A stretch of DNA of 64,000 nucleotides from an uncultured Nitrospiraceae bacterium (GTDB lineage Bacteria > Nitrospirota > Nitrospiria > Nitrospirales > Nitrospiraceae), in the NCBI GenBank assembly GCA_963846575.1, contig CAWJWJ010000001.1:800001-864000 (forward strand). The letters are read 5' to 3'. Position numbers and translations under genes: made by a program. Under the pieces are notes generated by a model that saw only the letters and a list, made by a program, of their open reading frames with translations, had not been told where the DNA came from and searched no databases. Below, piece by piece: positions 1-64,000 of this stretch; the stretch's first letter is position 1; the number at the start of each line of letters is the position of its first letter.

Positions 1-2
1 CT

Positions 3-2336
3 CCCTCCCCAGTCTATGTCGACGTGGTCTTGCCACGCCGGCTACACCGCCCCTTTACCTATCTGATTCCGGCTGAGCTCAAAGGCAAAGTGGTGGTCGG
101 AAAGTCTGTCATTGTGCCATTCGGTTCCCAAGATCTTCATGGCTTAGTCATTGCCGTGCATTCATTGCTACCGTACGGGGCGCCCGATCGTGGACTAAAA
201 GCGATTCGTTCGCTCGCCGCCGAGTCTTCAGGACAAGACCTGACCTCCAAACAAGTAGAGTTGAGCCGGTGGGTGGCCGAACGGTATGCCGCACCATGGG
301 GCCAATGTATCAAGCTGGTTTTCCCTCCGACCAGGCCTTGCGACCAGGCCAGGTTTCGGTATCTGCCGACGGAGCAGGGGTTGGCCTGTTTGTCCTCCCC
401 CGCAGAATTAGGCGAGGTCGAAAGGCAATTGCTGCAGCGCCTCTTGCGCCGCCCTAAAGGCATCGCGGCGACTACCCTCATGCAGGCCGACAAAGCACGT
501 GTCCTGCCGGCATTGGAGGGCTTGGTCAGCAAAGGATTGATTGTTTGCCAGAATGTCGAGGCCAATCCGCGAATCCCTCGCGCCAGCAAGGACATGCTTG
601 TGAGGGAGGGGCAAGAACGTCCCCAGCAGGGAATGTATGATTTAGCGATATCCCTACCGTCTGAGGCGGCGGCCTGGCCCGCGACTGTGAGCCAGGCGTT
701 ATCGGGTGGCTCCTATATGCCCCTGCTGCTCCAGACCGGGGTGGACACCAGACTATGGTGTCTGTTGCAGGCCGTGGAGGAGACGCAACGGCATGGCCGG
801 CGCGTGTTGATCATCACGGGTGATGTGGAGAACGCGAGCCGTTTGGCTGATGCCCTCGCGTCCGCTGGCGAGCGCCCGTTGCTGGTGCATAGTGGCTTAT
901 CCGAGAGGGACCGGGCGGCAGGCTGGACATCGATGCGGAATGCTTTGGTGAAGATCGTAGTGGGCACCCGCATGGCAGCCTTTGCGCCTATAGAGGGACT
1001 GGGTATGGTTTGGGTGGAGGGAGAAGACGACGACTCGCTGAAAGAGGAACAGGTGCCTCGCTATCATGCGCGTGAGGTGGCTCAGCGGCGCGCCCTCTGC
1101 GATCAAGCATTGCTGGTTCTGGCCTCAAGCCATCCCTCCCTGGAGACCCGGTTGGCAGTGCACAGAGGGGAGATGACATCCTGTATCTTCAGCAACCAGA
1201 CAGCCGCTCCCCGTGTGGAGGTGATTGATTTAAAGATACATGCCAGCGACTGCGGGGCGGGCATGGTGTTGTCGCCTCCCCTGTGCGATGGCCTTCGTGA
1301 AGCGATGCGGCAGAATGCTCTTGGGATTGTGTATCTGAACCGCAAAGGCTTTGCCACTGTTCTGCATTGTCGAGATTGCGGGGCGATGCCGAAGTGTGAG
1401 GCCTGTAGTGTCACGCTGACGTTTTTTAAACGCCAAAATCACATGCGGTGCCATTATTGCGGGCGAACCAAGTCCGTACCGGATCAGTGCAACCAGTGCC
1501 AGTCTCTAAAGCTAGAGCCGGTGGGATCGGGCACGGAACGAATTGAGGAGGCGGTCCGGCGAATGTTTCCGCAGGCGCGCGTTACGCGGGTGGATGGCGA
1601 TACGATCCGACGCCCGGCCGATGCGCGTGCGTTTGCCCGTCTGCTTGCAGGCGGCGACCTGGATATTGTGGTTGGCACGCAGATGTTGTTTCGGTTGGGT
1701 CTCCACGCACAGGCTGCATTTGTGGCCGTGCCGGACGCGGATGCCGGCCTCTATGTTTCTGATTTTCGATCGGCAGAGCGCATGTACCACAGCCTCATCG
1801 ATGCCGTGGCACTGGCTCGACCCGCTCATGCGGGAGGGGTCGCCATGGTACAGACCCGTTTCACGGATCACCATGCGATAGGGGCCTTGGTTCAAGGTGA
1901 TGATGCGCTCTTTGTGGAAGCGGAGCTAGTGTTTCGGCAGATGCTCCACTATCCGCCTTACGCGCATCTCGTGAGACTGGATGTGTCCGGGACGCTTGAA
2001 CCAGTGGTGGCGGAGGCAGCCAGTCGGTGGGCGGGATTGTTACGGACGGAGGTCGCCAGGCTACCGGTATCACAATCGAATCAAGGCCCGTTGTCGGTTC
2101 TTCCTCGGGGTGTGTCTGGTATAGGCGCAGAGGAGCAGCAGACCATGATTCTTGGACCTTCACCGGCGCCCCACGCCAGGGCGAGAGGTCGGCACTGTTG
2201 GCAAATCCTGTTGAAGACTCTGGCGCCTGAGACAGGAACGGAGTTGGCCATTCGAACTCTGGAGGCGATCGAGCGGGGATCGCGACGCGGCGCGCTTCGG
2301 TTCGATATCGATGTAGATCCGGTCAGTATGGGGTGA
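3..2336 (+). CDS. priA: Primosomal protein N' (PriA), 5'-partial, with degenerate helicase motifs
   Basis: Frame is open to the window edge (…YVDVVLPRRLHRPFTY…VPFG = 3' DNA-binding domain). Also has IVVGTRMA, PRYHAREVA, LNRKGFA, a four-CxxC Cys-rich region, GSGTERIEE and C-terminal IDVDP. Confidence 0.9.
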   Translation, partial: PSPVYVDVVLPRRLHRPFTYLIPAELKGKVVVGKSVIVPFGSQDLHGLVIAVHSLLPYGAPDRGLKAIRSLAAESSGQDLTSKQVELSRWVAERYAAPWGQCIKLVFPPTRPCDQARFRYLPTEQGLACLSSPAELGEVERQLLQRLLRRPKGIAATTLMQADKARVLPALEGLVSKGLIVCQNVEANPRIPRASKDMLVREGQERPQQGMYDLAISLPSEAAAWPATVSQALSGGSYMPLLLQTGVDTRLWCLLQAVEETQRHGRRVLIITGDVENASRLADALASAGERPLLVHSGLSERDRAAGWTSMRNALVKIVVGTRMAAFAPIEGLGMVWVEGEDDDSLKEEQVPRYHAREVAQRRALCDQALLVLASSHPSLETRLAVHRGEMTSCIFSNQTAAPRVEVIDLKIHASDCGAGMVLSPPLCDGLREAMRQNALGIVYLNRKGFATVLHCRDCGAMPKCEACSVTLTFFKRQNHMRCHYCGRTKSVPDQCNQCQSLKLEPVGSGTERIEEAVRRMFPQARVTRVDGDTIRRPADARAFARLLAGGDLDIVVGTQMLFRLGLHAQAAFVAVPDADAGLYVSDFRSAERMYHSLIDAVALARPAHAGGVAMVQTRFTDHHAIGALVQGDDALFVEAELVFRQMLHYPPYAHLVRLDVSGTLEPVVAEAASRWAGLLRTEVARLPVSQSNQGPLSVLPRGVSGIGAEEQQTMILGPSPAPHARARGRHCWQILLKTLAPETGTELAIRTLEAIERGSRRGALRFDIDVDPVSMG

Positions 2337-2342
2337 TGCGCA

Positions 2343-2789
2343 TCACCCGCGTGCCCGTTTTCCTTTTTTCCCTACCGTACCGGATGGCGTGCTTAAGGGA
2401 GGAGCAGGCGGCGTGTTCCGTTCCCGCACACGTTTGAACAGCCCGAAGGCAAAAGTCACCCAAAAGACCGATGAGAACAGGCCAAAGAGAACGGCGTTCA
2501 GAATCGTTCCCATCTGCTCTTCAGTAGGCTCACTTCCTCCCATGCGGATTTGAATCATGGTTACGATGGGCCACGTCATGCTCTCAATTCCAAGCGTTAA
2601 GGTCGTCCAGGCCCAGATCGCTCCGATGCCTCGCCCCTGCCACCAGAGGAAGGTGGTTGCGCCAGCGGCAAAGATAAGCGTCCAGATCGAGGACAGCTGC
2701 TCCCACATCAGGGATGCCCCGACCGCGACTACGAGCCCGCCGAGCAGCGCATGTAATTGCGGAGTCCACCACATCATGTCCGATTCCAC
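2343..2789 (-). CDS. Hypothetical membrane protein (about 4 TM segments)
   Basis: 148-aa ORF with several hydrophobic stretches and a basic tail, converging on priA. Confidence 0.7.
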   Translation of the reverse strand: MESDMMWWTPQLHALLGGLVVAVGASLMWEQLSSIWTLIFAAGATTFLWWQGRGIGAIWAWTTLTLGIESMTWPIVTMIQIRMGGSEPTEEQMGTILNAVLFGLFSSVFWVTFAFGLFKRVRERNTPPAPPLSTPSGTVGKKGKRARG

Positions 2790-2903
2790 TCTTTCCGGTG
2801 AACGGGCAAGTAAAAGGGTGTCAGTGTGCGGATCGGTCGGCAGGAAGTCAATGCGATGCTTGCGCGGAGCGATGGCTAGGCACTGATACGGGTGGCTGGG
2901 TGG

Positions 2904-3275
2904 TCAACGGGCAATCTCGGTCTGAACGGCGTCCAAGAGTTGTTGCATCTCGAACGGCTTTTGAAGCGTGCGACGAGCCCCCAGCATGCGGGCCACGTCC
3001 AGAAAGTTCAGAATCCCGATCATGTCGCTGCCGCCCGTGATGGCCATAATCCTCGCTTCCGGAAATTCTCGACGCAACGTCAAAATGCTCTCGAGGCCGT
3101 CTTGGTCGGGCATCAGGATGTCCATGATGACCAGATCTGCGGGCGATTGCCGGTACCAAGCGAGGCCTTGCTTGCCGTCAGCCGCTTCCTGGACGTGATA
3201 ACCGGCCTGCTCCAGCGTTTCTCTAATGAGGCGGCGTATCGCCTCTTCGTCGTCCACGACTAAGACCGATGGCAT
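2904..3275 (-). CDS. Single-domain response regulator (receiver)
   Basis: VLVVDDE, phospho-acceptor MDILMP, AITG, LQKPF; GAGGAG RBS upstream. Confidence 0.93.
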   Translation of the reverse strand: MPSVLVVDDEEAIRRLIRETLEQAGYHVQEAADGKQGLAWYRQSPADLVIMDILMPDQDGLESILTLRREFPEARIMAITGGSDMIGILNFLDVARMLGARRTLQKPFEMQQLLDAVQTEIAR

Positions 3276-3383
3276 AACGCTCCTCGCAGAAGTCCACTAC
3301 TGTAAGAAATCGACATGTGTGCGCGCTAGGTAATGAGATGAGAAATGTAGGTATGTGAGTAGCGTCTCACCGTCCCTTTGAAT

Positions 3384-4991
3384 TTACCGCTCCTTGTCTC
3401 GCTCGGCAAGGAATTCCTTCCGCTCCGTAACGGGGGAAATTCCTTCTCGGGCCGGTTCATTCGCAACCGCTGTTTCGGGGTTGGAAATCGCGGGTAGGTA
3501 CACCTCGATGGTGGTGCCCTGTGCCACCGTACTGGTGGCGCGGAAAGTTCCGCCATGCTCGCTCACAATATTTTGAACCTCAGAGAATCCGACGAGGGGT
3601 CCATCTCCTCCGGTGCTAGGAATCAAGAATGGATCGACATGATGCGGAAGAACATCAGAACTATGCCCCTCACCCGTATCAGAGACCGTCAGGCGCACAT
3701 AGTGACCGGGCGGGAGCGGCAGATCATGATCGTTACCGGGAGCGGCGAGGTGAATGTTGTCCAAATGCACCTCGAGAATTCCACCGGTCGTGCTCATGAC
3801 CTGTTCGGAATGCGCTAAGAGGCTGACACAAACCTGGTGAATCTGGGTTGGATCGGCGTGTATGGGTTTCGTCGCTCCAGATATCCATTCTCGAAGGGTA
3901 ATGTTGTCGGGTAACCGGCCTCTCAAAATACGGAGAGTTTCTTTCAGCAGGATGTCCAGGGAAATAGGCTGTTTTGTGTGGTTTCCCTGGCGGCCGAACA
4001 GGAGCATTTGAGTGACCAAGTCACGGGCCCGTTTTGAAGCGAGCACGACTTGTTGCAAGTGCCCGTGGGCACGGCTGTCCGGCGCGAGGAGGGGGAGAGT
4101 CAAATCTGAAAACCCCATGATGGCGGTGAGACAATTGTTGAATTCATGGGCAATGCCGCCCGCCAGTGTCGCCATGGCCGCTGTTTTTTTTGCCTGCCGT
4201 AGTTGGGCGGATGTCTGGTTCTTGGCAGTGACATCGGTGAGGACCACTTGTACCGCGGCCTGTCCGTCAAACAAGATTGGCGCGGAGATCATCTCCACGT
4301 CGACATGGGATCCGTCGGGTCGCACAAACTGTCGTTCGGTGGGAGCCGTTGGCGTGGAGGCGCTGGGATGTTCCGACGACGTCAACCCTCGGATGAATTC
4401 TTCTGAGAAACATTCGGAGAGAGGGCGTCCCTCAAGGTCATGAGCCGAGCTCATTCCGAAGAGTCGGACGCCGGCTTGGTTAAGAAACAACAGGGCTCCC
4501 TCGGCGTGAACCAGGATGGCATGAGGGGACAGGAGAATTAGGCTACGGTACCGTTCTTCGCTCGCGTGCAGGGCTTCCATGGCCAATTGTCGCGGGGTGA
4601 CATCACGGACCATACCCACGTATCCGGTCGAGGTATCTCCGTTGGTTCGCAGGGGGAAGGCTTCCGCCATGACCCAGCGGATTGAGCCGTCTGGACGTTG
4701 AAACCGGAATTCCCGTGCGAAGCTGCGATGGTCGGCGACGGCTCCTGCCCATTCGGCGCTGATGACGTCATAATCGTCCGGAGAGAGAGCATTGATCCAG
4801 GATTCACCCGCGGTGGGTGTGGCTGGAAGTCCGGCCATGCGGCGCAGTCGGTCGTTGATATATAAGGTGTGGCCTTCGGGGTCAGACAGGAAGATGCCGA
4901 TCGACGCTTCGCCCGAGAGCGTACGAATAAACGCTTCGATCGCCGATTGTCCGGCAGGGGGAAAGGCCGCTATGAGTTCCCGTGAACTCAC
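3384..4991 (-). CDS. PAS-PAS sensor histidine kinase-like protein (degenerate HATPase)
   Basis: Two PAS/PAC domains (RFQRPDGSIRWV, VRPDGSHVDVE), H-box LAGGIAHEFNN, TVSDTGEG, GTTIEVYLP. Confidence 0.88.
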   Translation of the reverse strand: MSSRELIAAFPPAGQSAIEAFIRTLSGEASIGIFLSDPEGHTLYINDRLRRMAGLPATPTAGESWINALSPDDYDVISAEWAGAVADHRSFAREFRFQRPDGSIRWVMAEAFPLRTNGDTSTGYVGMVRDVTPRQLAMEALHASEERYRSLILLSPHAILVHAEGALLFLNQAGVRLFGMSSAHDLEGRPLSECFSEEFIRGLTSSEHPSASTPTAPTERQFVRPDGSHVDVEMISAPILFDGQAAVQVVLTDVTAKNQTSAQLRQAKKTAAMATLAGGIAHEFNNCLTAIMGFSDLTLPLLAPDSRAHGHLQQVVLASKRARDLVTQMLLFGRQGNHTKQPISLDILLKETLRILRGRLPDNITLREWISGATKPIHADPTQIHQVCVSLLAHSEQVMSTTGGILEVHLDNIHLAAPGNDHDLPLPPGHYVRLTVSDTGEGHSSDVLPHHVDPFLIPSTGGDGPLVGFSEVQNIVSEHGGTFRATSTVAQGTTIEVYLPAISNPETAVANEPAREGISPVTERKEFLAERDKER

Positions 4992-6298
4992 GCGCCTGTT
5001 CTCACAGTCTTACGGCCGTGTTGATTCATCGAACAGAGTCTCCAGACTTGTCATGGCGGAACGAGACGCGAGACTGCATATTACCATTATGGCCTCAGAG
5101 GCCGGTAGAGAAGATTGACAATTTGCATGGTAATTGGGATCTGGCTGGATAGGGCCGTTTGTCTGTGAGCACCGGCCGTGGTCGTTGCGATTTGAATCGT
5201 ACGCACGCTCCCCTACAGCTTATAGGGCTGAGCGCTGTTCACTCTATGTTCACTATCCAGGGAGGAAGACGTATTCGGAATCAGATCGGTCGCCCGACAA
5301 GGTTGGACCCAGCCCGCGATGTACAACATATCAGAAAGGACCAGCTGTCAGGAGCGAGGTGTGATGACGCGCCCCCGGTGAAATTGCGCGCACCAGATGA
5401 GGATTGAGATTCGTGCCGGAGGCGGGAGTCGGCGCCCTTCACGCCTGGTGTTTGTCTCCTGCCGCACCGTCCCGTATGTCACACCTTTTGCCCTATCCTT
5501 CCTGTTATCTCGGATGGTCTGTAGTGGGTAGTTCGTTGGCCTATCGCTAGCCTATGAGGGCAATGGGCGCTTTGCTCCCCCTGATTTTCTGACCCGCTTC
5601 TGGCCCTTGTTCTCACCATCGTCTCTTCCGCGGCACGCAGTATGATGCCGGAAGCATGAAACGACGAAAACTCATCACTCTCACAAGGCGCTATGGAACC
5701 CACGAGGCCCTTTTTAAAAGGCGAAGGCACTTGCGGGAATTGGTGTGGGAAGACTTCCTGACGGTAAGACGGGTCAGCAGTAGTGTTCTGATGGGTATTG
5801 TTCAGGGGCAACGCGTGAGCCATCCGGGTGAAAGCTTGAGTCAGCATCGATGGTTACCAGCTCGCCGGACAGGCTCTTCTGCATAGAGCGTGAGGGTTGG
5901 TATCGATGGAGATGCTCGTAAAGCCTGTGCAGGCGCACTCTCCATGAGGCCGCCAGTCGAGTTTTCCTCTATTGAGACGAGAAGATTGAACTTCATGTGA
6001 GGGAAGACCCGATGGAAGTGAAGCAGAATTGTCGCGAAGTAGGGCAGCCAAGGCCGAAGTCTTTGTCAGACTGCGCGATCGAGCATTATTGGAAAGTACG
6101 AATATCATGAGAATTTCAAAAAACAATCGCGCACGTTGCTCCTGCGCAGGAATGAGGCGTTAGACGAGGCGGTGGGCACTTCTTGGCGAGGTTCGGGTCC
6201 ATTTCGCACCAATTTACCAGCTCGGAGCTCAGGGGTAAAAGGGAAAATCTTTTAGCATAGACTTCCGACTCGTAGTAGATAGTGGTAGGGCAACCTCC

Positions 6299-6336
6299 AA
6301 ACCTCACTCCAGAGACTGTTGGAGTGGGGAGTTTTT
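6299..6336 (+). terminator. Hairpin with T-tract, possible intrinsic terminator
   Basis: CTCACTCCA (6303-6311) pairs with TGGAGTGGG (6320-6328), followed by GAGTTTTT. Confidence 0.4.
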
Positions 6337-6852
6337 CATAGGGTCAATTGGTCCGAGCTGTAAAAGGAGTGGCCCCTAGGCAACATTCCAGGTATAGGGT
6401 CGCAGGCTCTCGTGGTTCGTATGTTATCCTTTGAAGGCAATGAGCTCAGCGACGCGGGTTTCGCGCCGGCATGGAACCGGCCGGACCTGAGTGAGTGACT
6501 CTTCGGGTCACAGGGAATCCAGCCTTTTCGCGACATGACCAAGGATGTTTGGATCACTGACACGAACACCAGATGACAATGGCTCATCCTGATCAACTTG
6601 TGCCGCGAAGTGCCTTATCCCGATATCACCCGAAGCTCAGGGCGATCCCCTACCGTGCAGACGTTGGGAGCAGCTAAGTTTTTAGGGGCCGACCTAGCGT
6701 TCCTGAAGCGGGTGAGTAGGAAGGACCTATTGACGGCTGTTCAGACGAAGCTGCGCAATGTATACCGCTAAGACAAGTTGGGCGTGCCCTTTCCCGGCAT
6801 CGCGTGAGGACCGCCAATCCATGGCAGTCAATGGTAGCTACGAGGACAGCGC

Positions 6853-9357
6853 ATGCTGACATTTTCCAACTTCACCCTCCCTGAGCTCACAGAAGTGCTC
6901 AGCACGCTCCGCAAAACCGGCGGTGGGGCGGGTAGCATGGAAGAGGCGGCGAACCGCATGGTCCGCTATTTCCACGAGAGCTTTATAGACGCGAGTACAG
7001 GGGAGCGATCCTGCGCCCTTGTTCGATTCTTTGTGACGCGGCCTTATGGCAATCTAGATGCTGAACTTCAATCACACGCACGAATGATGCTCGGCGAAAT
7101 AGCAGAGCTGCCTACGCATAAATGTCTTGTGCTGCTGGCGACTGCAGGGGATCAACCGGAGTGGAACGACCGACAATCTTCAAAACGTCACCAAATTTTT
7201 CCGCTTCCGAGCGAAGAAATTGTTTCAAGTCTTCCAATGATCTCCCAACTGATTACACAGCTTGGCATCGATGTGAGATGTGTGCTGCGTCCGACCCGTT
7301 CGACGCTGTTGATGGCAGAGCAGAATGCCTTCAATGTTTTTCATGTCCCCGTTGCACAGGGGAGTCCATATATCCCTGCCCAGCAAGCGTTTGTGATTCC
7401 CTACGGCATTCAATCGGTCCTTGGATTTGGCGGCCTCCTCTCGTCCGGCGAACTTTTCACGCTCATCCTTTTTAGCCGGACGGCGATTTCCCAGGAGACT
7501 GCCTTGTTATTTAAACCCTGCGCCCTCGCCGCAAAAGCGGCCCTCCTGCCGTTCGATCGGGATGATCGAGTATTTGCAGGCTCGACTCACCAAGCGGAGG
7601 CTTCGCCTGCTCCTGCAGCACCGACAGTCGATCAGTTGCAATCCGAAACCTTCGTGCTCGAACAGTTACTCGACATCTATGAGCGCACCGTTCACGAGCA
7701 GGCGTCGCGCCTGGATCGGGCCTTACTGGAAGCACAGGCTTCTACGCGTGCCAAGTCGGCTTTTCTGGCCGTCATGAGCCATGAAATCCGGACACCCATG
7801 AATGGCATTATGGGGATGACGGAGCTTCTCTTGGATACCACCCTCACTTCGGAGCAGCGCGACTATGCTCAACTGGTGCAACGGTCCAGTGAAGCTCTAC
7901 TGACGATTATCAACGACATTCTCGACTTTTCTAAATTCGAGGCGGATGGACTTACATTAGAAACCATCGATTTTGACCTCGGCACGACCATCGAAGACAC
8001 CTTAGACACCTTAGCGGAGCCGGCTCAGCGTAAAGGCTTGGAGTTGGGATGCTTGCTCCACGCGGAAGTGCCCACGGCACTTCGGGGCGATCCGGGTCGC
8101 TTGCGCCAAATCCTCATCAATCTGATTGGTAATGCCCTCAAATTTACCCATCAGGGTGAGGTGGTGGTGACCGTTACGCAACAGCAGGCAGAGGCCGAGC
8201 GAGTCCTGCTTGAGTTCGCCGTGAGCGATACGGGCATCGGGATGGCCCCCGAGACACAGGCACGCCTCTTTAAACCGTTTTCTCAAGGCGATACGTCCAC
8301 TACACGGAATTTCGGTGGCACGGGATTGGGTCTCGCCATTTGCAAGCAGTTGGTAGAGCGGATGGGAGGAAAAATCGCTTTGGAGAGTGCGCCCGGGCGC
8401 GGCAGCACGTTTCGGTTCACCCTGTGGCTGGCCAAGCAGCCCGCGCGCGATCATCTGGAGTCCCTGCCTCGCGAGTCACTCGATGGCTGCCGGATCTGCA
8501 TCGTGGACGATAACTCTACAAGCCGACGTATTCTCGAACAGTTTGGTGCGAAATGGAGGGCTCAGACCGCGAGTGCCTCGGATGGGCTGGCCGCCCTCGC
8601 TCTGATGAGGGCCGCGGCGGCCGGCGGAACTCCCTTCGATGTGGCCATTCTCGATCTGCAGATGCCTCATATGGACGGATTAGAAGTCGCTCGTGCGATC
8701 ACTTCCGATCCTGCGCTTCGTACGTGCCGCATGATCCTGCTAACGTCCATCGGGGTGCAGGGGCAGGCGGAGCAAGCCAAAGAGGCGGGAATTGCTGCGT
8801 ATCTGACGAAGCCCGTTCATCGCGCAAACCTGTACGACTGTCTCCGCAGGTTGTTAGGCAAGCCGGCTGACTGTTCGGAGAGTACAGTGCAAGGGCGGAC
8901 TTTGGAACCCTCCCAGGACGTCTTGCTCACACGCCACGTGCTCAGCGAAGTCGCGAGGGCAACGCGCTCCCGTATCCTGGTCGCAGAGGACAACATTGTG
9001 AACCAAAGGGTCGCCGTGGGACAGCTGGAGAAGCTCGGGTACCGTGTGGAGGTTGTGACGAACGGGCGAGAAGCGATCGAAGCCGTCTCTCGCGTTGAGT
9101 ACGCGCTGGTTTTTATGGATTGCCTCATGCCCGACATGGATGGCTTTGAAGCGACGGCATTGATTCGAGAGAACGAGCGCAAACGAGGCGGCTTGCGACG
9201 GCCGATCATTGCGATGACTGCGAACGCCATGCCTGAGGATCAGCATAGGTGTCTGGCGGCCGGCATGGACGACTATTTAAGTAAGCCCGTGAAGCAGCCA
9301 GATCTTATTCGAGTGCTCGATCGATGGATCCCTGACACGTCATCCTCCACGGGGTAG
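6853..9357 (+). CDS. Hybrid sensor histidine kinase with two receiver domains
   Basis: H-box FLAVMSHEIRTPMNG, N-box NLIGNALKFT, DTGIG, GGTGLGLAI; two REC domains (IVDD…LDLQMP…LTKP and VAED…MDCLMP…LSKP). Confidence 0.95.
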   Translation: MLTFSNFTLPELTEVLSTLRKTGGGAGSMEEAANRMVRYFHESFIDASTGERSCALVRFFVTRPYGNLDAELQSHARMMLGEIAELPTHKCLVLLATAGDQPEWNDRQSSKRHQIFPLPSEEIVSSLPMISQLITQLGIDVRCVLRPTRSTLLMAEQNAFNVFHVPVAQGSPYIPAQQAFVIPYGIQSVLGFGGLLSSGELFTLILFSRTAISQETALLFKPCALAAKAALLPFDRDDRVFAGSTHQAEASPAPAAPTVDQLQSETFVLEQLLDIYERTVHEQASRLDRALLEAQASTRAKSAFLAVMSHEIRTPMNGIMGMTELLLDTTLTSEQRDYAQLVQRSSEALLTIINDILDFSKFEADGLTLETIDFDLGTTIEDTLDTLAEPAQRKGLELGCLLHAEVPTALRGDPGRLRQILINLIGNALKFTHQGEVVVTVTQQQAEAERVLLEFAVSDTGIGMAPETQARLFKPFSQGDTSTTRNFGGTGLGLAICKQLVERMGGKIALESAPGRGSTFRFTLWLAKQPARDHLESLPRESLDGCRICIVDDNSTSRRILEQFGAKWRAQTASASDGLAALALMRAAAAGGTPFDVAILDLQMPHMDGLEVARAITSDPALRTCRMILLTSIGVQGQAEQAKEAGIAAYLTKPVHRANLYDCLRRLLGKPADCSESTVQGRTLEPSQDVLLTRHVLSEVARATRSRILVAEDNIVNQRVAVGQLEKLGYRVEVVTNGREAIEAVSRVEYALVFMDCLMPDMDGFEATALIRENERKRGGLRRPIIAMTANAMPEDQHRCLAAGMDDYLSKPVKQPDLIRVLDRWIPDTSSSTG

Positions 9358-10357
9358 CTGCAAAAACCAGTGGTCTGCGTGGCATGTACCTAGCGTCCTC
9401 ACAATCCTTGCACCACACCGAAGTCTAGCGCTCGAACAGTCCACACCAACTGGAAACTCCATTCACCAAGGGACGCTTTCGGCACTCCCGGCCTACCGGC
9501 GATGACGAGAAGCGACCCGGCCAATTCCCCACCCGTCCCGGCACCACCGAGGCCGATATGAGATTCTCCCGGATGAATTTGAACCGAGTGGCCATGGCAT
9601 CCTTCCCCAGTGAATTGCGTAAACCCGCTGTATACAAACTCACCCGGTGTTCTGAGCAAGCGAGGACCTTGGCTCATGTCCGGGAATAGCGGCGAGCGGG
9701 TTCGCACGATCGGTCGAGGCCGGTGGCCTCTTGCCGGGCCGCGGGTGTTTTTCTGTGGAGACAGTCACATGCCGGGACTGCCTGCCGAATTCAGACGAGC
9801 GAGGTTCTGTCGCTAGTCTCCTCCTGAGCCTGACAGCTGTTTTTTCTAAAAAATGAATGGGGAGAGAGATCTTTACCAAAGAGTGAGAGTAATGGAACGT
9901 GAGGACTTTGAAATGGCAGTGAAGTGGATAAAGTCCCGAACCGCACACGTGGCAGACAGGTCCTCACGACGGACCTCAGCCGTTCATAAAACCCGAGATA
10001 CGTTCCACATCTGATCGGGACGCTCTGCCAGTTGGAATGAAGGACGGGGACGTCAGTTACTCAAGTGGTGAGGCGTGCCAGAAAGTAGGCCAGTACTCGT
10101 TTTGCGTCATCACAGCCCAAGGGAAGTCTACCAGCATGGTCTGGGGCCAGGGCTTCCCGACGACCCTCGTTCCCTCTGTTAAGGCTGTTCATTGACGCTT
10201 GAGTCTATCGGGCTCTGAGGGCGAGACGCCGACGCGTCCGTATAATGGATGGTCGCAAACGGGGGGAAAGCTTTAGAGCGAGCCCGACTGTTCACTCCCT
10301 TGGCAATTGACTGTGGAAACGACATAATCAATTGCTCGGACAGATGGGCCTGAATTT

Positions 10358-10441
10358 TGGTGCCGAAGGCGGGACTTGAACCCGCACGGCTTGCGCCACA
10401 CGCCCCTCAAACGTGCGTGTCTGCCATTCCACCACTTCGGC
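10358..10441 (-). tRNA. tRNA-Leu(GAG)
   Basis: Reverse complement GCCGAAGTGGTGGAATGGCAGACACGCACGTTTGAGGGGCGTG…GGTTCAAGTCCCGCCTTCGGCACCA; long variable arm, encoded CCA. Confidence 0.97.
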
Positions 10442-10543
10442 AACTGAGTGCACCTTCATCGACAGCTGAAGCATGATGCGTACAACTGAGGGGTAGCGGT
10501 AATACTCCATCCGCCGTGCGCGCATCTGCTTCAAGGGAAGCGC

Positions 10544-10573
10544 ATTATAGGAGTGGTCCAAAATGCTTGTCAA
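10544..10573 (-). promoter_or_regulatory. Sigma70-type promoter for tRNA-Leu
   Basis: Minus strand TTGACA-N18-TATAAT, about 100 bp upstream of the tRNA. Confidence 0.75.
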
Positions 10574-10664
10574 TCAACTAGTTGTCCGGTAGAATCTAAC
10601 GCGGGCTGCGCGGGCACCTCGTAATTCTTCCCATAATCATAGCGAGCAATGGGTCTTTTTCGAG

Positions 10665-11360
10665 ATGACACCTCTCTCATCTCCACATATTTCCCACACG
10701 AGGCGACACACAGCGATCGCAGCTCTGTTTGACGTCGACAACACGCTGCTTCCCGGGCAGGCGAGCGAAGTGCGGTTTTTTCGCTTTCTCTGGAGACGGG
10801 GGCTTGTCGGGTGGCGTGAGGTCTGGGCTAGTGGAGAGTGGTTGCTGCGTCAAATGCCTCCCGTCTCATTACATCCTCTGCGAGAGAGGAAGGTGTATCT
10901 CACCGGAAAAGCCGTGGCCGACATCGAGTCGCTTGCCGTGGAATTCTGTCGTTCCCAAATTGTTCCCTGTCTCTCGGCGCAAGCGTTGTCTCGTATGGAC
11001 GAACATCGTCGGGCAGGCCATCACATCGTGTTGGTGACGGGGTCCCTCGAATTTCTTATGACGCCATTGGCCGCATTGCTCGACGTCTCAACGTTGCTGG
11101 CCGCAAAACTGGAGCAGCGGCAATACCGGTTCACCGGGCAGGTTTGCGCCCCTCTGCCGTATGGACACGGCAAACGGGAATTAATCACCCGCTTAATGGA
11201 AGAGTCGGGCATTGATCTGGAGCAGTCGTTTGCCTATGGCGACAGCCCCGGCGATGTGGAACTGCTTCGTATGGTGGGTCATCCGCTCGTCGTCAACCCT
11301 ATCCGCGGGATGGCTGCAATCGCGCGTCGTCATGGATGGCCAGTGACGACGTGGAGATGA
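10665..11360 (+). CDS. HAD-IB family hydrolase (SerB-like)
   Basis: FDVDNTL motif I, LVTGS motif II, YGDSPGD motif IV, VVNP. Confidence 0.9.
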   Translation: MTPLSSPHISHTRRHTAIAALFDVDNTLLPGQASEVRFFRFLWRRGLVGWREVWASGEWLLRQMPPVSLHPLRERKVYLTGKAVADIESLAVEFCRSQIVPCLSAQALSRMDEHRRAGHHIVLVTGSLEFLMTPLAALLDVSTLLAAKLEQRQYRFTGQVCAPLPYGHGKRELITRLMEESGIDLEQSFAYGDSPGDVELLRMVGHPLVVNPIRGMAAIARRHGWPVTTWR

Positions 11361-12037
11361 GGCAGCCAGTCATCGTCGGCATCACTGACGCCATTACCAT
11401 GATCAGGGTCACCGAAATTTTCCACAGTATCCAGGGAGAGTCCACCTACGCCGGTCGGCCTTGCCTGTTCGTCCGATTGACGGGCTGCCCATTGCGCTGC
11501 ACCTGGTGCGATACCGCCTATGCGTTTCACGGCGGGCGGGATATGACGGTGGACGAGATTGTGGCGGAGGCCCGCACGTACGAGTGCCCGTTGGTGGAAG
11601 TCACCGGAGGTGAGCCTTTAAGCCAGCCAGGCTCGCCGGAACTGCTCAGTCGGCTTTGCGACGAAGGATTCGAGGTCCTTTTGGAAACCAGTGGGGCGAT
11701 CGATACAACCGCTGTCGATCGGCGGGTGCATGTCATTCTCGACGTCAAATGTCCGGGTAGCGGTATGACTGACAGGATGCACTGGCCAAACCTCGAACGA
11801 CTAACGTCGAAGGATGAGGCGAAATTCGTGATCAAAGATCGGGCCGACTACGAATGGGCGCGCGAGGTGGTCAGCCGCGAGGCACTTCCTATGCGCTGTC
11901 CGGTGCTCTTTAGTCCCGTGTTCGGAGAACTTGAACTGCGCCAACTGGCGGAGTGGGTACTGGCCGATAAGTTGCGGGTACGCTTCCAGGTACAACTGCA
12001 CAAGTACATTTGGTCGCCGGAAACGCGAGGGGTCTAA
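11357..12037 (+). CDS. queE: 7-carboxy-7-deazaguanine synthase (radical SAM)
   Basis: EIFHSIQGE, CPLRCTWCDT, TGGEPL, QLHK; ATGA overlap with the upstream stop (alternative start 11399). Confidence 0.9.
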   Translation: MRQPVIVGITDAITMIRVTEIFHSIQGESTYAGRPCLFVRLTGCPLRCTWCDTAYAFHGGRDMTVDEIVAEARTYECPLVEVTGGEPLSQPGSPELLSRLCDEGFEVLLETSGAIDTTAVDRRVHVILDVKCPGSGMTDRMHWPNLERLTSKDEAKFVIKDRADYEWAREVVSREALPMRCPVLFSPVFGELELRQLAEWVLADKLRVRFQVQLHKYIWSPETRGV

Positions 12038-12145
12038 CCCCTGGTGCTTGGTTTCCAGAAACGACTCGCGTCTATAGGGCGTTGCGGTACATTTCCTGAT
12101 GAGGATTCGTAAGTGCGAGGCAAGAGGCAAAGAGTTGGAGGATCG

Positions 12146-13666
12146 ATGAAGATTATCCAGGTTGAAGGACAGGTTGGAAGGGCGGAGAACGAAGCGGCCG
12201 AGGTATTGGTGTTGCTCCGTTGCGAGGGCGTGTGGGGGCATTCTCAAGAGGCGGCCGCCATTGATGCCGAACTCGGGGGGCAATTGACCAAGTTGGTGAA
12301 CCGTGGAGAATTCGAGGGCAAGCTCGGGGAAGGACTGCTGGTCCATACCCAGGGAAAGGCCAAGGCCATACGGTTGCTGCTCGTGGGGTTGGGCAAAGAA
12401 TCGGATCTTAGGCTGGATGCGTTCCGCCAAGCGCTGGGGATGGCGGTGAAACGTGTCCGCCAGGCTAAGGTCACGTCGTTTGCGGTGGTGCTGCCGGAAA
12501 TGGTCCCGCATGAGAGGTCTGTGTTGGATGTGGCGCAGGCCTTGGTGGAAGGAGCCATTCTTGGCAACTACCAGTTTACGGCCTATCGGAGTGCCAACGG
12601 ATCCAAGCCTATCGACGTCGAACGCCTCACGCTGTATACATCTCAACGGGCGCAGCTTCCGCAGATCACAGAGGGTATTCGGCGAGGCGTGGCAACTGCT
12701 GAAGCCACGGTCCTCGTCCGCGACCTGTGCAACCATCCATCCAATGTCATGACACCGACACGCATTGTCCGTGAAGCGCAGGTGGTCGCGAAGGAATCAG
12801 GCGTTCGCCTGAAAGTCCTCGAACAAAAAGATATGGAGAAGCTCGGGATGGGCGCGTTGCTGGGGGTGGCCCGAGGCAGTCATGAACCGCCGAAGTTCAT
12901 TATTCTTGAGTATAAGGGTGCAAAGGCGAAGAAGGCAGAAAAGCCGGTCGTGCTGGTCGGAAAAACCATCACGTTCGACACCGGTGGCATTTCTCTTAAG
13001 CCGGCTGAAAACATGGAGCACATGAAAGCCGATATGACCGGCGGCGCCGAGGTTCTGGCGACCATGCGGGCTGCGGCGCGACTCAAGTTGCCCCTGCATC
13101 TCATCAGCATTCTTCCGGTCGCTGAGAACATGCCGGGTGGTCGCGCGATGAAGCCGGGGGATATCGTGACCACCCTCTCCGGAAAGACCGTCGAAGTCCA
13201 AAACACCGATGCCGAAGGCCGATTGATTCTTTCAGACGGCTTGGCTTATGCCACCCGCTTTAAACCGGCGGTATTGATCGATATCGCGACGCTGACGGGT
13301 GCCTGTGTGGTGGCACTCGGGCAATTCGCCATCGGCATGTTCGGTAACGACGAGCAGGCCAAGGAGCAGGTCCGGAAGGCCGGCTTGCGAGCGGGTGAAC
13401 GGGTCTGGGAGATGCCGTTGTGGGAGGAGTATTTCGAACAGCTGCGTAGTGACGTGGCCGACATGCGGAATATCGGCGGTCGCGGGGGTGGCATGATTAC
13501 CGCTGCTCTCTTCCTGAGCAAGTTTGTGGGTGATTGCCCATGGATTCATTTGGACATCGCGAGTACTGACTGGAGCGAGCGGGAACGGGCTTACCTGCCG
13601 AAGGGGCCGACCGGGATCGGAACGCGGCTCCTCATCCAGTTTCTCATCGACCGCACGTTGCCGTAA
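12146..13666 (+). CDS. pepA: Leucyl aminopeptidase (M17)
   Basis: GKTITFDTGG, MKADMTG, NTDAEGRL, HLDIA; GGAGG RBS. Confidence 0.95.
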   Translation: MKIIQVEGQVGRAENEAAEVLVLLRCEGVWGHSQEAAAIDAELGGQLTKLVNRGEFEGKLGEGLLVHTQGKAKAIRLLLVGLGKESDLRLDAFRQALGMAVKRVRQAKVTSFAVVLPEMVPHERSVLDVAQALVEGAILGNYQFTAYRSANGSKPIDVERLTLYTSQRAQLPQITEGIRRGVATAEATVLVRDLCNHPSNVMTPTRIVREAQVVAKESGVRLKVLEQKDMEKLGMGALLGVARGSHEPPKFIILEYKGAKAKKAEKPVVLVGKTITFDTGGISLKPAENMEHMKADMTGGAEVLATMRAAARLKLPLHLISILPVAENMPGGRAMKPGDIVTTLSGKTVEVQNTDAEGRLILSDGLAYATRFKPAVLIDIATLTGACVVALGQFAIGMFGNDEQAKEQVRKAGLRAGERVWEMPLWEEYFEQLRSDVADMRNIGGRGGGMITAALFLSKFVGDCPWIHLDIASTDWSERERAYLPKGPTGIGTRLLIQFLIDRTLP

Positions 13667-13727
13667 CCGGCTCAAAAGCCGCGTTCGGGATGAGCGCCGG
13701 TCCATACGATCGTCACAGTGGGGTCAG

Positions 13728-14879
13728 ATGACATTACGGGAACAGATAGGCCAACTTTTCATGATGGGTTTCACTGGAACTACCGTCACGGGGGAGTTGG
13801 CCTCGTGTCTGAAGGTCTACCCGCCGGGCGGCGTCATCTTTTTTAGACGAAACCTGGAGTCGCTCCCGCAAATCGTCGATCTCACCAACGGACTGCAGAA
13901 GCTCTCGCCCCGTTCCCCCCTGCTTATAGCGATAGACCAAGAAGGGGGTCGGGTGTCTCGTCTCCCGGGCGAGTTCACAATCTTTCCTCCCTGTGAGCAG
14001 CTCGGGCAGTGCAATTCCTATGAATTGGCCTATTCAGCGGCGGCCACCATCGCGACAGAATTGCGGTCTGCAGGGATCAACATGAACATGGCTCCGGTCT
14101 TGGACGTCAACAGCAACCCGGACAATCCTGTGATCGGCGACCGGTCGTTCGGCGCTACGCCGGATCTCGTGGGTGAAATGGGTTTGGCGACCATTGCAGG
14201 GTTGCAGGACAACAAAGTTATCGCCTGTGGCAAACATTTTCCCGGACATGGGGATACGTCCACCGATTCCCATAAGGTCCTACCGGTCGTCGCTGCTGAT
14301 GTGCATCGGCTACAGAGTACTGAATTCCCTCCCTTCCAACAGGCGATTAAATATGGTGTGGCGAGCCTCATGACGGCTCATGTCCTTTATCGTGCCCTGG
14401 ATTCTGAGGCTCCGGCGACCTTGTCTCCCGTGGTCATTCAGCATCTGCTGCGGAGTGAGTTTCGGTATGATGGGGTGGTGTTCACGGACGATCTGGAAAT
14501 GCACGCCATCATCGATCACGACGGAATCGGTGAGGCATCGGTTCGGGCATTTGTGGCAGGCTGCGATGTCTTATTGATCTGCAAGGACCAGGAACGGGTC
14601 ATGACAGCAATGCAGGCAATGGAAAAGGCCGTGCAAGATGGTCGGATCACTCAAGAGCGGTTGGAGCAATCGCTGATGCGGGTCGCGCGGTTGAAGGCGC
14701 GCTTCCTTGGGCAGTACAAACCCGCTACGATTTCTGACGCGCGGCTGATCGTCGGCTGTCGTTCGCACAAGGCCCTGCTTGAGGCATGGCAGACGGCTTA
14801 CGAACGGGCACCGAAGCCCAAGTTCCTCGATATCAACGAGCCCGCATCCTCTCACGATTCGCCGGTGACCCATGTGTGA
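13728..14879 (+). CDS. nagZ: Beta-N-acetylhexosaminidase (GH3)
   Basis: IDQEGGRV, KHFPGHG…DSH, FTDDLEM. Confidence 0.92.
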   Translation: MTLREQIGQLFMMGFTGTTVTGELASCLKVYPPGGVIFFRRNLESLPQIVDLTNGLQKLSPRSPLLIAIDQEGGRVSRLPGEFTIFPPCEQLGQCNSYELAYSAAATIATELRSAGINMNMAPVLDVNSNPDNPVIGDRSFGATPDLVGEMGLATIAGLQDNKVIACGKHFPGHGDTSTDSHKVLPVVAADVHRLQSTEFPPFQQAIKYGVASLMTAHVLYRALDSEAPATLSPVVIQHLLRSEFRYDGVVFTDDLEMHAIIDHDGIGEASVRAFVAGCDVLLICKDQERVMTAMQAMEKAVQDGRITQERLEQSLMRVARLKARFLGQYKPATISDARLIVGCRSHKALLEAWQTAYERAPKPKFLDINEPASSHDSPVTHV

Positions 14880-15073
14880 GCAAGGGGCTTGTCCTGGTTC
14901 CGTCGCGCGGTGGGGGGATAATATCCGGAAAGTGCTTTTTCGAAGGATTGAGAGAGACGACCCGACGTCTGCGGGGTAGAATGAACGCCGAGACGACGGT
15001 CGCTGGATTTTTGCGCGTCAATCTGATTCACTGCTGTTCCATTCCAAACGGTACCCCATCCGATAGAGGCAGC

Positions 15074-15460
15074 ATGGCGATTAAAAAAGGCGACATTCTC
15101 GACGAACGAAAACGCTATCCGGATTCCTGTGGTCTGGTGGTCAAGTGTGCCGGCGGCGGTGCGGGATTTGAGAAGATCCGGTGTTGTGGACATGAATTGA
15201 CCGAGGAGGACGTGGTTCCCGATGTCATTACGTCGAGAGGGCGTAAAAAAGGGGCATTGATCCCTGGAGCCATGCTGGAGGAGAAGCGGCAGTTTGCCGA
15301 CTCCTGCGGTTTACGCGTCATGGTGATCGACGGGGGTGCCGGTCTGGAAGGTATTGACTGTTGTGGCCATACCATTACGGCCGAGGCGGTCAACGACTTG
15401 AAGTTCGGTCGACCGCCAGAGGAGCCGCCGATGACGACAGGTCCTGCAGGGATGGCATGA
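15074..15460 (+). CDS. Small Cys-rich protein with two desulforedoxin-like repeats
   Basis: 128 aa with two copies of DSCGL-x(6)-GGAG-x(5)-CCGH; GAGG upstream. Confidence 0.7.
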   Translation: MAIKKGDILDERKRYPDSCGLVVKCAGGGAGFEKIRCCGHELTEEDVVPDVITSRGRKKGALIPGAMLEEKRQFADSCGLRVMVIDGGAGLEGIDCCGHTITAEAVNDLKFGRPPEEPPMTTGPAGMA

Positions 15461-15984
15461 TGCAATCGCCGATGTCTCTCGGTCCAAAGGATAAGTCGCG
15501 CCCCGCAACCACCATGCAGTCATTGCTGAGCTTCATGGACCGGCTCGACCGGCTGGGCTACGTCGCGGCAGGATTCAGCCTTCTCGTCCTGGGCATGATT
15601 ATTTTCTCTCATGCCTGGTACATTTTCCTTACCAGGCCTGTGCAGATGGGCGTGCTTCCGGCCGGTCTCAAATTATTGAATGATCTTTTGCTGGTGATCA
15701 TTCTTCTTGAATTGTTCCGAACGGTTGTGCGGTTTTTGCAAACCGAGGTGTTGGAACTCGAGCCTTATCTGGCGGTCGGTATCATTGCCTGCACCAGACG
15801 GGTGTTGACGGCGAGTGCGGAACTATCCCATCAGCTGGAATTGGTGGCCAGAGATACCAAGCAGGAACTCTTCCAGCAATACCTGATGGACGTCGGTTTG
15901 AATGTCACGGTTATCATCGTCCTCATTTTTGGCGTCTATATGTTGCGCAAGCGCCCCACCGCACAGCGGCCTGCCACGGTCTAA
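15457..15984 (+). CDS. Phosphate-starvation-inducible PsiE-family membrane protein
   Basis: LLVIILLELFRTV and EPYLAVGIIACTRRVL pattern, 4 TM; ATGA overlap with the upstream gene. Confidence 0.75.
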   Translation: MMQSPMSLGPKDKSRPATTMQSLLSFMDRLDRLGYVAAGFSLLVLGMIIFSHAWYIFLTRPVQMGVLPAGLKLLNDLLLVIILLELFRTVVRFLQTEVLELEPYLAVGIIACTRRVLTASAELSHQLELVARDTKQELFQQYLMDVGLNVTVIIVLIFGVYMLRKRPTAQRPATV

Positions 15985-16076
15985 GCGCTTTAAGGACGGA
16001 ATCGAACTGGATCGATAGGTCGTTCTTGCCCTCTCGCGGGCTGTTATGGCATCATGCACATCTTTTTGGAGGCGGG

Positions 16077-16547
16077 GTGGCCACATTGCTTGAATATGTG
16101 GGGTCGGTGCATATCTACCTCGGGCCGTACCGAGGGAACCCGATTGCGCTATATTTGAGGCGTACGGAAACCGGCTGCCAAATCGGTCCTCGTGCCTATC
16201 CATGGAATGACGTCGTGGGTGCAGGCGAAACACCCAATAAAGCAGCGGCGGATTTTGAAGAAAAGTGGAAGGGTAAAGGGCTGGCTGCCGACATGTATTC
16301 AGGCCCCTCATGGGAAGGTGGTATCAAGCCTGAAAAGCCTGCCCCGCCGAAGCCTGCCGTGGCACCCAAACCCGCGGCTCCTCCGGTAACTCCTGCGCCC
16401 ACCTCACCGCCACCCGATCCTTCATCTGCGGCGGCGTCTCTGAAACCGACGATAACCAATGCTGTCAAGCCGGCTGCTCCTGTGGCACCTGCTCCACCCG
16501 AAGCTCCCAAGCCCGATCCGGTCGCTCCAACCGAGTCGTCCTCCTAG
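16077..16547 (+). CDS. Hypothetical protein with Pro/Ala-rich tail
   Basis: GTG start after GGAGG; globular N-terminus followed by a low-complexity PAPP tail. Confidence 0.65.
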   Translation: MATLLEYVGSVHIYLGPYRGNPIALYLRRTETGCQIGPRAYPWNDVVGAGETPNKAAADFEEKWKGKGLAADMYSGPSWEGGIKPEKPAPPKPAVAPKPAAPPVTPAPTSPPPDPSSAAASLKPTITNAVKPAAPVAPAPPEAPKPDPVAPTESSS

Positions 16548-16569
16548 AGTTGTTCACACTTTCGTGACG

Positions 16570-18072
16570 TCAGTCGACTGAGGGCGCTGGACGGGGTATG
16601 TTCGTGTGCCCGATGGATGGCCGCGTGGCAAGTTTGCTGTGGCGCATGCCGTAGGCCATGTATACCCCTATGCCGATGACAGTCCAGACCACAAAACGCA
16701 CCCAGGTCATCCAGGGAAGGAAATACATCAGGCCGAGGCAGGCCAGCACACCCAAGATGGGAACGACCGGCATGAACGGTAGTCGAAAGGGACGAGACTC
16801 ATTCGGCTTGGTGTAGCGCAATATCATTATTCCGATGCAGACCAGGGCAAAGGCGAAGAGCGTACCGATATTGGTCATATCGGCGGCCTCTCCGATCGGA
16901 ATTAATGCAGCCATGATGGCCACGGCGACGCCCGTCAAGTATGTCGCATGGTGTGGAGTTCTGAAGGTCGGATGGACTGCCGAGAGCCATGGACCCAGGA
17001 GACCGTCCCGGGACATGGCAAAGAACACGCGAATCTGCCCGAGCATCATCACCACAAGAACACTCGTGATGCCGGCTACCGCGCCGGTGGCCACGATCGC
17101 AGCTCCCCATTGAAAGCCCGCCACACGTAATCCTTCGGCCACTGGCGCATGGACGTCTATCTGTGCAAAGGGAACCAGTCCAGTGAGCACTGCGGCGACA
17201 GCAATGTAGAGCACTGTGCAAACGGCCAGCGATGCAAAAATGCCGATGGGCAGGTCTCGCTGGGGATTCTTGACCTCCTCCGCGGTAGTGGTGACGGCAT
17301 CAAATCCGATATAGGCAAAGAAGACAATGGCGGCGGCCGCGCCTACGCCTGCGAAGCCGAAGGGCATGAAAGGCGACCAGTTCGCCGTATCGACGGATGA
17401 GACGCCCACGGTAATAAAGAAGAGGATCACGGCTAATTTGATGATGACGATGATGCCGGTTGCTCGCGCGCTTTCCTTCACTCCGATGATCAGGATGCCG
17501 GTCACCAACAGGACGATAATGGCGGCCGGAATGTTCGCGACGCCTCCGTCTGCACCGGGAGGATGGGTGGCCCAGTAAGGAAGTTCGACGCCGCAGAGCT
17601 GCAAGATGTTATTAAAGTATCCCGACCATCCGATGGCGACCGCCACACAGGCAACGCCGTATTCCAAGATGAGATTCCATCCCGTCAGCCAGGCGAGGAA
17701 CTCCCCCAGGGTTGCATAGGAATAGGTGTAGGCGCTGCCGGCCACGGGAATCATCGCTGCAAACTCCGCATAGCAGAGGGCGGCCAGCGCGCACGTGATT
17801 CCGGAGAGGATGAAGGAGAGGACGATACCAGGCCCGGCCCCGGGTCGATGAGCGTCCCCGACGATGGCCGTTCCGATCAGTACGAAAATGCCGGTGCCGA
17901 TGATGGCCCCGATGCCCAGCCCCGTTAAATCCCAGGCCGTGAGAGTCCGTTTGAGGCGATGTTCTGGAGCATCAGAATCAGCGAGGATTCGTTCGATGGA
18001 TTTGGTACGAAACAGCGGATTGCCCACGCAGTGTCCTCTCTCCGGTGGCGTCACGTCCATGTCCGCTGTCAT
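16570..18072 (-). CDS. Amino acid permease (APC family)
   Basis: GAIIGTGIF, YAEFAAMIPVAGSAYTY, FFAYIGFD, AMSRDGLL; many TM segments. Confidence 0.93.
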   Translation of the reverse strand: MTADMDVTPPERGHCVGNPLFRTKSIERILADSDAPEHRLKRTLTAWDLTGLGIGAIIGTGIFVLIGTAIVGDAHRPGAGPGIVLSFILSGITCALAALCYAEFAAMIPVAGSAYTYSYATLGEFLAWLTGWNLILEYGVACVAVAIGWSGYFNNILQLCGVELPYWATHPPGADGGVANIPAAIIVLLVTGILIIGVKESARATGIIVIIKLAVILFFITVGVSSVDTANWSPFMPFGFAGVGAAAAIVFFAYIGFDAVTTTAEEVKNPQRDLPIGIFASLAVCTVLYIAVAAVLTGLVPFAQIDVHAPVAEGLRVAGFQWGAAIVATGAVAGITSVLVVMMLGQIRVFFAMSRDGLLGPWLSAVHPTFRTPHHATYLTGVAVAIMAALIPIGEAADMTNIGTLFAFALVCIGIMILRYTKPNESRPFRLPFMPVVPILGVLACLGLMYFLPWMTWVRFVVWTVIGIGVYMAYGMRHSKLATRPSIGHTNIPRPAPSVD

Positions 18073-18090
18073 GGCTGCATGAGCACCGTA

Positions 18091-18867
18091 TCATGACTTT
18101 TTCTCAAGTATAGCAGGCGCGGCACGGGGTGATGGGCGACGCGCGGCCTCTCGCAAGAAGGCTTCGAACAGACGGCGATGCGAACGGTGTCGCTCGAACA
18201 GGAATTCGGGGTGCCACTGCAGGCCCAGGAAGAATCGGTGTGTGGGATGTTCGATGGCTTCGATGATTCCATCGGGCGCCGTGGCGCTGGCAATGAGAGG
18301 ACGCCCGACCGCTTTCACAGACTGGTGATGAGAACTGTTCACCTGCATGCGAGAGCGTTTGACGATTCGCTGGAGCAGACTCCCGGCGGTCACCGAGACG
18401 CTGTGGGAGACACGAGTGGCCGGCGGGGTTTGCCTGTGTTGTAGGGTATCAGCAACCTGTGCCGGAATATCTTGATACAAGCTTCCGCCGCAGGCGACGT
18501 TCATCGTCTGCATTCCTCCGCAAATAGCCAGAGTCGGAACGCCCTGACGTAAAGCCAGTCGGACGAGACTTATTTCAAAGTCGGAACGCCGGACGGCCAC
18601 GACGGGAAATTCGTAGCGTCGTCGCTCTCCATATAGCGCCGGACTGAGGTCCGGTCCGCTTCCGGTCAAGAGGAGTCCGTCGATCCTTTGAAGGAGGTGC
18701 CGCCGCGAGGGCTGGTCGGCGACCAGCGGCAAAATCACCGGCACGCCGCCCAACTCCTCGATGGCACGAACGTATCGAGCCCTCAGAAAATAGGTCGGTT
18801 CTTTACCTCCCCATTCTTGGCGGTCGCCGGCATTGAAGTCAGGCGTGACGCCGATGACCGGTTTCAT
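18091..18867 (-). CDS. Gamma-glutamyl-gamma-aminobutyrate hydrolase family (peptidase C26, PuuD-like)
   Basis: ICGGMQ nucleophile, VNSSHHQ, QWHPE. Confidence 0.88.
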   Translation of the reverse strand: MKPVIGVTPDFNAGDRQEWGGKEPTYFLRARYVRAIEELGGVPVILPLVADQPSRRHLLQRIDGLLLTGSGPDLSPALYGERRRYEFPVVAVRRSDFEISLVRLALRQGVPTLAICGGMQTMNVACGGSLYQDIPAQVADTLQHRQTPPATRVSHSVSVTAGSLLQRIVKRSRMQVNSSHHQSVKAVGRPLIASATAPDGIIEAIEHPTHRFFLGLQWHPEFLFERHRSHRRLFEAFLREAARRPSPRAAPAILEKKS

Positions 18868-18868
18868 G

Positions 18869-19342
18869 CTACCGAATCGGTTCCAATGGGAGCGGCGCAG
18901 GTTCCTGCGGCGTGTATTCGATCACGTCTCTTGCGGGCTCTGCCGGAACTCCCAGGAAGCGGATCGGCTTATCGCCCTTCAGGTGCTCCGGAGTGATGAT
19001 GTAGGTGCCGTATATGCTTGGGATCCATATGTTCTTGGCCGTTTGTTCACTGCCTCCCGAGAAACCGTACGCTAATCCACCGACCACGCCGCCACCGACC
19101 GCAAACGCCAGTTTGAGAGGGAAGTAGATGATAGTGGCCAATGCAGACCCGGCCTGGATGCCCACCCCCGACGCACTCGTGTCGTTTGACGAGGCGGGAG
19201 GATTGGACCCGCTACCCGCGTCTTGCGCCAGGACCGGCGTAACGAGAATAGCCACGGAGCAAAACATGACCAGGCTCAGGACGATGGCGTTCGACCAGAG
19301 GCTGCGCCGTCTTTTGAAGGGCAAATTAACAGAGACGTTCAC
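18869..19342 (-). CDS. Hypothetical exported/membrane protein
   Basis: GTG after AGGAGG; signal-peptide-like region ending VLA, Gly-rich hydrophobic segment. Confidence 0.65.
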   Translation of the reverse strand: MNVSVNLPFKRRRSLWSNAIVLSLVMFCSVAILVTPVLAQDAGSGSNPPASSNDTSASGVGIQAGSALATIIYFPLKLAFAVGGGVVGGLAYGFSGGSEQTAKNIWIPSIYGTYIITPEHLKGDKPIRFLGVPAEPARDVIEYTPQEPAPLPLEPIR

Positions 19343-19457
19343 GTTGTGTGCCTCCTTCGTGCTGAAGTGACGATTTGGTGTGAAGGAAAATGAGTACTGA
19401 TGAGCTGTGCTCGATTGTGCTTGCTGATCTGTCCTTATAACAAATCTACCCCCATTT

Positions 19458-19982
19458 TCAAACCCCTTCCGGCTTGGGCACGGGGTTCTTCGCTGCTCCC
19501 GACGGGTCAGGCACGACCTCGAGATCGAGTTCGAGCCGAATCAGCTCAGTCAACCGTTCCGGCTGTTCTTGGATGAGGCGATCCAGGTCATCGGCGAACG
19601 TCTCGGCGACGATCACTTGGTTTTCTTGCTCCAGTCCTCTCTGAATGGCCAGGTTAAGTGTGCAAGTGCAGAAGGCTTGAATCAAGAGGTCGTCAGCCCG
19701 GCGAGTCATGGCTTCGTGGTCCCCCTGCTCCACAGGCTGGAGGGCTTTTCCGAGCCATGCAAGGTAGTCTACCTGTCTCCGAGCCCGCACGAGAGAATCC
19801 TGGGCGACGTCCACTGCGACCTGCACCCCGCCTTTCCAACTGCGTTTCTTTACGTTGAAGACGCACCGCACGTGATCCGGTCGATGCTCTGCCGGTTCCG
19901 GCCCAAAAAAAAAGGTGACGCGGTAGTGAGTGACATCCGATGAAGGGGGCATAGGCATAGCGAATTGTCGACATTGTATCAT
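19458..19982 (-). CDS. Hypothetical protein
   Basis: 174-aa ORF with protein-like composition filling the gap; true start may be the ATG at 19958. Confidence 0.6.
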   Translation of the reverse strand: MIQCRQFAMPMPPSSDVTHYRVTFFFGPEPAEHRPDHVRCVFNVKKRSWKGGVQVAVDVAQDSLVRARRQVDYLAWLGKALQPVEQGDHEAMTRRADDLLIQAFCTCTLNLAIQRGLEQENQVIVAETFADDLDRLIQEQPERLTELIRLELDLEVVPDPSGAAKNPVPKPEGV

Positions 19983-20040
19983 CGAGGAGGAGGGAGCGAA
20001 CAGGATGATTGGTCAGTAGCATCGATTCCGAAATGACGTT

Positions 20041-21270
20041 ATGATGACGGCCATGGACGCTCCGGCTCTTTGTAGCTCACGAGTTGCACGCATTCAGCAA
20101 GCCATCCGAGAACATCCGGGGCTTGACGGCTGGCTATTTTATGACTTCCGTCATCTCGACCCGATTGCGTACCGTGTGTTGCTGCTGGATAGCTCGCTGC
20201 ACGTGACGCGGCGTTGGTACTATTGGATTCCCGCGCAAGGCGTTCCTGTCAAACTACAGCATCGCATCGAGCCGCATGTTTTGGATAACCTGCCTGGAGA
20301 GAGTTGGTCGTACGTGTCTTGGCGAGAACAGCAGGCATTGCTGGGGTCCGTCCTCCAATCCGCCAGTCGTGTTGCGATGCAGTACTCGCCTATGAATGCG
20401 ATACCGTACCTATCGCGTGTCGATGCTGGTACCATTGATCTGGTGCGCAGCCTGAAGGTGGACGTGGTGTCCTCCGCGGATTTAGTTCAACAATTCGAAG
20501 CGGTATGGAATGACTCGCAATTGGCCTCCCATCGTGTCGCGGCAGAAGGCCTTCGGGCGATAGTGGATGAGGCGTTTGCCTTTGTGGGGACCTCACTTGC
20601 CGAGCGCAGAGAGGTCACTGAATACGGGCTGCAACAATATATTCTTTCCCGGATGAAGACGCGTGGCCTGGTGACCTCAAGTCCGCCGATCGCTGCCGTC
20701 AATGCCCACAGCGCCGATCCCCATTATGGGCCATCTTCTGAGGGGTCTTCTCCTATCCGACCGGGTGATCTGGTGTTGATCGACCTGTGGGCCAAGCAGC
20801 CTGGTTCCGGTGCGGTTTATGCCGACATTACCTGGACCGGATTCGTGGGGCAGTCTGTGCCTGCACGCCATCAAGAGGTGTTTCAGATCGTGCGGCGTGC
20901 GAGGGACGCCGCCGTGACGTTCGTGCAAAGTCAGGTGCAGGGGGGGACGTTTCCGTACGGATGGGAAGTGGACGATGTTTGTCGAGGGATGATTCAGGAT
21001 GCGGGGTATGGCGAATACTTCGTGCACCGAACCGGCCATTCAATTGGTGAGGAGGTGCACGGCAATGGGGCCAACATCGATAATCTGGAAACACAGGATG
21101 CGCGACGCTTATTGCCGGGCACCTGTTTTTCGATCGAACCGGGGATTTACCTGCCGCAAGAGTTCGGTATCAGAAGCGAACTGGACGTGTATCTTTCCTC
21201 GCACGAGGCCATCGTCTATGGTCAACCGGTTCAAACGGAACTTGTGGCAATTGTCGTCCCTACCACATAG
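20041..21270 (+). CDS. M24 family metallopeptidase (Xaa-Pro aminopeptidase-like)
   Basis: LIDLW…YADITW, HRTGHSIG..VH, FSIEPGIY, IRSE. Confidence 0.9.
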   Translation: MMTAMDAPALCSSRVARIQQAIREHPGLDGWLFYDFRHLDPIAYRVLLLDSSLHVTRRWYYWIPAQGVPVKLQHRIEPHVLDNLPGESWSYVSWREQQALLGSVLQSASRVAMQYSPMNAIPYLSRVDAGTIDLVRSLKVDVVSSADLVQQFEAVWNDSQLASHRVAAEGLRAIVDEAFAFVGTSLAERREVTEYGLQQYILSRMKTRGLVTSSPPIAAVNAHSADPHYGPSSEGSSPIRPGDLVLIDLWAKQPGSGAVYADITWTGFVGQSVPARHQEVFQIVRRARDAAVTFVQSQVQGGTFPYGWEVDDVCRGMIQDAGYGEYFVHRTGHSIGEEVHGNGANIDNLETQDARRLLPGTCFSIEPGIYLPQEFGIRSELDVYLSSHEAIVYGQPVQTELVAIVVPTT

Positions 21271-21415
21271 GCCAGGTGAGTTCCGGGACAGAGGTGATTT
21301 GCCCTCCGCCTTTCTTGACACCTTTTGCATCGGGCAGCTATCGTGAGAGATCGGAGGGCGAGAGAGGTTCTCTAGGACTGACTTGACTCCTATTCGCCGA
21401 GGAAGGACATCGAAC

Positions 21416-22261
21416 ATGTTTGGCACCATGGGATTCTCCGAAATGATTATCATCCTGGTCATCGTGTTAATTATTTTTGGGGCGGGAAAACTTCCTCAAA
21501 TCGGCGAAGGGGTGGGTAAGGCGCTCAAGGGGTTCAAGAAGGAGGTCAATGACATCCCGCCTCCTGAGGCCACGGTTGAACAGAATGTGCCCGCCGCTTC
21601 CCTTGCCGACACTCAGCCTCAGCCGGCACCGGAAACAAATCAGGCGGCCCCACCTTCTACAGTGTCGTCGGTTCCACCCCCTCCCAAACCCACTGCGCCG
21701 TACACGCCTGGTCCAGAGCTAACTCCAGGAACAACAGCCGCTCTCATGGCTGCCGCAGCACCACAAGGTCCGCAATCCCCTAAGGTCCGGGTCGCTCCCC
21801 CTATGCCGGGTCAGACCGCAGCAGGGTCTCCAGGCGCACAGAGCCAGCAGCCTCCAACGATGGAGGATCGGATGGCTACTCCCGCGCCAGGAGTGAGAGG
21901 GCAATACCCGCCTCTTCCGGCCGGCGCCCAGAGCAAGCCCGCGGCGAAACGTCCCTCGGCCATTGTTAACAAGGATGCCGTGGCTCGGGTGCAGGCGGCT
22001 CAGGCGGCCATGCGGGCAAAAGCCACACAATCTCAGCAGGCAGGTGTATCTCCCCAGGACATGCAGGGTTTTGGGGAAGGTCTGGGCGATGCCGTGCGTA
22101 CGTTCCGTCAAGCGGTGGCTGATGTTCGGAATTCGGTCGACCCTGAAATGCGAACGATTCGGGCGGAGATGGATTCGGCCCAGAAAGAGTTGGAGCAGTC
22201 GATCGAGGCCGCCAAACAAGATCCCGTGCCCGATGATGATTCTTCATCGAAACCTGTCTAG
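21416..22261 (+). CDS. tatA: Twin-arginine translocase TatA/TatE-family subunit with long Pro-rich extension
   Basis: MGFSEMIIILVIVLIIFGAGKLPQIGEGVGKALKGFKK: TM helix, FG hinge and amphipathic helix. Confidence 0.8.
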   Translation: MFGTMGFSEMIIILVIVLIIFGAGKLPQIGEGVGKALKGFKKEVNDIPPPEATVEQNVPAASLADTQPQPAPETNQAAPPSTVSSVPPPPKPTAPYTPGPELTPGTTAALMAAAAPQGPQSPKVRVAPPMPGQTAAGSPGAQSQQPPTMEDRMATPAPGVRGQYPPLPAGAQSKPAAKRPSAIVNKDAVARVQAAQAAMRAKATQSQQAGVSPQDMQGFGEGLGDAVRTFRQAVADVRNSVDPEMRTIRAEMDSAQKELEQSIEAAKQDPVPDDDSSSKPV

Positions 22262-22305
22262 CTCGGACCCTCGGATTCACTGACTTAGACGAGGTTCTTC
22301 CTCTC

Positions 22306-23094
22306 GTGTCGTCTCGTCCCGTCATCCATTGCGGCCTCTTGATTGTTCTCTGCGTAGTGGCCGGGTGTTATGTCGACGCGCCCCCGGCCAGGCCGGAAGT
22401 CATATCCGCACGCCTGATTGAACTGCTTGATGATCCGGATCCCGATATGCGGCGCGCCGTGGCAGAATCGCTGGGAAAAATTGGATATTACTCGGCGGCG
22501 CCAGGGCTTGTTTCGGCGCTGGACGATTCTGAAGCGCGGGTAAGGGCTGCTGCCGCCCTTTCATTGGGCCGGCTAGGTCACAGGGAGAGCGGTGGTGCAC
22601 TCGTAAGGTGTCTTGCAGATTCAGCTGAGTCAGTAAGAATGGCTGCCGCCCTGGCGCTTGGGGAGCTCGAACCATCCCTGGCTTGGGAGGCATTGATTCT
22701 TGCTAGGCTAGGCCAGGGACGTGGTCCGGAACGCATGGCTGCAAGCCGGGCCTTGCTCGGACTGGACACCATTACATTCACGGACGCTCTCCCTCGTGCT
22801 CTGAGCGATCCGGATCCGAGGATTCGTCAGGGAATTGCGGCTGCGTTGGGGGAGACGGGCGATGTGCGGGCCGTGCCCTTCCTGCTCTCGCTCCTCCAGA
22901 CAGATGTCTTCGCTGGCGTACGGACGGAAGCGGCGTTTCGACTTGGGAAAATCGGTGATGACCGGGTTGCGGTTGATTTGGCGAAGGCTGCTCAGGCCGA
23001 CTCAGACGCGGTGGTTCGCGGATGGGCGCGATGGGGAATGCAGCAAATTACGCAGTCGCACGAGTTCGGTTCAGGGATTCGACCAGTTCGATGA
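22306..23094 (+). CDS. HEAT-repeat (PBS lyase-like) putative lipoprotein
   Basis: Lipobox-like VAGC; repeated D..VR..AA.ALG units. Confidence 0.8.
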   Translation: MSSRPVIHCGLLIVLCVVAGCYVDAPPARPEVISARLIELLDDPDPDMRRAVAESLGKIGYYSAAPGLVSALDDSEARVRAAAALSLGRLGHRESGGALVRCLADSAESVRMAAALALGELEPSLAWEALILARLGQGRGPERMAASRALLGLDTITFTDALPRALSDPDPRIRQGIAAALGETGDVRAVPFLLSLLQTDVFAGVRTEAAFRLGKIGDDRVAVDLAKAAQADSDAVVRGWARWGMQQITQSHEFGSGIRPVR

Positions 23095-23566
23095 GCCCTT
23101 CCTGCGCAGTCTTATCAATGTCTGTAAATTGGATGCCCATGCCAGGAAAGAGCAAGTATCGCTCGGGTTTTAAGCGTGTCCATGCGACCTTTGCGCGGGT
23201 TTCAAATTTCTCCCCTGGTCGATCGGGCAGCGCGAATTCCACTTTCAGCTCGGTCCCCAGTGGAAGTGGCGTACTGCTTTCGATGAAAAGTCCTCCTCCG
23301 CCAATACCCCCAGTCAGACTGTCAAAATGCCTGCCATCTGGAGTAATGCAATGGACCTTAATTGCGAGAGGGGCTCGTGGATGCAGGCGACTGTGTGCAA
23401 AGCGGGCGTCTTCGTCAACCGAGAGGATATGCTCAATTATCGTGCCCCAGCTCACGATACCAAGAAGCTGGTTTTTCGCATCGAATAGGGAGACGGTTTC
23501 TTGATCGCAATCGATGCCGAGTATTTTCCCCTGATGCTCACGAGTGGCGGTGACAGGAAATTTCAT
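23048..23566 (-). CDS. PilZ-domain protein (TIGR02266-like)
   Basis: RLHPR, GGGGLFIES, PLGT, VAW, PGMGIQF. Confidence 0.8.
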   Translation of the reverse strand: MKFPVTATREHQGKILGIDCDQETVSLFDAKNQLLGIVSWGTIIEHILSVDEDARFAHSRLHPRAPLAIKVHCITPDGRHFDSLTGGIGGGGLFIESSTPLPLGTELKVEFALPDRPGEKFETRAKVAWTRLKPERYLLFPGMGIQFTDIDKTAQEGLIELVESLNRTRATA

Positions 23567-23617
23567 CTTGGGTACAAACCTTCGCGTGGTTGTAGTACAA
23601 AGTCGAATCGGCAACGG

Positions 23618-24154
23618 TCACTTGGTCCGTTGCAACGGGTCGTTCTGCGGAATACCTTTGACTGAATGGATCAGACTCAGGACTCGGCTTCGTGTTTCCT
23701 GAGTGATATCGGTGAAGCGTACGCCCATGCCGGGGCTAAACGTGTACTGATCTGCCTTGGGGCAGACCCAGGCGATGCCTCCCTTCGCAAACAACCACTC
23801 GCCTGGACTTTCGGGGAGTGTGAATTCCATGCTCAGCTTGGTCCCGACCGCCAATGGCGCCATACTCTCAATGAAAAGTCCGCCTCCGCCTATTCCGCCT
23901 GCGCGACTCTCAAACTGAGTGCCTTCAGGAGTGGTGTACTTGACCCGGATGGAGAGCGAGATGCGGGGTTCGGCCCGAGCTTCACGGAGTGGTTGCGGTG
24001 TTCGGTATGTGAGAATTTGGTCGACAATGAAATCCCAAGACAAGCTTCCCGCCGGTTCGCCATTAATGCCGACTAGGTTAATCATTTCGCTGGCGGGGTC
24101 GATTTCGAGCATTTTCCCCTTGTGTCTGTTGCTCGATAAAATTGGCAATTTCAC
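23618..24154 (-). CDS. PilZ-domain protein (paralog of the neighbour)
   Basis: RAEPR, GGGGLFIES, IAW, PGMGVRF. Confidence 0.8.
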   Translation of the reverse strand: MKLPILSSNRHKGKMLEIDPASEMINLVGINGEPAGSLSWDFIVDQILTYRTPQPLREARAEPRISLSIRVKYTTPEGTQFESRAGGIGGGGLFIESMAPLAVGTKLSMEFTLPESPGEWLFAKGGIAWVCPKADQYTFSPGMGVRFTDITQETRSRVLSLIHSVKGIPQNDPLQRTK

Positions 24155-24299
24155 GCGCGCTATCCCTCAGAACATAACGCCTTGGGGGAGCTAGTATCTT
24201 TACGAGAGTATACCTCATGGAATCGTTTTGTCGACAAAAAGCAAGAGTTTAGGATTAAGGCGGAAGGGAGAGCGAGAGATACTTCCCCAAGATGAGGAA

Positions 24300-24319
24300 G
24301 AGGGGGCCGAAGCCCCCTC
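24300..24319 (-). terminator. Terminator-like hairpin after clpX
   Basis: Minus strand GAGGGGGC-TTCG-GCCCCCTC perfect stem with cUUCGg loop; T-tail is weak. Confidence 0.6.
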
Positions 24320-24363
24320 ATGATTCAAAAGCGGTTTGGTCGACGGGAAATCGAATGGGATGA

Positions 24364-25620
24364 CTAGGCGCTCTTCACGTCCTTGTCCTGCTCAAAAATG
24401 CGGATTGGAGCATGTTTGCCGCTGATGGCGTCCTCGGTGATTACAACTTCTTTAATCTGCTTCTGAGACGGAGCATCATACATCACGTCGAGCATGGCCT
24501 CCTCGAGGATTGAGCGCAATCCACGAGCGCCTGTTTTCTGCGTGAAGGCCTTTCGTGCAATCGCCCCCAGCGCCGCGTCGGTGAATCTAAGTTTTACTTT
24601 CTCGAAAGAGAGGAGTTTTTCGTATTGTTTGGTAAGGGCGTTTCTCGGCTCGGTGAGAATACGGATCAGTGCCTCTTCATCCAGTTCATCAAGAGTGGCG
24701 ACCACTGGGAGTCGACCAATAAATTCAGGGATCAGGCCGTACTTCAAAAGGTCTTCTGGTTGGACATGCGGCAGCAGTTCCCCAAGCCGCACATCGTTTC
24801 GGCCACGAACATCCGCGCCAAAACCCATCGATCTTTTGTTCATGCGCTGCTCGATGATATGCTCCAATCCGACAAATGCCCCACCGCAGATGAACAGGAT
24901 GTTGGCGGTGTTCACCTGGATAAACTCCTGGTGGGGGTGCTTGCGCCCCCCTTGAGGAGGGACATTGGCAACCGTTCCTTCAATGAGTTTGAGGAGCGCC
25001 TGTTGCACGCCCTCTCCCGAGACGTCCCTTGTAATGGACGGACTGTCGCTTTTTCTGCTGATTTTATCGATTTCATCGATGTATACGATGCCGCGTTCTG
25101 CGCGTTCGACGTCGTAGTCGGCGGCCTGCAGCAGCTTGAGAATGATGTTTTCCACATCTTCTCCGACGTAGCCGGCTTCTGTAAGTGTCGTGGCGTCAGC
25201 CAGAGTGAAGGGCACATCCAAAAACTTGGCAAGGGTTTGGGCCAATAAGGTTTTTCCCGTGCCGGTGGGGCCGATGACCAAAATGTTGCCTTTTTGGAGT
25301 TCGACGTCGTCAACGTCTTTGTCCTTGGCAGAGATGCGTTTGTAGTGATTATGTACGGCTACGGATAAAATTCTCTTAGCACGATCCTGCCCCACCACAT
25401 ATTGGTCAAGATGATGCTTGATTTCCGCAGGTTTTTTTAGTTTAGAGGATATCTCCTCCTTTGCCTCTTCCCAGTCCTCCGCAATGATGTCATTGCAGAG
25501 ATTGACGCATTCGTCGCAGATATAGACGGTCGGACCAGCGATTAATTTCCGTACTTCGTCACGACTTTTTCCGCAAAACGAACAACGCAGGTGTCGATCT
25601 ATCTTTTCTTGCTTAGCCAT
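24364..25620 (-). CDS. clpX: ATP-dependent Clp protease ATP-binding subunit
   Basis: CSFC…CDEC zinc finger, [30 protein letters not shown]. Confidence 0.98.
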
Positions 25621-25645
25621 GCTGCCTCCTGTACACCAAGGTCAA

Positions 25646-26281
25646 CTAGCTCTTGCCGCCCTCTTTCCCTGAATCCGTAGACCCTAGCGGTTTGAGGCTT
25701 TTCAGTGGGCGTGTAATGACTTCGTCGATAAGCCCGTAACGCTTTGCTTCCTCGCTCGACATAAAATAGTCTCGCTCTGTATCCTGGGAAATCTTGTCGA
25801 GCGGCTGTCCGGTGTGTTTGGCCATGATTTCGTTTAAGCGTTCACGAATTTTTAAGATCTCTCGTGCGTGAATGTCGATTTCGGTCGCCTGCCCCTGGAA
25901 CCCGCCCATCGGTTGATGGATCATGACCCGAGCATTCGGTAAGGCATAGCGCTTCCCCTTGGTACCAGCGGTTAGGAGAAAAGCGCCCATGCTCGCTGCC
26001 TGACCCAGACATATTGTGTTAATGGCAGGCTTGACGTATTGCATGGTATCGTAAATACCCAATCCAGCGGTTACGCTTCCGCCGGGAGAATTGATATAGA
26101 GATTAATGTCTTTCTCAGGGTCTTCGGCTTCCAGGAACAGCAATTGCGCGATGATCAAGTTCGCGAACACGTCATCGATAGGTGCGCCGAGAAAGATGAT
26201 ACGATCTTTAAGAAGACGTGAATAGATGTCGTAGGCACGTTCGCCGCGGTTTGTCTGTTCGATGACAATCGGAACTAACAT
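25646..26281 (-). CDS. clpP: Clp protease proteolytic subunit
   Basis: [29 protein letters not shown]. Confidence 0.98.
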
Positions 26282-26405
26282 TCAGCTGAATCCTTTCCGC
26301 TAGAGGCCCTGCAAGTAGAAACTCACTATTTTACCACGTGTGCAATCCAGTATCTGGGATCCCTACTGGGATTCTTGCCACCCGGGTTCCAATTGCCTGA
26401 GGTCG

Positions 26406-27731
26406 TTATCCTTGAATCATGGCGTGACGGTATACGAAATCTAAGGCCTTATCCGCTAAGATTCTGGCCTGAAGATCATCCAGGGTGTCTTTCCCGCCAG
26501 CCTGAATCATGCGTCGAACCTCGTCACTAGAAAGTTTGACCTCTGCGGCAAGTCTCTCAATCTCATGGTTTAGATCTTCATTTGTGACGGAGATGCTTTC
26601 TTTTGTGGCGACAGCTTCAAGAATTAATCCCACCTTCACCCGTCGCTCTGCTTCCGGCCGATATTCTTCTTGGAGCTTGGTGACGTCATCTGCTTGAGAG
26701 TCTGAGGGGGAAGGATCAGAATTGTCCGTTGATTTGCGCTGACGGGATTGCAACTGCTGCCGAACCATGGCTGACAGTTCTCGCTCAACCAATGTTTGCG
26801 GTAGTTCAAAGTGATGAGTTTCTGCCAGACGTTTTAGAATTGTGTCCTTGTAAGAATCCTCAATGTCTTTTTGTAAAGCCCGCTCCATTTCGGCTCGAAG
26901 TTTGTCGCGAAGCTCCTGCAAGGACTGGTAGGGTCCGCAGTCTTTGGCGAATTCATCGTCCAAAGCAGGAAGCTGCTTCTGCTTTATCGATTGGATGGTA
27001 CAACGAAACGTCACGGTCTTGCCCGCAACCCGAGCATCAGGGTGAGTGGCAGGATAGGCTTGCGGGATAACGACCGTTTCCGCTTCCTTCTTCGCCAAAA
27101 GATGGGGCTCTACGTCGATGCCTAACACGGATGCATGTGAGCCCACCTTGTGCAGGTGGGCCTGTTTTGTGGTCCCTTCGAGCGGGATGCCATCCAAGCT
27201 GCCTTCGACATTAAGGATTGCGAAATCACCCTCTGCCAAGGCCGTTCCCGTTGGCGCCGGATGCAGTTGGGCCATTTGCTCGCGGAGAACGTCGAGGGCT
27301 TTCTCAACTTGTTCGTCGGTCACTGTGCGGTGATCCTGCTTGAGCGAGATGGGATTGGGGGCTTTGTAATCTCTCAGTTCGATTGTCGGCTTGATTTCGA
27401 CAGTGGCGGTGAAGCTGAAGGGAGTGTCCTTCTTGACCTTGACCCGTTCCAGCGGAGGAATTTCAACGAGTACTGGGACTATCCCTGCCTGGCGAATGGC
27501 TCGATCATAATAATCTGGCACCAAGCCTCGAATGACATCCTCTTCGACGGTCTTTGCGTAACGTTTTTCCAACAATTGTAATGGGGCTTTTCCGGCCCGG
27601 AAACCGGGGATATGGACTTGCCGGTTCAGTTCCGAGTAGGCTCGGACAAAGCGCAAGTTCACTTCATCTGCCGGAACTTCGATTTTGAGGGCCCTCTTCA
27701 TAGGGCCGAGTTCGGTCATTTCCAATTTCAT
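26406..27731 (-). CDS. tig: Trigger factor
   Basis: GFRAGKAP ribosome-binding motif, LPALDDEFAK; canonical tig-clpP-clpX order. Confidence 0.95.
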   Translation of the reverse strand: MKLEMTELGPMKRALKIEVPADEVNLRFVRAYSELNRQVHIPGFRAGKAPLQLLEKRYAKTVEEDVIRGLVPDYYDRAIRQAGIVPVLVEIPPLERVKVKKDTPFSFTATVEIKPTIELRDYKAPNPISLKQDHRTVTDEQVEKALDVLREQMAQLHPAPTGTALAEGDFAILNVEGSLDGIPLEGTTKQAHLHKVGSHASVLGIDVEPHLLAKKEAETVVIPQAYPATHPDARVAGKTVTFRCTIQSIKQKQLPALDDEFAKDCGPYQSLQELRDKLRAEMERALQKDIEDSYKDTILKRLAETHHFELPQTLVERELSAMVRQQLQSRQRKSTDNSDPSPSDSQADDVTKLQEEYRPEAERRVKVGLILEAVATKESISVTNEDLNHEIERLAAEVKLSSDEVRRMIQAGGKDTLDDLQARILADKALDFVYRHAMIQG

Positions 27732-27793
27732 AGGCCTAATCGCTTCCTCTGGATACGTATAATTGTTGGCGTCACGCAGGGGCACTGAGTTAA

Positions 27794-27876
27794 TGGTGCG
27801 AGAGGGGGGACTTGAACCCCCACGGTTACCCACGAGATCCTAAGTCTCGCGCGTCTGCCAGTTCCGCCACTCTCGC
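27794..27876 (-). tRNA. tRNA-Leu(TAG)
   Basis: Reverse complement GCGAGAGTGGCGGAACTGGCAGACGCGCGAGACTTAGGATCTCG…GGTTCAAGTCCCCCCTCTCGCACCA. Confidence 0.97.
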
Positions 27877-28171
27877 GCGACGCTGACACCAGGCTGCTCG
27901 CTGATGCTACATACGAAATGTGCCTGCTGGTGGAAAGATCCGTTGAATAGTGCCATTTTGTACCGTCGATCGAGTCTACCTGTCAACCCATACGCCTGCG
28001 GGGCGCATTTGTTTTAGCATCTGCTAGCACGCTCGTCCCCCTCGACCTCGAGTTGCAAGGGACCCTCTGTTGGTCCATTACTGGCACCACAGTTATTGAC
28101 GAGGGTATAATGACATATCCGCTCCTCATAACCTACCGCTCTTGAGTCTCTTCGGGAAGGAGGAACCGGTC

Positions 28172-29257
28172 ATGAAACCTGCTGCTTCGATCGCCGCAAC
28201 ATTCTTCGGCCTTCTGGTGTTCGGAATGGTTCCCACTGTTTCGGCCTATCGGGACTACTTTACCCTGGAGCAAAAGGATCAACTTGGGAAAATTCAGACC
28301 GTTTTGGTGGATGCCATTGTCCTGACCGATAAAGGGGTTGGTAATGCAGAGGCAATTAAGGAAGTTGTAATGCATCGTATGCGCCATCTGGGCTATGCAG
28401 TGGTAGCACAAGCCAGTAACCCCCATGATGTTCTCCTCAGGGTGAAGTGTGAGCAACGTAAGACGTGGGAAGGGACAGCCTCTGCAGGCGGGGATAATGA
28501 CCTGCCCGATGCTCCCTCGCGTTTGTGGAAGGGGCCAGCCTGCCAGATCACCTATGAGCTGGGCGGAATCAAGGTGAAGTGGCAAAAAGAGGTTCGTACT
28601 GAGTTTGTCGATGCGGTTCAGGCTGCTCAGTCAGCTCATAGTGAAGACCCCGGTTTGTACGCGGTAGGTGCACTCCGTGATGCGCTTGAGAAATACGAAT
28701 TTCCTCTGCTATTGACGGCTGAGTGGGGTCAACCGGATCGGTTGCTGAAGTTCATGGACTCACGTGAAGCCACTCAACTTCAAAAGTTGAAGATCATTTC
28801 TTTGTTGGGCGAAATGGAAGCAGATGAGGCGCTGCCACGCCTCAGGGAGGCGCTGAAAGACAAAGGACTGGCGGCGCAAGCCGCAGTGGCGCTCGGGAAC
28901 ATGGGAAAAGAAGGGATCCCTGTACTGGTGGATATTCTCAAGCATTCAAAGCGACCTGAACTGCAAGCGGCTGCTGCAAAAGGTTTGGGTGATCTAGGCA
29001 ATATTCATAATGATCCAAGGGTGGTTCCTCCGTTGCTTGAAATGTTGGACGCACCGGGTATCGACATTACGGTTCAAACCGAGATCGCCTGGGCCTTGGG
29101 GCATGTGCCGGACCGACGCTCGGTAGAACCGCTGTTCGCGCTCGACAGGAAGCTCCAGAAAATTAGGAATGATCCTCCTGACCCCCAGGTTAAAAAACTC
29201 AAAGAAGCGGTCTTTTGGTCAATTAAGCAGGTCTACACGGAGGATCAGTACAGCTGA
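28172..29257 (+). CDS. Exported HEAT-repeat protein
   Basis: AGGAGG RBS, signal peptide ending VSA, C-terminal HEAT units (AAVALGNMG, AAAKGLGDLG, IAWALGHV). Confidence 0.8.
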   Translation: MKPAASIAATFFGLLVFGMVPTVSAYRDYFTLEQKDQLGKIQTVLVDAIVLTDKGVGNAEAIKEVVMHRMRHLGYAVVAQASNPHDVLLRVKCEQRKTWEGTASAGGDNDLPDAPSRLWKGPACQITYELGGIKVKWQKEVRTEFVDAVQAAQSAHSEDPGLYAVGALRDALEKYEFPLLLTAEWGQPDRLLKFMDSREATQLQKLKIISLLGEMEADEALPRLREALKDKGLAAQAAVALGNMGKEGIPVLVDILKHSKRPELQAAAAKGLGDLGNIHNDPRVVPPLLEMLDAPGIDITVQTEIAWALGHVPDRRSVEPLFALDRKLQKIRNDPPDPQVKKLKEAVFWSIKQVYTEDQYS

Positions 29258-29479
29258 AGACTGCTGGCGCTCATTCCGATTCGGTCACTTCTCTGTCCAC
29301 GTCGCGAGCTTCATGCTGAAGGGAAGGAGGGAATTTACGACCAGTGCGCTAAAAGGGGGGGAAGTTACTCGCCATAGATCATGAGAGGCCTGCCGCCGAC
29401 GTGGTGGTGCTCGGCCAGGGCGCCGGTGTTAGGGAGTCTACGGCCGACTGAAGTAACCGGTCAGAATGGCCGCCCGAGG

Positions 29480-31249
29480 TTACAATGCCGCCAGGGCCTG
29501 ATGGATCGCCTGGTAGAGCTGATCTACAGCCACTTCTTTGTTGAGGAATGCCGCGGCCCCGGCCTCTCTCATCGCAGCTTCCACCTGCCCAGCGGTGTGT
29601 ACCGACAGTCCGATCACCACCATCGCTGGATATTTTCGCTTGATGAGTCGAGTGGCCTCGATCCCGTCTAGTTTGGGCATCGTGATATCCATCAGAACCA
29701 CATCGGGCTCAAGCTGGTGGGCCAGCGCTACCGCTTCTTCTCCATTTGCCGCCTCTCCTATGACATGAATTTCGGTGTACTCTTTTAAGAGCCCGCAGAG
29801 GCCCTGACGCACCATGGCGTGATCATCGGCCACAAGGACTCTGATTGTTGTTCCGTTAGCATTCTTTGCCGGTTGAACCCGTACCGCCGCACCATGATCG
29901 TTCCCGTTGTTCGTGGCGACGTGTCTGTGAGCCAGGAATGGCTCGTTCGGTCTCACCTCAGGTTCTTCCATGGTCGGGGAGGATGATGGGCCGACCCTGG
30001 GCGTGATCGGTACAACCAGCGTTGCCAATGTGCCTTTTCCAGGGCCTGTCTGAATCTCGAACCGGCCGCCTAGTGATAGCATTCGTTCTCTGGTGCTGAA
30101 CAGGCCAAAGCCCGGAGCAGTCATGTCTGAGCGAGCTCGAAGTGCCACTGCGGACAGATCAAACCCTTTGCCTTGGTCGGACACAGTAATGCGTAACCAT
30201 CCGCTCATTTCTTCGACAACAACCGCCGCCTCACGGACTTGGGCATGTTTCGCGCAGTTGATCAGCAGTTCACGAGTTGATTGAAACAACAGCAATGCGA
30301 GTTCTTCAGGCAATGGCGGAAAATCTGGCTTTATTTCAAGCACGACAGCCAGGTTCCGCTGGTGCATTTGTTCAGCGAGCCATTGCAAGGCCATTGGCAG
30401 GCCGAACTCATGAAGGATAGGGGGGCTGAGTTGGGATATGAGGGTTCGTGTATAGGCCAGGGCATTATCCGTGACGTCGAGTACCTCGGCGAGAATTTTA
30501 GCCAGAGGGGGGGGCATTGATTGTTGTCTAGCCTGGCCCAGCTTCATGCGACTGAGTGCGAGAAGCTGCCCAAGGTAGTCGTGAAGATCGGTGGCGAGAC
30601 GCTGGCGCTCTCGTTGCTCCGTCAAGTTCAACTCTGCCGCCAAGGCTCGCAGTTGTTCCTGGGACTGCGTCAATTCCCGCGTTCGTTCCTCGACCCGCCT
30701 CGTGAGGTCACTATTCGCCTTTCGCACGCGCTCTTCACTGTCGTGCAACGAGCGTACGAGATGGGCATTTTGAATGGCAATTGCCGCTTGGGTGGCGGCG
30801 ACGTTGAGAATGAGGTGGGCAGAGGGGGTGGGTGGCCGTTCCTTGGGAAAAGCGGCGGCAATGACGCCCCATTCTGACTCATGCCCTAGCGATCGTGCGG
30901 TTACTTGCAGAGTCGAGGCGTTGGGGGGGTGTGGCAGAGTCAGGAGTTCGTCCGGATCGTGAGCGCGGCTCCAGTCATACAGTACCCGTCCGTGCGATTC
31001 AGCGAGTGACGGGCTTGTTTGATACCGATCGATTTGAGCGACCGAAATGGACGAACGGCCTTGACGTTCCGTGAAATATACATAGACAAACACCGCATCG
31101 AGAGTTGCGAAAATGGCGGCAGCCAGGCTTTCAGCAATCCGGACGGGATCGGCGCCTGACCAGACTGCTGGCAGCGTCGAAAGGGCTACAATATCACGCA
31201 GACATTGCTGCGCCTCTTGCGCGCTCGTGTTTTGAAACTCCGAGGACAT
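29480..31249 (-). CDS. GAF-like/HisKA_3 (NarX-type) histidine kinase fused to a receiver domain
   Basis: ERQRLATDLHDYLGQ H-box, ELLINCAKHA, DQGKGF, GFGL; C-terminal VLVADDH…MDITMP…LNK. Confidence 0.9.
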   Translation of the reverse strand: MSSEFQNTSAQEAQQCLRDIVALSTLPAVWSGADPVRIAESLAAAIFATLDAVFVYVYFTERQGRSSISVAQIDRYQTSPSLAESHGRVLYDWSRAHDPDELLTLPHPPNASTLQVTARSLGHESEWGVIAAAFPKERPPTPSAHLILNVAATQAAIAIQNAHLVRSLHDSEERVRKANSDLTRRVEERTRELTQSQEQLRALAAELNLTEQRERQRLATDLHDYLGQLLALSRMKLGQARQQSMPPPLAKILAEVLDVTDNALAYTRTLISQLSPPILHEFGLPMALQWLAEQMHQRNLAVVLEIKPDFPPLPEELALLLFQSTRELLINCAKHAQVREAAVVVEEMSGWLRITVSDQGKGFDLSAVALRARSDMTAPGFGLFSTRERMLSLGGRFEIQTGPGKGTLATLVVPITPRVGPSSSPTMEEPEVRPNEPFLAHRHVATNNGNDHGAAVRVQPAKNANGTTIRVLVADDHAMVRQGLCGLLKEYTEIHVIGEAANGEEAVALAHQLEPDVVLMDITMPKLDGIEATRLIKRKYPAMVVIGLSVHTAGQVEAAMREAGAAAFLNKEVAVDQLYQAIHQALAAL

Positions 31250-31315
31250 CGCTATCCGTGAGTCATGGCGACCCTTCTTCTTCTTTTAAAAGCCAGAACC
31301 CAATTCCATGCAGTT

Positions 31316-31957
31316 TCAGACTGCGGCTGCGGTATTTTTTCGCTGTTTCAGTTCCTTGAGGAACACATCGGGCTCGACATACAGCGGATTTTCCTGCAGC
31401 ACACCGCCGATCAGTACCATTGGGTGTGTGCGTAGAATATCCATGACGACGCTGCCACTATGTTTATTGAGGTCGTATACGCAGATGACTGGATCGGGGT
31501 ATTTCGGCAACACATAATTGAGTTTCGTCTCATACTCGACGATATCGGTGACTCCAGGCGCAGTTTCCAGAGCCCATTCCATATTACCCATCAGCCGTGT
31601 CAGCTTGTATTTCCCGCGATTAGCCTCCAGCACGCCCTCCAGGATATGAGTCATTCGTTCACCGTCGAAATAGCCATCCTTGAGATAGGCGTCTTCCCAA
31701 TGGCGGACTTCAAGCTGACCGCTCTGTTGCGCCGCATCCACATCGATGCCGGCTCCGCGGCAGGCTCGCATATGATCATCGTGGAGCCGAGCATCGACGA
31801 TATGGAATATCTTTTCCTCTCGGTCGATACCATCCTTGAAGAACGGCATAAGGACCTTGTTTTGATCCTCACGCGAATTGAAGAACGCGCAGATATGCCG
31901 CGTTTCCTTCAATGTCCGTCCCGCAAACCGCATGGGAGTTGTCGCGACAGCATTCAT
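31316..31957 (-). CDS. Stand-alone MEDS sensory domain protein
   Basis: RHICAFF, WEDAYL, RLMGNMEW, YE..LN, ICVYDL, LRTHP. Confidence 0.85.
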   Translation of the reverse strand: MNAVATTPMRFAGRTLKETRHICAFFNSREDQNKVLMPFFKDGIDREEKIFHIVDARLHDDHMRACRGAGIDVDAAQQSGQLEVRHWEDAYLKDGYFDGERMTHILEGVLEANRGKYKLTRLMGNMEWALETAPGVTDIVEYETKLNYVLPKYPDPVICVYDLNKHSGSVVMDILRTHPMVLIGGVLQENPLYVEPDVFLKELKQRKNTAAAV

Positions 31958-32063
31958 TTGAGTGCTCCCTTCTCGACGCCCCGTCGGGGCCATAAGCTGA
32001 ATTCCACTCATACAGTTGCATTAACAGCGAGATACTGTACATAAGATCCTGGGCTCGTTAGAG

Positions 32064-32079
32064 CTAGGGAGTTCCCTAG
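32064..32079. promoter_or_regulatory. Perfect 7-2-7 inverted repeat, candidate regulator binding site
   Basis: CTAGGGA-GT-TCCCTAG upstream of the MEDS/kinase pair. Confidence 0.45.
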
Positions 32080-32603
32080 TCTTTCCTCCAGGCCTAAGAG
32101 GTTCACCTGGCACGCAGGCAGGGCACGCCCAGGTGGACGCATCCAGCAGGAACGGGCATGGCTTTTCATACCCGATCCAGACCGCCCAAGATGTGAGCAG
32201 ACTTCGAAGTCGAGGTTAGGCGCTCCGATTCATTCGTGGATCTTGAGTTTTTGACTAGGTGTGGTAGGGAAGTGTCAATTGCCTCAATGAGTACAGCGCT
32301 TCCCCTTCTATGGCAGCGAATGAAAGATTTTGGCATCAAGTGCGCCCTCGGCATGAGCAGCGATACCCAGTCCATGCTCGCGAAATTCTGTACGTGGGCG
32401 ACGGCCCATTGCGAATGTCATGCGCTGGCGCTACATATCAACCGTACAACCAGCCCGGACATGCGCTTACTGAGAGACAGCCTTATACTTTGCAAGCAAG
32501 GGGCCTCTAGCGGAGAGATAGGGTCGATTGTCAGAGGGACCCGGTGACTGTCTGGCGACCGGCGTATGGAAATGATCCAGAACAAAGGAGGATTGCTACA
32601 ACT

Positions 32604-33848
32604 ATGAGCAGCTTATCGCGGAGACGTTTCTTGCAATTGTCGGCCATAACGGGGGGAGCCCTCATTTTTAGTGATCTAGCCAGCCAGGTAGTTGGTCTCA
32701 CAGGGACGGGGTCGACTGCCTCTGCGGCGGAGCCGATCAAGGTCGGCATTCTCGATCCGCTCTCGAGTCCCTACAAGACGTCCTCGATCCACGATGTTCA
32801 TGGGGCGAATGTGGCCGTGGACCTCTTCAACAAAAGGGGCGGTGTATTGGGACGACCGGTGGTGATACTCGAGGCTGATGATGCATCCAATCCCGAGACT
32901 GCGCTCAAAGCCGCGACGAAGTTCGTAAAGGAGGATCGTGTCGATGTCCTAATGGGCACGTTTAACGCCGATTGTGCGCTTGTGGTATCTGACTATGCGA
33001 GGAAGGAAAATAAGTTGTTCATGGTCACGGGCTCTCATCTCCCCGAATTGAGCGGGGCGGCCTGCAATTCACACACCTTCGTATTCATGCCGAATGCGTC
33101 GATGCTGGCACAGGCAGTCGTTCCACAACTAGTAAAGGCGTATGGAAACCGCTGGTATATGCTCACCACTGATTCGCTCGATGGGAAAGCCAGCGCGCAG
33201 GCTATGGTCACTGTTGCCGGGACTCATGGAGTTGACCTCGTGGGGGAAACCCTGATGCCATTCGGCTCCACGGACTTTACCTCGGCGTTGACGGCCGCAA
33301 AAGACCGACAGCCCACGCTCGTTGTGCTCAATCTCTATGGTTGGGACTTAGTTCACGCCCTCAAGGCCTATACCAAGATGGAATTGGCGAAGGACAAAAT
33401 CGGTGTCGGAGGTCTACTCAGCGGCGAGCAAATTGGTCGTCCGTTGGGTTACCCGAATAACGCGGGAATCTGGGGACTAATCTGGGATCCTAAGGTCAAC
33501 ACGGATGGATCTAGGCGGTTTATTCAAAGCGTCGTCGATAAGTATAACCATACGCCGACGTCGCGTTGCTACCTCGGCTATGCTGCGATGACTCAGATAT
33601 TGGAAGCGATTCAGCGAGCGGGCAGTACCGATCCTGGCGCATTGATCAAGGCGCTGGAAGGACACGAATTCGACGGGTTGAAAGAAGGACGGTCATATTT
33701 CCGAGGCTCTGACCATCAGCATATGCAGGATGTATTGGTGGGGCAAGCCTACGGAAAAGAACTGGGTCTTGGGCACTACAAAATCCTGGAGACGGTTTCA
33801 TTCGCCTCTGCCGCGCCGGCTGGTGCAGCGGGTGCCTGCCGGCTGTAA
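32604..33848 (+). CDS. Tat-exported ABC-type substrate-binding protein (LivJ/branched-chain family)
   Basis: AGGAGG RBS, SRRRFLQ twin-arginine signal, IKVGILDPLS, GGVLGRPV, ALEG. Confidence 0.88.
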   Translation: MSSLSRRRFLQLSAITGGALIFSDLASQVVGLTGTGSTASAAEPIKVGILDPLSSPYKTSSIHDVHGANVAVDLFNKRGGVLGRPVVILEADDASNPETALKAATKFVKEDRVDVLMGTFNADCALVVSDYARKENKLFMVTGSHLPELSGAACNSHTFVFMPNASMLAQAVVPQLVKAYGNRWYMLTTDSLDGKASAQAMVTVAGTHGVDLVGETLMPFGSTDFTSALTAAKDRQPTLVVLNLYGWDLVHALKAYTKMELAKDKIGVGGLLSGEQIGRPLGYPNNAGIWGLIWDPKVNTDGSRRFIQSVVDKYNHTPTSRCYLGYAAMTQILEAIQRAGSTDPGALIKALEGHEFDGLKEGRSYFRGSDHQHMQDVLVGQAYGKELGLGHYKILETVSFASAAPAGAAGACRL

Positions 33849-33896
33849 CTCCGGGATCAGGAACAGCTCCGCGCGTGATTCTACCGGAAGCTGACT

Positions 33897-35444
33897 TCAG
33901 CGCGAGGAACTGAGGGCTGCGAAGCGAGCAGGGTCTTGCGACGTCTCCCCGGCGGAGGCGACCGCAGGGCTCTGCACGATGACTAACTCCAGCCGTCGAT
34001 TTTTCTGACGGCCCTGTTCCGTGGCATTAGAGGCGAGCGGCCGTGAATCGGCCATACCGATGGCCTTGGTTCTGTCAGGGGGTATCCCGCCGTTGATTAA
34101 GGCACGCCGGGCATTTTCAGCGCGAGCCCAGGAGAGCGCTTTATTATCGGGAAATGTCTTTTGAAGCGCCTTGCTGATCGCTTGGTTGTCCGTATGACCT
34201 GTTACCTGCACAAACCTGTCAGGAACCTGCCCCAAGACAGTACCGATCCGCTTGAGCATGGTCAGGGCATCAGGGGTAAGCGTGGCATCGCCGGAATTGA
34301 ACATCCAGTTGGACGCCAAGGCCACTAGTAACCGGTTCCCGTCCTGCCTCACGCCAATCAGTTTGCGGCCTCCCTCATCCGGCAAAACCTGGAGGACTTC
34401 CGCTTTCATGGCGGCGAAGCTTCCATCGCGAGCAGCTGCTTGGGCTGATATGGTTGGTGCCAAAGCTCCCGTGCTCTCGTCTCTGTTTCCGGACGGAGCC
34501 GTTTTGCCAGATGGCCTTTGTTTCGCGTTTGAGCCAGATGACTGCTTGGATGAGGCAAAGTCTTTCGTGCGAGGCGCCACAGGCGCGCGTTCGGCAGACG
34601 AAACGGCTGGTTGACTGTTTGAGGCGGCTCTGTCCTGAGCGGATTTTTGTCGAGCCGAAACATCGCGCGCCTTTTCACTGACCTGCTGCTCGAGGGCGGC
34701 GATGCGGTGTCGTGCCTGGTAGACCTCGGCGATCATGGCATTGTATTGAGGGATCAACTTCTCGCGCTCGACGAGCCGTGTGCGAACGGCCTCATACGCT
34801 TGATCCCGTTCCTTCAGGCGTTGATCGAGCGTGACGGCTCGTGCCTTTAAGGAGCCAATTGTCGTGGTTGCGGCCTGCAGCTGAGCCGCCAGGCTGTCTC
34901 GTTCTGCCGTGCCTGTCCGGGTTGCACGCAGATCGGAGTCCAGCCGGATGATGTTCGCTTCCATTTCACTGATCCGGCGGCGTGCCAGCTCGAGGTCCGC
35001 GACGACGGCCGCATGCGTTTGAAGTGCGGCCATGTCCTTTTCTCGCGTGGCTGCCTGTTGCTCCAGTGCCGCGATGCGTTGACGCGCCTGATGTAATTCG
35101 CTGGTGGTGACCGCGACCTGGCCGGTTAGTCGGTCTCGTTCCGGTCCCAATTTTTTCAACTCAGCGAGCTCGGCATCTTTGGCACTGAGCAGTTGCTCGT
35201 AGGACGTAGTGGCCACGCGCTCCTCGCGATCTCCCAATTTGCTCTCCAAGTCGCGAATGCGGTCATGAAATTCGCCGAGTGTGGCAAGCAATTGGTTTCG
35301 CTCCTGTTGAAGAGCCTGGAGCTGCACTTCCGCCGGCGAGGGACTCGATGAGTTCGATGCAATTGGTTGAACCCGCGGAGTCGTGGTTTCACATCCTACA
35401 GCGAGGGAACTGAGTAGAATGAGCGTCCGTGCAGCTCGTTTCAT
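33897..35444 (-). CDS. Lipoprotein with long coiled coil and OmpA/MotB-like C-terminal domain
   Basis: Lipobox LAVGC, heptad-rich middle, GHTDN, LSWARA, NRRLEL. Confidence 0.85.
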   Translation of the reverse strand: MKRAARTLILLSSLAVGCETTTPRVQPIASNSSSPSPAEVQLQALQQERNQLLATLGEFHDRIRDLESKLGDREERVATTSYEQLLSAKDAELAELKKLGPERDRLTGQVAVTTSELHQARQRIAALEQQAATREKDMAALQTHAAVVADLELARRRISEMEANIIRLDSDLRATRTGTAERDSLAAQLQAATTTIGSLKARAVTLDQRLKERDQAYEAVRTRLVEREKLIPQYNAMIAEVYQARHRIAALEQQVSEKARDVSARQKSAQDRAASNSQPAVSSAERAPVAPRTKDFASSKQSSGSNAKQRPSGKTAPSGNRDESTGALAPTISAQAAARDGSFAAMKAEVLQVLPDEGGRKLIGVRQDGNRLLVALASNWMFNSGDATLTPDALTMLKRIGTVLGQVPDRFVQVTGHTDNQAISKALQKTFPDNKALSWARAENARRALINGGIPPDRTKAIGMADSRPLASNATEQGRQKNRRLELVIVQSPAVASAGETSQDPARFAALSSSR

Positions 35445-35615
35445 AAGAGCGCTCCTTGTAGCTGGTGGCGAGATAGCCTGGATCGTAGGAGGCCGGTCGT
35501 AGGGCGAAAGCCGTGGCGGGCTGCAGGTGGAGACGACTGAAGCCAAGCTGACAGAAGAGGATCAGCCGGTCTGAACATGCGTGCCTAGTGTCGGTGGTTA
35601 AAGAAATGCACGCCC

Positions 35616-35648
35616 CAAGAACACGCCAGGCACTCTAGCGTGTTCTTG
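35616..35648. terminator. 11-bp inverted repeat between the two OmpA-family genes
   Basis: CAAGAACACGC-N11-GCGTGTTCTTG. Confidence 0.45.
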
Positions 35649-35685
35649 AGAATGATGCAAGCCGCACCGAGCGGATGCCCGATGG

Positions 35686-37002
35686 TCAGTGGCCGACGAC
35701 GATTTCGACACGGCGATTCTTCTGTCGCCCCTCGGGTGTCGAGTTGCTGGCAATGGGCCGGCTATCGGCATGTCCCTTCGTCTCGATTTTGTCGGAGGTC
35801 ATGCCGCCTTCAATCAGGGCTTGGCGAGCACTTTCGGCACGAGCTTGAGAGAGCTCGAGATTGGTCGGGAACCTTTTTGCCAACCGGCCCCTGATGGGAA
35901 CATTGTCGGCGTGACCCGCCACATGAATCGCACGATTCGGGTATTGCTTCAGTACCCCCCCGATGCGACGCAAGACGTCCACGCCTCCGGGTTTGAGCGT
36001 AGGTTCTCCGGAGTCGAACAGCAAGGTAGTGGCCAGGCCGAGTGTGAGCTGGTCGCCCAGCTGTTTCATGGTGACGTTGCCTTTGGCGACTTCGGACTGA
36101 AGGAGTTTCGACAGGTCATCCTTGGCCTCGGCGAGGCTGGTATTTTGTTGTTCCAGCGCTTGTTTGAGACCGGCCATCTCTTGATCTCTTCGTGTAATCT
36201 CGCTGTCCAGATCCGAGGACCGCTGTTTTGCAGCGGCCAGTTCTGCGATGAGTCGTTCACGATCCCCGGCGGTGCTTTTCAAGCCCGCAAGTTCGTGATC
36301 CCGGTTGGTTAATTGCCGTTCCAAATCAGCGACGCGTTGCTTCGCTTGCGAGAGTTCGGATGAAAGGCGATCTCGATCGCCGGCGTTGCTCTGGAGCGCT
36401 GCGAGCTGTTGATCCTTCGAGGAGAGCTGTTCCTGCGCTGAGGTCAGCTCTGCAGCGAGACGGTCCTTGTCCCCCGCGCTGTTTTTAAGGGCCGTAATTT
36501 CGCTCTCTTTCGAGGACAGTTGCGCCTGCAAGGCAGCTATTTCGCCCGCCAGACGGTCCTTCTCTGCGGCACTTGCGCGCAAAGTCGCGAGTTCTTGCTG
36601 CTTGGCTGAGAGCTGCCGTTGGGCATCGGACAACTGACTCGCCAGGCCCTCCTTGTCCGCCGATACGGCGCGGAGGGCGGTCAACTCCCGATCACGCTGA
36701 CTGAGTTGGGACTCGAGCTCGCTGGCTCGGGATTTGGCCTGGTCCACCTCGCCCGTGAGGGAGGCGCGCACTCGGGCGAGTTCCGCGTCGAGTTCCTCGT
36801 TCCGGCGTTGCAAATCGGCGAGCTTTTGTTGCAGCTCGGCGATCGTGTTGTCTCGGGGATCCTGCTTTGGGGGAATCGGCCGAGCCAGCGCTTTCATTTC
36901 GTTCAAGACCCGGCTCGCACTGTCGTTCGGCGCCGGACTGGTGGTGCAAGAAGCCGTAAGCAGGACACCCAGTACTAGAGCGATGGTGCGAACGTTTGTC
37001 AT
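35686..37002 (-). CDS. Lipoprotein with tandem coiled-coil repeats and OmpA/MotB-like domain
   Basis: AGGAGG RBS, lipobox LTASC, 31/38-aa repeats, GHADN, NLELSQARA, NRRVEI. Confidence 0.87.
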   Translation of the reverse strand: MTNVRTIALVLGVLLTASCTTSPAPNDSASRVLNEMKALARPIPPKQDPRDNTIAELQQKLADLQRRNEELDAELARVRASLTGEVDQAKSRASELESQLSQRDRELTALRAVSADKEGLASQLSDAQRQLSAKQQELATLRASAAEKDRLAGEIAALQAQLSSKESEITALKNSAGDKDRLAAELTSAQEQLSSKDQQLAALQSNAGDRDRLSSELSQAKQRVADLERQLTNRDHELAGLKSTAGDRERLIAELAAAKQRSSDLDSEITRRDQEMAGLKQALEQQNTSLAEAKDDLSKLLQSEVAKGNVTMKQLGDQLTLGLATTLLFDSGEPTLKPGGVDVLRRIGGVLKQYPNRAIHVAGHADNVPIRGRLAKRFPTNLELSQARAESARQALIEGGMTSDKIETKGHADSRPIASNSTPEGRQKNRRVEIVVGH

Positions 37003-37077
37003 TGAATCCTCCTTCCCAAAGCATTGATGCCGCTGAAGAGGTCCAAGCGGCCAAGCCATTGTAAGAGTCGCGATAAT

Positions 37078-37503
37078 TTAGCGACGGGATGTTTTCAAGA
37101 GATCCCGAATCTCCGTGAGCAGCACCTCTTCTTTCGGCGGGGCAGGAGGTGGGCCCGGAACGGTAGTTTTTTTGAATCGGTTCATTTGTTTGACCACGAG
37201 AAAGATGATGACGGCCAGAATCGTAAAGTCTAAGACGGTTTGAACGAAAACGCCGTAGTTGATAGTGGCCGCTCCCGCCGCCTTGGCGGCCGCAAGTGAT
37301 TTTCCAACGCCTTCCTCAGTGAGTGGGATAAACAAACTGGAAAAGTCGACGTGCCCCAGCAGGAGTCCAATCGGTGGCATGAGAATGTCACTCACGATGG
37401 AGGACACGATCTTTCCGAATGCGCCCCCGATAATGACCCCCACCGCCATATCCAGTGCATTGCCTTTCACGGCAAACTCTTTGAACTCCCCCATCATGCT
37501 CAT
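37078..37503 (-). CDS. mscL: Large-conductance mechanosensitive channel
   Basis: [37 protein letters not shown]. Confidence 0.97.
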
Positions 37504-37985
37504 CGCGACGCCTCCTCCTGTGAACCAGATCTAGATCAACTGATATCTCCCGCTGCTCTCTCATAATGCTTACGCTGCCTCCAGCAGGATCGAGAAGAGG
37601 CTACTTGGTCTCAACCTTCGGGGGCATGGTTGTGATGTCGAATGGTCCGACAATCTTCCTCATCAACTCATCCAGGTTCGATCGGAAGCTAGTGTCCCTC
37701 CTCCAGTCGCTGCTTGTAATCCGCCGACGAGTTGAGCCTGCATGAGCCGAGGCAGGCTCACCGATCGCCGCCGATCTGCCGCAACCGGAGGTGTTACACG
37801 CCGGACTTAGTCTCGAGGGTGGTGCGTACTTTCAAATCTGAACGGTGGTCGGTCCGAAATATGCGTAGGCAACTCATACAACCTCTTCGCAAAAAAGAAG
37901 TCAAGTTGGATTCTGCCCCTGCCGTCCCGAACGCCGAGCCTTCCGCTGGATACCCGAGGGGCAGCGATGGGAATGCTTTGCGGGA

Positions 37986-40088
37986 TTATCTCCCGAACAG
38001 ATCCTTCAGCAGGTCCTTGCCTTGCTGTTTCAGGTCCTCCGGCTGTGCGGAACCTTTCAACAGGTTCCCGATGGCGCTTTTGGCTCTTTCCCTGGCCTTC
38101 TCCTGAATCTTGCCGGCGAACATTTTCGTGTCGAGCCCGTAGGAAGGGGTTTTCGTACTCCCGGTAATAAGCAACGGGAGCGATAGCCGCCCACCATTTA
38201 ATGCGACTCTGGCGATGGGCGATCCGGCTGCAATCTTCTGGCTGAGGGTTTGGGAGAGATGCGTATTGAGTTTCAGATTGAGCGATTGGTCGAGACCGAT
38301 CGTGCCGGCTCCGGTGGCCTGAAAATCGTGACTCTCTATGAGGAGCTGGTGAATGGCGATCAGCCCCTCCTTGATTGCAAATTCGGTTTCGATGGTAGAG
38401 AAGGCCGTGGCGTTGACCGTATCAAGTGACACGCCTGCGACTTTCAGTAACGCGGCTGCCTCCCGCAGTAGATTGATGCCGTCGACCCGTCCGTCTTTTG
38501 CCGCTGCGCGCCCGGATCCTGCCAGCGCCTTGACCAGATCGGGATGGGTAAATCCTCGCCCACTTAAGGCCAGCTCGGCTCCAGCTGTGCCGCTGATTGA
38601 AATGTGATCGGTACCGACAGCCTGGAGGGCTGGCCCGAGTTGAAGCCCTTGCAGGGAGACAGTTCCGCTGAAGGGCGGCGTTGCCGTGCCTAGACCGAGC
38701 GTTCCTTGCGTACGCAGCAACCCGCCGAAGAGCTGAAGTGAAAGGTTGTTGAGGCGAGCTTCTTGTCCTTTCATTTCTGCAGTGGCCTGCAGCTCCTTGA
38801 TCTCCACTGGTTTTTTTAAGGGCAGTGCCAGCGGGAGGTCGGCGGTATTCACGAGTTTCGACGTGGCAGTGACTTTGGCCAGTCCCCCTACGACAGATCC
38901 CTTCACATCGATGCGGGAACTCCCCAGGGCGACGATGAGTCCCAGGTCCTGGATGTCTGCCCATTCAAGGGGCGGGGCTGCTTCCTTGAATGGATATTTG
39001 CTGCGCGCGCTGACATGAAAGTTTTTTAGTTCAATCGGTTTGGTGAAAGGCACCGCGACGGGCAGATCTGTTGAGTTGATGCTGCCTGACGCCGCTGTGA
39101 AATTGGCTACGCCCTTTGCGGCCGTGCCTTTGATATTGATCGCAGATCCGCCCATCACCAAGGTCAGGCCTAGATCGGTTACATCGATCTGATTGGTGGC
39201 GGGAGCGTCAGGTGAAATCGGGTACGGGGCGTGGAGTGTGAGGTGGAGGTCCTTGACCTGGACCGAGTTCGTCAGTGGAAGCTTAACAGGCAATTCGGCG
39301 GTGTCGATCTGGAGCGCGGAGATGGTCGCATCCAGGTTCCCTCCCAGAGCTCGTCCTTTTAGGCTTAACGCAGTCCGGCCCAAGGCGAGGTTGAAGCTGA
39401 AGGTTTTGAGATCGAGCGTTTCTACCAGGGGACCAAACGTGCCGTCGACACGAATCGGGAGATTATAGGGCTGTACGGTCGCGCTCGCCTGTACGCGGGG
39501 ACTGTCACCGAGATGTACCGAGGTGAGTAGAAATTCAAGATCTTTGACGGTGTATTCCGTCGGCTTCGTGGTGGATTCATCGCGGTAGGTCAGTATGCCG
39601 CCGTCGATTGAGACTCGGTCCACGGCAAAGAGGGCCAGGGCTTGGAGAGGAGTTCCACCGGCCTTCTCCGGCACTTCAGGTTTCGGTGATGAAGCCTGTG
39701 GTTTGGCACCAATGGTGGATATATTCAACTGGCCCTGGGCGTTTTTTAGGATGGTAATGACCGGATCCCGCAGGGTGATTTCTTCTACATCGACCTTGCC
39801 ACCCAGCAACGGAAGCAGTTTTACTCCGACATCCAGCGACGAGAGGGAGGCGAAGGGGCCCGGGCGGAAGGACGGATCGTCCTGAACAATAAACCCCCCG
39901 ATCCGCGCGCCGATGCGTGGCCAAATGGTCAGGCGGATATCCTTGAGTTCAATTTTGCGGTTCAGCGCCTCTTCAATTAACGGCCGGTAGCGATCCTGGT
40001 ACCTGTTCAGGTCAACCAAAAAGGGCAGCGCCACAATCAGGATGATGAGCAGCAGTATGAGCACACCGATCCCGATCAGGATTTTCAC
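37986..40088 (-). CDS. AsmA-family protein
   Basis: N-terminal TM anchor, LPLL.GKVDVEEITLRDP.I.I.KN..G.LN Chorein_N-like start, beta-rich body, C-terminal P..ITGS...P. Confidence 0.85.
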   Translation of the reverse strand: MKILIGIGVLILLLIILIVALPFLVDLNRYQDRYRPLIEEALNRKIELKDIRLTIWPRIGARIGGFIVQDDPSFRPGPFASLSSLDVGVKLLPLLGGKVDVEEITLRDPVITILKNAQGQLNISTIGAKPQASSPKPEVPEKAGGTPLQALALFAVDRVSIDGGILTYRDESTTKPTEYTVKDLEFLLTSVHLGDSPRVQASATVQPYNLPIRVDGTFGPLVETLDLKTFSFNLALGRTALSLKGRALGGNLDATISALQIDTAELPVKLPLTNSVQVKDLHLTLHAPYPISPDAPATNQIDVTDLGLTLVMGGSAINIKGTAAKGVANFTAASGSINSTDLPVAVPFTKPIELKNFHVSARSKYPFKEAAPPLEWADIQDLGLIVALGSSRIDVKGSVVGGLAKVTATSKLVNTADLPLALPLKKPVEIKELQATAEMKGQEARLNNLSLQLFGGLLRTQGTLGLGTATPPFSGTVSLQGLQLGPALQAVGTDHISISGTAGAELALSGRGFTHPDLVKALAGSGRAAAKDGRVDGINLLREAAALLKVAGVSLDTVNATAFSTIETEFAIKEGLIAIHQLLIESHDFQATGAGTIGLDQSLNLKLNTHLSQTLSQKIAAGSPIARVALNGGRLSLPLLITGSTKTPSYGLDTKMFAGKIQEKARERAKSAIGNLLKGSAQPEDLKQQGKDLLKDLFGR

Positions 40089-40309
40089 CGAGCACCTCCG
40101 CTAGAATAGTTTCGCAGTATAGAAACGCCCGACAGGTGGGTCAATGGTTCCGTTGGAGGCCTGGGGCATCGAGTAATTAAGCTCAGAGCTTGAAGCCGGA
40201 ACGGCAAGTGCGTTACGCGCCATGGCCGGTTGCCTCTCAGGCCGTCGCCTTACCTTGCCGCTCGCATACCTGCGTGATAAGATGCCACCCCTTGGAGTCG
40301 TCCGATCGC

Positions 40310-40399
<90 letters not shown>

Positions 40400-40466
40400 T
40401 ACAGCGCTCGTTTGATACCGGCAGGGGCCTGGTTGACCATGAGCGCAGGAAGCCTGCAATATTATC

Positions 40467-40567
40467 GGGGCCGGGCCCTGTGCAATAGAACTCTGTGAAT
40501 CCCGCCAGGTCCGGAAGGAAGCAACGGTAAGCGGTCCGTTCTGTGTGCCGCAGGATCACCTGGCCCC
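40467..40567 (+). ncRNA. ffs: Signal recognition particle RNA (small type)
   Basis: Conserved CCAGGTCCGGAAGGAAGCAACGG domain IV; GGGGCC…GGCCCC terminal stem; located upstream of dnaX. Confidence 0.92.
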
Positions 40568-40665
40568 ACTTTTCTCGATGCCCGTTTCTACGTGACAGAA
40601 TGCACGTCACACGGGTTCATCACGGACGAGACATGCATCACCCACGGTAGAATCGACGCAGCGAC

Positions 40666-42537
40666 ATGGATTATCAAGTTTCAGCAAGAAAATATCGGCC
40701 TGGGACGTTTGACGACGTGATCGGGCAGCCGCACGTCGTCCAGACGTTAATGAACTCGATCGCGACCAAACGGATCGCGCATGCGTTTTTGTTCTCAGGC
40801 ACGCGCGGCGTCGGGAAAACGACGATTGCGAGGATCTTGGCGAAGGCCCTCAATTGTGAACAAGGGCCGACTGGCACTCCTTGTAACGCTTGTGCGAATT
40901 GTGCGGAAATCACACAGGGAACGTCGGTGGATGTAGTGGAGATCGACGGGGCGTCGAATACCAGCGTCGACGATGTGCGCGAGATTCGCGAGAACGTCAA
41001 GTTCACGCCGTTCCGCGGACAGTATCGGGTGTACATTATCGATGAAGTGCACATGCTCTCGAACTCCGCGTTCAACGCGCTGTTGAAAACGCTGGAAGAG
41101 CCGCCGGCCCATGTGGTGTTTATTTTCGCCACGACGGAAATCCATAAGATTCCTGCGACGATCCTATCGCGCTGCCAGCACTACAACTTTCGTCGTATCG
41201 CGAAAGGCGAGATTGTGCGGCGGCTTCGGCATGTCGCGGAGCAGGACGGGCTGGCCATTGAGGATCGTAGCCTTATGGCTCTGGCGCGGGCCAGCGAAGG
41301 CAGCATGCGTGATGGATTGAGTCTATTGGATCAGATTATTGCATTTGGCGGGAAGACGATATGCCATCAGGATCTCGAAGCTCTTCTGGGCGCGGTCCCT
41401 CAGGAACGGGTACGGGCCCTAGTCGAGGCCGTCATTGAGCAAGACAGTCCCAAAGCCCTACAGGTCATCGCCGGTTTAATGGACCAGGGACATGATGTGC
41501 GCGCCTATTGTGCCGATCTTGTGGAGTACGTGAGGAATATGTTGGTTGCTGCGGTAGTGCCTTCCGGGCCCGACCTGCGGGGCTTGATTGAGGCATCTGA
41601 AGAAGATGTGGTTCAACTGGGGCATGATGCGGAACGGTTCACCGTCGACCAATTACAAGAATTGTTTCGAATGTGTACTGCGGCTGAAGATAGTTTGCGG
41701 GTGAGTGCCCATCCACGATTTGTCTTGGAAACGATGGCGGTGCGTGCCACCCGGCTGTTACGGGTCTCCACCGGGCTGCCGGCTGCGACGGTTGCAATCA
41801 GTCAGCCGGACAAACCATCGCCAGACCATCGATTGAGTTCCCGAGAGTCTTCGCCCTCTCCGGATCGAGTCCCGACGTCTGGCGGGAACCGGGAAGACCG
41901 GACGACGGGGGGAGGACAACGTTCATCAACGGAGGTGTCTTCGTCCGGCAGAACCGCTCCGAAGCTATCACCAACTGTGCCGCACTCTTCAGTCGCCGCA
42001 TCTCCCGTCCCGAGACCCATGCCCGTGCCACCCCCAATGTCTAAACCGGCGCCTCCCGAGCCGACGCCTTCAGTACACGCCATCGCCGCCACTCCCCTCG
42101 TTTCACCGGCCGCAGTGGACGTGAGTTGGGAGCAGTTTCAAGAAGCGGTTACCCTCAATCATCCGAATATTGCCCCGTTCCTTGAAATGGGTCGATTGGT
42201 CGGGATCGAGGGACACCTGATCACATTGGGATTTGCCCGGCAGGCGACCGTGGCACGTGCGATGTTGGAGAAGGAGGATAATCTTCGAGCGTTGGCGGCA
42301 TTGGGACAGACACTCTACGGTTGTGCGTTGCGGGTTCGAATTATCGAAGTGGCGGAGCAGGACCCCCTGGCTACCCCCACGATGAAGCAGATGCGGATAG
42401 CGAAGGAGCAAGAACAGCGCCTCATTCTGACGCAACAGGCAAAGGCGCATCCCCTGGTCAAGCAAGCACTGGAGATGTTCGGTGGAGAACTCGCAGAGGT
42501 TCGCACGACCGTTCCGGTGCAGGAGGTGCAGGAATGA
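40666..42537 (+). CDS. dnaX: DNA polymerase III subunit gamma/tau
   Basis: ARKYRP, GTRGVGKTT, IDEVHML, SRC motif. Confidence 0.97.
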   Translation: MDYQVSARKYRPGTFDDVIGQPHVVQTLMNSIATKRIAHAFLFSGTRGVGKTTIARILAKALNCEQGPTGTPCNACANCAEITQGTSVDVVEIDGASNTSVDDVREIRENVKFTPFRGQYRVYIIDEVHMLSNSAFNALLKTLEEPPAHVVFIFATTEIHKIPATILSRCQHYNFRRIAKGEIVRRLRHVAEQDGLAIEDRSLMALARASEGSMRDGLSLLDQIIAFGGKTICHQDLEALLGAVPQERVRALVEAVIEQDSPKALQVIAGLMDQGHDVRAYCADLVEYVRNMLVAAVVPSGPDLRGLIEASEEDVVQLGHDAERFTVDQLQELFRMCTAAEDSLRVSAHPRFVLETMAVRATRLLRVSTGLPAATVAISQPDKPSPDHRLSSRESSPSPDRVPTSGGNREDRTTGGGQRSSTEVSSSGRTAPKLSPTVPHSSVAASPVPRPMPVPPPMSKPAPPEPTPSVHAIAATPLVSPAAVDVSWEQFQEAVTLNHPNIAPFLEMGRLVGIEGHLITLGFARQATVARAMLEKEDNLRALAALGQTLYGCALRVRIIEVAEQDPLATPTMKQMRIAKEQEQRLILTQQAKAHPLVKQALEMFGGELAEVRTTVPVQEVQE

Positions 42538-42857
42538 AGAGTCCTTTCGGGAACATGTCGAATATCTTGAAGCAAGCGCAAGCCATGCAGGAGCAAATGG
42601 CCAAAGTTCAGGAACAAGCGGCGGCCAAGACTGTCTCAGGGACTGCAGGTGGCGGGATAGTCACCGTAACCGTGAATGGGGCGATGGACTTGTTGAGCGT
42701 GAAGATTGATCCGGAAGTCGTGAAATCAGGCGATGTTGATATGCTGCAGGACCTGGTGGTGGCGGCGGGTAATGATGCGCTCAAGAAATCCCGGGAGATG
42801 ATGGCTGAAGAGATGAAAGCCGTGACGGGCGGGATGAAGATTCCCGGTCTTTTTTGA
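42534..42857 (+). CDS. ybaB: YbaB/EbfC nucleoid-associated protein
   Basis: KQAQAMQ, AGGGIV.VT.NG, MLQDLV; lies between dnaX and recR. Confidence 0.93.
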   Translation: MKSPFGNMSNILKQAQAMQEQMAKVQEQAAAKTVSGTAGGGIVTVTVNGAMDLLSVKIDPEVVKSGDVDMLQDLVVAAGNDALKKSREMMAEEMKAVTGGMKIPGLF

Positions 42858-42930
42858 GTTTCCCGGATGCCCTCTTCGGATGGACGGTAGCATGGCAGTC
42901 GGTACTCCGCATTCCAGGTGAATAGGTTTC

Positions 42931-43533
42931 ATGAGTATTGATCAACAGGGGCTTTTGGCGAAATTGGTGCGCGAGCTGGTCCGTCTACCTGGAATCGGCC
43001 AAAAAAGTGGGCAACGGTTGGCGTTTCATATCCTGAAGTCGGAGCGAGAGGATGCGCTTCGCCTGGCTGAAGCAATCCAGGCGGTGAAGGAGGGCCTATC
43101 CTTCTGTCGTCAATGCCGCAATATCGCCGAAGAAGAGCTGTGCGAATTCTGCCGGGATTCCAGGCGCGATCGATCCAAGATTCTCGTTATTGAAGAGCCG
43201 AGCACGCTCTACGCGATCGAGCGCGCCGGCGGGTATCGGGGTCTATATCACGTTCTGTTAGGGGTGTTGTCCCCGCTAGACGGTGTCGGGCCGTCCGATA
43301 TACGTGCGGATGAACTACTTGATCGGGTCAAGGCGGGCGGGGTGGAGGAAGTGATTGTCGCCACGAACCCCACAATCGAGGGCGAGGCGACGGCTATCTA
43401 TTTGACCCGCTTATTGAAGCCTCATCATGTGAGAGTCTCTCGCATTGCGTACGGAATTCCAGTGGGTATGGATATCGAGTACGCGGATGAGGTCACCCTG
43501 GTGAAGTCCATTGAAGGTCGGCGGGACCTTTGA
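42931..43533 (+). CDS. recR: Recombination mediator RecR
   Basis: LPGIGQKS HhH, C4 zinc finger, TOPRIM ATNPTIEGEATA, GIPVG. Confidence 0.97.
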   Translation: MSIDQQGLLAKLVRELVRLPGIGQKSGQRLAFHILKSEREDALRLAEAIQAVKEGLSFCRQCRNIAEEELCEFCRDSRRDRSKILVIEEPSTLYAIERAGGYRGLYHVLLGVLSPLDGVGPSDIRADELLDRVKAGGVEEVIVATNPTIEGEATAIYLTRLLKPHHVRVSRIAYGIPVGMDIEYADEVTLVKSIEGRRDL

Positions 43534-43631
43534 AATGGGCAGCCCCGATTGACCCTCTTCGTTTGAGCCTGTTATATTCGAATTCCTGCGCGGTCTGAGG
43601 CCATTACCGGCGTAATCAAATCGAGTATTCG

Positions 43632-44039
43632 ATGAAGGCTCCGGCAAAAAAAACCACTCCTGATCGACGGAAGCCCGCGAAGGCCAATGGAGTTAAGTAT
43701 CCGGACATTCTGCGTGACCTGGAAGGTCAGCGTGCCGCAATTCTGGCTGAAGCCGGAGTGGTGTTGACAAGTCCTACCGGTCTGGAGATTTTCCCGGACG
43801 TGAGCGACCAGGCTTCTGCTGAAGCCGACCAGCATTTTTCATTTCGGATACGAGAGCGGGAGCAAAAACTGCTCAAGAAAATTGACGAGGCGTTGAGTCG
43901 ATTTGCCGCCAAGACCTATGGAATTTGTGAGCGCTGCAAGGGAGACATCCCCTATAAGCGTCTGAAAGCCCGCCCAGTTACCACGTTGTGTATCGAGTGT
44001 AAGACGAGCCAGGAAGAAGAAGAAAGATCCCACCGCTAA
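43632..44039 (+). CDS. dksA: DksA/TraR C4 zinc-finger protein
   Basis: DVSDQA coiled-coil tip, YGICERC…RLKARP…LCIEC. Confidence 0.88.
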   Translation: MKAPAKKTTPDRRKPAKANGVKYPDILRDLEGQRAAILAEAGVVLTSPTGLEIFPDVSDQASAEADQHFSFRIREREQKLLKKIDEALSRFAAKTYGICERCKGDIPYKRLKARPVTTLCIECKTSQEEEERSHR

Positions 44040-44106
44040 GATTCCATCCGGTACGCTGAGTTCAGCCGACCCCCTGTCCTTTCGTGCAATCCTTGTGCAA
44101 CCTGCC

Positions 44107-45249
44107 CTAATGTTTGAGCGCCTTCACGCGTGTCTTGGCAAGTGCGGATCGGTCCGCTTCTTCAGGAATGCCTTCAACGAGGGCCAGATAGGTCTCATAT
44201 TCAGTAAGGGCTCGTTTAGGGTTGGTGTCCGCGATCGCTTCGGCCACGTTGAAGCGAGCAATCGCATAGTTGGGACGCAGCAACACCGCCTTCTCGAATG
44301 AAGCCAGGGCATTGGGCTTATCCCCTAATTTCCCATACACGGAGCCGAGGTTGTTATACACCTCCGGAGAATTTGGCCGTTTCGCCAAGGATGCCAGCAG
44401 TTCGCTCTTGGCCTTCTCCAGGTTACCTGTGGATTCCCACGAAACCCCCAGTCGGTGGTGAAGCTCTGCCTGCCAGACCTTGTTGGTAAATCCCGAGACG
44501 CTCGCCTTTTGGTATGCATCCAGCGCAACGACATGGTTTTTTTCTCCACAGTAGGCAAGCTGAGCCGCCTGGCCGCGCGCGAATTGCTGAAGGGATGCGA
44601 AGGGTTCTTTGTCTTCAGCACCCTGAGAATCTAACCGCTGGCCGTCTGATTGCTGCGCCGTATTGCGCAGACGGTCGAGAAATTCCTTCCGGTAAGGGGA
44701 GAAGAGTGCGACATACGGATCAATCGTAAAGGAGGCTTCAAGCAGGCGGGGCTCGGTTTTATCGGCCAGTACGAGATACCGTGTGGTGGTTTTTTCCTCG
44801 CCTGTATCGTAGAGCGTGCTGCCAGCCATATTCTGGCGATCGGCCAAATGTGCGACGGTGAGATAGAACTCTAGGGTCGGTTTGAGTTGACTCAGTGTGC
44901 GCCTCAGCGTCTTGTACGGTGCCAGATCGAGACCTGAACGAAAGACGAAGAGCGCACCCACCAACGTTCCATCCTCATCAAAAAAGTATGACTCCTCGCC
45001 CTTGGAGAGGCTTTGTTCGGGTGCGATGCGTAATTCTTCACCGGTGCCCCACGCCTGGACGCGGTGCGACAGGCCGGGATGTGCTTTCAGGAACGTCTTG
45101 CGTGAATCACAGAGTTTGGTCGTCTTGAGCAAGTCGAGATCGCTTTCTGACGGAGGAAGCGGTGCTCGAGGAGGTGGTGGAGTCTCACAACTCGTCAACA
45201 GGACAGACAGGGTGAACAGTAGTGATGCCAGATATGGTCGACAATGCAT
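44107..45249 (-). CDS. Tetratricopeptide-repeat lipoprotein
   Basis: Lipobox LTSC; C-terminal TPRs (YNNLGSVY…A..SFEKA). Confidence 0.8.
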   Translation of the reverse strand: MHCRPYLASLLFTLSVLLTSCETPPPPRAPLPPSESDLDLLKTTKLCDSRKTFLKAHPGLSHRVQAWGTGEELRIAPEQSLSKGEESYFFDEDGTLVGALFVFRSGLDLAPYKTLRRTLSQLKPTLEFYLTVAHLADRQNMAGSTLYDTGEEKTTTRYLVLADKTEPRLLEASFTIDPYVALFSPYRKEFLDRLRNTAQQSDGQRLDSQGAEDKEPFASLQQFARGQAAQLAYCGEKNHVVALDAYQKASVSGFTNKVWQAELHHRLGVSWESTGNLEKAKSELLASLAKRPNSPEVYNNLGSVYGKLGDKPNALASFEKAVLLRPNYAIARFNVAEAIADTNPKRALTEYETYLALVEGIPEEADRSALAKTRVKALKH

Positions 45250-45412
45250 GGTCAGGTTGCTAAGCCTCCGGTCGAGCTGTGGGCAGTATGGGATGGACGA
45301 GCATACCGTAATGAATGGGGTGGATGCGACTGGCAGTGGGTGGAGCGGAAAGCCGCCAGAATGCCTTGTTTCGCCGGCCAGAATCGACACGGCCGGCGAA
45401 ACTTGAAGCGGC

Positions 45413-45739
45413 TTATCGACGTTGTGAGTCGATCATCGAGTCTTCGGCGGTATAGCCGAACAGGTAGGGGGCCGTTCTCGCAATGGCATAGAGCGGACGG
45501 TTCACCGTATAGTCGACGAGGACACCGACCGGGTGGAGGATAAATCCAAGCCATCGAAACGGATTGTCATTGGACTGGGAGGCGGCCATCGGATCGGAAT
45601 AGACCAGCGAAGTGCTGTCCATCGCGCTGTAGATGCTGAGTGGCGCATTGTAGTTCTGATCCTGCGCGACCATCTGGTTGGTGGAGCAACCGGTCGTCAG
45701 AACGAGGCTCAATATGATGGTTGCCACAGTCCCGCGCAT
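45413..45739 (-). CDS. Small hypothetical lipoprotein
   Basis: GAGG RBS, signal peptide ending TTGC. Confidence 0.7.
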   Translation of the reverse strand: MRGTVATIILSLVLTTGCSTNQMVAQDQNYNAPLSIYSAMDSTSLVYSDPMAASQSNDNPFRWLGFILHPVGVLVDYTVNRPLYAIARTAPYLFGYTAEDSMIDSQRR

Positions 45740-45913
45740 ACAATCCTCTCTTTCTTCGGTAGGAACCTTCGAAATAATGGATCTGTTCCTTGTGAGAAAA
45801 GTCTAGCGCAGGGTCGTGATTCTGTCCAGTCTAGGAACTCACCGGTCGGCTTCAGACGGAAGCGAGATAAATTAGTCTGTTATGGACAATGACGCGAAGC
45901 CATCGACCGGCGG

Positions 45914-45962
45914 GATGGTGGGCGATACTGGTATCGAACCAGTGGCCTCTTCCGTGTGAAGG
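45914..45962. repeat. att site: copy of the tRNA-Val 3' part (matches 52242-52290)
   Basis: GATGGTGGGCGATACTGGTATCGAACCAGTGGCCTCTTCCGTGTGAAGG is identical at both positions. Confidence 0.96.
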
Positions 45963-46091
45963 TAAAAAGCTAGATTTTCGAATTGCTCGCTGTTGCAACG
46001 GTTTCCCCACAAAACCTTTCAATGTCATGTGGTTAAGAGCTTTCTATCGCGTCTACTGTGTACAGGAGATTTTAAGGTTTTGGCTTATTTC

Positions 46092-46113
46092 TGACACAAA
46101 AATGACCACAGTG
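46092..46113. repeat. 22-bp direct repeat (second copy 52179-52200), putative integrase arm-type sites
   Basis: TGACACAAAAATGACCACAGTG is present just inside each element end. Confidence 0.8.
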
Positions 46114-46278
46114 CCTCGGAAGACAGGATCGTTAATCAGCGGGGAGGGTCAAAAAATCGGGCAGTCCGAACACTCCAGCAATGAACGACGGTCGAGCGGC
46201 TCGCAAAATCGCTGACCGCTGACTACAGAGCCGTACCACCATGGTATACTGCCTGCGGATACACTGGATGTGCTGCCG

Positions 46279-46533
46279 ATGAAAGCCGTGAAGTACACCA
46301 AAGAAGGCGTAGTGATTCCCTCCTCCTGGATGAAGGGGTGGGGAAAAGCCGTCGTGGCACATCGCGACTCCGACGTCCTGATCTTGGAGTCCCCGGCCAG
46401 AGCGGCGAGTCGCAAGAAGTTGGCCCGTATGGTCAGCAAGCTACGCCGCGCCACCCGCGAACTGGGCGTCACCCCCGAACAGATTGCCGCTGAGGTTGCA
46501 GCGGTTCGGCGCGAGCGTGCGCGTCCTTCTTGA
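46279..46533 (+). CDS. Putative antitoxin (AbrB-like N-terminus)
   Basis: Small ORF with a GVVIP motif, overlapping the PIN gene start. Confidence 0.7.
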   Translation: MKAVKYTKEGVVIPSSWMKGWGKAVVAHRDSDVLILESPARAASRKKLARMVSKLRRATRELGVTPEQIAAEVAAVRRERARPS

Positions 46534-46936
46534 TACCAATATATTCGTGTCCGGCCTGTTGTCCGCCGCAGGGCCTCCTGCCCGGATCATTCAGGCTGTC
46601 TTACAGCGCCGCCTCATCCCCCTCATGAGCTCCGATACTTTCGCGGAACTGGAAGCCGTCCTGCGGCGGCCCAAACTCCAACGGGCGTTCACCCGCGCTG
46701 GGGTGAATATCACGAGCTTTCTAGCGACCATCCAAGCTGAAGTGCAGTTCGTCGATCCCCATCCCACGAATACTCCGTTGCGTGATGCGCATGATCGACC
46801 GTTCCTCGATCTCATGGCGACCTCACCTCCACCGCAATATTTCGTCACCGGAGATAAGGATTTCGAGGCCTCACACTACAGTGGCGTGCCGGTCATTTCA
46901 GCTGCCGAGTTTGCCCGCCTGCTCACACATCGCTAG
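46517..46936 (+). CDS. PIN-domain toxin (VapC-like)
   Basis: RVLLDTNIFVSGLL, EL..VL.RPK, RDAHD, FVTGDKDF. Confidence 0.9.
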   Translation: MRVLLDTNIFVSGLLSAAGPPARIIQAVLQRRLIPLMSSDTFAELEAVLRRPKLQRAFTRAGVNITSFLATIQAEVQFVDPHPTNTPLRDAHDRPFLDLMATSPPPQYFVTGDKDFEASHYSGVPVISAAEFARLLTHR

Positions 46937-47126
46937 TGGATTCTTGTCTTGCTCACAATGCGAAGCTACGCGCGCCGTTGCTTCGATCTCCGCTGGCAGC
47001 GAGGTATTCAGCGTCCATTCGGACTACCGTAATTGGGTGAACCGCCGTGAGAGCTCGAGAGAGCCTGTCTGGGGAAGCGTGCCTGCTAGCTGTAGAAGTG
47101 GACGCCTCATTCACCCACTTCTTCGC

Positions 47127-47537
47127 TCAAAGCTCGGAACGCTCACTCAGGAAAGGAGAGAATAATCTTGTTCTGGCACCAGCAGGCACCACAACAGCCA
47201 AGGTATACGCAGTGGCAGATGAGACCATGGCGGTCACCCCATTGAACTTCACGACATTGTTGGAGGGAACCGGATCAAATCCGTAGCCTTGCACGCGACA
47301 GAGTTCCGTGACTGGTCCACTGCCGGGATTCACGAGATAGATCCCGATGCCACTGCCATGCGGCGTGAAGCGATCGATCGAGAGAAGATTGCCGACTGGA
47401 TCGTAGTTGTAGACGGCGGTCGCGCCAGTACTGTCGCTCACACTTGTGAGGCGACCCTGGTCATCATAGAGATATTGGGCTTGATCGGCTTGGAGTGACG
47501 AAACGAGACAAAACAAAAAAATAACCGTCGGAATCAT
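47127..47537 (-). pseudogene. N-terminal fragment of an exported Rhs/YD-repeat protein (signal peptide, YD repeat, one IPT/TIG domain), 3'-truncated
   Basis: QYLYDDQGRL…YNYDPVGNL then P.SGPV…QGYGFDP…NVVKFNG…LAVVVPAGA, after which similarity stops abruptly. Confidence 0.75.
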
Positions 47538-47625
47538 TCGACCTTCGACGGCTAGCTGTTTTCCTGATAACACTTAGTTTCCTCGTTTTTCATGAGGATT
47601 TACATTGATGGTGACTTGCATCTAG

Positions 47626-48141
47626 TTATTTCTTAGACATGTTCGGCTCAACAAATTGAACGGCCAACATGTCTACAACTCCTGATAGATTTTCTATACT
47701 GTGCCCAATTTCAGCCCGTTGGTTAACCGAAAGTTGAAACAATTCGCTTGTCTTTTCTCGAAGCACCCTTCCATGAAAGTCGACAAAAAAGGTGTCGTCC
47801 GGGGATTTCAGTTTGAGTTTTATCGCTCCATCTTCCAGAGGGACAGATCCCCGAGTCGCCGTGAGCATTTTTTTTAACTTGCGAAGGAGAGGGTGTTCAC
47901 CAGACGGATTAAAAGAGGTAGGGGTTCCCGTAATAATCTGAATCTTAAACGAGCTTCTCTCCTCTATTTCTGTCATTCGAATCCCAACCAACATGGAGGC
48001 CTCAAACGGGTCATAGAAAACTTTCGCCACTGCTGGCGCATTTGGCCTATCATTCTTCGATTGTCCTGAAACGTTCCCGACGAAAAATACACAAAACAAA
48101 TAGAAGAGAAGACAACAAATCTTTACAGCGCTACTTCTCAC
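47626..48141 (-). CDS. Putative Rhs immunity protein (secreted)
   Basis: Start overlaps the toxin stop; AT-rich; signal-peptide-like N-terminus; no recognisable domain. Confidence 0.6.
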   Translation of the reverse strand: MRSSAVKICCLLFYLFCVFFVGNVSGQSKNDRPNAPAVAKVFYDPFEASMLVGIRMTEIEERSSFKIQIITGTPTSFNPSGEHPLLRKLKKMLTATRGSVPLEDGAIKLKLKSPDDTFFVDFHGRVLREKTSELFQLSVNQRAEIGHSIENLSGVVDMLAVQFVEPNMSKK

Positions 48142-49402
48142 TGTTGCTCCTTTTGCATGGCAAATCGATATGTTGAGTGCGAATAGGTTCGTTTAGATCT
48201 TGAGACACGGGGTTTTCGTACTGGCCAATTATGCGCACTTCGTATTCCCTTATCGTCTCAGTCTGATTCATTTTGTAATCAATTAGGTGGCCCATTTCAT
48301 GAGCCAATGCTCGCTCCAGGGAGAAAGTGAATTTTCGACCTCCCGAGCAGCTGCTAAGGCCTTGCACGTAAGTGGGGTCTATTTCTATCCAAAGATATGC
48401 GGCCCGACTAACTTTCCACCCAGTCCTATCTATGACTTGGTAATGAGTCAATGAGTTCTGAAGCTCGGTAATCATTCGAAGGCCGGATGGGCTCTTCGCA
48501 ATAAGATTGCCGAAAGCTACTTGAAACACGGGGTTTGAAGGAATGTCTAATATCAATCCAAACGGATCAACGAAGGACAGTGGCCGATTGGCAACATAGA
48601 CATATAAATTCATGGCACTGCTACCAAACTCAATAGGATCCTCACCGACAAACCGCTGGATCTTCGGGTGATAGTACCGCGCCCCATAGAAGTAGAGTCC
48701 CGTCCCATCATTCTCCCGCCCTGTGTACTGAAACTCATTACTGCTGACAGTGCCTGCTTGCGTGGAATTGCCGAAGGGCTCATAAGTGTACGTGGTCTGA
48801 CTCGTCCCGGCGGGATTCGTGAGCGCGATGGAGGTCCCGAGCGCATCGGTCTCGTAGAACTCATCGCTAGCGCCTTTGCGAATGTAGGGCTCATCAATGC
48901 TCAATCCACGGATATAGGTGACCGACGGGGTCGCCCCCGTCAATTCGGCATATACGTCACTCCCGTCGTACCAGAACCCGGCGGTGGTACCGTTGATCGT
49001 CTTGCTTTGTCTTCGTCCCAATCCGTCATAGATGAAGCTTGCCGTCAAACCGGTTCGGCTGATTCCTGTCAGTCTGTTTCTGGCATCCCACGTATAGGTC
49101 GTGGTCACCCCGGCTTGCGTCTCGGTCGCGAGATTGCCATTGCTGTCATATGTCAAATTGGTAGTCGCGCTGTTCCACCGTGTTAGCTCATTCGCCACGT
49201 CGTACCCAATATTGGCGGCGGCCACGGCTGTAGGAAGGTTAGAAGCAACCGCGTTCTGACGTAACTGCGTGATCCGATTTCCCTGCTTATCGTACGTATA
49301 GGTGAGCGCTTCAATCGTCGTCGGCGTCAGGGTTTTACTTCCCTCTGATCCTATCCCAGAACGCGGGGAATGCCTCCCAAACTGTTTTTCGCGCACGGTC
49401 AA
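48131..49402 (-). CDS. 5'-truncated Rhs core protein with C-terminal HExxH metallopeptidase toxin
   Basis: YD repeats, YEPFG, QYTGRE, YYHP..QRF..EDP, NLYVYVANRP..FVDPFGL; tip contains LAHEMGH and YENP…P.R. Confidence 0.85.
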   Translation of the reverse strand: MTVREKQFGRHSPRSGIGSEGSKTLTPTTIEALTYTYDKQGNRITQLRQNAVASNLPTAVAAANIGYDVANELTRWNSATTNLTYDSNGNLATETQAGVTTTYTWDARNRLTGISRTGLTASFIYDGLGRRQSKTINGTTAGFWYDGSDVYAELTGATPSVTYIRGLSIDEPYIRKGASDEFYETDALGTSIALTNPAGTSQTTYTYEPFGNSTQAGTVSSNEFQYTGRENDGTGLYFYGARYYHPKIQRFVGEDPIEFGSSAMNLYVYVANRPLSFVDPFGLILDIPSNPVFQVAFGNLIAKSPSGLRMITELQNSLTHYQVIDRTGWKVSRAAYLWIEIDPTYVQGLSSCSGGRKFTFSLERALAHEMGHLIDYKMNQTETIREYEVRIIGQYENPVSQDLNEPIRTQHIDLPCKRSNSEK

Positions 49403-49750
49403 AAAACCGGTCGATTTTTGGTTACTGCATGTTCCGGCTCTGAACGATGCTCACAATTGCCGCTCTGAGCGCACTAAAACGCACATACGCCTCCTTATGC
49501 CTACTTCCTTTCGTGCCTCATCTGTCCCAAAATCTGTCCTCTCCTGTCCCCGCGTGACCCCTAGTGGCCCCTTCAGGGGCCTTTGCTTCACTCCGGTGAT
49601 TCGCCTAGGGTGAGACGAACGGGAACAGGGCTCAAATGGAGGGAATGATGTCCGAGTCGGAACGCGTCAGACAGGAACACCGTCGTCCGTGGAAGGGAGA
49701 CAAAGCCGGTCCGCGCCGCATGCCGTCAGGCTGGGGCGCGGAGCGGAATG

Positions 49751-49775
49751 GCCCCCGTCTTGGTAACACGGGGGC
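49751..49775 (+). other. Candidate double-strand origin/nick-site hairpin
   Basis: GCCCCCGT-CTTGGTAAC-ACGGGGGC perfect 8-bp stem, 40 bp upstream of rep. Confidence 0.6.
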
Positions 49776-49814
49776 GCTACCCACAGCGCTCCGTACAGGA
49801 GTTCGATAGATTCC

Positions 49815-50822
49815 ATGGATTCTAGCTTCACCCTCTCGATTGATTGGCTGGCCTTTACCGTCTTGGCGAGCAACCCCCAAGAGACCATGAAGGTTCTTGG
49901 CGGCGATTGGAGTAGGGCCAAAGGGGACTTCCGAGGGTATCCCTTGTCCTGGATGCGGGTAGACGGCCTGCGCGGGGTCGGCAAACTGGGCACCAATGCC
50001 CCTCGTCGTCCGAATGAAATCCATGTGGACTTGTCGGGCGGCCTCGCGTCCGCCATGACACTGGATCAGATCCGAACCCTGCTCAAGTGGGTACATGCCC
50101 AACAGGGGCATGTCACACGCATCGACTGTGCACTCGATGACCGAGCGGGAACGGTGCCGGTCTCGACCATCCGAGAAGCGGTATCGGCAGGCCAATGTGT
50201 CACGAGGGCGGCTCAGGTCCGGCATATCGTGTCCAATCTGACGCATGGGACAGGAGCCACCACGGGCGAGACGATGTACTTCGGGAGTCCGCAGAGTCAG
50301 ACCTTGCTCCGTATCTACGACAAGCGCTTGGAACTGCAGAGCAAGGGCCAGGAAAACTACCAGGACTACGGGACTCGGTGGGAGTTGGAACTCAAGAAGG
50401 ACCGCGCCGAGCAATGTGCAAGAGCATTGGCGACCTTAGACGAAGCCGATTGGAAGGAGTTAGTAGTCGGCTTGCTTCGCTCCTATGTGGATTTCAGACA
50501 GATTACCAAAGAGACAGAGGATGAAGACCGATACCGGGCTCCAGTCTTGGAGTGGTACGCCCTCCTGACGGAGGGATTTCAGAAGGGGCGATTGGCCCAG
50601 GAGAAGCAGGTACAGACCCTGCAGTATGTGAAACGATGGGTGAGTGACACCCTGACGCCGATGTTGGCGGTTATTTGTGCCACCCCTGGAGGGGAAGAAT
50701 GGCTACAGCAGGAAATTGTCAGGGGCATTGCTCGGTGGAAAGACCGACACCGCAATTTGCTCAAACAACCACCCAATCGGTTTCACCGGTCTGCCGGCGG
50801 TCACGCGGGCAGCCCATGTTAG
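49815..50822 (+). CDS. Rep_trans-family replication initiator/relaxase
   Basis: IDWLAFT, VTRIDCALDD, GETMYFGS (catalytic Tyr), LRIYDKRLE, TRWELELK; AGGAG RBS. Confidence 0.9.
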   Translation: MDSSFTLSIDWLAFTVLASNPQETMKVLGGDWSRAKGDFRGYPLSWMRVDGLRGVGKLGTNAPRRPNEIHVDLSGGLASAMTLDQIRTLLKWVHAQQGHVTRIDCALDDRAGTVPVSTIREAVSAGQCVTRAAQVRHIVSNLTHGTGATTGETMYFGSPQSQTLLRIYDKRLELQSKGQENYQDYGTRWELELKKDRAEQCARALATLDEADWKELVVGLLRSYVDFRQITKETEDEDRYRAPVLEWYALLTEGFQKGRLAQEKQVQTLQYVKRWVSDTLTPMLAVICATPGGEEWLQQEIVRGIARWKDRHRNLLKQPPNRFHRSAGGHAGSPC

Positions 50823-50864
50823 GGGGACTGGGGGTGTCGGCAGACTCCCCCGGTGTATCTGCAC

Positions 50865-51179
50865 ATGCTCACCGTCAAAGAGCTCTCGGCTTGGCTCAAC
50901 ATCAAGCCGTCCACACTCTACCTCTGGGTTTCCAAGAAAAAGATTCCGTGCCGTCGCATTCATGGCCTCGTCCGCTTTGAACCTGAGGCGATCCAGGCCT
51001 GGCTAAACGGCTTTTCTTCTACGTCGAATATGAGGCCTCACCGCGTGCCTCGGCGTAAAGCTGGTGACGTAGACCACCTCATTGAAGCGGCTAAACGTGC
51101 CGTCTATACTTCCCGCCACGGGGAAACCAGACCAACAGCGAGCCCTCTTGGAAAGGAGAACAACGATGGGGCTCGTTAA
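50865..51179 (+). CDS. Excisionase-like HTH DNA-binding protein
   Basis: MLTVKELSAWLNIKPSTLYLWV…IP…VRF…I.AW; lies directly before the integrase. Confidence 0.85.
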   Translation: MLTVKELSAWLNIKPSTLYLWVSKKKIPCRRIHGLVRFEPEAIQAWLNGFSSTSNMRPHRVPRRKAGDVDHLIEAAKRAVYTSRHGETRPTASPLGKENNDGAR

Positions 51180-52287
51180 GCGTGGGAGTATTTGGTGGAT
51201 GAATATTGTGTTTCAAGGGCAACGCATTCGCCGCTCGACAGGGTCATCGAATCGAGCTTTGGCTGACGCCATTATGGCGAAGGTGAAGGTGCAATTGATC
51301 GAGGGGCAGTATTTTGATCGAGCGGAGGAACAATCTCGGACCTTCGCGGAATTGATGGATCGTTTTGAGCGAGAACACCTGGTGAAACTGGCCAGCCGAC
51401 AAACCGGACAAGCCTTCGTCAAGCGCTTCCGGGCCTTCTTCGGAGACCGGACGCTCGGCGAGATTACCCCTAAGCTGATCGCGGAGTATAAAAGTCGACG
51501 GTACGCTACCGGGGTGAAACCTGCCTCGATCAATCGAGAGCTCACCTGTTTGCGAAAGGCCTTCAACCTGGCGAGGCGGGAGTGGGAATGGTGTCGAGAC
51601 AATCCCGTCAGTCGCGTGTCTCTCGAAAAGGGCGCGACGAAACGAGACCGATGGCTGATGGAAGACGAGGAGGCACGATTGCTCGATGCCTGTCCGTCTT
51701 GGTTACGCGAGCTCGTGGTGTTCGCGCTGCATAGCGGGATGCGGTTGGGCGAGATCCTGTCACTGACCTGTGCCGGAGTGGATCTGTTCCGAAGAACGGC
51801 GACCGTGTTTGAGTCGAAAAACGGCGAGCGACGGACAGTGCCATTGAATCACACCGTGATGACGCTCCTGACGGAGAAGGCCAAAGTGCGGCATATCAAA
51901 ACCGCACTGGTCTTTCCGAGTCTCGCTGGTACACGGTTAGATCCTAACCATCTGCGACGGGCGTTGCGGCCTGCGATGGCAAAAGCGGGGATTGTGAACT
52001 GCCATTTCCATGACCTCCGCCACACCTTTGCGACGCGGCTGGTCCAGGCGGGAGTCGATCTTTACAAGGTGCAACGGCTCCTCGGGCACAAGTCGCCGAT
52101 GATGACGCAACGTTATGCTCATCATTACCCGGAAAGCCTGCGGGATGGAGTGGAGATTTTGGACCGACGATCACACTGTGACACAAAAATGACCACAGTG
52201 TTGCGCGTATCAGAGAGTGCTGTCGTGGAAGTCGTTGAAAAGATGGTGGGCGATACTGGTATCGAACCAGTGGCCTCTTCCGTGTGA
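51166..52287 (+). CDS. Tyrosine recombinase (phage-type integrase)
   Basis: AAGGAG RBS; GMRLGE, SKNG, HDLRHT, LLGH, QRYAH catalytic residues all present. Confidence 0.95.
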   Translation: MGLVKRGSIWWMNIVFQGQRIRRSTGSSNRALADAIMAKVKVQLIEGQYFDRAEEQSRTFAELMDRFEREHLVKLASRQTGQAFVKRFRAFFGDRTLGEITPKLIAEYKSRRYATGVKPASINRELTCLRKAFNLARREWEWCRDNPVSRVSLEKGATKRDRWLMEDEEARLLDACPSWLRELVVFALHSGMRLGEILSLTCAGVDLFRRTATVFESKNGERRTVPLNHTVMTLLTEKAKVRHIKTALVFPSLAGTRLDPNHLRRALRPAMAKAGIVNCHFHDLRHTFATRLVQAGVDLYKVQRLLGHKSPMMTQRYAHHYPESLRDGVEILDRRSHCDTKMTTVLRVSESAVVEVVEKMVGDTGIEPVASSV

Positions 52288-52318
52288 AGGAAGCGCTCTC
52301 CCCCTGAGCTAATCGCCC
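52244..52318 (-). tRNA. tRNA-Val(CAC)
   Basis: Reverse complement GGGCGATTAGCTCAGGGGGAGAGCGCTTCCTTCACACGGAAGAGGCCACTGGTTCGATACCAGTATCGCCCACCA. Confidence 0.97.
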
Positions 52319-52453
52319 ACGCGAGGTGAGTCTAGCATGGTCTAGCAAAACGGAGCAACAAACCTAGCTAGTTAGATTCATCCCGCCACATTGGTCGAAG
52401 TTCCTGAGAAGATGTAACTTCGAGAACATGGTTAGGAAATACCCAGCGGTTTC

Positions 52454-52483
52454 TTGACATCGAGAAAAGGCCATTCCTACAAT
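52454..52483 (+). promoter_or_regulatory. Sigma70-type promoter for the trmFO operon
   Basis: TTGACA-N18-TACAAT, 35 bp before the trmFO ATG. Confidence 0.65.
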
Positions 52484-52518
52484 GGGCTTCCTTCCATTAT
52501 TCAAAGGCTTTCCCATTC

Positions 52519-53835
52519 ATGCGTGAAGACATCGTGATCATTGGGGGCGGCCTGGCCGGCTCAGAAGCGGCCTGGCAAGCGGCCAACCACGGGGCGAAGG
52601 TGACGCTCTACGAGATGCGTCCGAAGCAGCCGACGAAGGCCCATAAGACAGGTGATCTGGCGGAACTCGTGTGCTCGAATTCACTCGGATCGGCCGACCC
52701 CCTCAATGCACCCGGCATCCTGAAGGCTGAGATGCGTCGCCTGAACTCCCTCGTGATTCGTGCAGCGGAGGAGGCCAGGGTACCGGCGGGTTCCGCCCTG
52801 GCCGTCGATCGTGACCAGTTCGCACGTGCCATCACCAGCGCGTTGGAAGGACATCCGAACATTCGGATCATCCGGGAAGAAGTGACGGAGGTGCCCTCGG
52901 ATGCCGTCAGCATCATCGCGACGGGGCCGCTCACGTCCGAGAAGTTGTCCCAGGCCATCAGCGAATTGACCCACGAGCGGCATCTCTATTTCTTTGATGC
53001 CATTTCGCCTATCGTTGATGCGGATTCGATTAACATGGACATCGTCTATCGCGCATCGCGGTACGGGAAAGGGGGTGCCGACTACCTCAACTGCCCCCTG
53101 GATGAAGCCGCCTATAATGCTTTGTATGAGGCCATGATGGCGGCGGAGAAGGTGCAGCCGAAGGAGTTCGAGAAAATAGCCTATTTCGAGAGTTGCATTC
53201 CTATCGAAGTCATGGCCGAACGAGGCCGGCAGACCATGCAGTTCGGGCCGCTGAAGCCTGTCGGGCTGGAACATCCGACAACCGGAGTCCGCCCCTATGC
53301 CGTGGTTCAGCTACGCACGGAGAACGCGCACGGAACCTGCTACAACATGGTGGGTTTCCAGACCAAACTGACCTATCCTGAGCAGCGTCGGGTGTTCCGT
53401 CTCATACCCGGGCTGGAGCAAGCTGAGTTTTTACGGCTCGGCAGTCTCCATCGCAACACCTTCATCAATTCGCCACAACTGTTGCGAGACACCCTGCAAC
53501 TGAAGTCTCGTGGAACGGTCTTCTTTGCCGGGCAGTTGGTTGGTGTCGAAGGATATACAGAGTCCGCTGCGATGGGAGGCCTCGCCGGCATCAATGCCGC
53601 CCGAGGTTTGGCAGGACAATCGCTGGTCACTCCACCGCCGACCAGCGCTCATGGCTGCTTGATGGCCCACATCACCAAAAGCGACCCGGCGCATTTTCAG
53701 CCTATGAACACAAATTTCGGCTTGTTTCCGCCCCCCTCGGTCAGGACGCGCGACAAGGAACAGAAGCGGCGTCTTATCCAGCAACGAGCCCTTGAGGATT
53801 TTGACGCATGGATCGCGCAATCCGGGCTTTCTTAG
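52519..53835 (+). CDS. trmFO: tRNA (uracil-54-C5)-methyltransferase, FADH2-oxidizing
   Basis: GGGLAGSEAAWQ, ELVCSNS, FFDAISP, GFQTKL, HRNTFINSP, GVEGY. Confidence 0.96.
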   Translation: MREDIVIIGGGLAGSEAAWQAANHGAKVTLYEMRPKQPTKAHKTGDLAELVCSNSLGSADPLNAPGILKAEMRRLNSLVIRAAEEARVPAGSALAVDRDQFARAITSALEGHPNIRIIREEVTEVPSDAVSIIATGPLTSEKLSQAISELTHERHLYFFDAISPIVDADSINMDIVYRASRYGKGGADYLNCPLDEAAYNALYEAMMAAEKVQPKEFEKIAYFESCIPIEVMAERGRQTMQFGPLKPVGLEHPTTGVRPYAVVQLRTENAHGTCYNMVGFQTKLTYPEQRRVFRLIPGLEQAEFLRLGSLHRNTFINSPQLLRDTLQLKSRGTVFFAGQLVGVEGYTESAAMGGLAGINAARGLAGQSLVTPPPTSAHGCLMAHITKSDPAHFQPMNTNFGLFPPPSVRTRDKEQKRRLIQQRALEDFDAWIAQSGLS

Positions 53836-54764
53836 ACGCCCTGGCTGTTCAGCAGGGCGCCTCCCCCCAGACGATTCGTGCCTACGCCTCGGACTTGGCT
53901 CAATTCCAAGTTTTTGCGCGCAATGCCCTGGATCCACGCGTGCCCCTCGTCCCTGAATCGATAGAGCCGGCGCTGATCCGTGCCTTCCTCGCCTCGCTTG
54001 ATCGCAGGGGTGAGAAGAAGGCTTCCCTATCGAGAAAACTGGCTTGCCTGCGAAGCTGGTTCCGTTATCTGGTTCGTGCCGGGCAGCTGGAAGCAAACCC
54101 GGCTGAGGGTGTACGGGCACCAAAACTTCCGAAACACCTCCCCCGCGTTCTCACCAAGGATGATGCGGGAGCATTGATGGAGTTCCCCGCCGGTCAGGGA
54201 CAGGATGTGTTGCGTGATCGCGCGATTTTGGAAACGCTCTATTCAACGGGCGCTCGAGTCAGTGAACTGGTGGGGATGAATCGCGGCGATATCAGCCGCA
54301 GCGACGGATTGGTGCGCGTGCGCGGCAAGGGTGCGAAAGAGCGTATCATCCCTCTAGGCGATGTGGCGCTGGAAGCCATCGATGAGTATCTGGCACAAGC
54401 GGCTCAGAAGGCTGACCGATCATCGCAATCAGCGTTGCATGCTCTGCCGGTGTTCCGTAACCGCCGCGGAGGTCGCTTGACCACCCGGACCATTGCGCGC
54501 ATCGTGGCCAAATATTCGAGCCGGCTTGCCGGAGGAACGATTCACCCGCATACATTGCGGCATTCGTTTGCCACCCATCTGCTGGATGAGGGCGCCGATT
54601 TGCGCGCCATTCAAGAAATGCTGGGCCATGTCTCGCTCAGTACGACACAAAAGTACACACACCTGGCGACTGATCAGTTGCTTGCGCTATACGATCGCAC
54701 ACATCCCCGCGCCATGGCGGCAACAGGCCTACCGGGCGGCGCAAAGCAGAAGGACTCGCGATGA
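53808..54764 (+). CDS. xerC: Tyrosine recombinase XerC
   Basis: [44 protein letters not shown]; lies before hslV. Confidence 0.88.
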
Positions 54765-55297
54765 TTATTCGATCCACGACGGTGCTCTGTGTCCGGCGAG
54801 GCAGTCAGGTGACGATGGGCTCCGACGGACAGGTCACAGTCGGCACGACGGTTATGAAGCACAATGCAAGAAAAATGCGGCGCATGCATAACGACACGGT
54901 CCTGGCAGGGTTTGCCGGGGCGACGGCCGATGCCTTTACCCTGTTTGAGAAGTTCGAGGCCAAACTGGCCGAATACCGCGGCAATCTCACTCGTGCCGCC
55001 GTCGAACTGGCGAAAGACTGGCGGACCGATCGTGTCTTGAGGCGGTTGGAGGCATTGCTCGCCGTCGCGGACCTTGATCACTCATTCATCATCTCCGGTA
55101 CCGGGGACGTAGTCGAGCCGGAGGACGGCATCCTCGCCATTGGTTCAGGCGGTCCCTATGCCTTGGCTGCGGCGCGCGCGTTACTGGCGCATTCCGAACT
55201 GGTTGCTGAACTCGTGGTCCGGGAATCCCTCATGATTGCCGGCGGGATCGACATTTATACCAATCAACAGATTGTGATCGAATCGCTCACTCGGTAG
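54761..55297 (+). CDS. hslV: ATP-dependent protease subunit HslV
   Basis: STTV N-terminal Thr, [23 protein letters not shown]. Confidence 0.97.
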
Positions 55298-55309
55298 GAT
55301 CTATTTACC

Positions 55310-56713
55310 ATGACGACTGAACCCATGCCTCGTCCGCTCAATGTGAATAGTCTGACCCCACGGCAAATCGTTGAAGCCTTGGATCGGTATGTGATCGGCC
55401 AGCAAGACGCCAAGCGCATGGTGGCCATTGCACTCCGGAACCGCTGGCGTCGGCAACAGCTGCCTCCTGAGCTGCGTGACGAGGTCATGCCGAAGAACAT
55501 TATTATGATCGGGCCGACCGGCGTGGGAAAGACAGAAATCGCCAGACGCCTGGCCAAACTGGCCGAAGCGCCTTTCATTAAGGTGGAGGCGTCAAAATTC
55601 ACGGAAGTCGGTTATGTCGGCCGCGATGTCGAATCGATCATTCGGGATCTCACGGAGTTGGCGATAAATCTGGTGAAGACGAAACATCTCGAAGAGGTTC
55701 AGGAAAAGGCGTCTCGGCTCGGGGAAGAGCGGATTCTCGATCTGCTGCTGCCTGGTGTTCCTCCACGGTCCACTCCGCCAGGCTTCGATCACTCTGGACA
55801 GCGCTCGGAGACTATCGAGCCGACGGATTCACCTGATGCCACTCGATCCAAGCTCCGGCTACAACTGCGTGAAGGAAAATTAGATCAGCGTTCCGTCGAG
55901 GTGGAGGTGAAAGAGCGGGCATTGCCGCTGGGGGTCATTTCCAACGCGGGCGGCATGGAAGAACTCGAAGGGAATTTGCGCGACATGCTGGGTGGCATGT
56001 TTCAAGGCAAAAAGAAGAAACGATCCATGAAAGTGCCGGATGCGCTGAAGCATCTCACTCAGGAAGAGGCGCAAAAACTCATCGATATGGATGAGGTCGT
56101 GCGGGAGGCGATCGGAAAAGTCGAACAGACCGGCATCGTGTTTCTGGATGAGATTGATAAAATTGCCGGTCGCGAGCGCACAATGGGACCGGACGTGTCC
56201 CGGGAGGGCGTGCAGCGAGATCTGCTGCCGATAGTGGAGGGGGCCACCGTCAGTACGAAGCATGGGGCGGTCCAGACGGATCATATCCTGTTCATCGCCG
56301 CCGGCGCATTTCACGTGGCCAAACCCTCGGATTTGATTCCGGAACTGCAAGGCCGTTTTCCCATCCGTGTAGAGTTGGCGCCCCTGACCAAAGAGGATTT
56401 CGTAAGGATCTTGACCGAACCCCGAGGATCACTGGTTCGTCAATATCACGCCTTGCTGGCGACCGAAGGCCTTACGGTAGAATTCACCGCGGATGGGCTC
56501 GCCGAAATCGCAGCGACCGCAGTGCAGGTGAATGAGCGTACCGAAAATATCGGCGCGCGCCGTCTTTTCACGATCATGGAGCGATTGCTTGAGCAGGTCT
56601 CGTTCGAAGGCGCTGAGATGCAACTCAAGACCATCGTCGTGGATGCGGCCTATGTTCGGGAACGCCTGCAGGACATTGTGAAGGATCAAGACTTGAGCCG
56701 GTATATTCTGTAG
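55310..56713 (+). CDS. hslU: ATP-dependent protease ATPase subunit HslU
   Basis: [12 protein letters not shown] pore loop, [21 protein letters not shown]. Confidence 0.98.
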
Positions 56714-56740
56714 GCGGCCATCAGGAGCGAGGAGTGACGC

Positions 56741-57637
56741 ATGCACAAACTGATTAAGAAGGCCGACGTCCTCATTGAGGCGTTGCCCTACATCCGTACC
56801 TTCAAGGGCAAAACCGTGGTCATCAAGTATGGCGGCCATGCGATGACGGATCCGTCGCTCAAGGGACGTTTCGCGCAAAACGTCGTGTTACTGAAGTATG
56901 TCGGACTCAATCCGGTCATCGTACATGGAGGAGGCCCTCAGATCGATCAGATGCTTGACCGGCTGGGCATGGAAGCAAAATTTCGCCATGGGGTTCGGGT
57001 GACTGACGCGGCCACCATGGAAATTGTCGAGATGGTGCTGGCCGGCCGGATCAACATGGAAATCGTGGATCTGCTGAATCGGCACGGCGGTCAGGCGGTC
57101 GGACTCAGCGGGAAAGACGGCGGGCTGATGTTGACGAAGCCCTTAACGGCCAAGGCCTGGGCAGAGAGCATCGAGAAGGACTTCGATGCCGCAGAGTCGG
57201 ATGCGGATTTCGGGTTTGTCGGGGATGTGAAATCGATCGACCCCACGCTTCTGCTCAAGTTGCAAGAGGACAGTTACATCCCCGTCATTGCGCCCATCGG
57301 GACTGACCGAGAAGGCAATACCTATAATATTAATGCCGACCTGGTGGCGGGGGCTATTGCGGCAGCCTTGAAGGCTGAAAAACTTGTCATGTTGACCGAT
57401 GTGAAAGGCATTCGTGACGCCAACGGCCGCCACCTGTCGACGGTCTCTCGTAAGGATGTGCAGCGGATGGTCAAACGCGGCACAATCAGCGAGGGAATGC
57501 TGCCGAAAGTGCATGCTTGTCTGGATGCTCTGGCCGAGGGCGTAGGCAAAGCGCACATCGTCGATGGCCGTATCCCCCATGCCATTCTTTTGGAGATATT
57601 CACCCATAAGGGTATCGGCACCGAGATCGTGGCATAG
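56741..57637 (+). CDS. argB: Acetylglutamate kinase
   Basis: EALPYI, KYGGHAM, VHGGG, NINAD, GMLPK, GIGT. Confidence 0.96.
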   Translation: MHKLIKKADVLIEALPYIRTFKGKTVVIKYGGHAMTDPSLKGRFAQNVVLLKYVGLNPVIVHGGGPQIDQMLDRLGMEAKFRHGVRVTDAATMEIVEMVLAGRINMEIVDLLNRHGGQAVGLSGKDGGLMLTKPLTAKAWAESIEKDFDAAESDADFGFVGDVKSIDPTLLLKLQEDSYIPVIAPIGTDREGNTYNINADLVAGAIAAALKAEKLVMLTDVKGIRDANGRHLSTVSRKDVQRMVKRGTISEGMLPKVHACLDALAEGVGKAHIVDGRIPHAILLEIFTHKGIGTEIVA

Positions 57638-57640
57638 CGT

Positions 57641-58501
57641 GTGACCTCACGGATCCTTACCCACCTTCAGGCGCTAGTTGGAGAGCGGCATCCAGTGACG
57701 GCGCCGACACACCTGGCTGTGGTCGAAGACTATCTTGCCGCCGGCTTTAAGGCCATGGGGTATGAGGTCGCTCGGCAGCCCTTCGAGGCCTTGGGTGGAA
57801 CCTATTACAACGTGGTCGCAACCAGGCACGATCGTATTACCTCCGGCAGGTTCCCACCACTAGTCATCGGCGCGCACTACGATACAGTGCCCGGTTCGCC
57901 AGGGGCCGACGATAATGCGAGTGCGCTGGCGGTATTGCTGGAGACAGCGGAGGCCCTCGTCGGGGCATCCCTCATACGACCGCTTCGGTTCGTCGCTTTC
58001 TGCCTGGAGGAGCAAGGCCTGCTGGGAAGCTCGGCCTATGTGGCGATGTTACGACGGCAGCAGGAGGCGCTCGCGGGTGCGATTATCTTGGAATGTGTCG
58101 GTTATGCGCAGTTGGAAGAAGGGACGCAGCGTGTCCCTTCAGGTGTACCGGTCGTTGTTCCCACGGTCGGCAATTTTTTAGCTGTCGTCGGTAACGAAGC
58201 CTCCAAAGGCTTGACCAGGGCTGTCGAACAGACGATGCGGGCGTATGTTCCCATGGTCCAGTTGGTAGTTCCTGGCCAGGGAGAAATTCTGCCGGATACC
58301 AGGCGGAGTGATCATGTGGCATTCTGGGAACAGGGATTTTCTGCCGTCATGCTGACTGATACAGCGAATTTCAGGAATCCACACTATCATCAATCGAGCG
58401 ATACGCTGGAGACCTTGAATCTGGACTTCATGAGCCAGATCGCGAACGGGGTTGCGGCGACCGCGATCCAACTGGCCGGAATCGGAGACCATGCCTCGTA
58501 G
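57641..58501 (+). CDS. M28 family peptidase
   Basis: GAHYDT, PGADDNAS, EEQG, RSDH, PHYH…DT. Confidence 0.88.
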   Translation: MTSRILTHLQALVGERHPVTAPTHLAVVEDYLAAGFKAMGYEVARQPFEALGGTYYNVVATRHDRITSGRFPPLVIGAHYDTVPGSPGADDNASALAVLLETAEALVGASLIRPLRFVAFCLEEQGLLGSSAYVAMLRRQQEALAGAIILECVGYAQLEEGTQRVPSGVPVVVPTVGNFLAVVGNEASKGLTRAVEQTMRAYVPMVQLVVPGQGEILPDTRRSDHVAFWEQGFSAVMLTDTANFRNPHYHQSSDTLETLNLDFMSQIANGVAATAIQLAGIGDHAS

Positions 58502-59189
58502 CAGCGTGACGGTTCAGAAGGCTACCCGACGTGTAATCAGGGAACTCTTCGCACGTCTCGATTATGGGCAATTGGGGCCCATCTATTGCGATGAAGGCGG
58601 AGATGAATTTTGGATGGCCAAACGTGGGCCCTGTCTGCGTCTGGGTATGGCTGTCGCGAACGTGCTTGTGACGCGTCTTACGCCCGGGGGCACGAGCCTG
58701 TACGTGGGAGCCGGGGTTCCGGAGATTCCGCCTATTGTCGCGGAAAGTTTAGACCTGGGGCGACGAGTAGTGGCCTGCAATCTACGAAGACAAGAAGTGC
58801 GGATCCTGAATCGTGCCTGCACCGGCCTTTCAGTGCGTTTTCAGCATCGAGACGCCGGCTCCGTTAGAGACCGGGTGGATCATCTCTGGCTGGTCAGTGT
58901 CCTGAACGATCCGGAGCGGTTTCCGGAACTGTCGACGCTGTCGTACGGGCAGGCCAATCCTGTGACATTCAAGGCACGCAAATTCCTTCTGCAGCAGCGG
59001 ACGGTCGCGAGGCTGGTTGACCGGTGTCTCAGTCGACTCACCGTCCCTGGATTGGTGACAACAACGGTGGAAGAGGCCGTGTGGATCGCTGAATGGTGCC
59101 ACCGAACAGGAACCCCCTACCGCATCGAACCCCGGACGTTTGCTTCGCCTACGGTCGGGGATCCGATATGCCTGATGCGGATCGGATAG
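58491..59189 (+). CDS. Hypothetical protein (possible SAM-binding fold)
   Basis: Overlaps the upstream stop; SLYVGAG glycine-rich loop. Confidence 0.6.
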   Translation: MPRSSVTVQKATRRVIRELFARLDYGQLGPIYCDEGGDEFWMAKRGPCLRLGMAVANVLVTRLTPGGTSLYVGAGVPEIPPIVAESLDLGRRVVACNLRRQEVRILNRACTGLSVRFQHRDAGSVRDRVDHLWLVSVLNDPERFPELSTLSYGQANPVTFKARKFLLQQRTVARLVDRCLSRLTVPGLVTTTVEEAVWIAEWCHRTGTPYRIEPRTFASPTVGDPICLMRIG

Positions 59190-59232
59190 GAGAACGAGGG
59201 GGCACTGTGGCAGAACCGGCCGTGGCGGGGAG

Positions 59233-59772
59233 TTACACCCAGAATCCCGGAGCCGGCTTATCCGGGCCGAAGAGGTACTGGCGGGAGTAGCCCACATAGT
59301 TCTGCGCCGATTCACGGATCCAGGCGAGTTCCTGCTCGGTCACGGGACGTTTGACCTTCGCCGGTGATCCCAAAACCAGACTCTTGGGCTCAACGATGGT
59401 GCCGGGCGTGACTAGAGCGCCGGCGGCGACCACGGAATCTTCGCCGATGACGACGCCATCCATGATGATCGCCCCCATTCCGACCAAGACACGGTCCTGA
59501 ATGGTGCAGCCATGCAGCACGACATGGTGCCCGATGGTTACGTCGCTACCGATGATCAGAGGATGCGTGTCATGCGTGACGTGCAGCGCGCAGAGATCCT
59601 GCACGTTCGTCCGGTCGCCGATCCTGATGTAGTTCACGTCTCCGCGAATGACCGCGTGAAACCAGGCGCTACTGTCTTCGCCCATGACGACATCACCAAT
59701 GACTACGGCGGTTTCTTCGATATAGCAGGACTGAGGGATGGTCGGCTTGACACCACGAAATGTCCGAATCAT
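59233..59772 (-). CDS. Gamma carbonic anhydrase-family hexapeptide-repeat protein
   Basis: VIRGD, NVQD..LH, IGH..VLHGC, GSPAK. Confidence 0.92.
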   Translation of the reverse strand: MIRTFRGVKPTIPQSCYIEETAVVIGDVVMGEDSSAWFHAVIRGDVNYIRIGDRTNVQDLCALHVTHDTHPLIIGSDVTIGHHVVLHGCTIQDRVLVGMGAIIMDGVVIGEDSVVAAGALVTPGTIVEPKSLVLGSPAKVKRPVTEQELAWIRESAQNYVGYSRQYLFGPDKPAPGFWV

Positions 59773-59855
59773 GAGCACAATTTAGGATAGCTTCGAATGG
59801 AATAGCAAGCTTGACGTTTGACAGGCTTTTCAAGCGTCTCGTAGACTGCCGGGAT

Positions 59856-61310
59856 ATGGCTTCATCACTTATCACACCATCACGCCTCAAGCAGGGTAAA
59901 CCCACGATCGGTTTCGTGAACCTCGGCTGCTCCAAAAATCAGGTGGATTCCGAGGTCATGCTCGGCACGCTGGTCGCGGGGGGGTTCCAACTCACGGGCG
60001 ATGCGCGCGCCGCCGAAGTGGTCATCATCAATACCTGCGGCTTCATTGAGGAGGCGAAACAGGAATCGATCAACAGCATCATTGAACATGGGCGTCTGAA
60101 AAAGTCCGGTTCGTGCCGGGTGTTGATTGCGGCCGGCTGCCTGGCGCAACGGTACCAGGGAGAGTTGCTAAAGGAGTTGCCGGAACTGGACGGGGTGGTC
60201 GGAACGGGAGAATTCGGGCGCATTGCGGAGATCTGTCGTAGTCTGCTGACTCCCAAGGCGCGTCAACAACGAGTGTGGCTCGGGCAGCCCCCGTATCTCT
60301 ATGACGCGGAGACGCCGCGCATCCGCCTCGGAACTCCCCATAGTGCCTATTTAAAAATCGCCGAAGGCTGTAACCGCAATTGCGCCTTCTGTGCGATTCC
60401 CATTATGCGAGGTAAGCAACGGAGCCGACCGATCGAATCAATCGTCACGGAGGCGAAGCGACTGGCTCAAGAAGGAGTCAAGGAGCTTAACCTCATTTCA
60501 CAGGACACGATCAATTACGGGGTGGATCTCGGCCTCCGGCAAGGCCTGACGACTCTCTTGCGTGAGTTGGTCACGGTTAAAGGCGTGCGATGGATTAGGC
60601 CGTTTTACCTCTATCCGCAGCAGGTCACCGACGAACTGTTGGCGCTCTATGCCGGAGAAGCACAGATTACGAAGTATCTCGATATGCCCTTGCAACACAT
60701 CAGTGATGGCATGCTCAAACGCATGCATCGGTTAGGCGATCGCAAGCATTTGACCGGGCTGGTTGAGCGCATCCGTGCCAGGATTCCGGGCGTATTTTTC
60801 CGCACAGCCTTTATCGTCGGATTTCCTGGTGAGACCGATGACATGTTCGAGGAACTGAAGCAGTTCATGATCGACATGGAGTTTGACCGCGCCGCGGTAT
60901 TTCTCTATTCCGATGAAGAGGGCACATCTGCGGTGGACCTCGATCGCAAGGTCGATCGTGCGGTCATGGAGGAGCGTCGCAATGAACTCCTGGCCGTACA
61001 AGATTCCATCTCGGCGGCAAAAAACCGTGATTACCTGGGGCGCACCGTTGAAGTGCTTGTGGATGGGAGATCCGAGGAATCCGACCGGTTACTCGAGGCG
61101 AGGCATGAAGGCCTGGCTCCGGAAATAGACGGGGTGGTCTATTGCGAGTCTGGAACCGCCCTGCCCGGTGAGTTTGTCTCGGTGACGGTGACTGATGTGG
61201 TGGGGTACGATTTGATCACTCAACCGGTCGACCGGACTGCTGCCCCAGGGCCTGCTCCCGTTTCGCCGTCGCTTCTCATGCCCAAAAAAGCCGGGGCAGG
61301 CTACCGGTAG
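59856..61310 (+). CDS. rimO: Ribosomal protein S12 methylthiotransferase
   Basis: LGCSKNQVDSE, NTCGFI, GCNRNCAFC, APEIDG; C-terminal TRAM domain. Confidence 0.95.
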   Translation: MASSLITPSRLKQGKPTIGFVNLGCSKNQVDSEVMLGTLVAGGFQLTGDARAAEVVIINTCGFIEEAKQESINSIIEHGRLKKSGSCRVLIAAGCLAQRYQGELLKELPELDGVVGTGEFGRIAEICRSLLTPKARQQRVWLGQPPYLYDAETPRIRLGTPHSAYLKIAEGCNRNCAFCAIPIMRGKQRSRPIESIVTEAKRLAQEGVKELNLISQDTINYGVDLGLRQGLTTLLRELVTVKGVRWIRPFYLYPQQVTDELLALYAGEAQITKYLDMPLQHISDGMLKRMHRLGDRKHLTGLVERIRARIPGVFFRTAFIVGFPGETDDMFEELKQFMIDMEFDRAAVFLYSDEEGTSAVDLDRKVDRAVMEERRNELLAVQDSISAAKNRDYLGRTVEVLVDGRSEESDRLLEARHEGLAPEIDGVVYCESGTALPGEFVSVTVTDVVGYDLITQPVDRTAAPGPAPVSPSLLMPKKAGAGYR

Positions 61311-61342
61311 ATGTTCCTCTCCCGACAGCCTGCCCCGGTTCG

Positions 61343-62815
61343 TTACACCTTGGCGCTTAGATACAGCGATGCACCACGCCGATTAACCAAGACCAGTACG
61401 TTCTGTCCCTTCTTGAGGTCTGAGGAGACTCGATCGTAATCCTTGATCGACGTGACCGGCTTACGATTGATCTCCCGGATGACGTCACCCGGCATCAACC
61501 CGGCTCGCTCGGCTTCGCTCTCCGGATCCACAGAGGTCACGACCACGCCTTGAATCTTCCCCTTGAGACCCAGTTCCTGAGCGGTCTCTCGATCAAGCTC
61601 CTGCACCGCGAGTCCGGCCAGAGGTTGATCCGATGATCCCGCCTCCGCCTTTGCGACTTGCTGGTTCTCCGGGAGCTCGCCGATCATAACGGACAAATCC
61701 TTTTCCCGACCATCGCGAATGACCTTCAATGAAGCTGTGCTGCCGACGCTGCTGCGGGTCACCGCCCGTTGAAGCGTGACGGCATCTTCGATCGGAGTGC
61801 CTTGAAATAAAGTGATCACGTCGCCTTGTTTGAGGCCCGCTTTCTCGGCCGGTCCGTCTTCCTTGATGTCGGTCACGAGGGCCCCGTTGTTGCCTTTGAG
61901 GTCAAAGGATTTAGCCAAGTCCTGATTCAGGTCCTGTATTCCGATGCCGAGATACCCCCGCACGACCTTGCCGGTCTTGACCAGGCTTTCATAGATGGGC
62001 TTGCTCATGCTGGTCGGCACCGCGAATCCTACACCCTGGTATCCCCCGCTCTGGGAGAAAATCGCGGTGTTGATGCCGATCAGCTCTCCCCTGGTGTTGA
62101 CCAATGCGCCGCCGCTGTTTCCGGGGTTAATGGCGGCATCGGTCTGGATGAAGTCTTCGTACTGCGTAATCCCCATGTGCCCACGACCCAGGGCGCTCAC
62201 GATTCCCAGGGTTACCGTGGAATTCAATCCGAAGGGGTTGCCGACCGCCAGCACATATTCTCCAACCTGCAGGCGGCTGGAATCGCCCCAGGGGACGGAT
62301 GGCAGGTTTTGAGCATCGATCTTTACCACCGCGATGTCGCTCTTGGGATCGCTACCGACGATGCGACCCTTGAATTCCCGTTTGTCGGGCAGTGTGATGG
62401 TGACGGTTTTGGCACCATCGATCACATGGTTGTTGGTCAGGACATACCCGTCCGGTGTAACGATCACACCCGACCCCTGCCCGCCTCCGCGCCGCTCCCG
62501 AGGTTCCGGTCCGAATCGGCGAGGTCCGAACGGAGAGCCGAAGAATTCGTCCATTCGCCCTCGAGGGTGCGTCGAATCAGTCACCTGTTCTGCTGCACTC
62601 GTGGTGATATTCACCACGGCGGGTGTGACGGTCTTCGCCACATCTGCGAATCCCGCGGACGGGAGGACGCCGGATGGGACGGTGGAATGTTCGGCGACAA
62701 CCGGTGCAGGGTTCGAGGCGTGCGAGGTCGTGAGCGAAGCATAGCTCCAAATGAGGGTTGCGCCGAGAACGGCGACGCCGGCAAAGGTGCCCGCGGATGG
62801 CATAGGTCGATTCAT
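61343..62815 (-). CDS. DegQ/HtrA-family serine endoprotease with two PDZ domains
   Basis: TNNHV, SDIAV, GNPFG, INPGNSGG. Confidence 0.95.
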   Translation of the reverse strand: MNRPMPSAGTFAGVAVLGATLIWSYASLTTSHASNPAPVVAEHSTVPSGVLPSAGFADVAKTVTPAVVNITTSAAEQVTDSTHPRGRMDEFFGSPFGPRRFGPEPRERRGGGQGSGVIVTPDGYVLTNNHVIDGAKTVTITLPDKREFKGRIVGSDPKSDIAVVKIDAQNLPSVPWGDSSRLQVGEYVLAVGNPFGLNSTVTLGIVSALGRGHMGITQYEDFIQTDAAINPGNSGGALVNTRGELIGINTAIFSQSGGYQGVGFAVPTSMSKPIYESLVKTGKVVRGYLGIGIQDLNQDLAKSFDLKGNNGALVTDIKEDGPAEKAGLKQGDVITLFQGTPIEDAVTLQRAVTRSSVGSTASLKVIRDGREKDLSVMIGELPENQQVAKAEAGSSDQPLAGLAVQELDRETAQELGLKGKIQGVVVTSVDPESEAERAGLMPGDVIREINRKPVTSIKDYDRVSSDLKKGQNVLVLVNRRGASLYLSAKV

Positions 62816-62920
62816 ACGTTCCTCCTCCAGGTAAACATTAGTCCGTGCGGATCAGGTCACATGAGTGTGACCGTCATGTGGAGGGTAACAATCTGGAATG
62901 AGAAGCGTATTAGCTGGGGA

Positions 62921-64000
62921 TTAGAAGTCGTTAAGCTGACTGGGCGCCAACGGAAGCACAATGGTAAAGGTCGATCCCTTCCCGACCTCGCTTTGAACGT
63001 CGATGTGTCCGTGGTGCGACTCCGCGATCCAGGCGCAGATGGCCAGTCCGAGACCGGTGCCTTTTTTCGTATGGGCCCGCGCGTCGTCTGTTCGAAAGAA
63101 CCGATCGAAAATCTGTCTGTGCGCCTCCTGAGGGATCCCGATGCCATGGTCGCGAACGGAAAGCCGGACCGTCTGGGCTTCCACCTGGAGATCGATCTCC
63201 ACGCGCCCTTGCGGATAGGAGTACTTTACGGCATTGTCGACGATATTCAGAATAAGCTCCCTCAAGCGCAATTCGTCACCGCGGACCGTGGCCGGCTGAA
63301 TTGTGCCGAGCACGACTTCCACTCCACGGCCTTGGTCGAGGAGCCCGGCCTGGCGCTGGATATCCTCCACCAGGACATCCAACCGAACCGGCTCACATTC
63401 CGTTTTGATTTGTCCCAGATCGGCTCGCGACAGAAACAACAATTCCTCGACAATGCGTGACATGCGATCGATTTCTTCGAGATTGCTCTCCAGCACCGCA
63501 ATATAATCTTCTACCGGGCGGGCACGGCGAAGCACGAGTTCGCTTTCGCCCTTCATCACGGTCAGTGGTGTGCGCAGTTCGTGGGAGGCATCGCTGCTAA
63601 ACTGCCTGATTTGCGCAAAGGAGGTTTCCAGGCGCGCAATCATGTCGTTGAAGGTGTCGGTGAGGCGCCCGATTTCGTCCGAGCTCCGTTCAGACGTGAG
63701 GCGTTGCGTGAGGTCACCCGCCGCGATACGTTGCGCAGCGATGGTGATCGAGTCGACCGGCCGAAGCGCACGTCCGGCCAGAAACCACCCTCCCGCCAAC
63801 GAGACCACCAGCGCGATGGGGGCCATGACCACCAGGACCAGGAGGAAGCGCCGCAACGTTTCCTCGACGCCCTCGAGAGTGGTACCGACCTGCACGATGT
63901 AGAGGAGGGATCCGCGATAGATAATGGGAACGGAAACCAGGCGCAGAGGCGGTTCATTGGGGTACCGGGCCGATTCGAACACGGTGCTACCTGTAAAGGC
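62921..64000 (-). CDS. HAMP-containing sensor histidine kinase (CusS/OmpR-partner type), 5'-partial
   Basis: TM, HAMP, ASHELRTP, DNAVKY, DHGIG, GTGLGL; frame is open to the window end. Confidence 0.93.
   Translation of the reverse strand, partial: AFTGSTVFESARYPNEPPLRLVSVPIIYRGSLLYIVQVGTTLEGVEETLRRFLLVLVVMAPIALVVSLAGGWFLAGRALRPVDSITIAAQRIAAGDLTQRLTSERSSDEIGRLTDTFNDMIARLETSFAQIRQFSSDASHELRTPLTVMKGESELVLRRARPVEDYIAVLESNLEEIDRMSRIVEELLFLSRADLGQIKTECEPVRLDVLVEDIQRQAGLLDQGRGVEVVLGTIQPATVRGDELRLRELILNIVDNAVKYSYPQGRVEIDLQVEAQTVRLSVRDHGIGIPQEAHRQIFDRFFRTDDARAHTKKGTGLGLAICAWIAESHHGHIDVQSEVGKGSTFTIVLPLAPSQLNDF

Follow-up and report, generated by a model that had tools for sequence, protein, structure and literature searches.

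A compact tRNA-integrated element of Nitrospiraceae that appears derived from inoviruses and may travel as an inovirus satellite

We analysed a 64,000-nucleotide stretch of DNA from an uncultured Nitrospiraceae bacterium, hereafter the window. It holds a compact element inserted at a tRNA-Val(cac) gene, with the following features.

45914-45962, no strand: left copy of the att core, the 3′ part of tRNA-Val(cac); a 100% identical 49-bp repeat (relatives have 45-56-bp att copies there)
45963-46113, no strand: conserved left end; includes one copy of a 22-nt direct repeat (46092-46113), a probable Int arm-type site
46270-46533, plus: putative antitoxin, a small ORF preceding PIN that likely starts at ATG 46279; no family match
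46517-46936, plus: PIN-family toxin (PIN_3, E=3e-15; TIGR00305 above cut-off)
47127-47573, minus: 5′ fragment of the secreted YD-repeat and IPT/TIG accessory gene of an Rhs cassette
47626-48141, minus: putative immunity gene (171 aa, 43.8% GC) that immediately follows the Rhs tip; its start resembles a signal peptide
48131-49342, minus: 5′-truncated Rhs gene with YD repeats, core end (DPFG ends at 48556) and HExxH tip (48131-48555); TIGR03696 above cut-off
49343-49697, no strand: upstream non-coding block, conserved in subtype B and containing short tandem repeats (49527-49611)
49698-49814, plus: rolling-circle origin with a GC-rich hairpin at 49752-49774; the predicted nick falls in the hairpin loop, at T^AA (between 49764 and 49765)
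49815-50822, plus: Rep_trans initiator, 335 aa, without an N-terminal HTH (PF02486, E=4e-34)
50793-50854, plus: G/C hairpin whose 5′ part encodes the C-terminal tail of Rep; probable deletion scar of a virion module
50865-51179, plus: excisionase-like HTH protein (HTH_17; TIGR01764 above cut-off)
51166-52287, plus: tyrosine integrase (Phage_integrase, E=4e-39)
52179-52200, no strand: the other copy of the 22-nt repeat, likewise a probable Int arm-type site, kept in all six tRNA-Val elements compared
52242-52318, minus: right copy of the att core (52242-52290), inside the intact tRNA-Val(cac) gene (52244-52318)

The first-pass annotation had described a perfect 49-bp att repeat of tRNA-Val and intact, co-directional rep, xis and int genes. 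Both descriptions hold: the direct repeat lies at 45914-45962 and 52242-52290, and all three ORFs are open with their catalytic residues present. In the integrase these are R193, K218, H282, R285, H308 and Y317, and its stop codon falls within the att core. Integrase identity is 91-97% among tRNA-Val elements, as against 43-63% to elements at other tRNAs, and the left end is conserved among tRNA-Val elements, with weaker conservation at the left end of most other members of the family. Of the PIN toxin-antitoxin pair called at the far end, the toxin is recognised by PIN_3 and TIGR00305, while its 87-aa partner has no family match and so takes its antitoxin label from position. This small ORF overlaps the toxin ORF and is always paired with PIN in relatives, at 68-99% identity. 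The ORF list and profile search gave no Zot, coat or conjugation genes between the att sites of the window element, as the annotation had said of conjugation, capsid and Zot genes; the Zot/pI ATPase and major coat gene that define an inovirus prophage are lacking. Promoter, terminator and Rfam scans of the element returned nothing apart from the tRNA. The 22-nt direct repeat and the hairpins at 49752-49774 and 50793-50854 are additions to the earlier annotation.

Next, we examined the cargo, previously read as an Rhs toxin/immunity cassette. Rhs-derived sequence does span 47127-49342, but it is truncated at both ends. The Rhs ORF corresponds to the C-terminal ~400 aa of a protein of 1,500-2,000 aa (relatives 1,497-2,004 aa), with residues 7-298 aligning to residues 1082-1376 of a 1,497-aa Rhs protein at 74%. 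The first ~20 codons of this 423-aa ORF belong to backbone DNA, which rules out an Rhs-derived start. The 148-aa ORF represents the 5′ half of a distinct YD and TIG accessory gene of ~300-330 aa, a match that rules it out as a second Rhs N-terminus; its residues 29-133 are 70% identical to residues 30-134 of a 329-aa protein from L182, and versions of 299-319 aa occur in L060 and L072. The delivery N-terminus of a functional Rhs toxin locus is missing from the window copy, and no full-length Rhs parent exists in this genome, where the window fragment is the only Rhs core. Judged by its sequence, the cargo is an orphan Rhs tip with a putative immunity gene and cannot encode a full Rhs protein.

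Orphan Rhs modules comprise a core-end fragment, a variable tip and a small downstream immunity gene. The sister element L212 has the same junction followed by another tip and another immunity gene, L208, L226 and L243 carry other Rhs fragments at this junction, and complete Rhs cassettes are found in L060 and L072. The architecture and the L212 swap fit a variable tip with a cognate immunity gene, a putative pairing. By language-model features only, the HExxH tip resembles zinc metallopeptidases; an AlphaFold model of the tip, built with no alignment, had a pLDDT of 32 and was discarded. Homology searches returned nothing but the query itself, both for the tip (among longer proteins only) and for the immunity protein.

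We compared Rep and its surroundings to those of inoviruses. Rep has the motif residues D10, D104, Y168, K170, E173 and E190, and its best PDB match is RepSTK1 (4CIJ). The genome holds four Zot-encoding inovirus prophages with Reps 46-52% identical to the window Rep, and the backbone equals these prophages minus the virion module, with the same gene order around the gap. The nick hairpin is exact in 52/59 compact loci and homologous in 22/23 inoviruses. An 11-nt duplication starting at the predicted nick bond in L049 and L079, like that of pT181, points to rolling-circle nicking at T^AA. The C-terminal tail of compact Reps aligns with non-coding pre-xis DNA of inoviruses, the G/C hairpin is found in 35/36 compact elements and before xis in 6/23 inoviruses, and a second shared non-coding piece occurs in 13/23 inoviruses. 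The tandem repeats at 49527-49611 also lie upstream of inovirus rep regions. As possible packaging signals the two shared pieces are not universal, and a strong hairpin of 20/23 inoviruses, which may act in packaging or as the origin of the minus strand, occurs in none of the 36 compact elements.

In a tree of 48 Reps, the compact clade (core support 1.0, at least three genera) lies within Nitrospiraceae inovirus Reps, followed by two gut inoviruses, and plasmid and Tn916 Reps fall outside this group. Grouping compact Reps with the pSTK1/Tn916 Reps was rejected (AU about 1e-12, 22 sequences). The AU test rejects a monophyletic group of Zot-linked Reps (p=0.025), which KH (0.076) and SH (0.28) do not; the replicates were too few, so whether compact Reps are nested within inovirus Reps or sister to them is not settled. 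One deletion junction is shared across genera. The annotation had allowed the Rep_trans protein to be either a rolling-circle initiator or a MOB_T relaxase; the profile score given below and the tree constraint speak against MobT and for the rolling-circle, inovirus side. The claim can thus be made more precise: Rep and its cis-elements appear to tie the window element to co-resident inoviruses rather than to MOB_T ICEs.

The same backbone is present in 30/37 genomes of the genus, at six tRNA types, in elements of 4.1-16.6 kb, and our literature search found no description of this family, which the first pass had likewise not recognised. Near-identical Reps carry site-matched integrases, the distance from rep to the tRNA is fixed at about 2.43 kb, and the variable cargo slot measures 1.5-14 kb. 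Subtype A has a NikA-like RHH gene where subtype B has the non-coding upstream block. None of 36 att-bounded elements gave a match for Zot, coat or SSB between its att sites. Cargo tabulation at tRNA genes, as the annotation had suggested, showed that many relatives carry anti-phage systems; cargo other than Rhs includes type III RM, Lamassu, AbiTii, dCTP deaminase, TIR proteins, arsenic-resistance genes and regulators. Automated collection of immunity genes, aimed at orphan immunity cargo, covered 8 tips only.

Several observations bear on activity. The rep gene is under purifying selection (dN 0.025-0.048, dS 0.53-0.90 in 9/9 pairs; dN/dS about 0.05). The tRNA-Val site of 30 relatives is empty in 8, occupied in 16 and otherwise arranged in 6, which supplies the empty attB sites that the annotation had proposed to look for. 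It had also proposed a search for the attP circle and read depth, with divided outcome. Sequencing run X2 covers the left end, PIN pair, origin, rep, xis and int at a depth of about 800-3,500 and all flanking bins at 0, and one of its contigs ends at 52272 while another starts at 45915, the adjacency expected of attP; X2 consists of contigs only, its library type is not on record, its attP adjacency is read from two contig ends, and a divergent host chromosome could also explain the missing flanks. No terminal repeat, the sign of a circular contig, was seen in 160 origin-bearing loci. Each of the 24 matched runs held only a small share of the sequence words; neither habitat nor non-coverage of the Rhs cargo was read from them. 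AttP-like junctions in L100, L136, L187, L229 and L233 proved to be tandem arrays, int remnants or undecidable and were dropped as evidence. IMG/VR, a collection that selects on viral hallmark genes, gave no match for the compact origin or Rep. The proposal of an excisable, rolling-circle, helper-dependent element is supported by the empty sites, the nick hairpin with its duplication and the backbone-only coverage in one run.

Comparison with the co-resident prophages suggests how the element arose and operates. An ancestral filamentous prophage, arranged ori-rep-virion genes-xis-int-tRNA, would have shed its entire virion module while retaining ori, rep, xis, int and an accessory slot between attL and ori. 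Int and Xis would release a circle from the 3′ end of the tRNA, in line with the empty sites and the attP-compatible adjacency. Rep would then nick T^AA in the hairpin loop and drive rolling-circle replication via ssDNA, as expected from its family chemistry. Rolling-circle ssDNA is the substrate of inovirus extrusion, and most likely a helper inovirus would coat and extrude it, as for RS1 and TLC. Finally, Int would insert the circle at the cognate tRNA of a recipient, and integrase exchange would open other tRNAs. The PIN pair would stabilise the element, and the slot would turn over quickly, taking up defence systems, regulators or Rhs pieces. Helpers appear to be available in the host population, with Zot matches in 19/37 genomes of the genus; the four prophages here are of doubtful intactness, each with a frameshift or deletion relative to an intact relative (decay or assembly error), and the Zot query had no match in 14/30 genomes with a compact Rep, two closed ones of which were also negative for PF05707.

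We consider inovirus ancestry and an active, excising rolling-circle lineage highly probable. Transfer in inovirus particles, in the manner of RS1 and TLC and with the element's own integrase, is by analogy somewhat favoured. On the sequence evidence as a whole, we lean towards the window DNA being a member of an old, active, inovirus-derived integrative lineage of Nitrospiraceae that is transferred as an inovirus satellite.

Movement by foreign conjugation is an unlikely alternative, in which Rep_trans acts as a MOB_T-like relaxase, the hairpin as oriT and a foreign conjugative T4SS moves an integrative mobilisable element, as happens with Rep_trans mobilisable elements in streptococci. Rep_trans initiators share chemistry and nick site with MOB_T relaxases (as described in PMC9371924), Rep_trans mobilisable elements with TA modules are on record (PMC5704250), and int, xis, att sites and a nic hairpin are all present, while the conserved inovirus hairpin is missing. 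A NikA-like RHH gene stands beside the origin in 15/36 att-bounded elements, but not in the window element, and PF02534 coupling proteins occur in 8/37 genomes of the genus, rarer than Zot, with no match for PF02534 or VirB4 (PF03135) in this genome. Moreover, Rep scores 53.6 bits against MobT (NF041493), where the cut-off is 600, lacks the N-terminal HTH and lies outside the pSTK1/Tn916 clade.

It is rather improbable that a self-replicating island moves with no dedicated helper, by vesicles, tailed-phage transduction or transformation, the inovirus link being one of ancestry. The absent inovirus hairpin, the backbone-enriched run X2 and the presence of elements in genomes that lack both Zot and coupling protein would suit this reading, and unrelated phages are known to move integrase islands (PMC12595487). 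Against it, the backbone has no terminase, capsid-redirecting or other hijack gene, rolling-circle ssDNA suits inovirus extrusion and inoviruses are common in the genus.

A dedicated polymorphic-toxin shuttle, as the annotation proposed, is very improbable. In 8 near-closed genomes, 6/12 Rhs loci lie at most 16 kb upstream of a family Rep, a zone of 1.8% of those genomes (5/11 without the window itself; the baseline is genome share, not other tRNA islands), and the junction shared by L212, L208, L226 and L243 and the cassettes of L060 and L072 point the same way. However, Rhs sequence is found in 5/36 att-bounded relatives and lacking in 31/36, as in 12/13 elements on metagenome contigs; inoviruses carry an Rhs core upstream of Rep as often (8/42 Reps, versus 6/73 compact Reps), and the window copy is truncated and parentless. 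Since Rhs is recurrent and shared with inoviruses, and L212 shows a same-slot tip and immunity swap, the shuttle reading holds for a sub-lineage, not as what defines the family. Vertically inherited, decaying prophage remnants that carry random cargo are scarcely credible. In their favour, the backbone is an inovirus deletion derivative, 8/57 Reps are broken or have a wrong start, int-end remnants and tandem att arrays occur often and Pf readily yields transient miniphages (PMC11996451), but the deletion junction shared across genera, the constant ~2.43-kb spacing, the low dN/dS, the six tRNA targets and the patchy tRNA-Val occupancy stand against decay.

Returning to the inovirus satellite, the window element is probably a filamentous virus without particle genes, which has kept its copying and integration machinery and hitch-hikes in intact filamentous-virus particles. 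More tentatively, at slightly less than an even chance, we propose that integrase-encoding inovirus satellites form a stable family-wide class, with one origin by virion-module deletion (a "domesticated miniphage"), that occupies most tRNA hotspots of lineage-I-type Nitrospira, shares a cargo pool of anti-phage systems and Rhs toxin/immunity genes with helper phages and spreads in filaments without lysis. Few inovirus satellites are known (RS1, TLC, pDolos), and that they arose by reduction of a helper is largely conjecture. In the present case, ancestor-like prophages share genomes with the reduced form, the probable deletion scar is readable and further independent reductions lie nearby. If packaged, such elements would give nitrite oxidisers, in which coupling-protein genes are uncommon, a main non-lytic route for spreading defence and competition genes. 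Nitrospira has few genetic tools, and a native origin, initiator, integrase and att sites are raw material for vectors.

Orphan Rhs tip/immunity modules resemble the cargo in the core-end fragment, variable tip, downstream immunity gene and exchange of tip plus immunity gene between sister elements, whereas the window orphan stands alone on a mobile element in a genome without full-length rhs. RS1 and TLC are integrated, have a filamentous-phage-type initiator, lack morphogenesis genes and are kin to co-resident helpers (PMC3545932); they use host XerCD at dif, and their packaging by a helper has been shown. The compact family shares the first four traits, its kin being co-resident inoviruses, but has its own Int and Xis (in the window a tyrosine integrase and tRNA att sites in place of XerCD at dif), six tRNA targets and a 1.5-14-kb cargo slot, lacks an rstB-like SSB and rstC, and is a putative rather than a demonstrated case of packaging by a helper. 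In Pf prophages of Pseudomonas aeruginosa, integrase type tracks the tRNA site, the excisionase is of HTH_17 type and accessory genes including TA lie between core and att (PMC7549136), all as here, and Pf cheater miniphages, described as lacking structural genes and relying on full-length phage (PMC11996451), share the structural-gene loss. However, miniphages are transient and of repeated origin, with prophage loss within days, whereas the compact lineage is fixed and, with a Rep ~50% identical to those of present-day helpers, old; it extends across genera and evolves under purifying selection. pDolos, described as a rolling-circle plasmid without phage structural genes that is packaged by an inovirus (bioRxiv 2023.11.28.569023), is likewise a self-replicating rolling-circle element without such genes, but is non-integrating and has no recognisable phage ancestry, whereas the window element integrates and shows its ancestry. 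Finally, Rep_trans/MOB_T elements of Firmicutes such as IMESag-rpsI and pT181 replicons (PMC9371924, PMC5704250) share the PF02486 initiator, T^AA nick in a GC-rich hairpin loop, tyrosine integrase and TA module; the window element differs in a Rep that is not MobT by NCBIfam or tree, no coupling protein, GT^AA in place of CT^AA, a Gram-negative host and inovirus Reps as its nearest kin.

The window element lies between core genes (trmFO) and is delimited by a perfect att repeat. Its anatomy bears out the first-pass annotation, which had described a 49-bp tRNA-Val repeat, co-directional rep-xis-int genes, a PIN pair and Rhs-derived cargo.

Features of the window element
45914-52290: element, bounded by two identical 49-bp repeats
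Left end of the element: PIN toxin and overlapping small ORF
Between the PIN pair and the Rep_trans, excisionase and integrase genes, - strand: three Rhs-related ORFs
Consecutive, + strand: Rep_trans (rep), then HTH_17 excisionase (xis), then tyrosine integrase (int)
Right 49-bp repeat copy: 3' part of tRNA-Val(cac)
46092-46113 and 52179-52200: 22-nt direct repeat

The 22-nt repeat is retained in all six tRNA-Val elements compared. In a circular form its copies would flank the att core, and we infer that they are Int arm sites.

We found that the element belongs to a family of compact elements, which carry the rep-xis-int backbone without virion genes. The window genome holds two more, at tRNA-Thr and tRNA-Arg (Rep ~90% identical), and four additional loci with 46–52% identical Rep. 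Among 60 relatives, Rep matches fell into two identity classes and occurred in 33 of 36 same-genus genomes and in none of 24 genomes from other families; a phylum-wide draw gave matches in 27 of 301 genomes (25 of 60 within the family, one outside it). The first-pass annotation had suggested searching related genomes for the same backbone at tRNA genes, and this recovered a compact-type Rep in 30 of 37 genomes, counted from 115 Rep match rows after secondary fragments were removed and one 62-aa fragment was added manually. In 45 of 59 compact loci (56 retrieved, the window element and its two siblings) a tRNA gene lies ~2.43 kb past the rep start: 13 Arg-cct, 9 Val-cac, 9 Glu-ctc, 8 Thr-cgt, 5 Gly-gcc and 1 Met. 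Att repeats bound 36 elements of 4.1–16.6 kb (median 7.1 kb), excluding one interrupted by a contig end, and such elements also occur in other genera (L139-L141). Reps are mostly 85–96% identical while integrases fall to 43–63% between tRNA sites, and thus the integration module has been exchanged. Named Rep homologues are from Nitrospira or Nitrospirota, and the exact origin motif, present in 40 named GTDB records, is nearly all from Nitrospira, with three copies in Ca. N. defluvii FP929003.1; the window's host is therefore most likely a Nitrospira. Small contigs from MAGs labelled as Nitrosomonas, Rhodospirillales and Sumerlaeaceae also carry the exact motif (L101, L106, L112, L124, L132), which may reflect misbinning or a broader host range.

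The four loci with ~50% identical Rep in the window genome (G000; contigs C1 and C2) are inovirus prophages.

Zot-encoding inovirus prophages of the window genome
C2:2083762-2091140 (L005)
C2:434421-441811 (L006)
C2:1344259-1351546 (L004)
C1:1-6544 (L001)

Their virion genes are near-identical and all four carry a RadC/JAB gene; the integration modules differ (three tyrosine integrase types, one serine-recombinase-like). Their att copies lie 8–32 kb away, so these prophages carry long accessory regions. The prophage gene order is HTH, origin, rep, small SSB-like ORF, pIII-like, Ace/pVI-like, Zot, coat-like ORFs, JAB, xis/int and tRNA, in which the SSB, pIII and coat labels were assigned by size and position with no family match.

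The compact layout is this prophage layout with the whole rep-to-xis interval removed. The origin hairpin is common to compact elements and 22 of 23 inoviruses. A G/C hairpin between rep and xis, present in 35 of 36 compact elements, recurs in 6 of 23 inoviruses immediately before xis, 5.4–6.0 kb past rep. Its 5' part codes for the C-terminal end of the compact Rep, a tail absent from inovirus Reps. This hairpin is a probable deletion scar common to several genera. The short tandem repeats at 49527-49611 are also seen upstream in 13 of 23 inoviruses. Among compact elements they occur there in 16 of the 21 that lack an RHH gene (subtype B, as in the window) and in none of the 15 that have one (subtype A).

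In a FastTree phylogeny of 48 sequences, from which 12 short or redundant Reps were omitted, the compact Reps form a clade within the Nitrospiraceae inovirus Reps, with two gut inovirus Reps next, and pSTK1, pLCAKO.1 and Tn916 Orf20 fall outside. Topology tests on 22 sequences (5,000 replicates) rejected a clade of compact and plasmid/Tn916 Reps (AU ~1e-12); monophyly of the Zot-linked Reps was rejected by AU (0.025), but not by KH or SH. Other Zot-less derivatives sit on separate Rep branches (L143, L148, L156, L164), indicating that reduction occurred more than once. Among reduced forms in related genera (these four and L146), one retains SSB-like and coat-like genes with no Zot match and is possibly a satellite with its own coat; the remainder keep only rep and int, on separate Rep branches.

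We examined the family for signs of activity. Purifying constraint is seen in rep (dN 0.025–0.048 vs dS 0.53–0.90, 9/9 pairs) and int (dN ~0.02 vs dS 0.26–0.32, 3/3 pairs), and 49 of 57 Reps passed a length test, in which a few copies with a frameshift or wrong start are miscounted. In 52 of 59 compact loci a GC-rich hairpin 40–63 nt upstream of rep is conserved exactly, and its loop contains T^AA, the Rep_trans/MOB_T nick context, given as CT'AA (PMC9371924). One element (L088) has recombined at the predicted nick bond, and two (L049, L079) carry an exact duplication of the 11 nt that follow it. Since pT181 RepC finishes its round still bound to 10–12 nt after the nick (PMC9371924), we read the duplication as a probable footprint of replication.

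Of 30 relatives, 8 have an empty tRNA-Val site (in one of them an int remnant persists), 16 an occupied one and 6 a different one. Empty sites fit the excisable element of the first-pass annotation. The 160 origin-bearing loci included no circular contig. We compared four of 24 listed sequencing runs with the window. In three, the flanks are covered and joints bypass the element (45830 to 52241-52243), which marks empty sites in relatives. The fourth, X2 (13 Mb of contigs, library type unrecorded), has a depth of ~800–3,500 over the left end, PIN pair, origin, rep, xis and int and 0 in all flanking bins; one contig ends at 52272 and another begins at 45915, which is the adjacency (in 31-mers) that attP would give. 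This pattern is suggestive of activity, although it comes from contigs with no attP joint row and a divergent host may hide the flanks. Three tRNA-Val elements (L190, L248, L257) have lost most of rep, xis and int, keep origin, att and cargo, and are possibly non-autonomous derivatives; a joint at 49680-52214 in runs X1 and X5 points to similar forms.

The cargo is diverse: 320 predicted ORFs form 204 clusters, of which 107 representatives were scanned in Pfam and 32, picked by hand, in PADLOC. Matches include type III RM, Lamassu, AbiTii, dCTP deaminase, TIR, NACHT, Dsr1- and Mokosh-like proteins, Fic, arsenic-resistance genes, PAS kinases and IS, as well as retron-type RT and PifA, both in elements without a located attL. 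Defence genes concentrate in the cargo slot, which makes it a promising place to look for unannotated genes.

Defence genes in the cargo slot
L061:4584-5525: retron-type RT
L041:11910-14816: Lamassu LmuAB
L051:12715-14373: dCTP deaminase
L048: type III RM

In another element (L053), four similar secreted proteins (242–254 aa) alternate with lipase-like gene fragments; the arrangement, which has no family match, is similar to a different type of orphan toxin/immunity array.

The Rhs cargo of the window corresponds to the middle of a larger cassette, which is complete in an inovirus integrated at tRNA-Lys, within its att sites (L182).

Whole Rhs cassette of L182, in order
1,497-aa Rhs
immunity gene
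orphan module
immunity gene
329-aa YD+TIG gene
two secreted proteins

The window retains the final ~400 aa of Rhs (core 74% identical) together with a 171-aa gene and a YD+TIG gene reduced to its first half (70%). The variable C-terminal Rhs tip has an HExxH motif and, solely in language-model features, appears to resemble zinc metallopeptidases. The window has the sole Rhs core of its genome, and thus the element could at best provide immunity or act as a tip donor. Beside tRNA-Thr(tgt) the genome has another short Rhs remnant (L007, C2:1607098-1607673), which belongs to a different lineage and lacks the core end. In the L182 inovirus (L182:7231-19901, with L167) the att-bounded region spans ~19 kb, with a HigBA-like pair just outside, and 3 of 7 IMG/VR contigs with this prophage's origin also have upstream Rhs pieces. 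Secreted proteins of 400–510 aa close the cassettes after the YD+TIG gene at loci independent of one another (L060:4763-6289; L182:7465-10119); they are 42–47% identical, have no Pfam match and appear to be a conserved, unnamed accessory family.

Counted without a control set of other islands and over related genomes that are not independent, 6 of 12 Rhs loci in eight near-closed genomes, and 14 of 61 overall, fall in the 16-kb stretches upstream of Reps, which make up 1.8% of the DNA in the near-closed set (upstream of 6/73 compact and 8/42 inovirus Reps). Rhs is tied to the phage/element system despite its low share among elements. The first-pass view of a shuttle for Rhs toxin/immunity modules holds in part: one relative (L212) matches the window in its left end, its PIN pair, the junction and the YD+TIG fragment but has a different tip and immunity gene, and yet only 5 of 36 att-bounded elements, and only 1 of 13 elements on metagenome contigs, contain Rhs sequence. 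Three loci (L208, L226, L243) carry different Rhs fragments at the same junction.

The backbone has no gene able to transfer DNA between cells. On balance, we favour packaging of the element as a satellite by a helper inovirus, because of its ancestry, ssDNA replication and precedent in RS1 and TLC (PMC3545932), pDolos (bioRxiv 2023.11.28.569023) and Pf miniphages (PMC11996451). Zot matches occur in 19 of 37 genomes. Against packaging, 14 of 30 carrier genomes, two of them closed, had no Zot match, each of the four prophages in the window genome has a frameshift or deletion, and a hairpin retained in 20 of 23 inoviruses was found in none of 36 compact elements. Conjugative mobilization as an IME is rather unlikely: subtype A elements do carry a NikA-like RHH gene by the origin, but the Rep fails the MobT test. 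The coupling-protein family PF02534 occurs in 8 of 37 genomes, and neither it nor VirB4 was matched in the window genome. Other transfer routes seem more improbable still.

On the features tested, the element falls outside the IMEX, MOB_T IME and inovirus groups. The first-pass annotation did not recognize a described family, and in the accessible parts of the literature searched, mostly outside subscription journals, we likewise found no account of such elements in Nitrospira and no integrase-encoding, cargo-bearing inovirus satellite family. Large inovirus surveys may include these loci in supplementary tables. Two loci (L050, L086) recall RS1-CTX arrays: at ~+2.5 to +9.4 kb from rep, an inovirus prophage shares a tRNA cluster with a compact element, the two being arranged tail to tail. 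The window element would work in like manner to an RS1/TLC-type satellite, and like a fixed miniphage with Pf-like integration.
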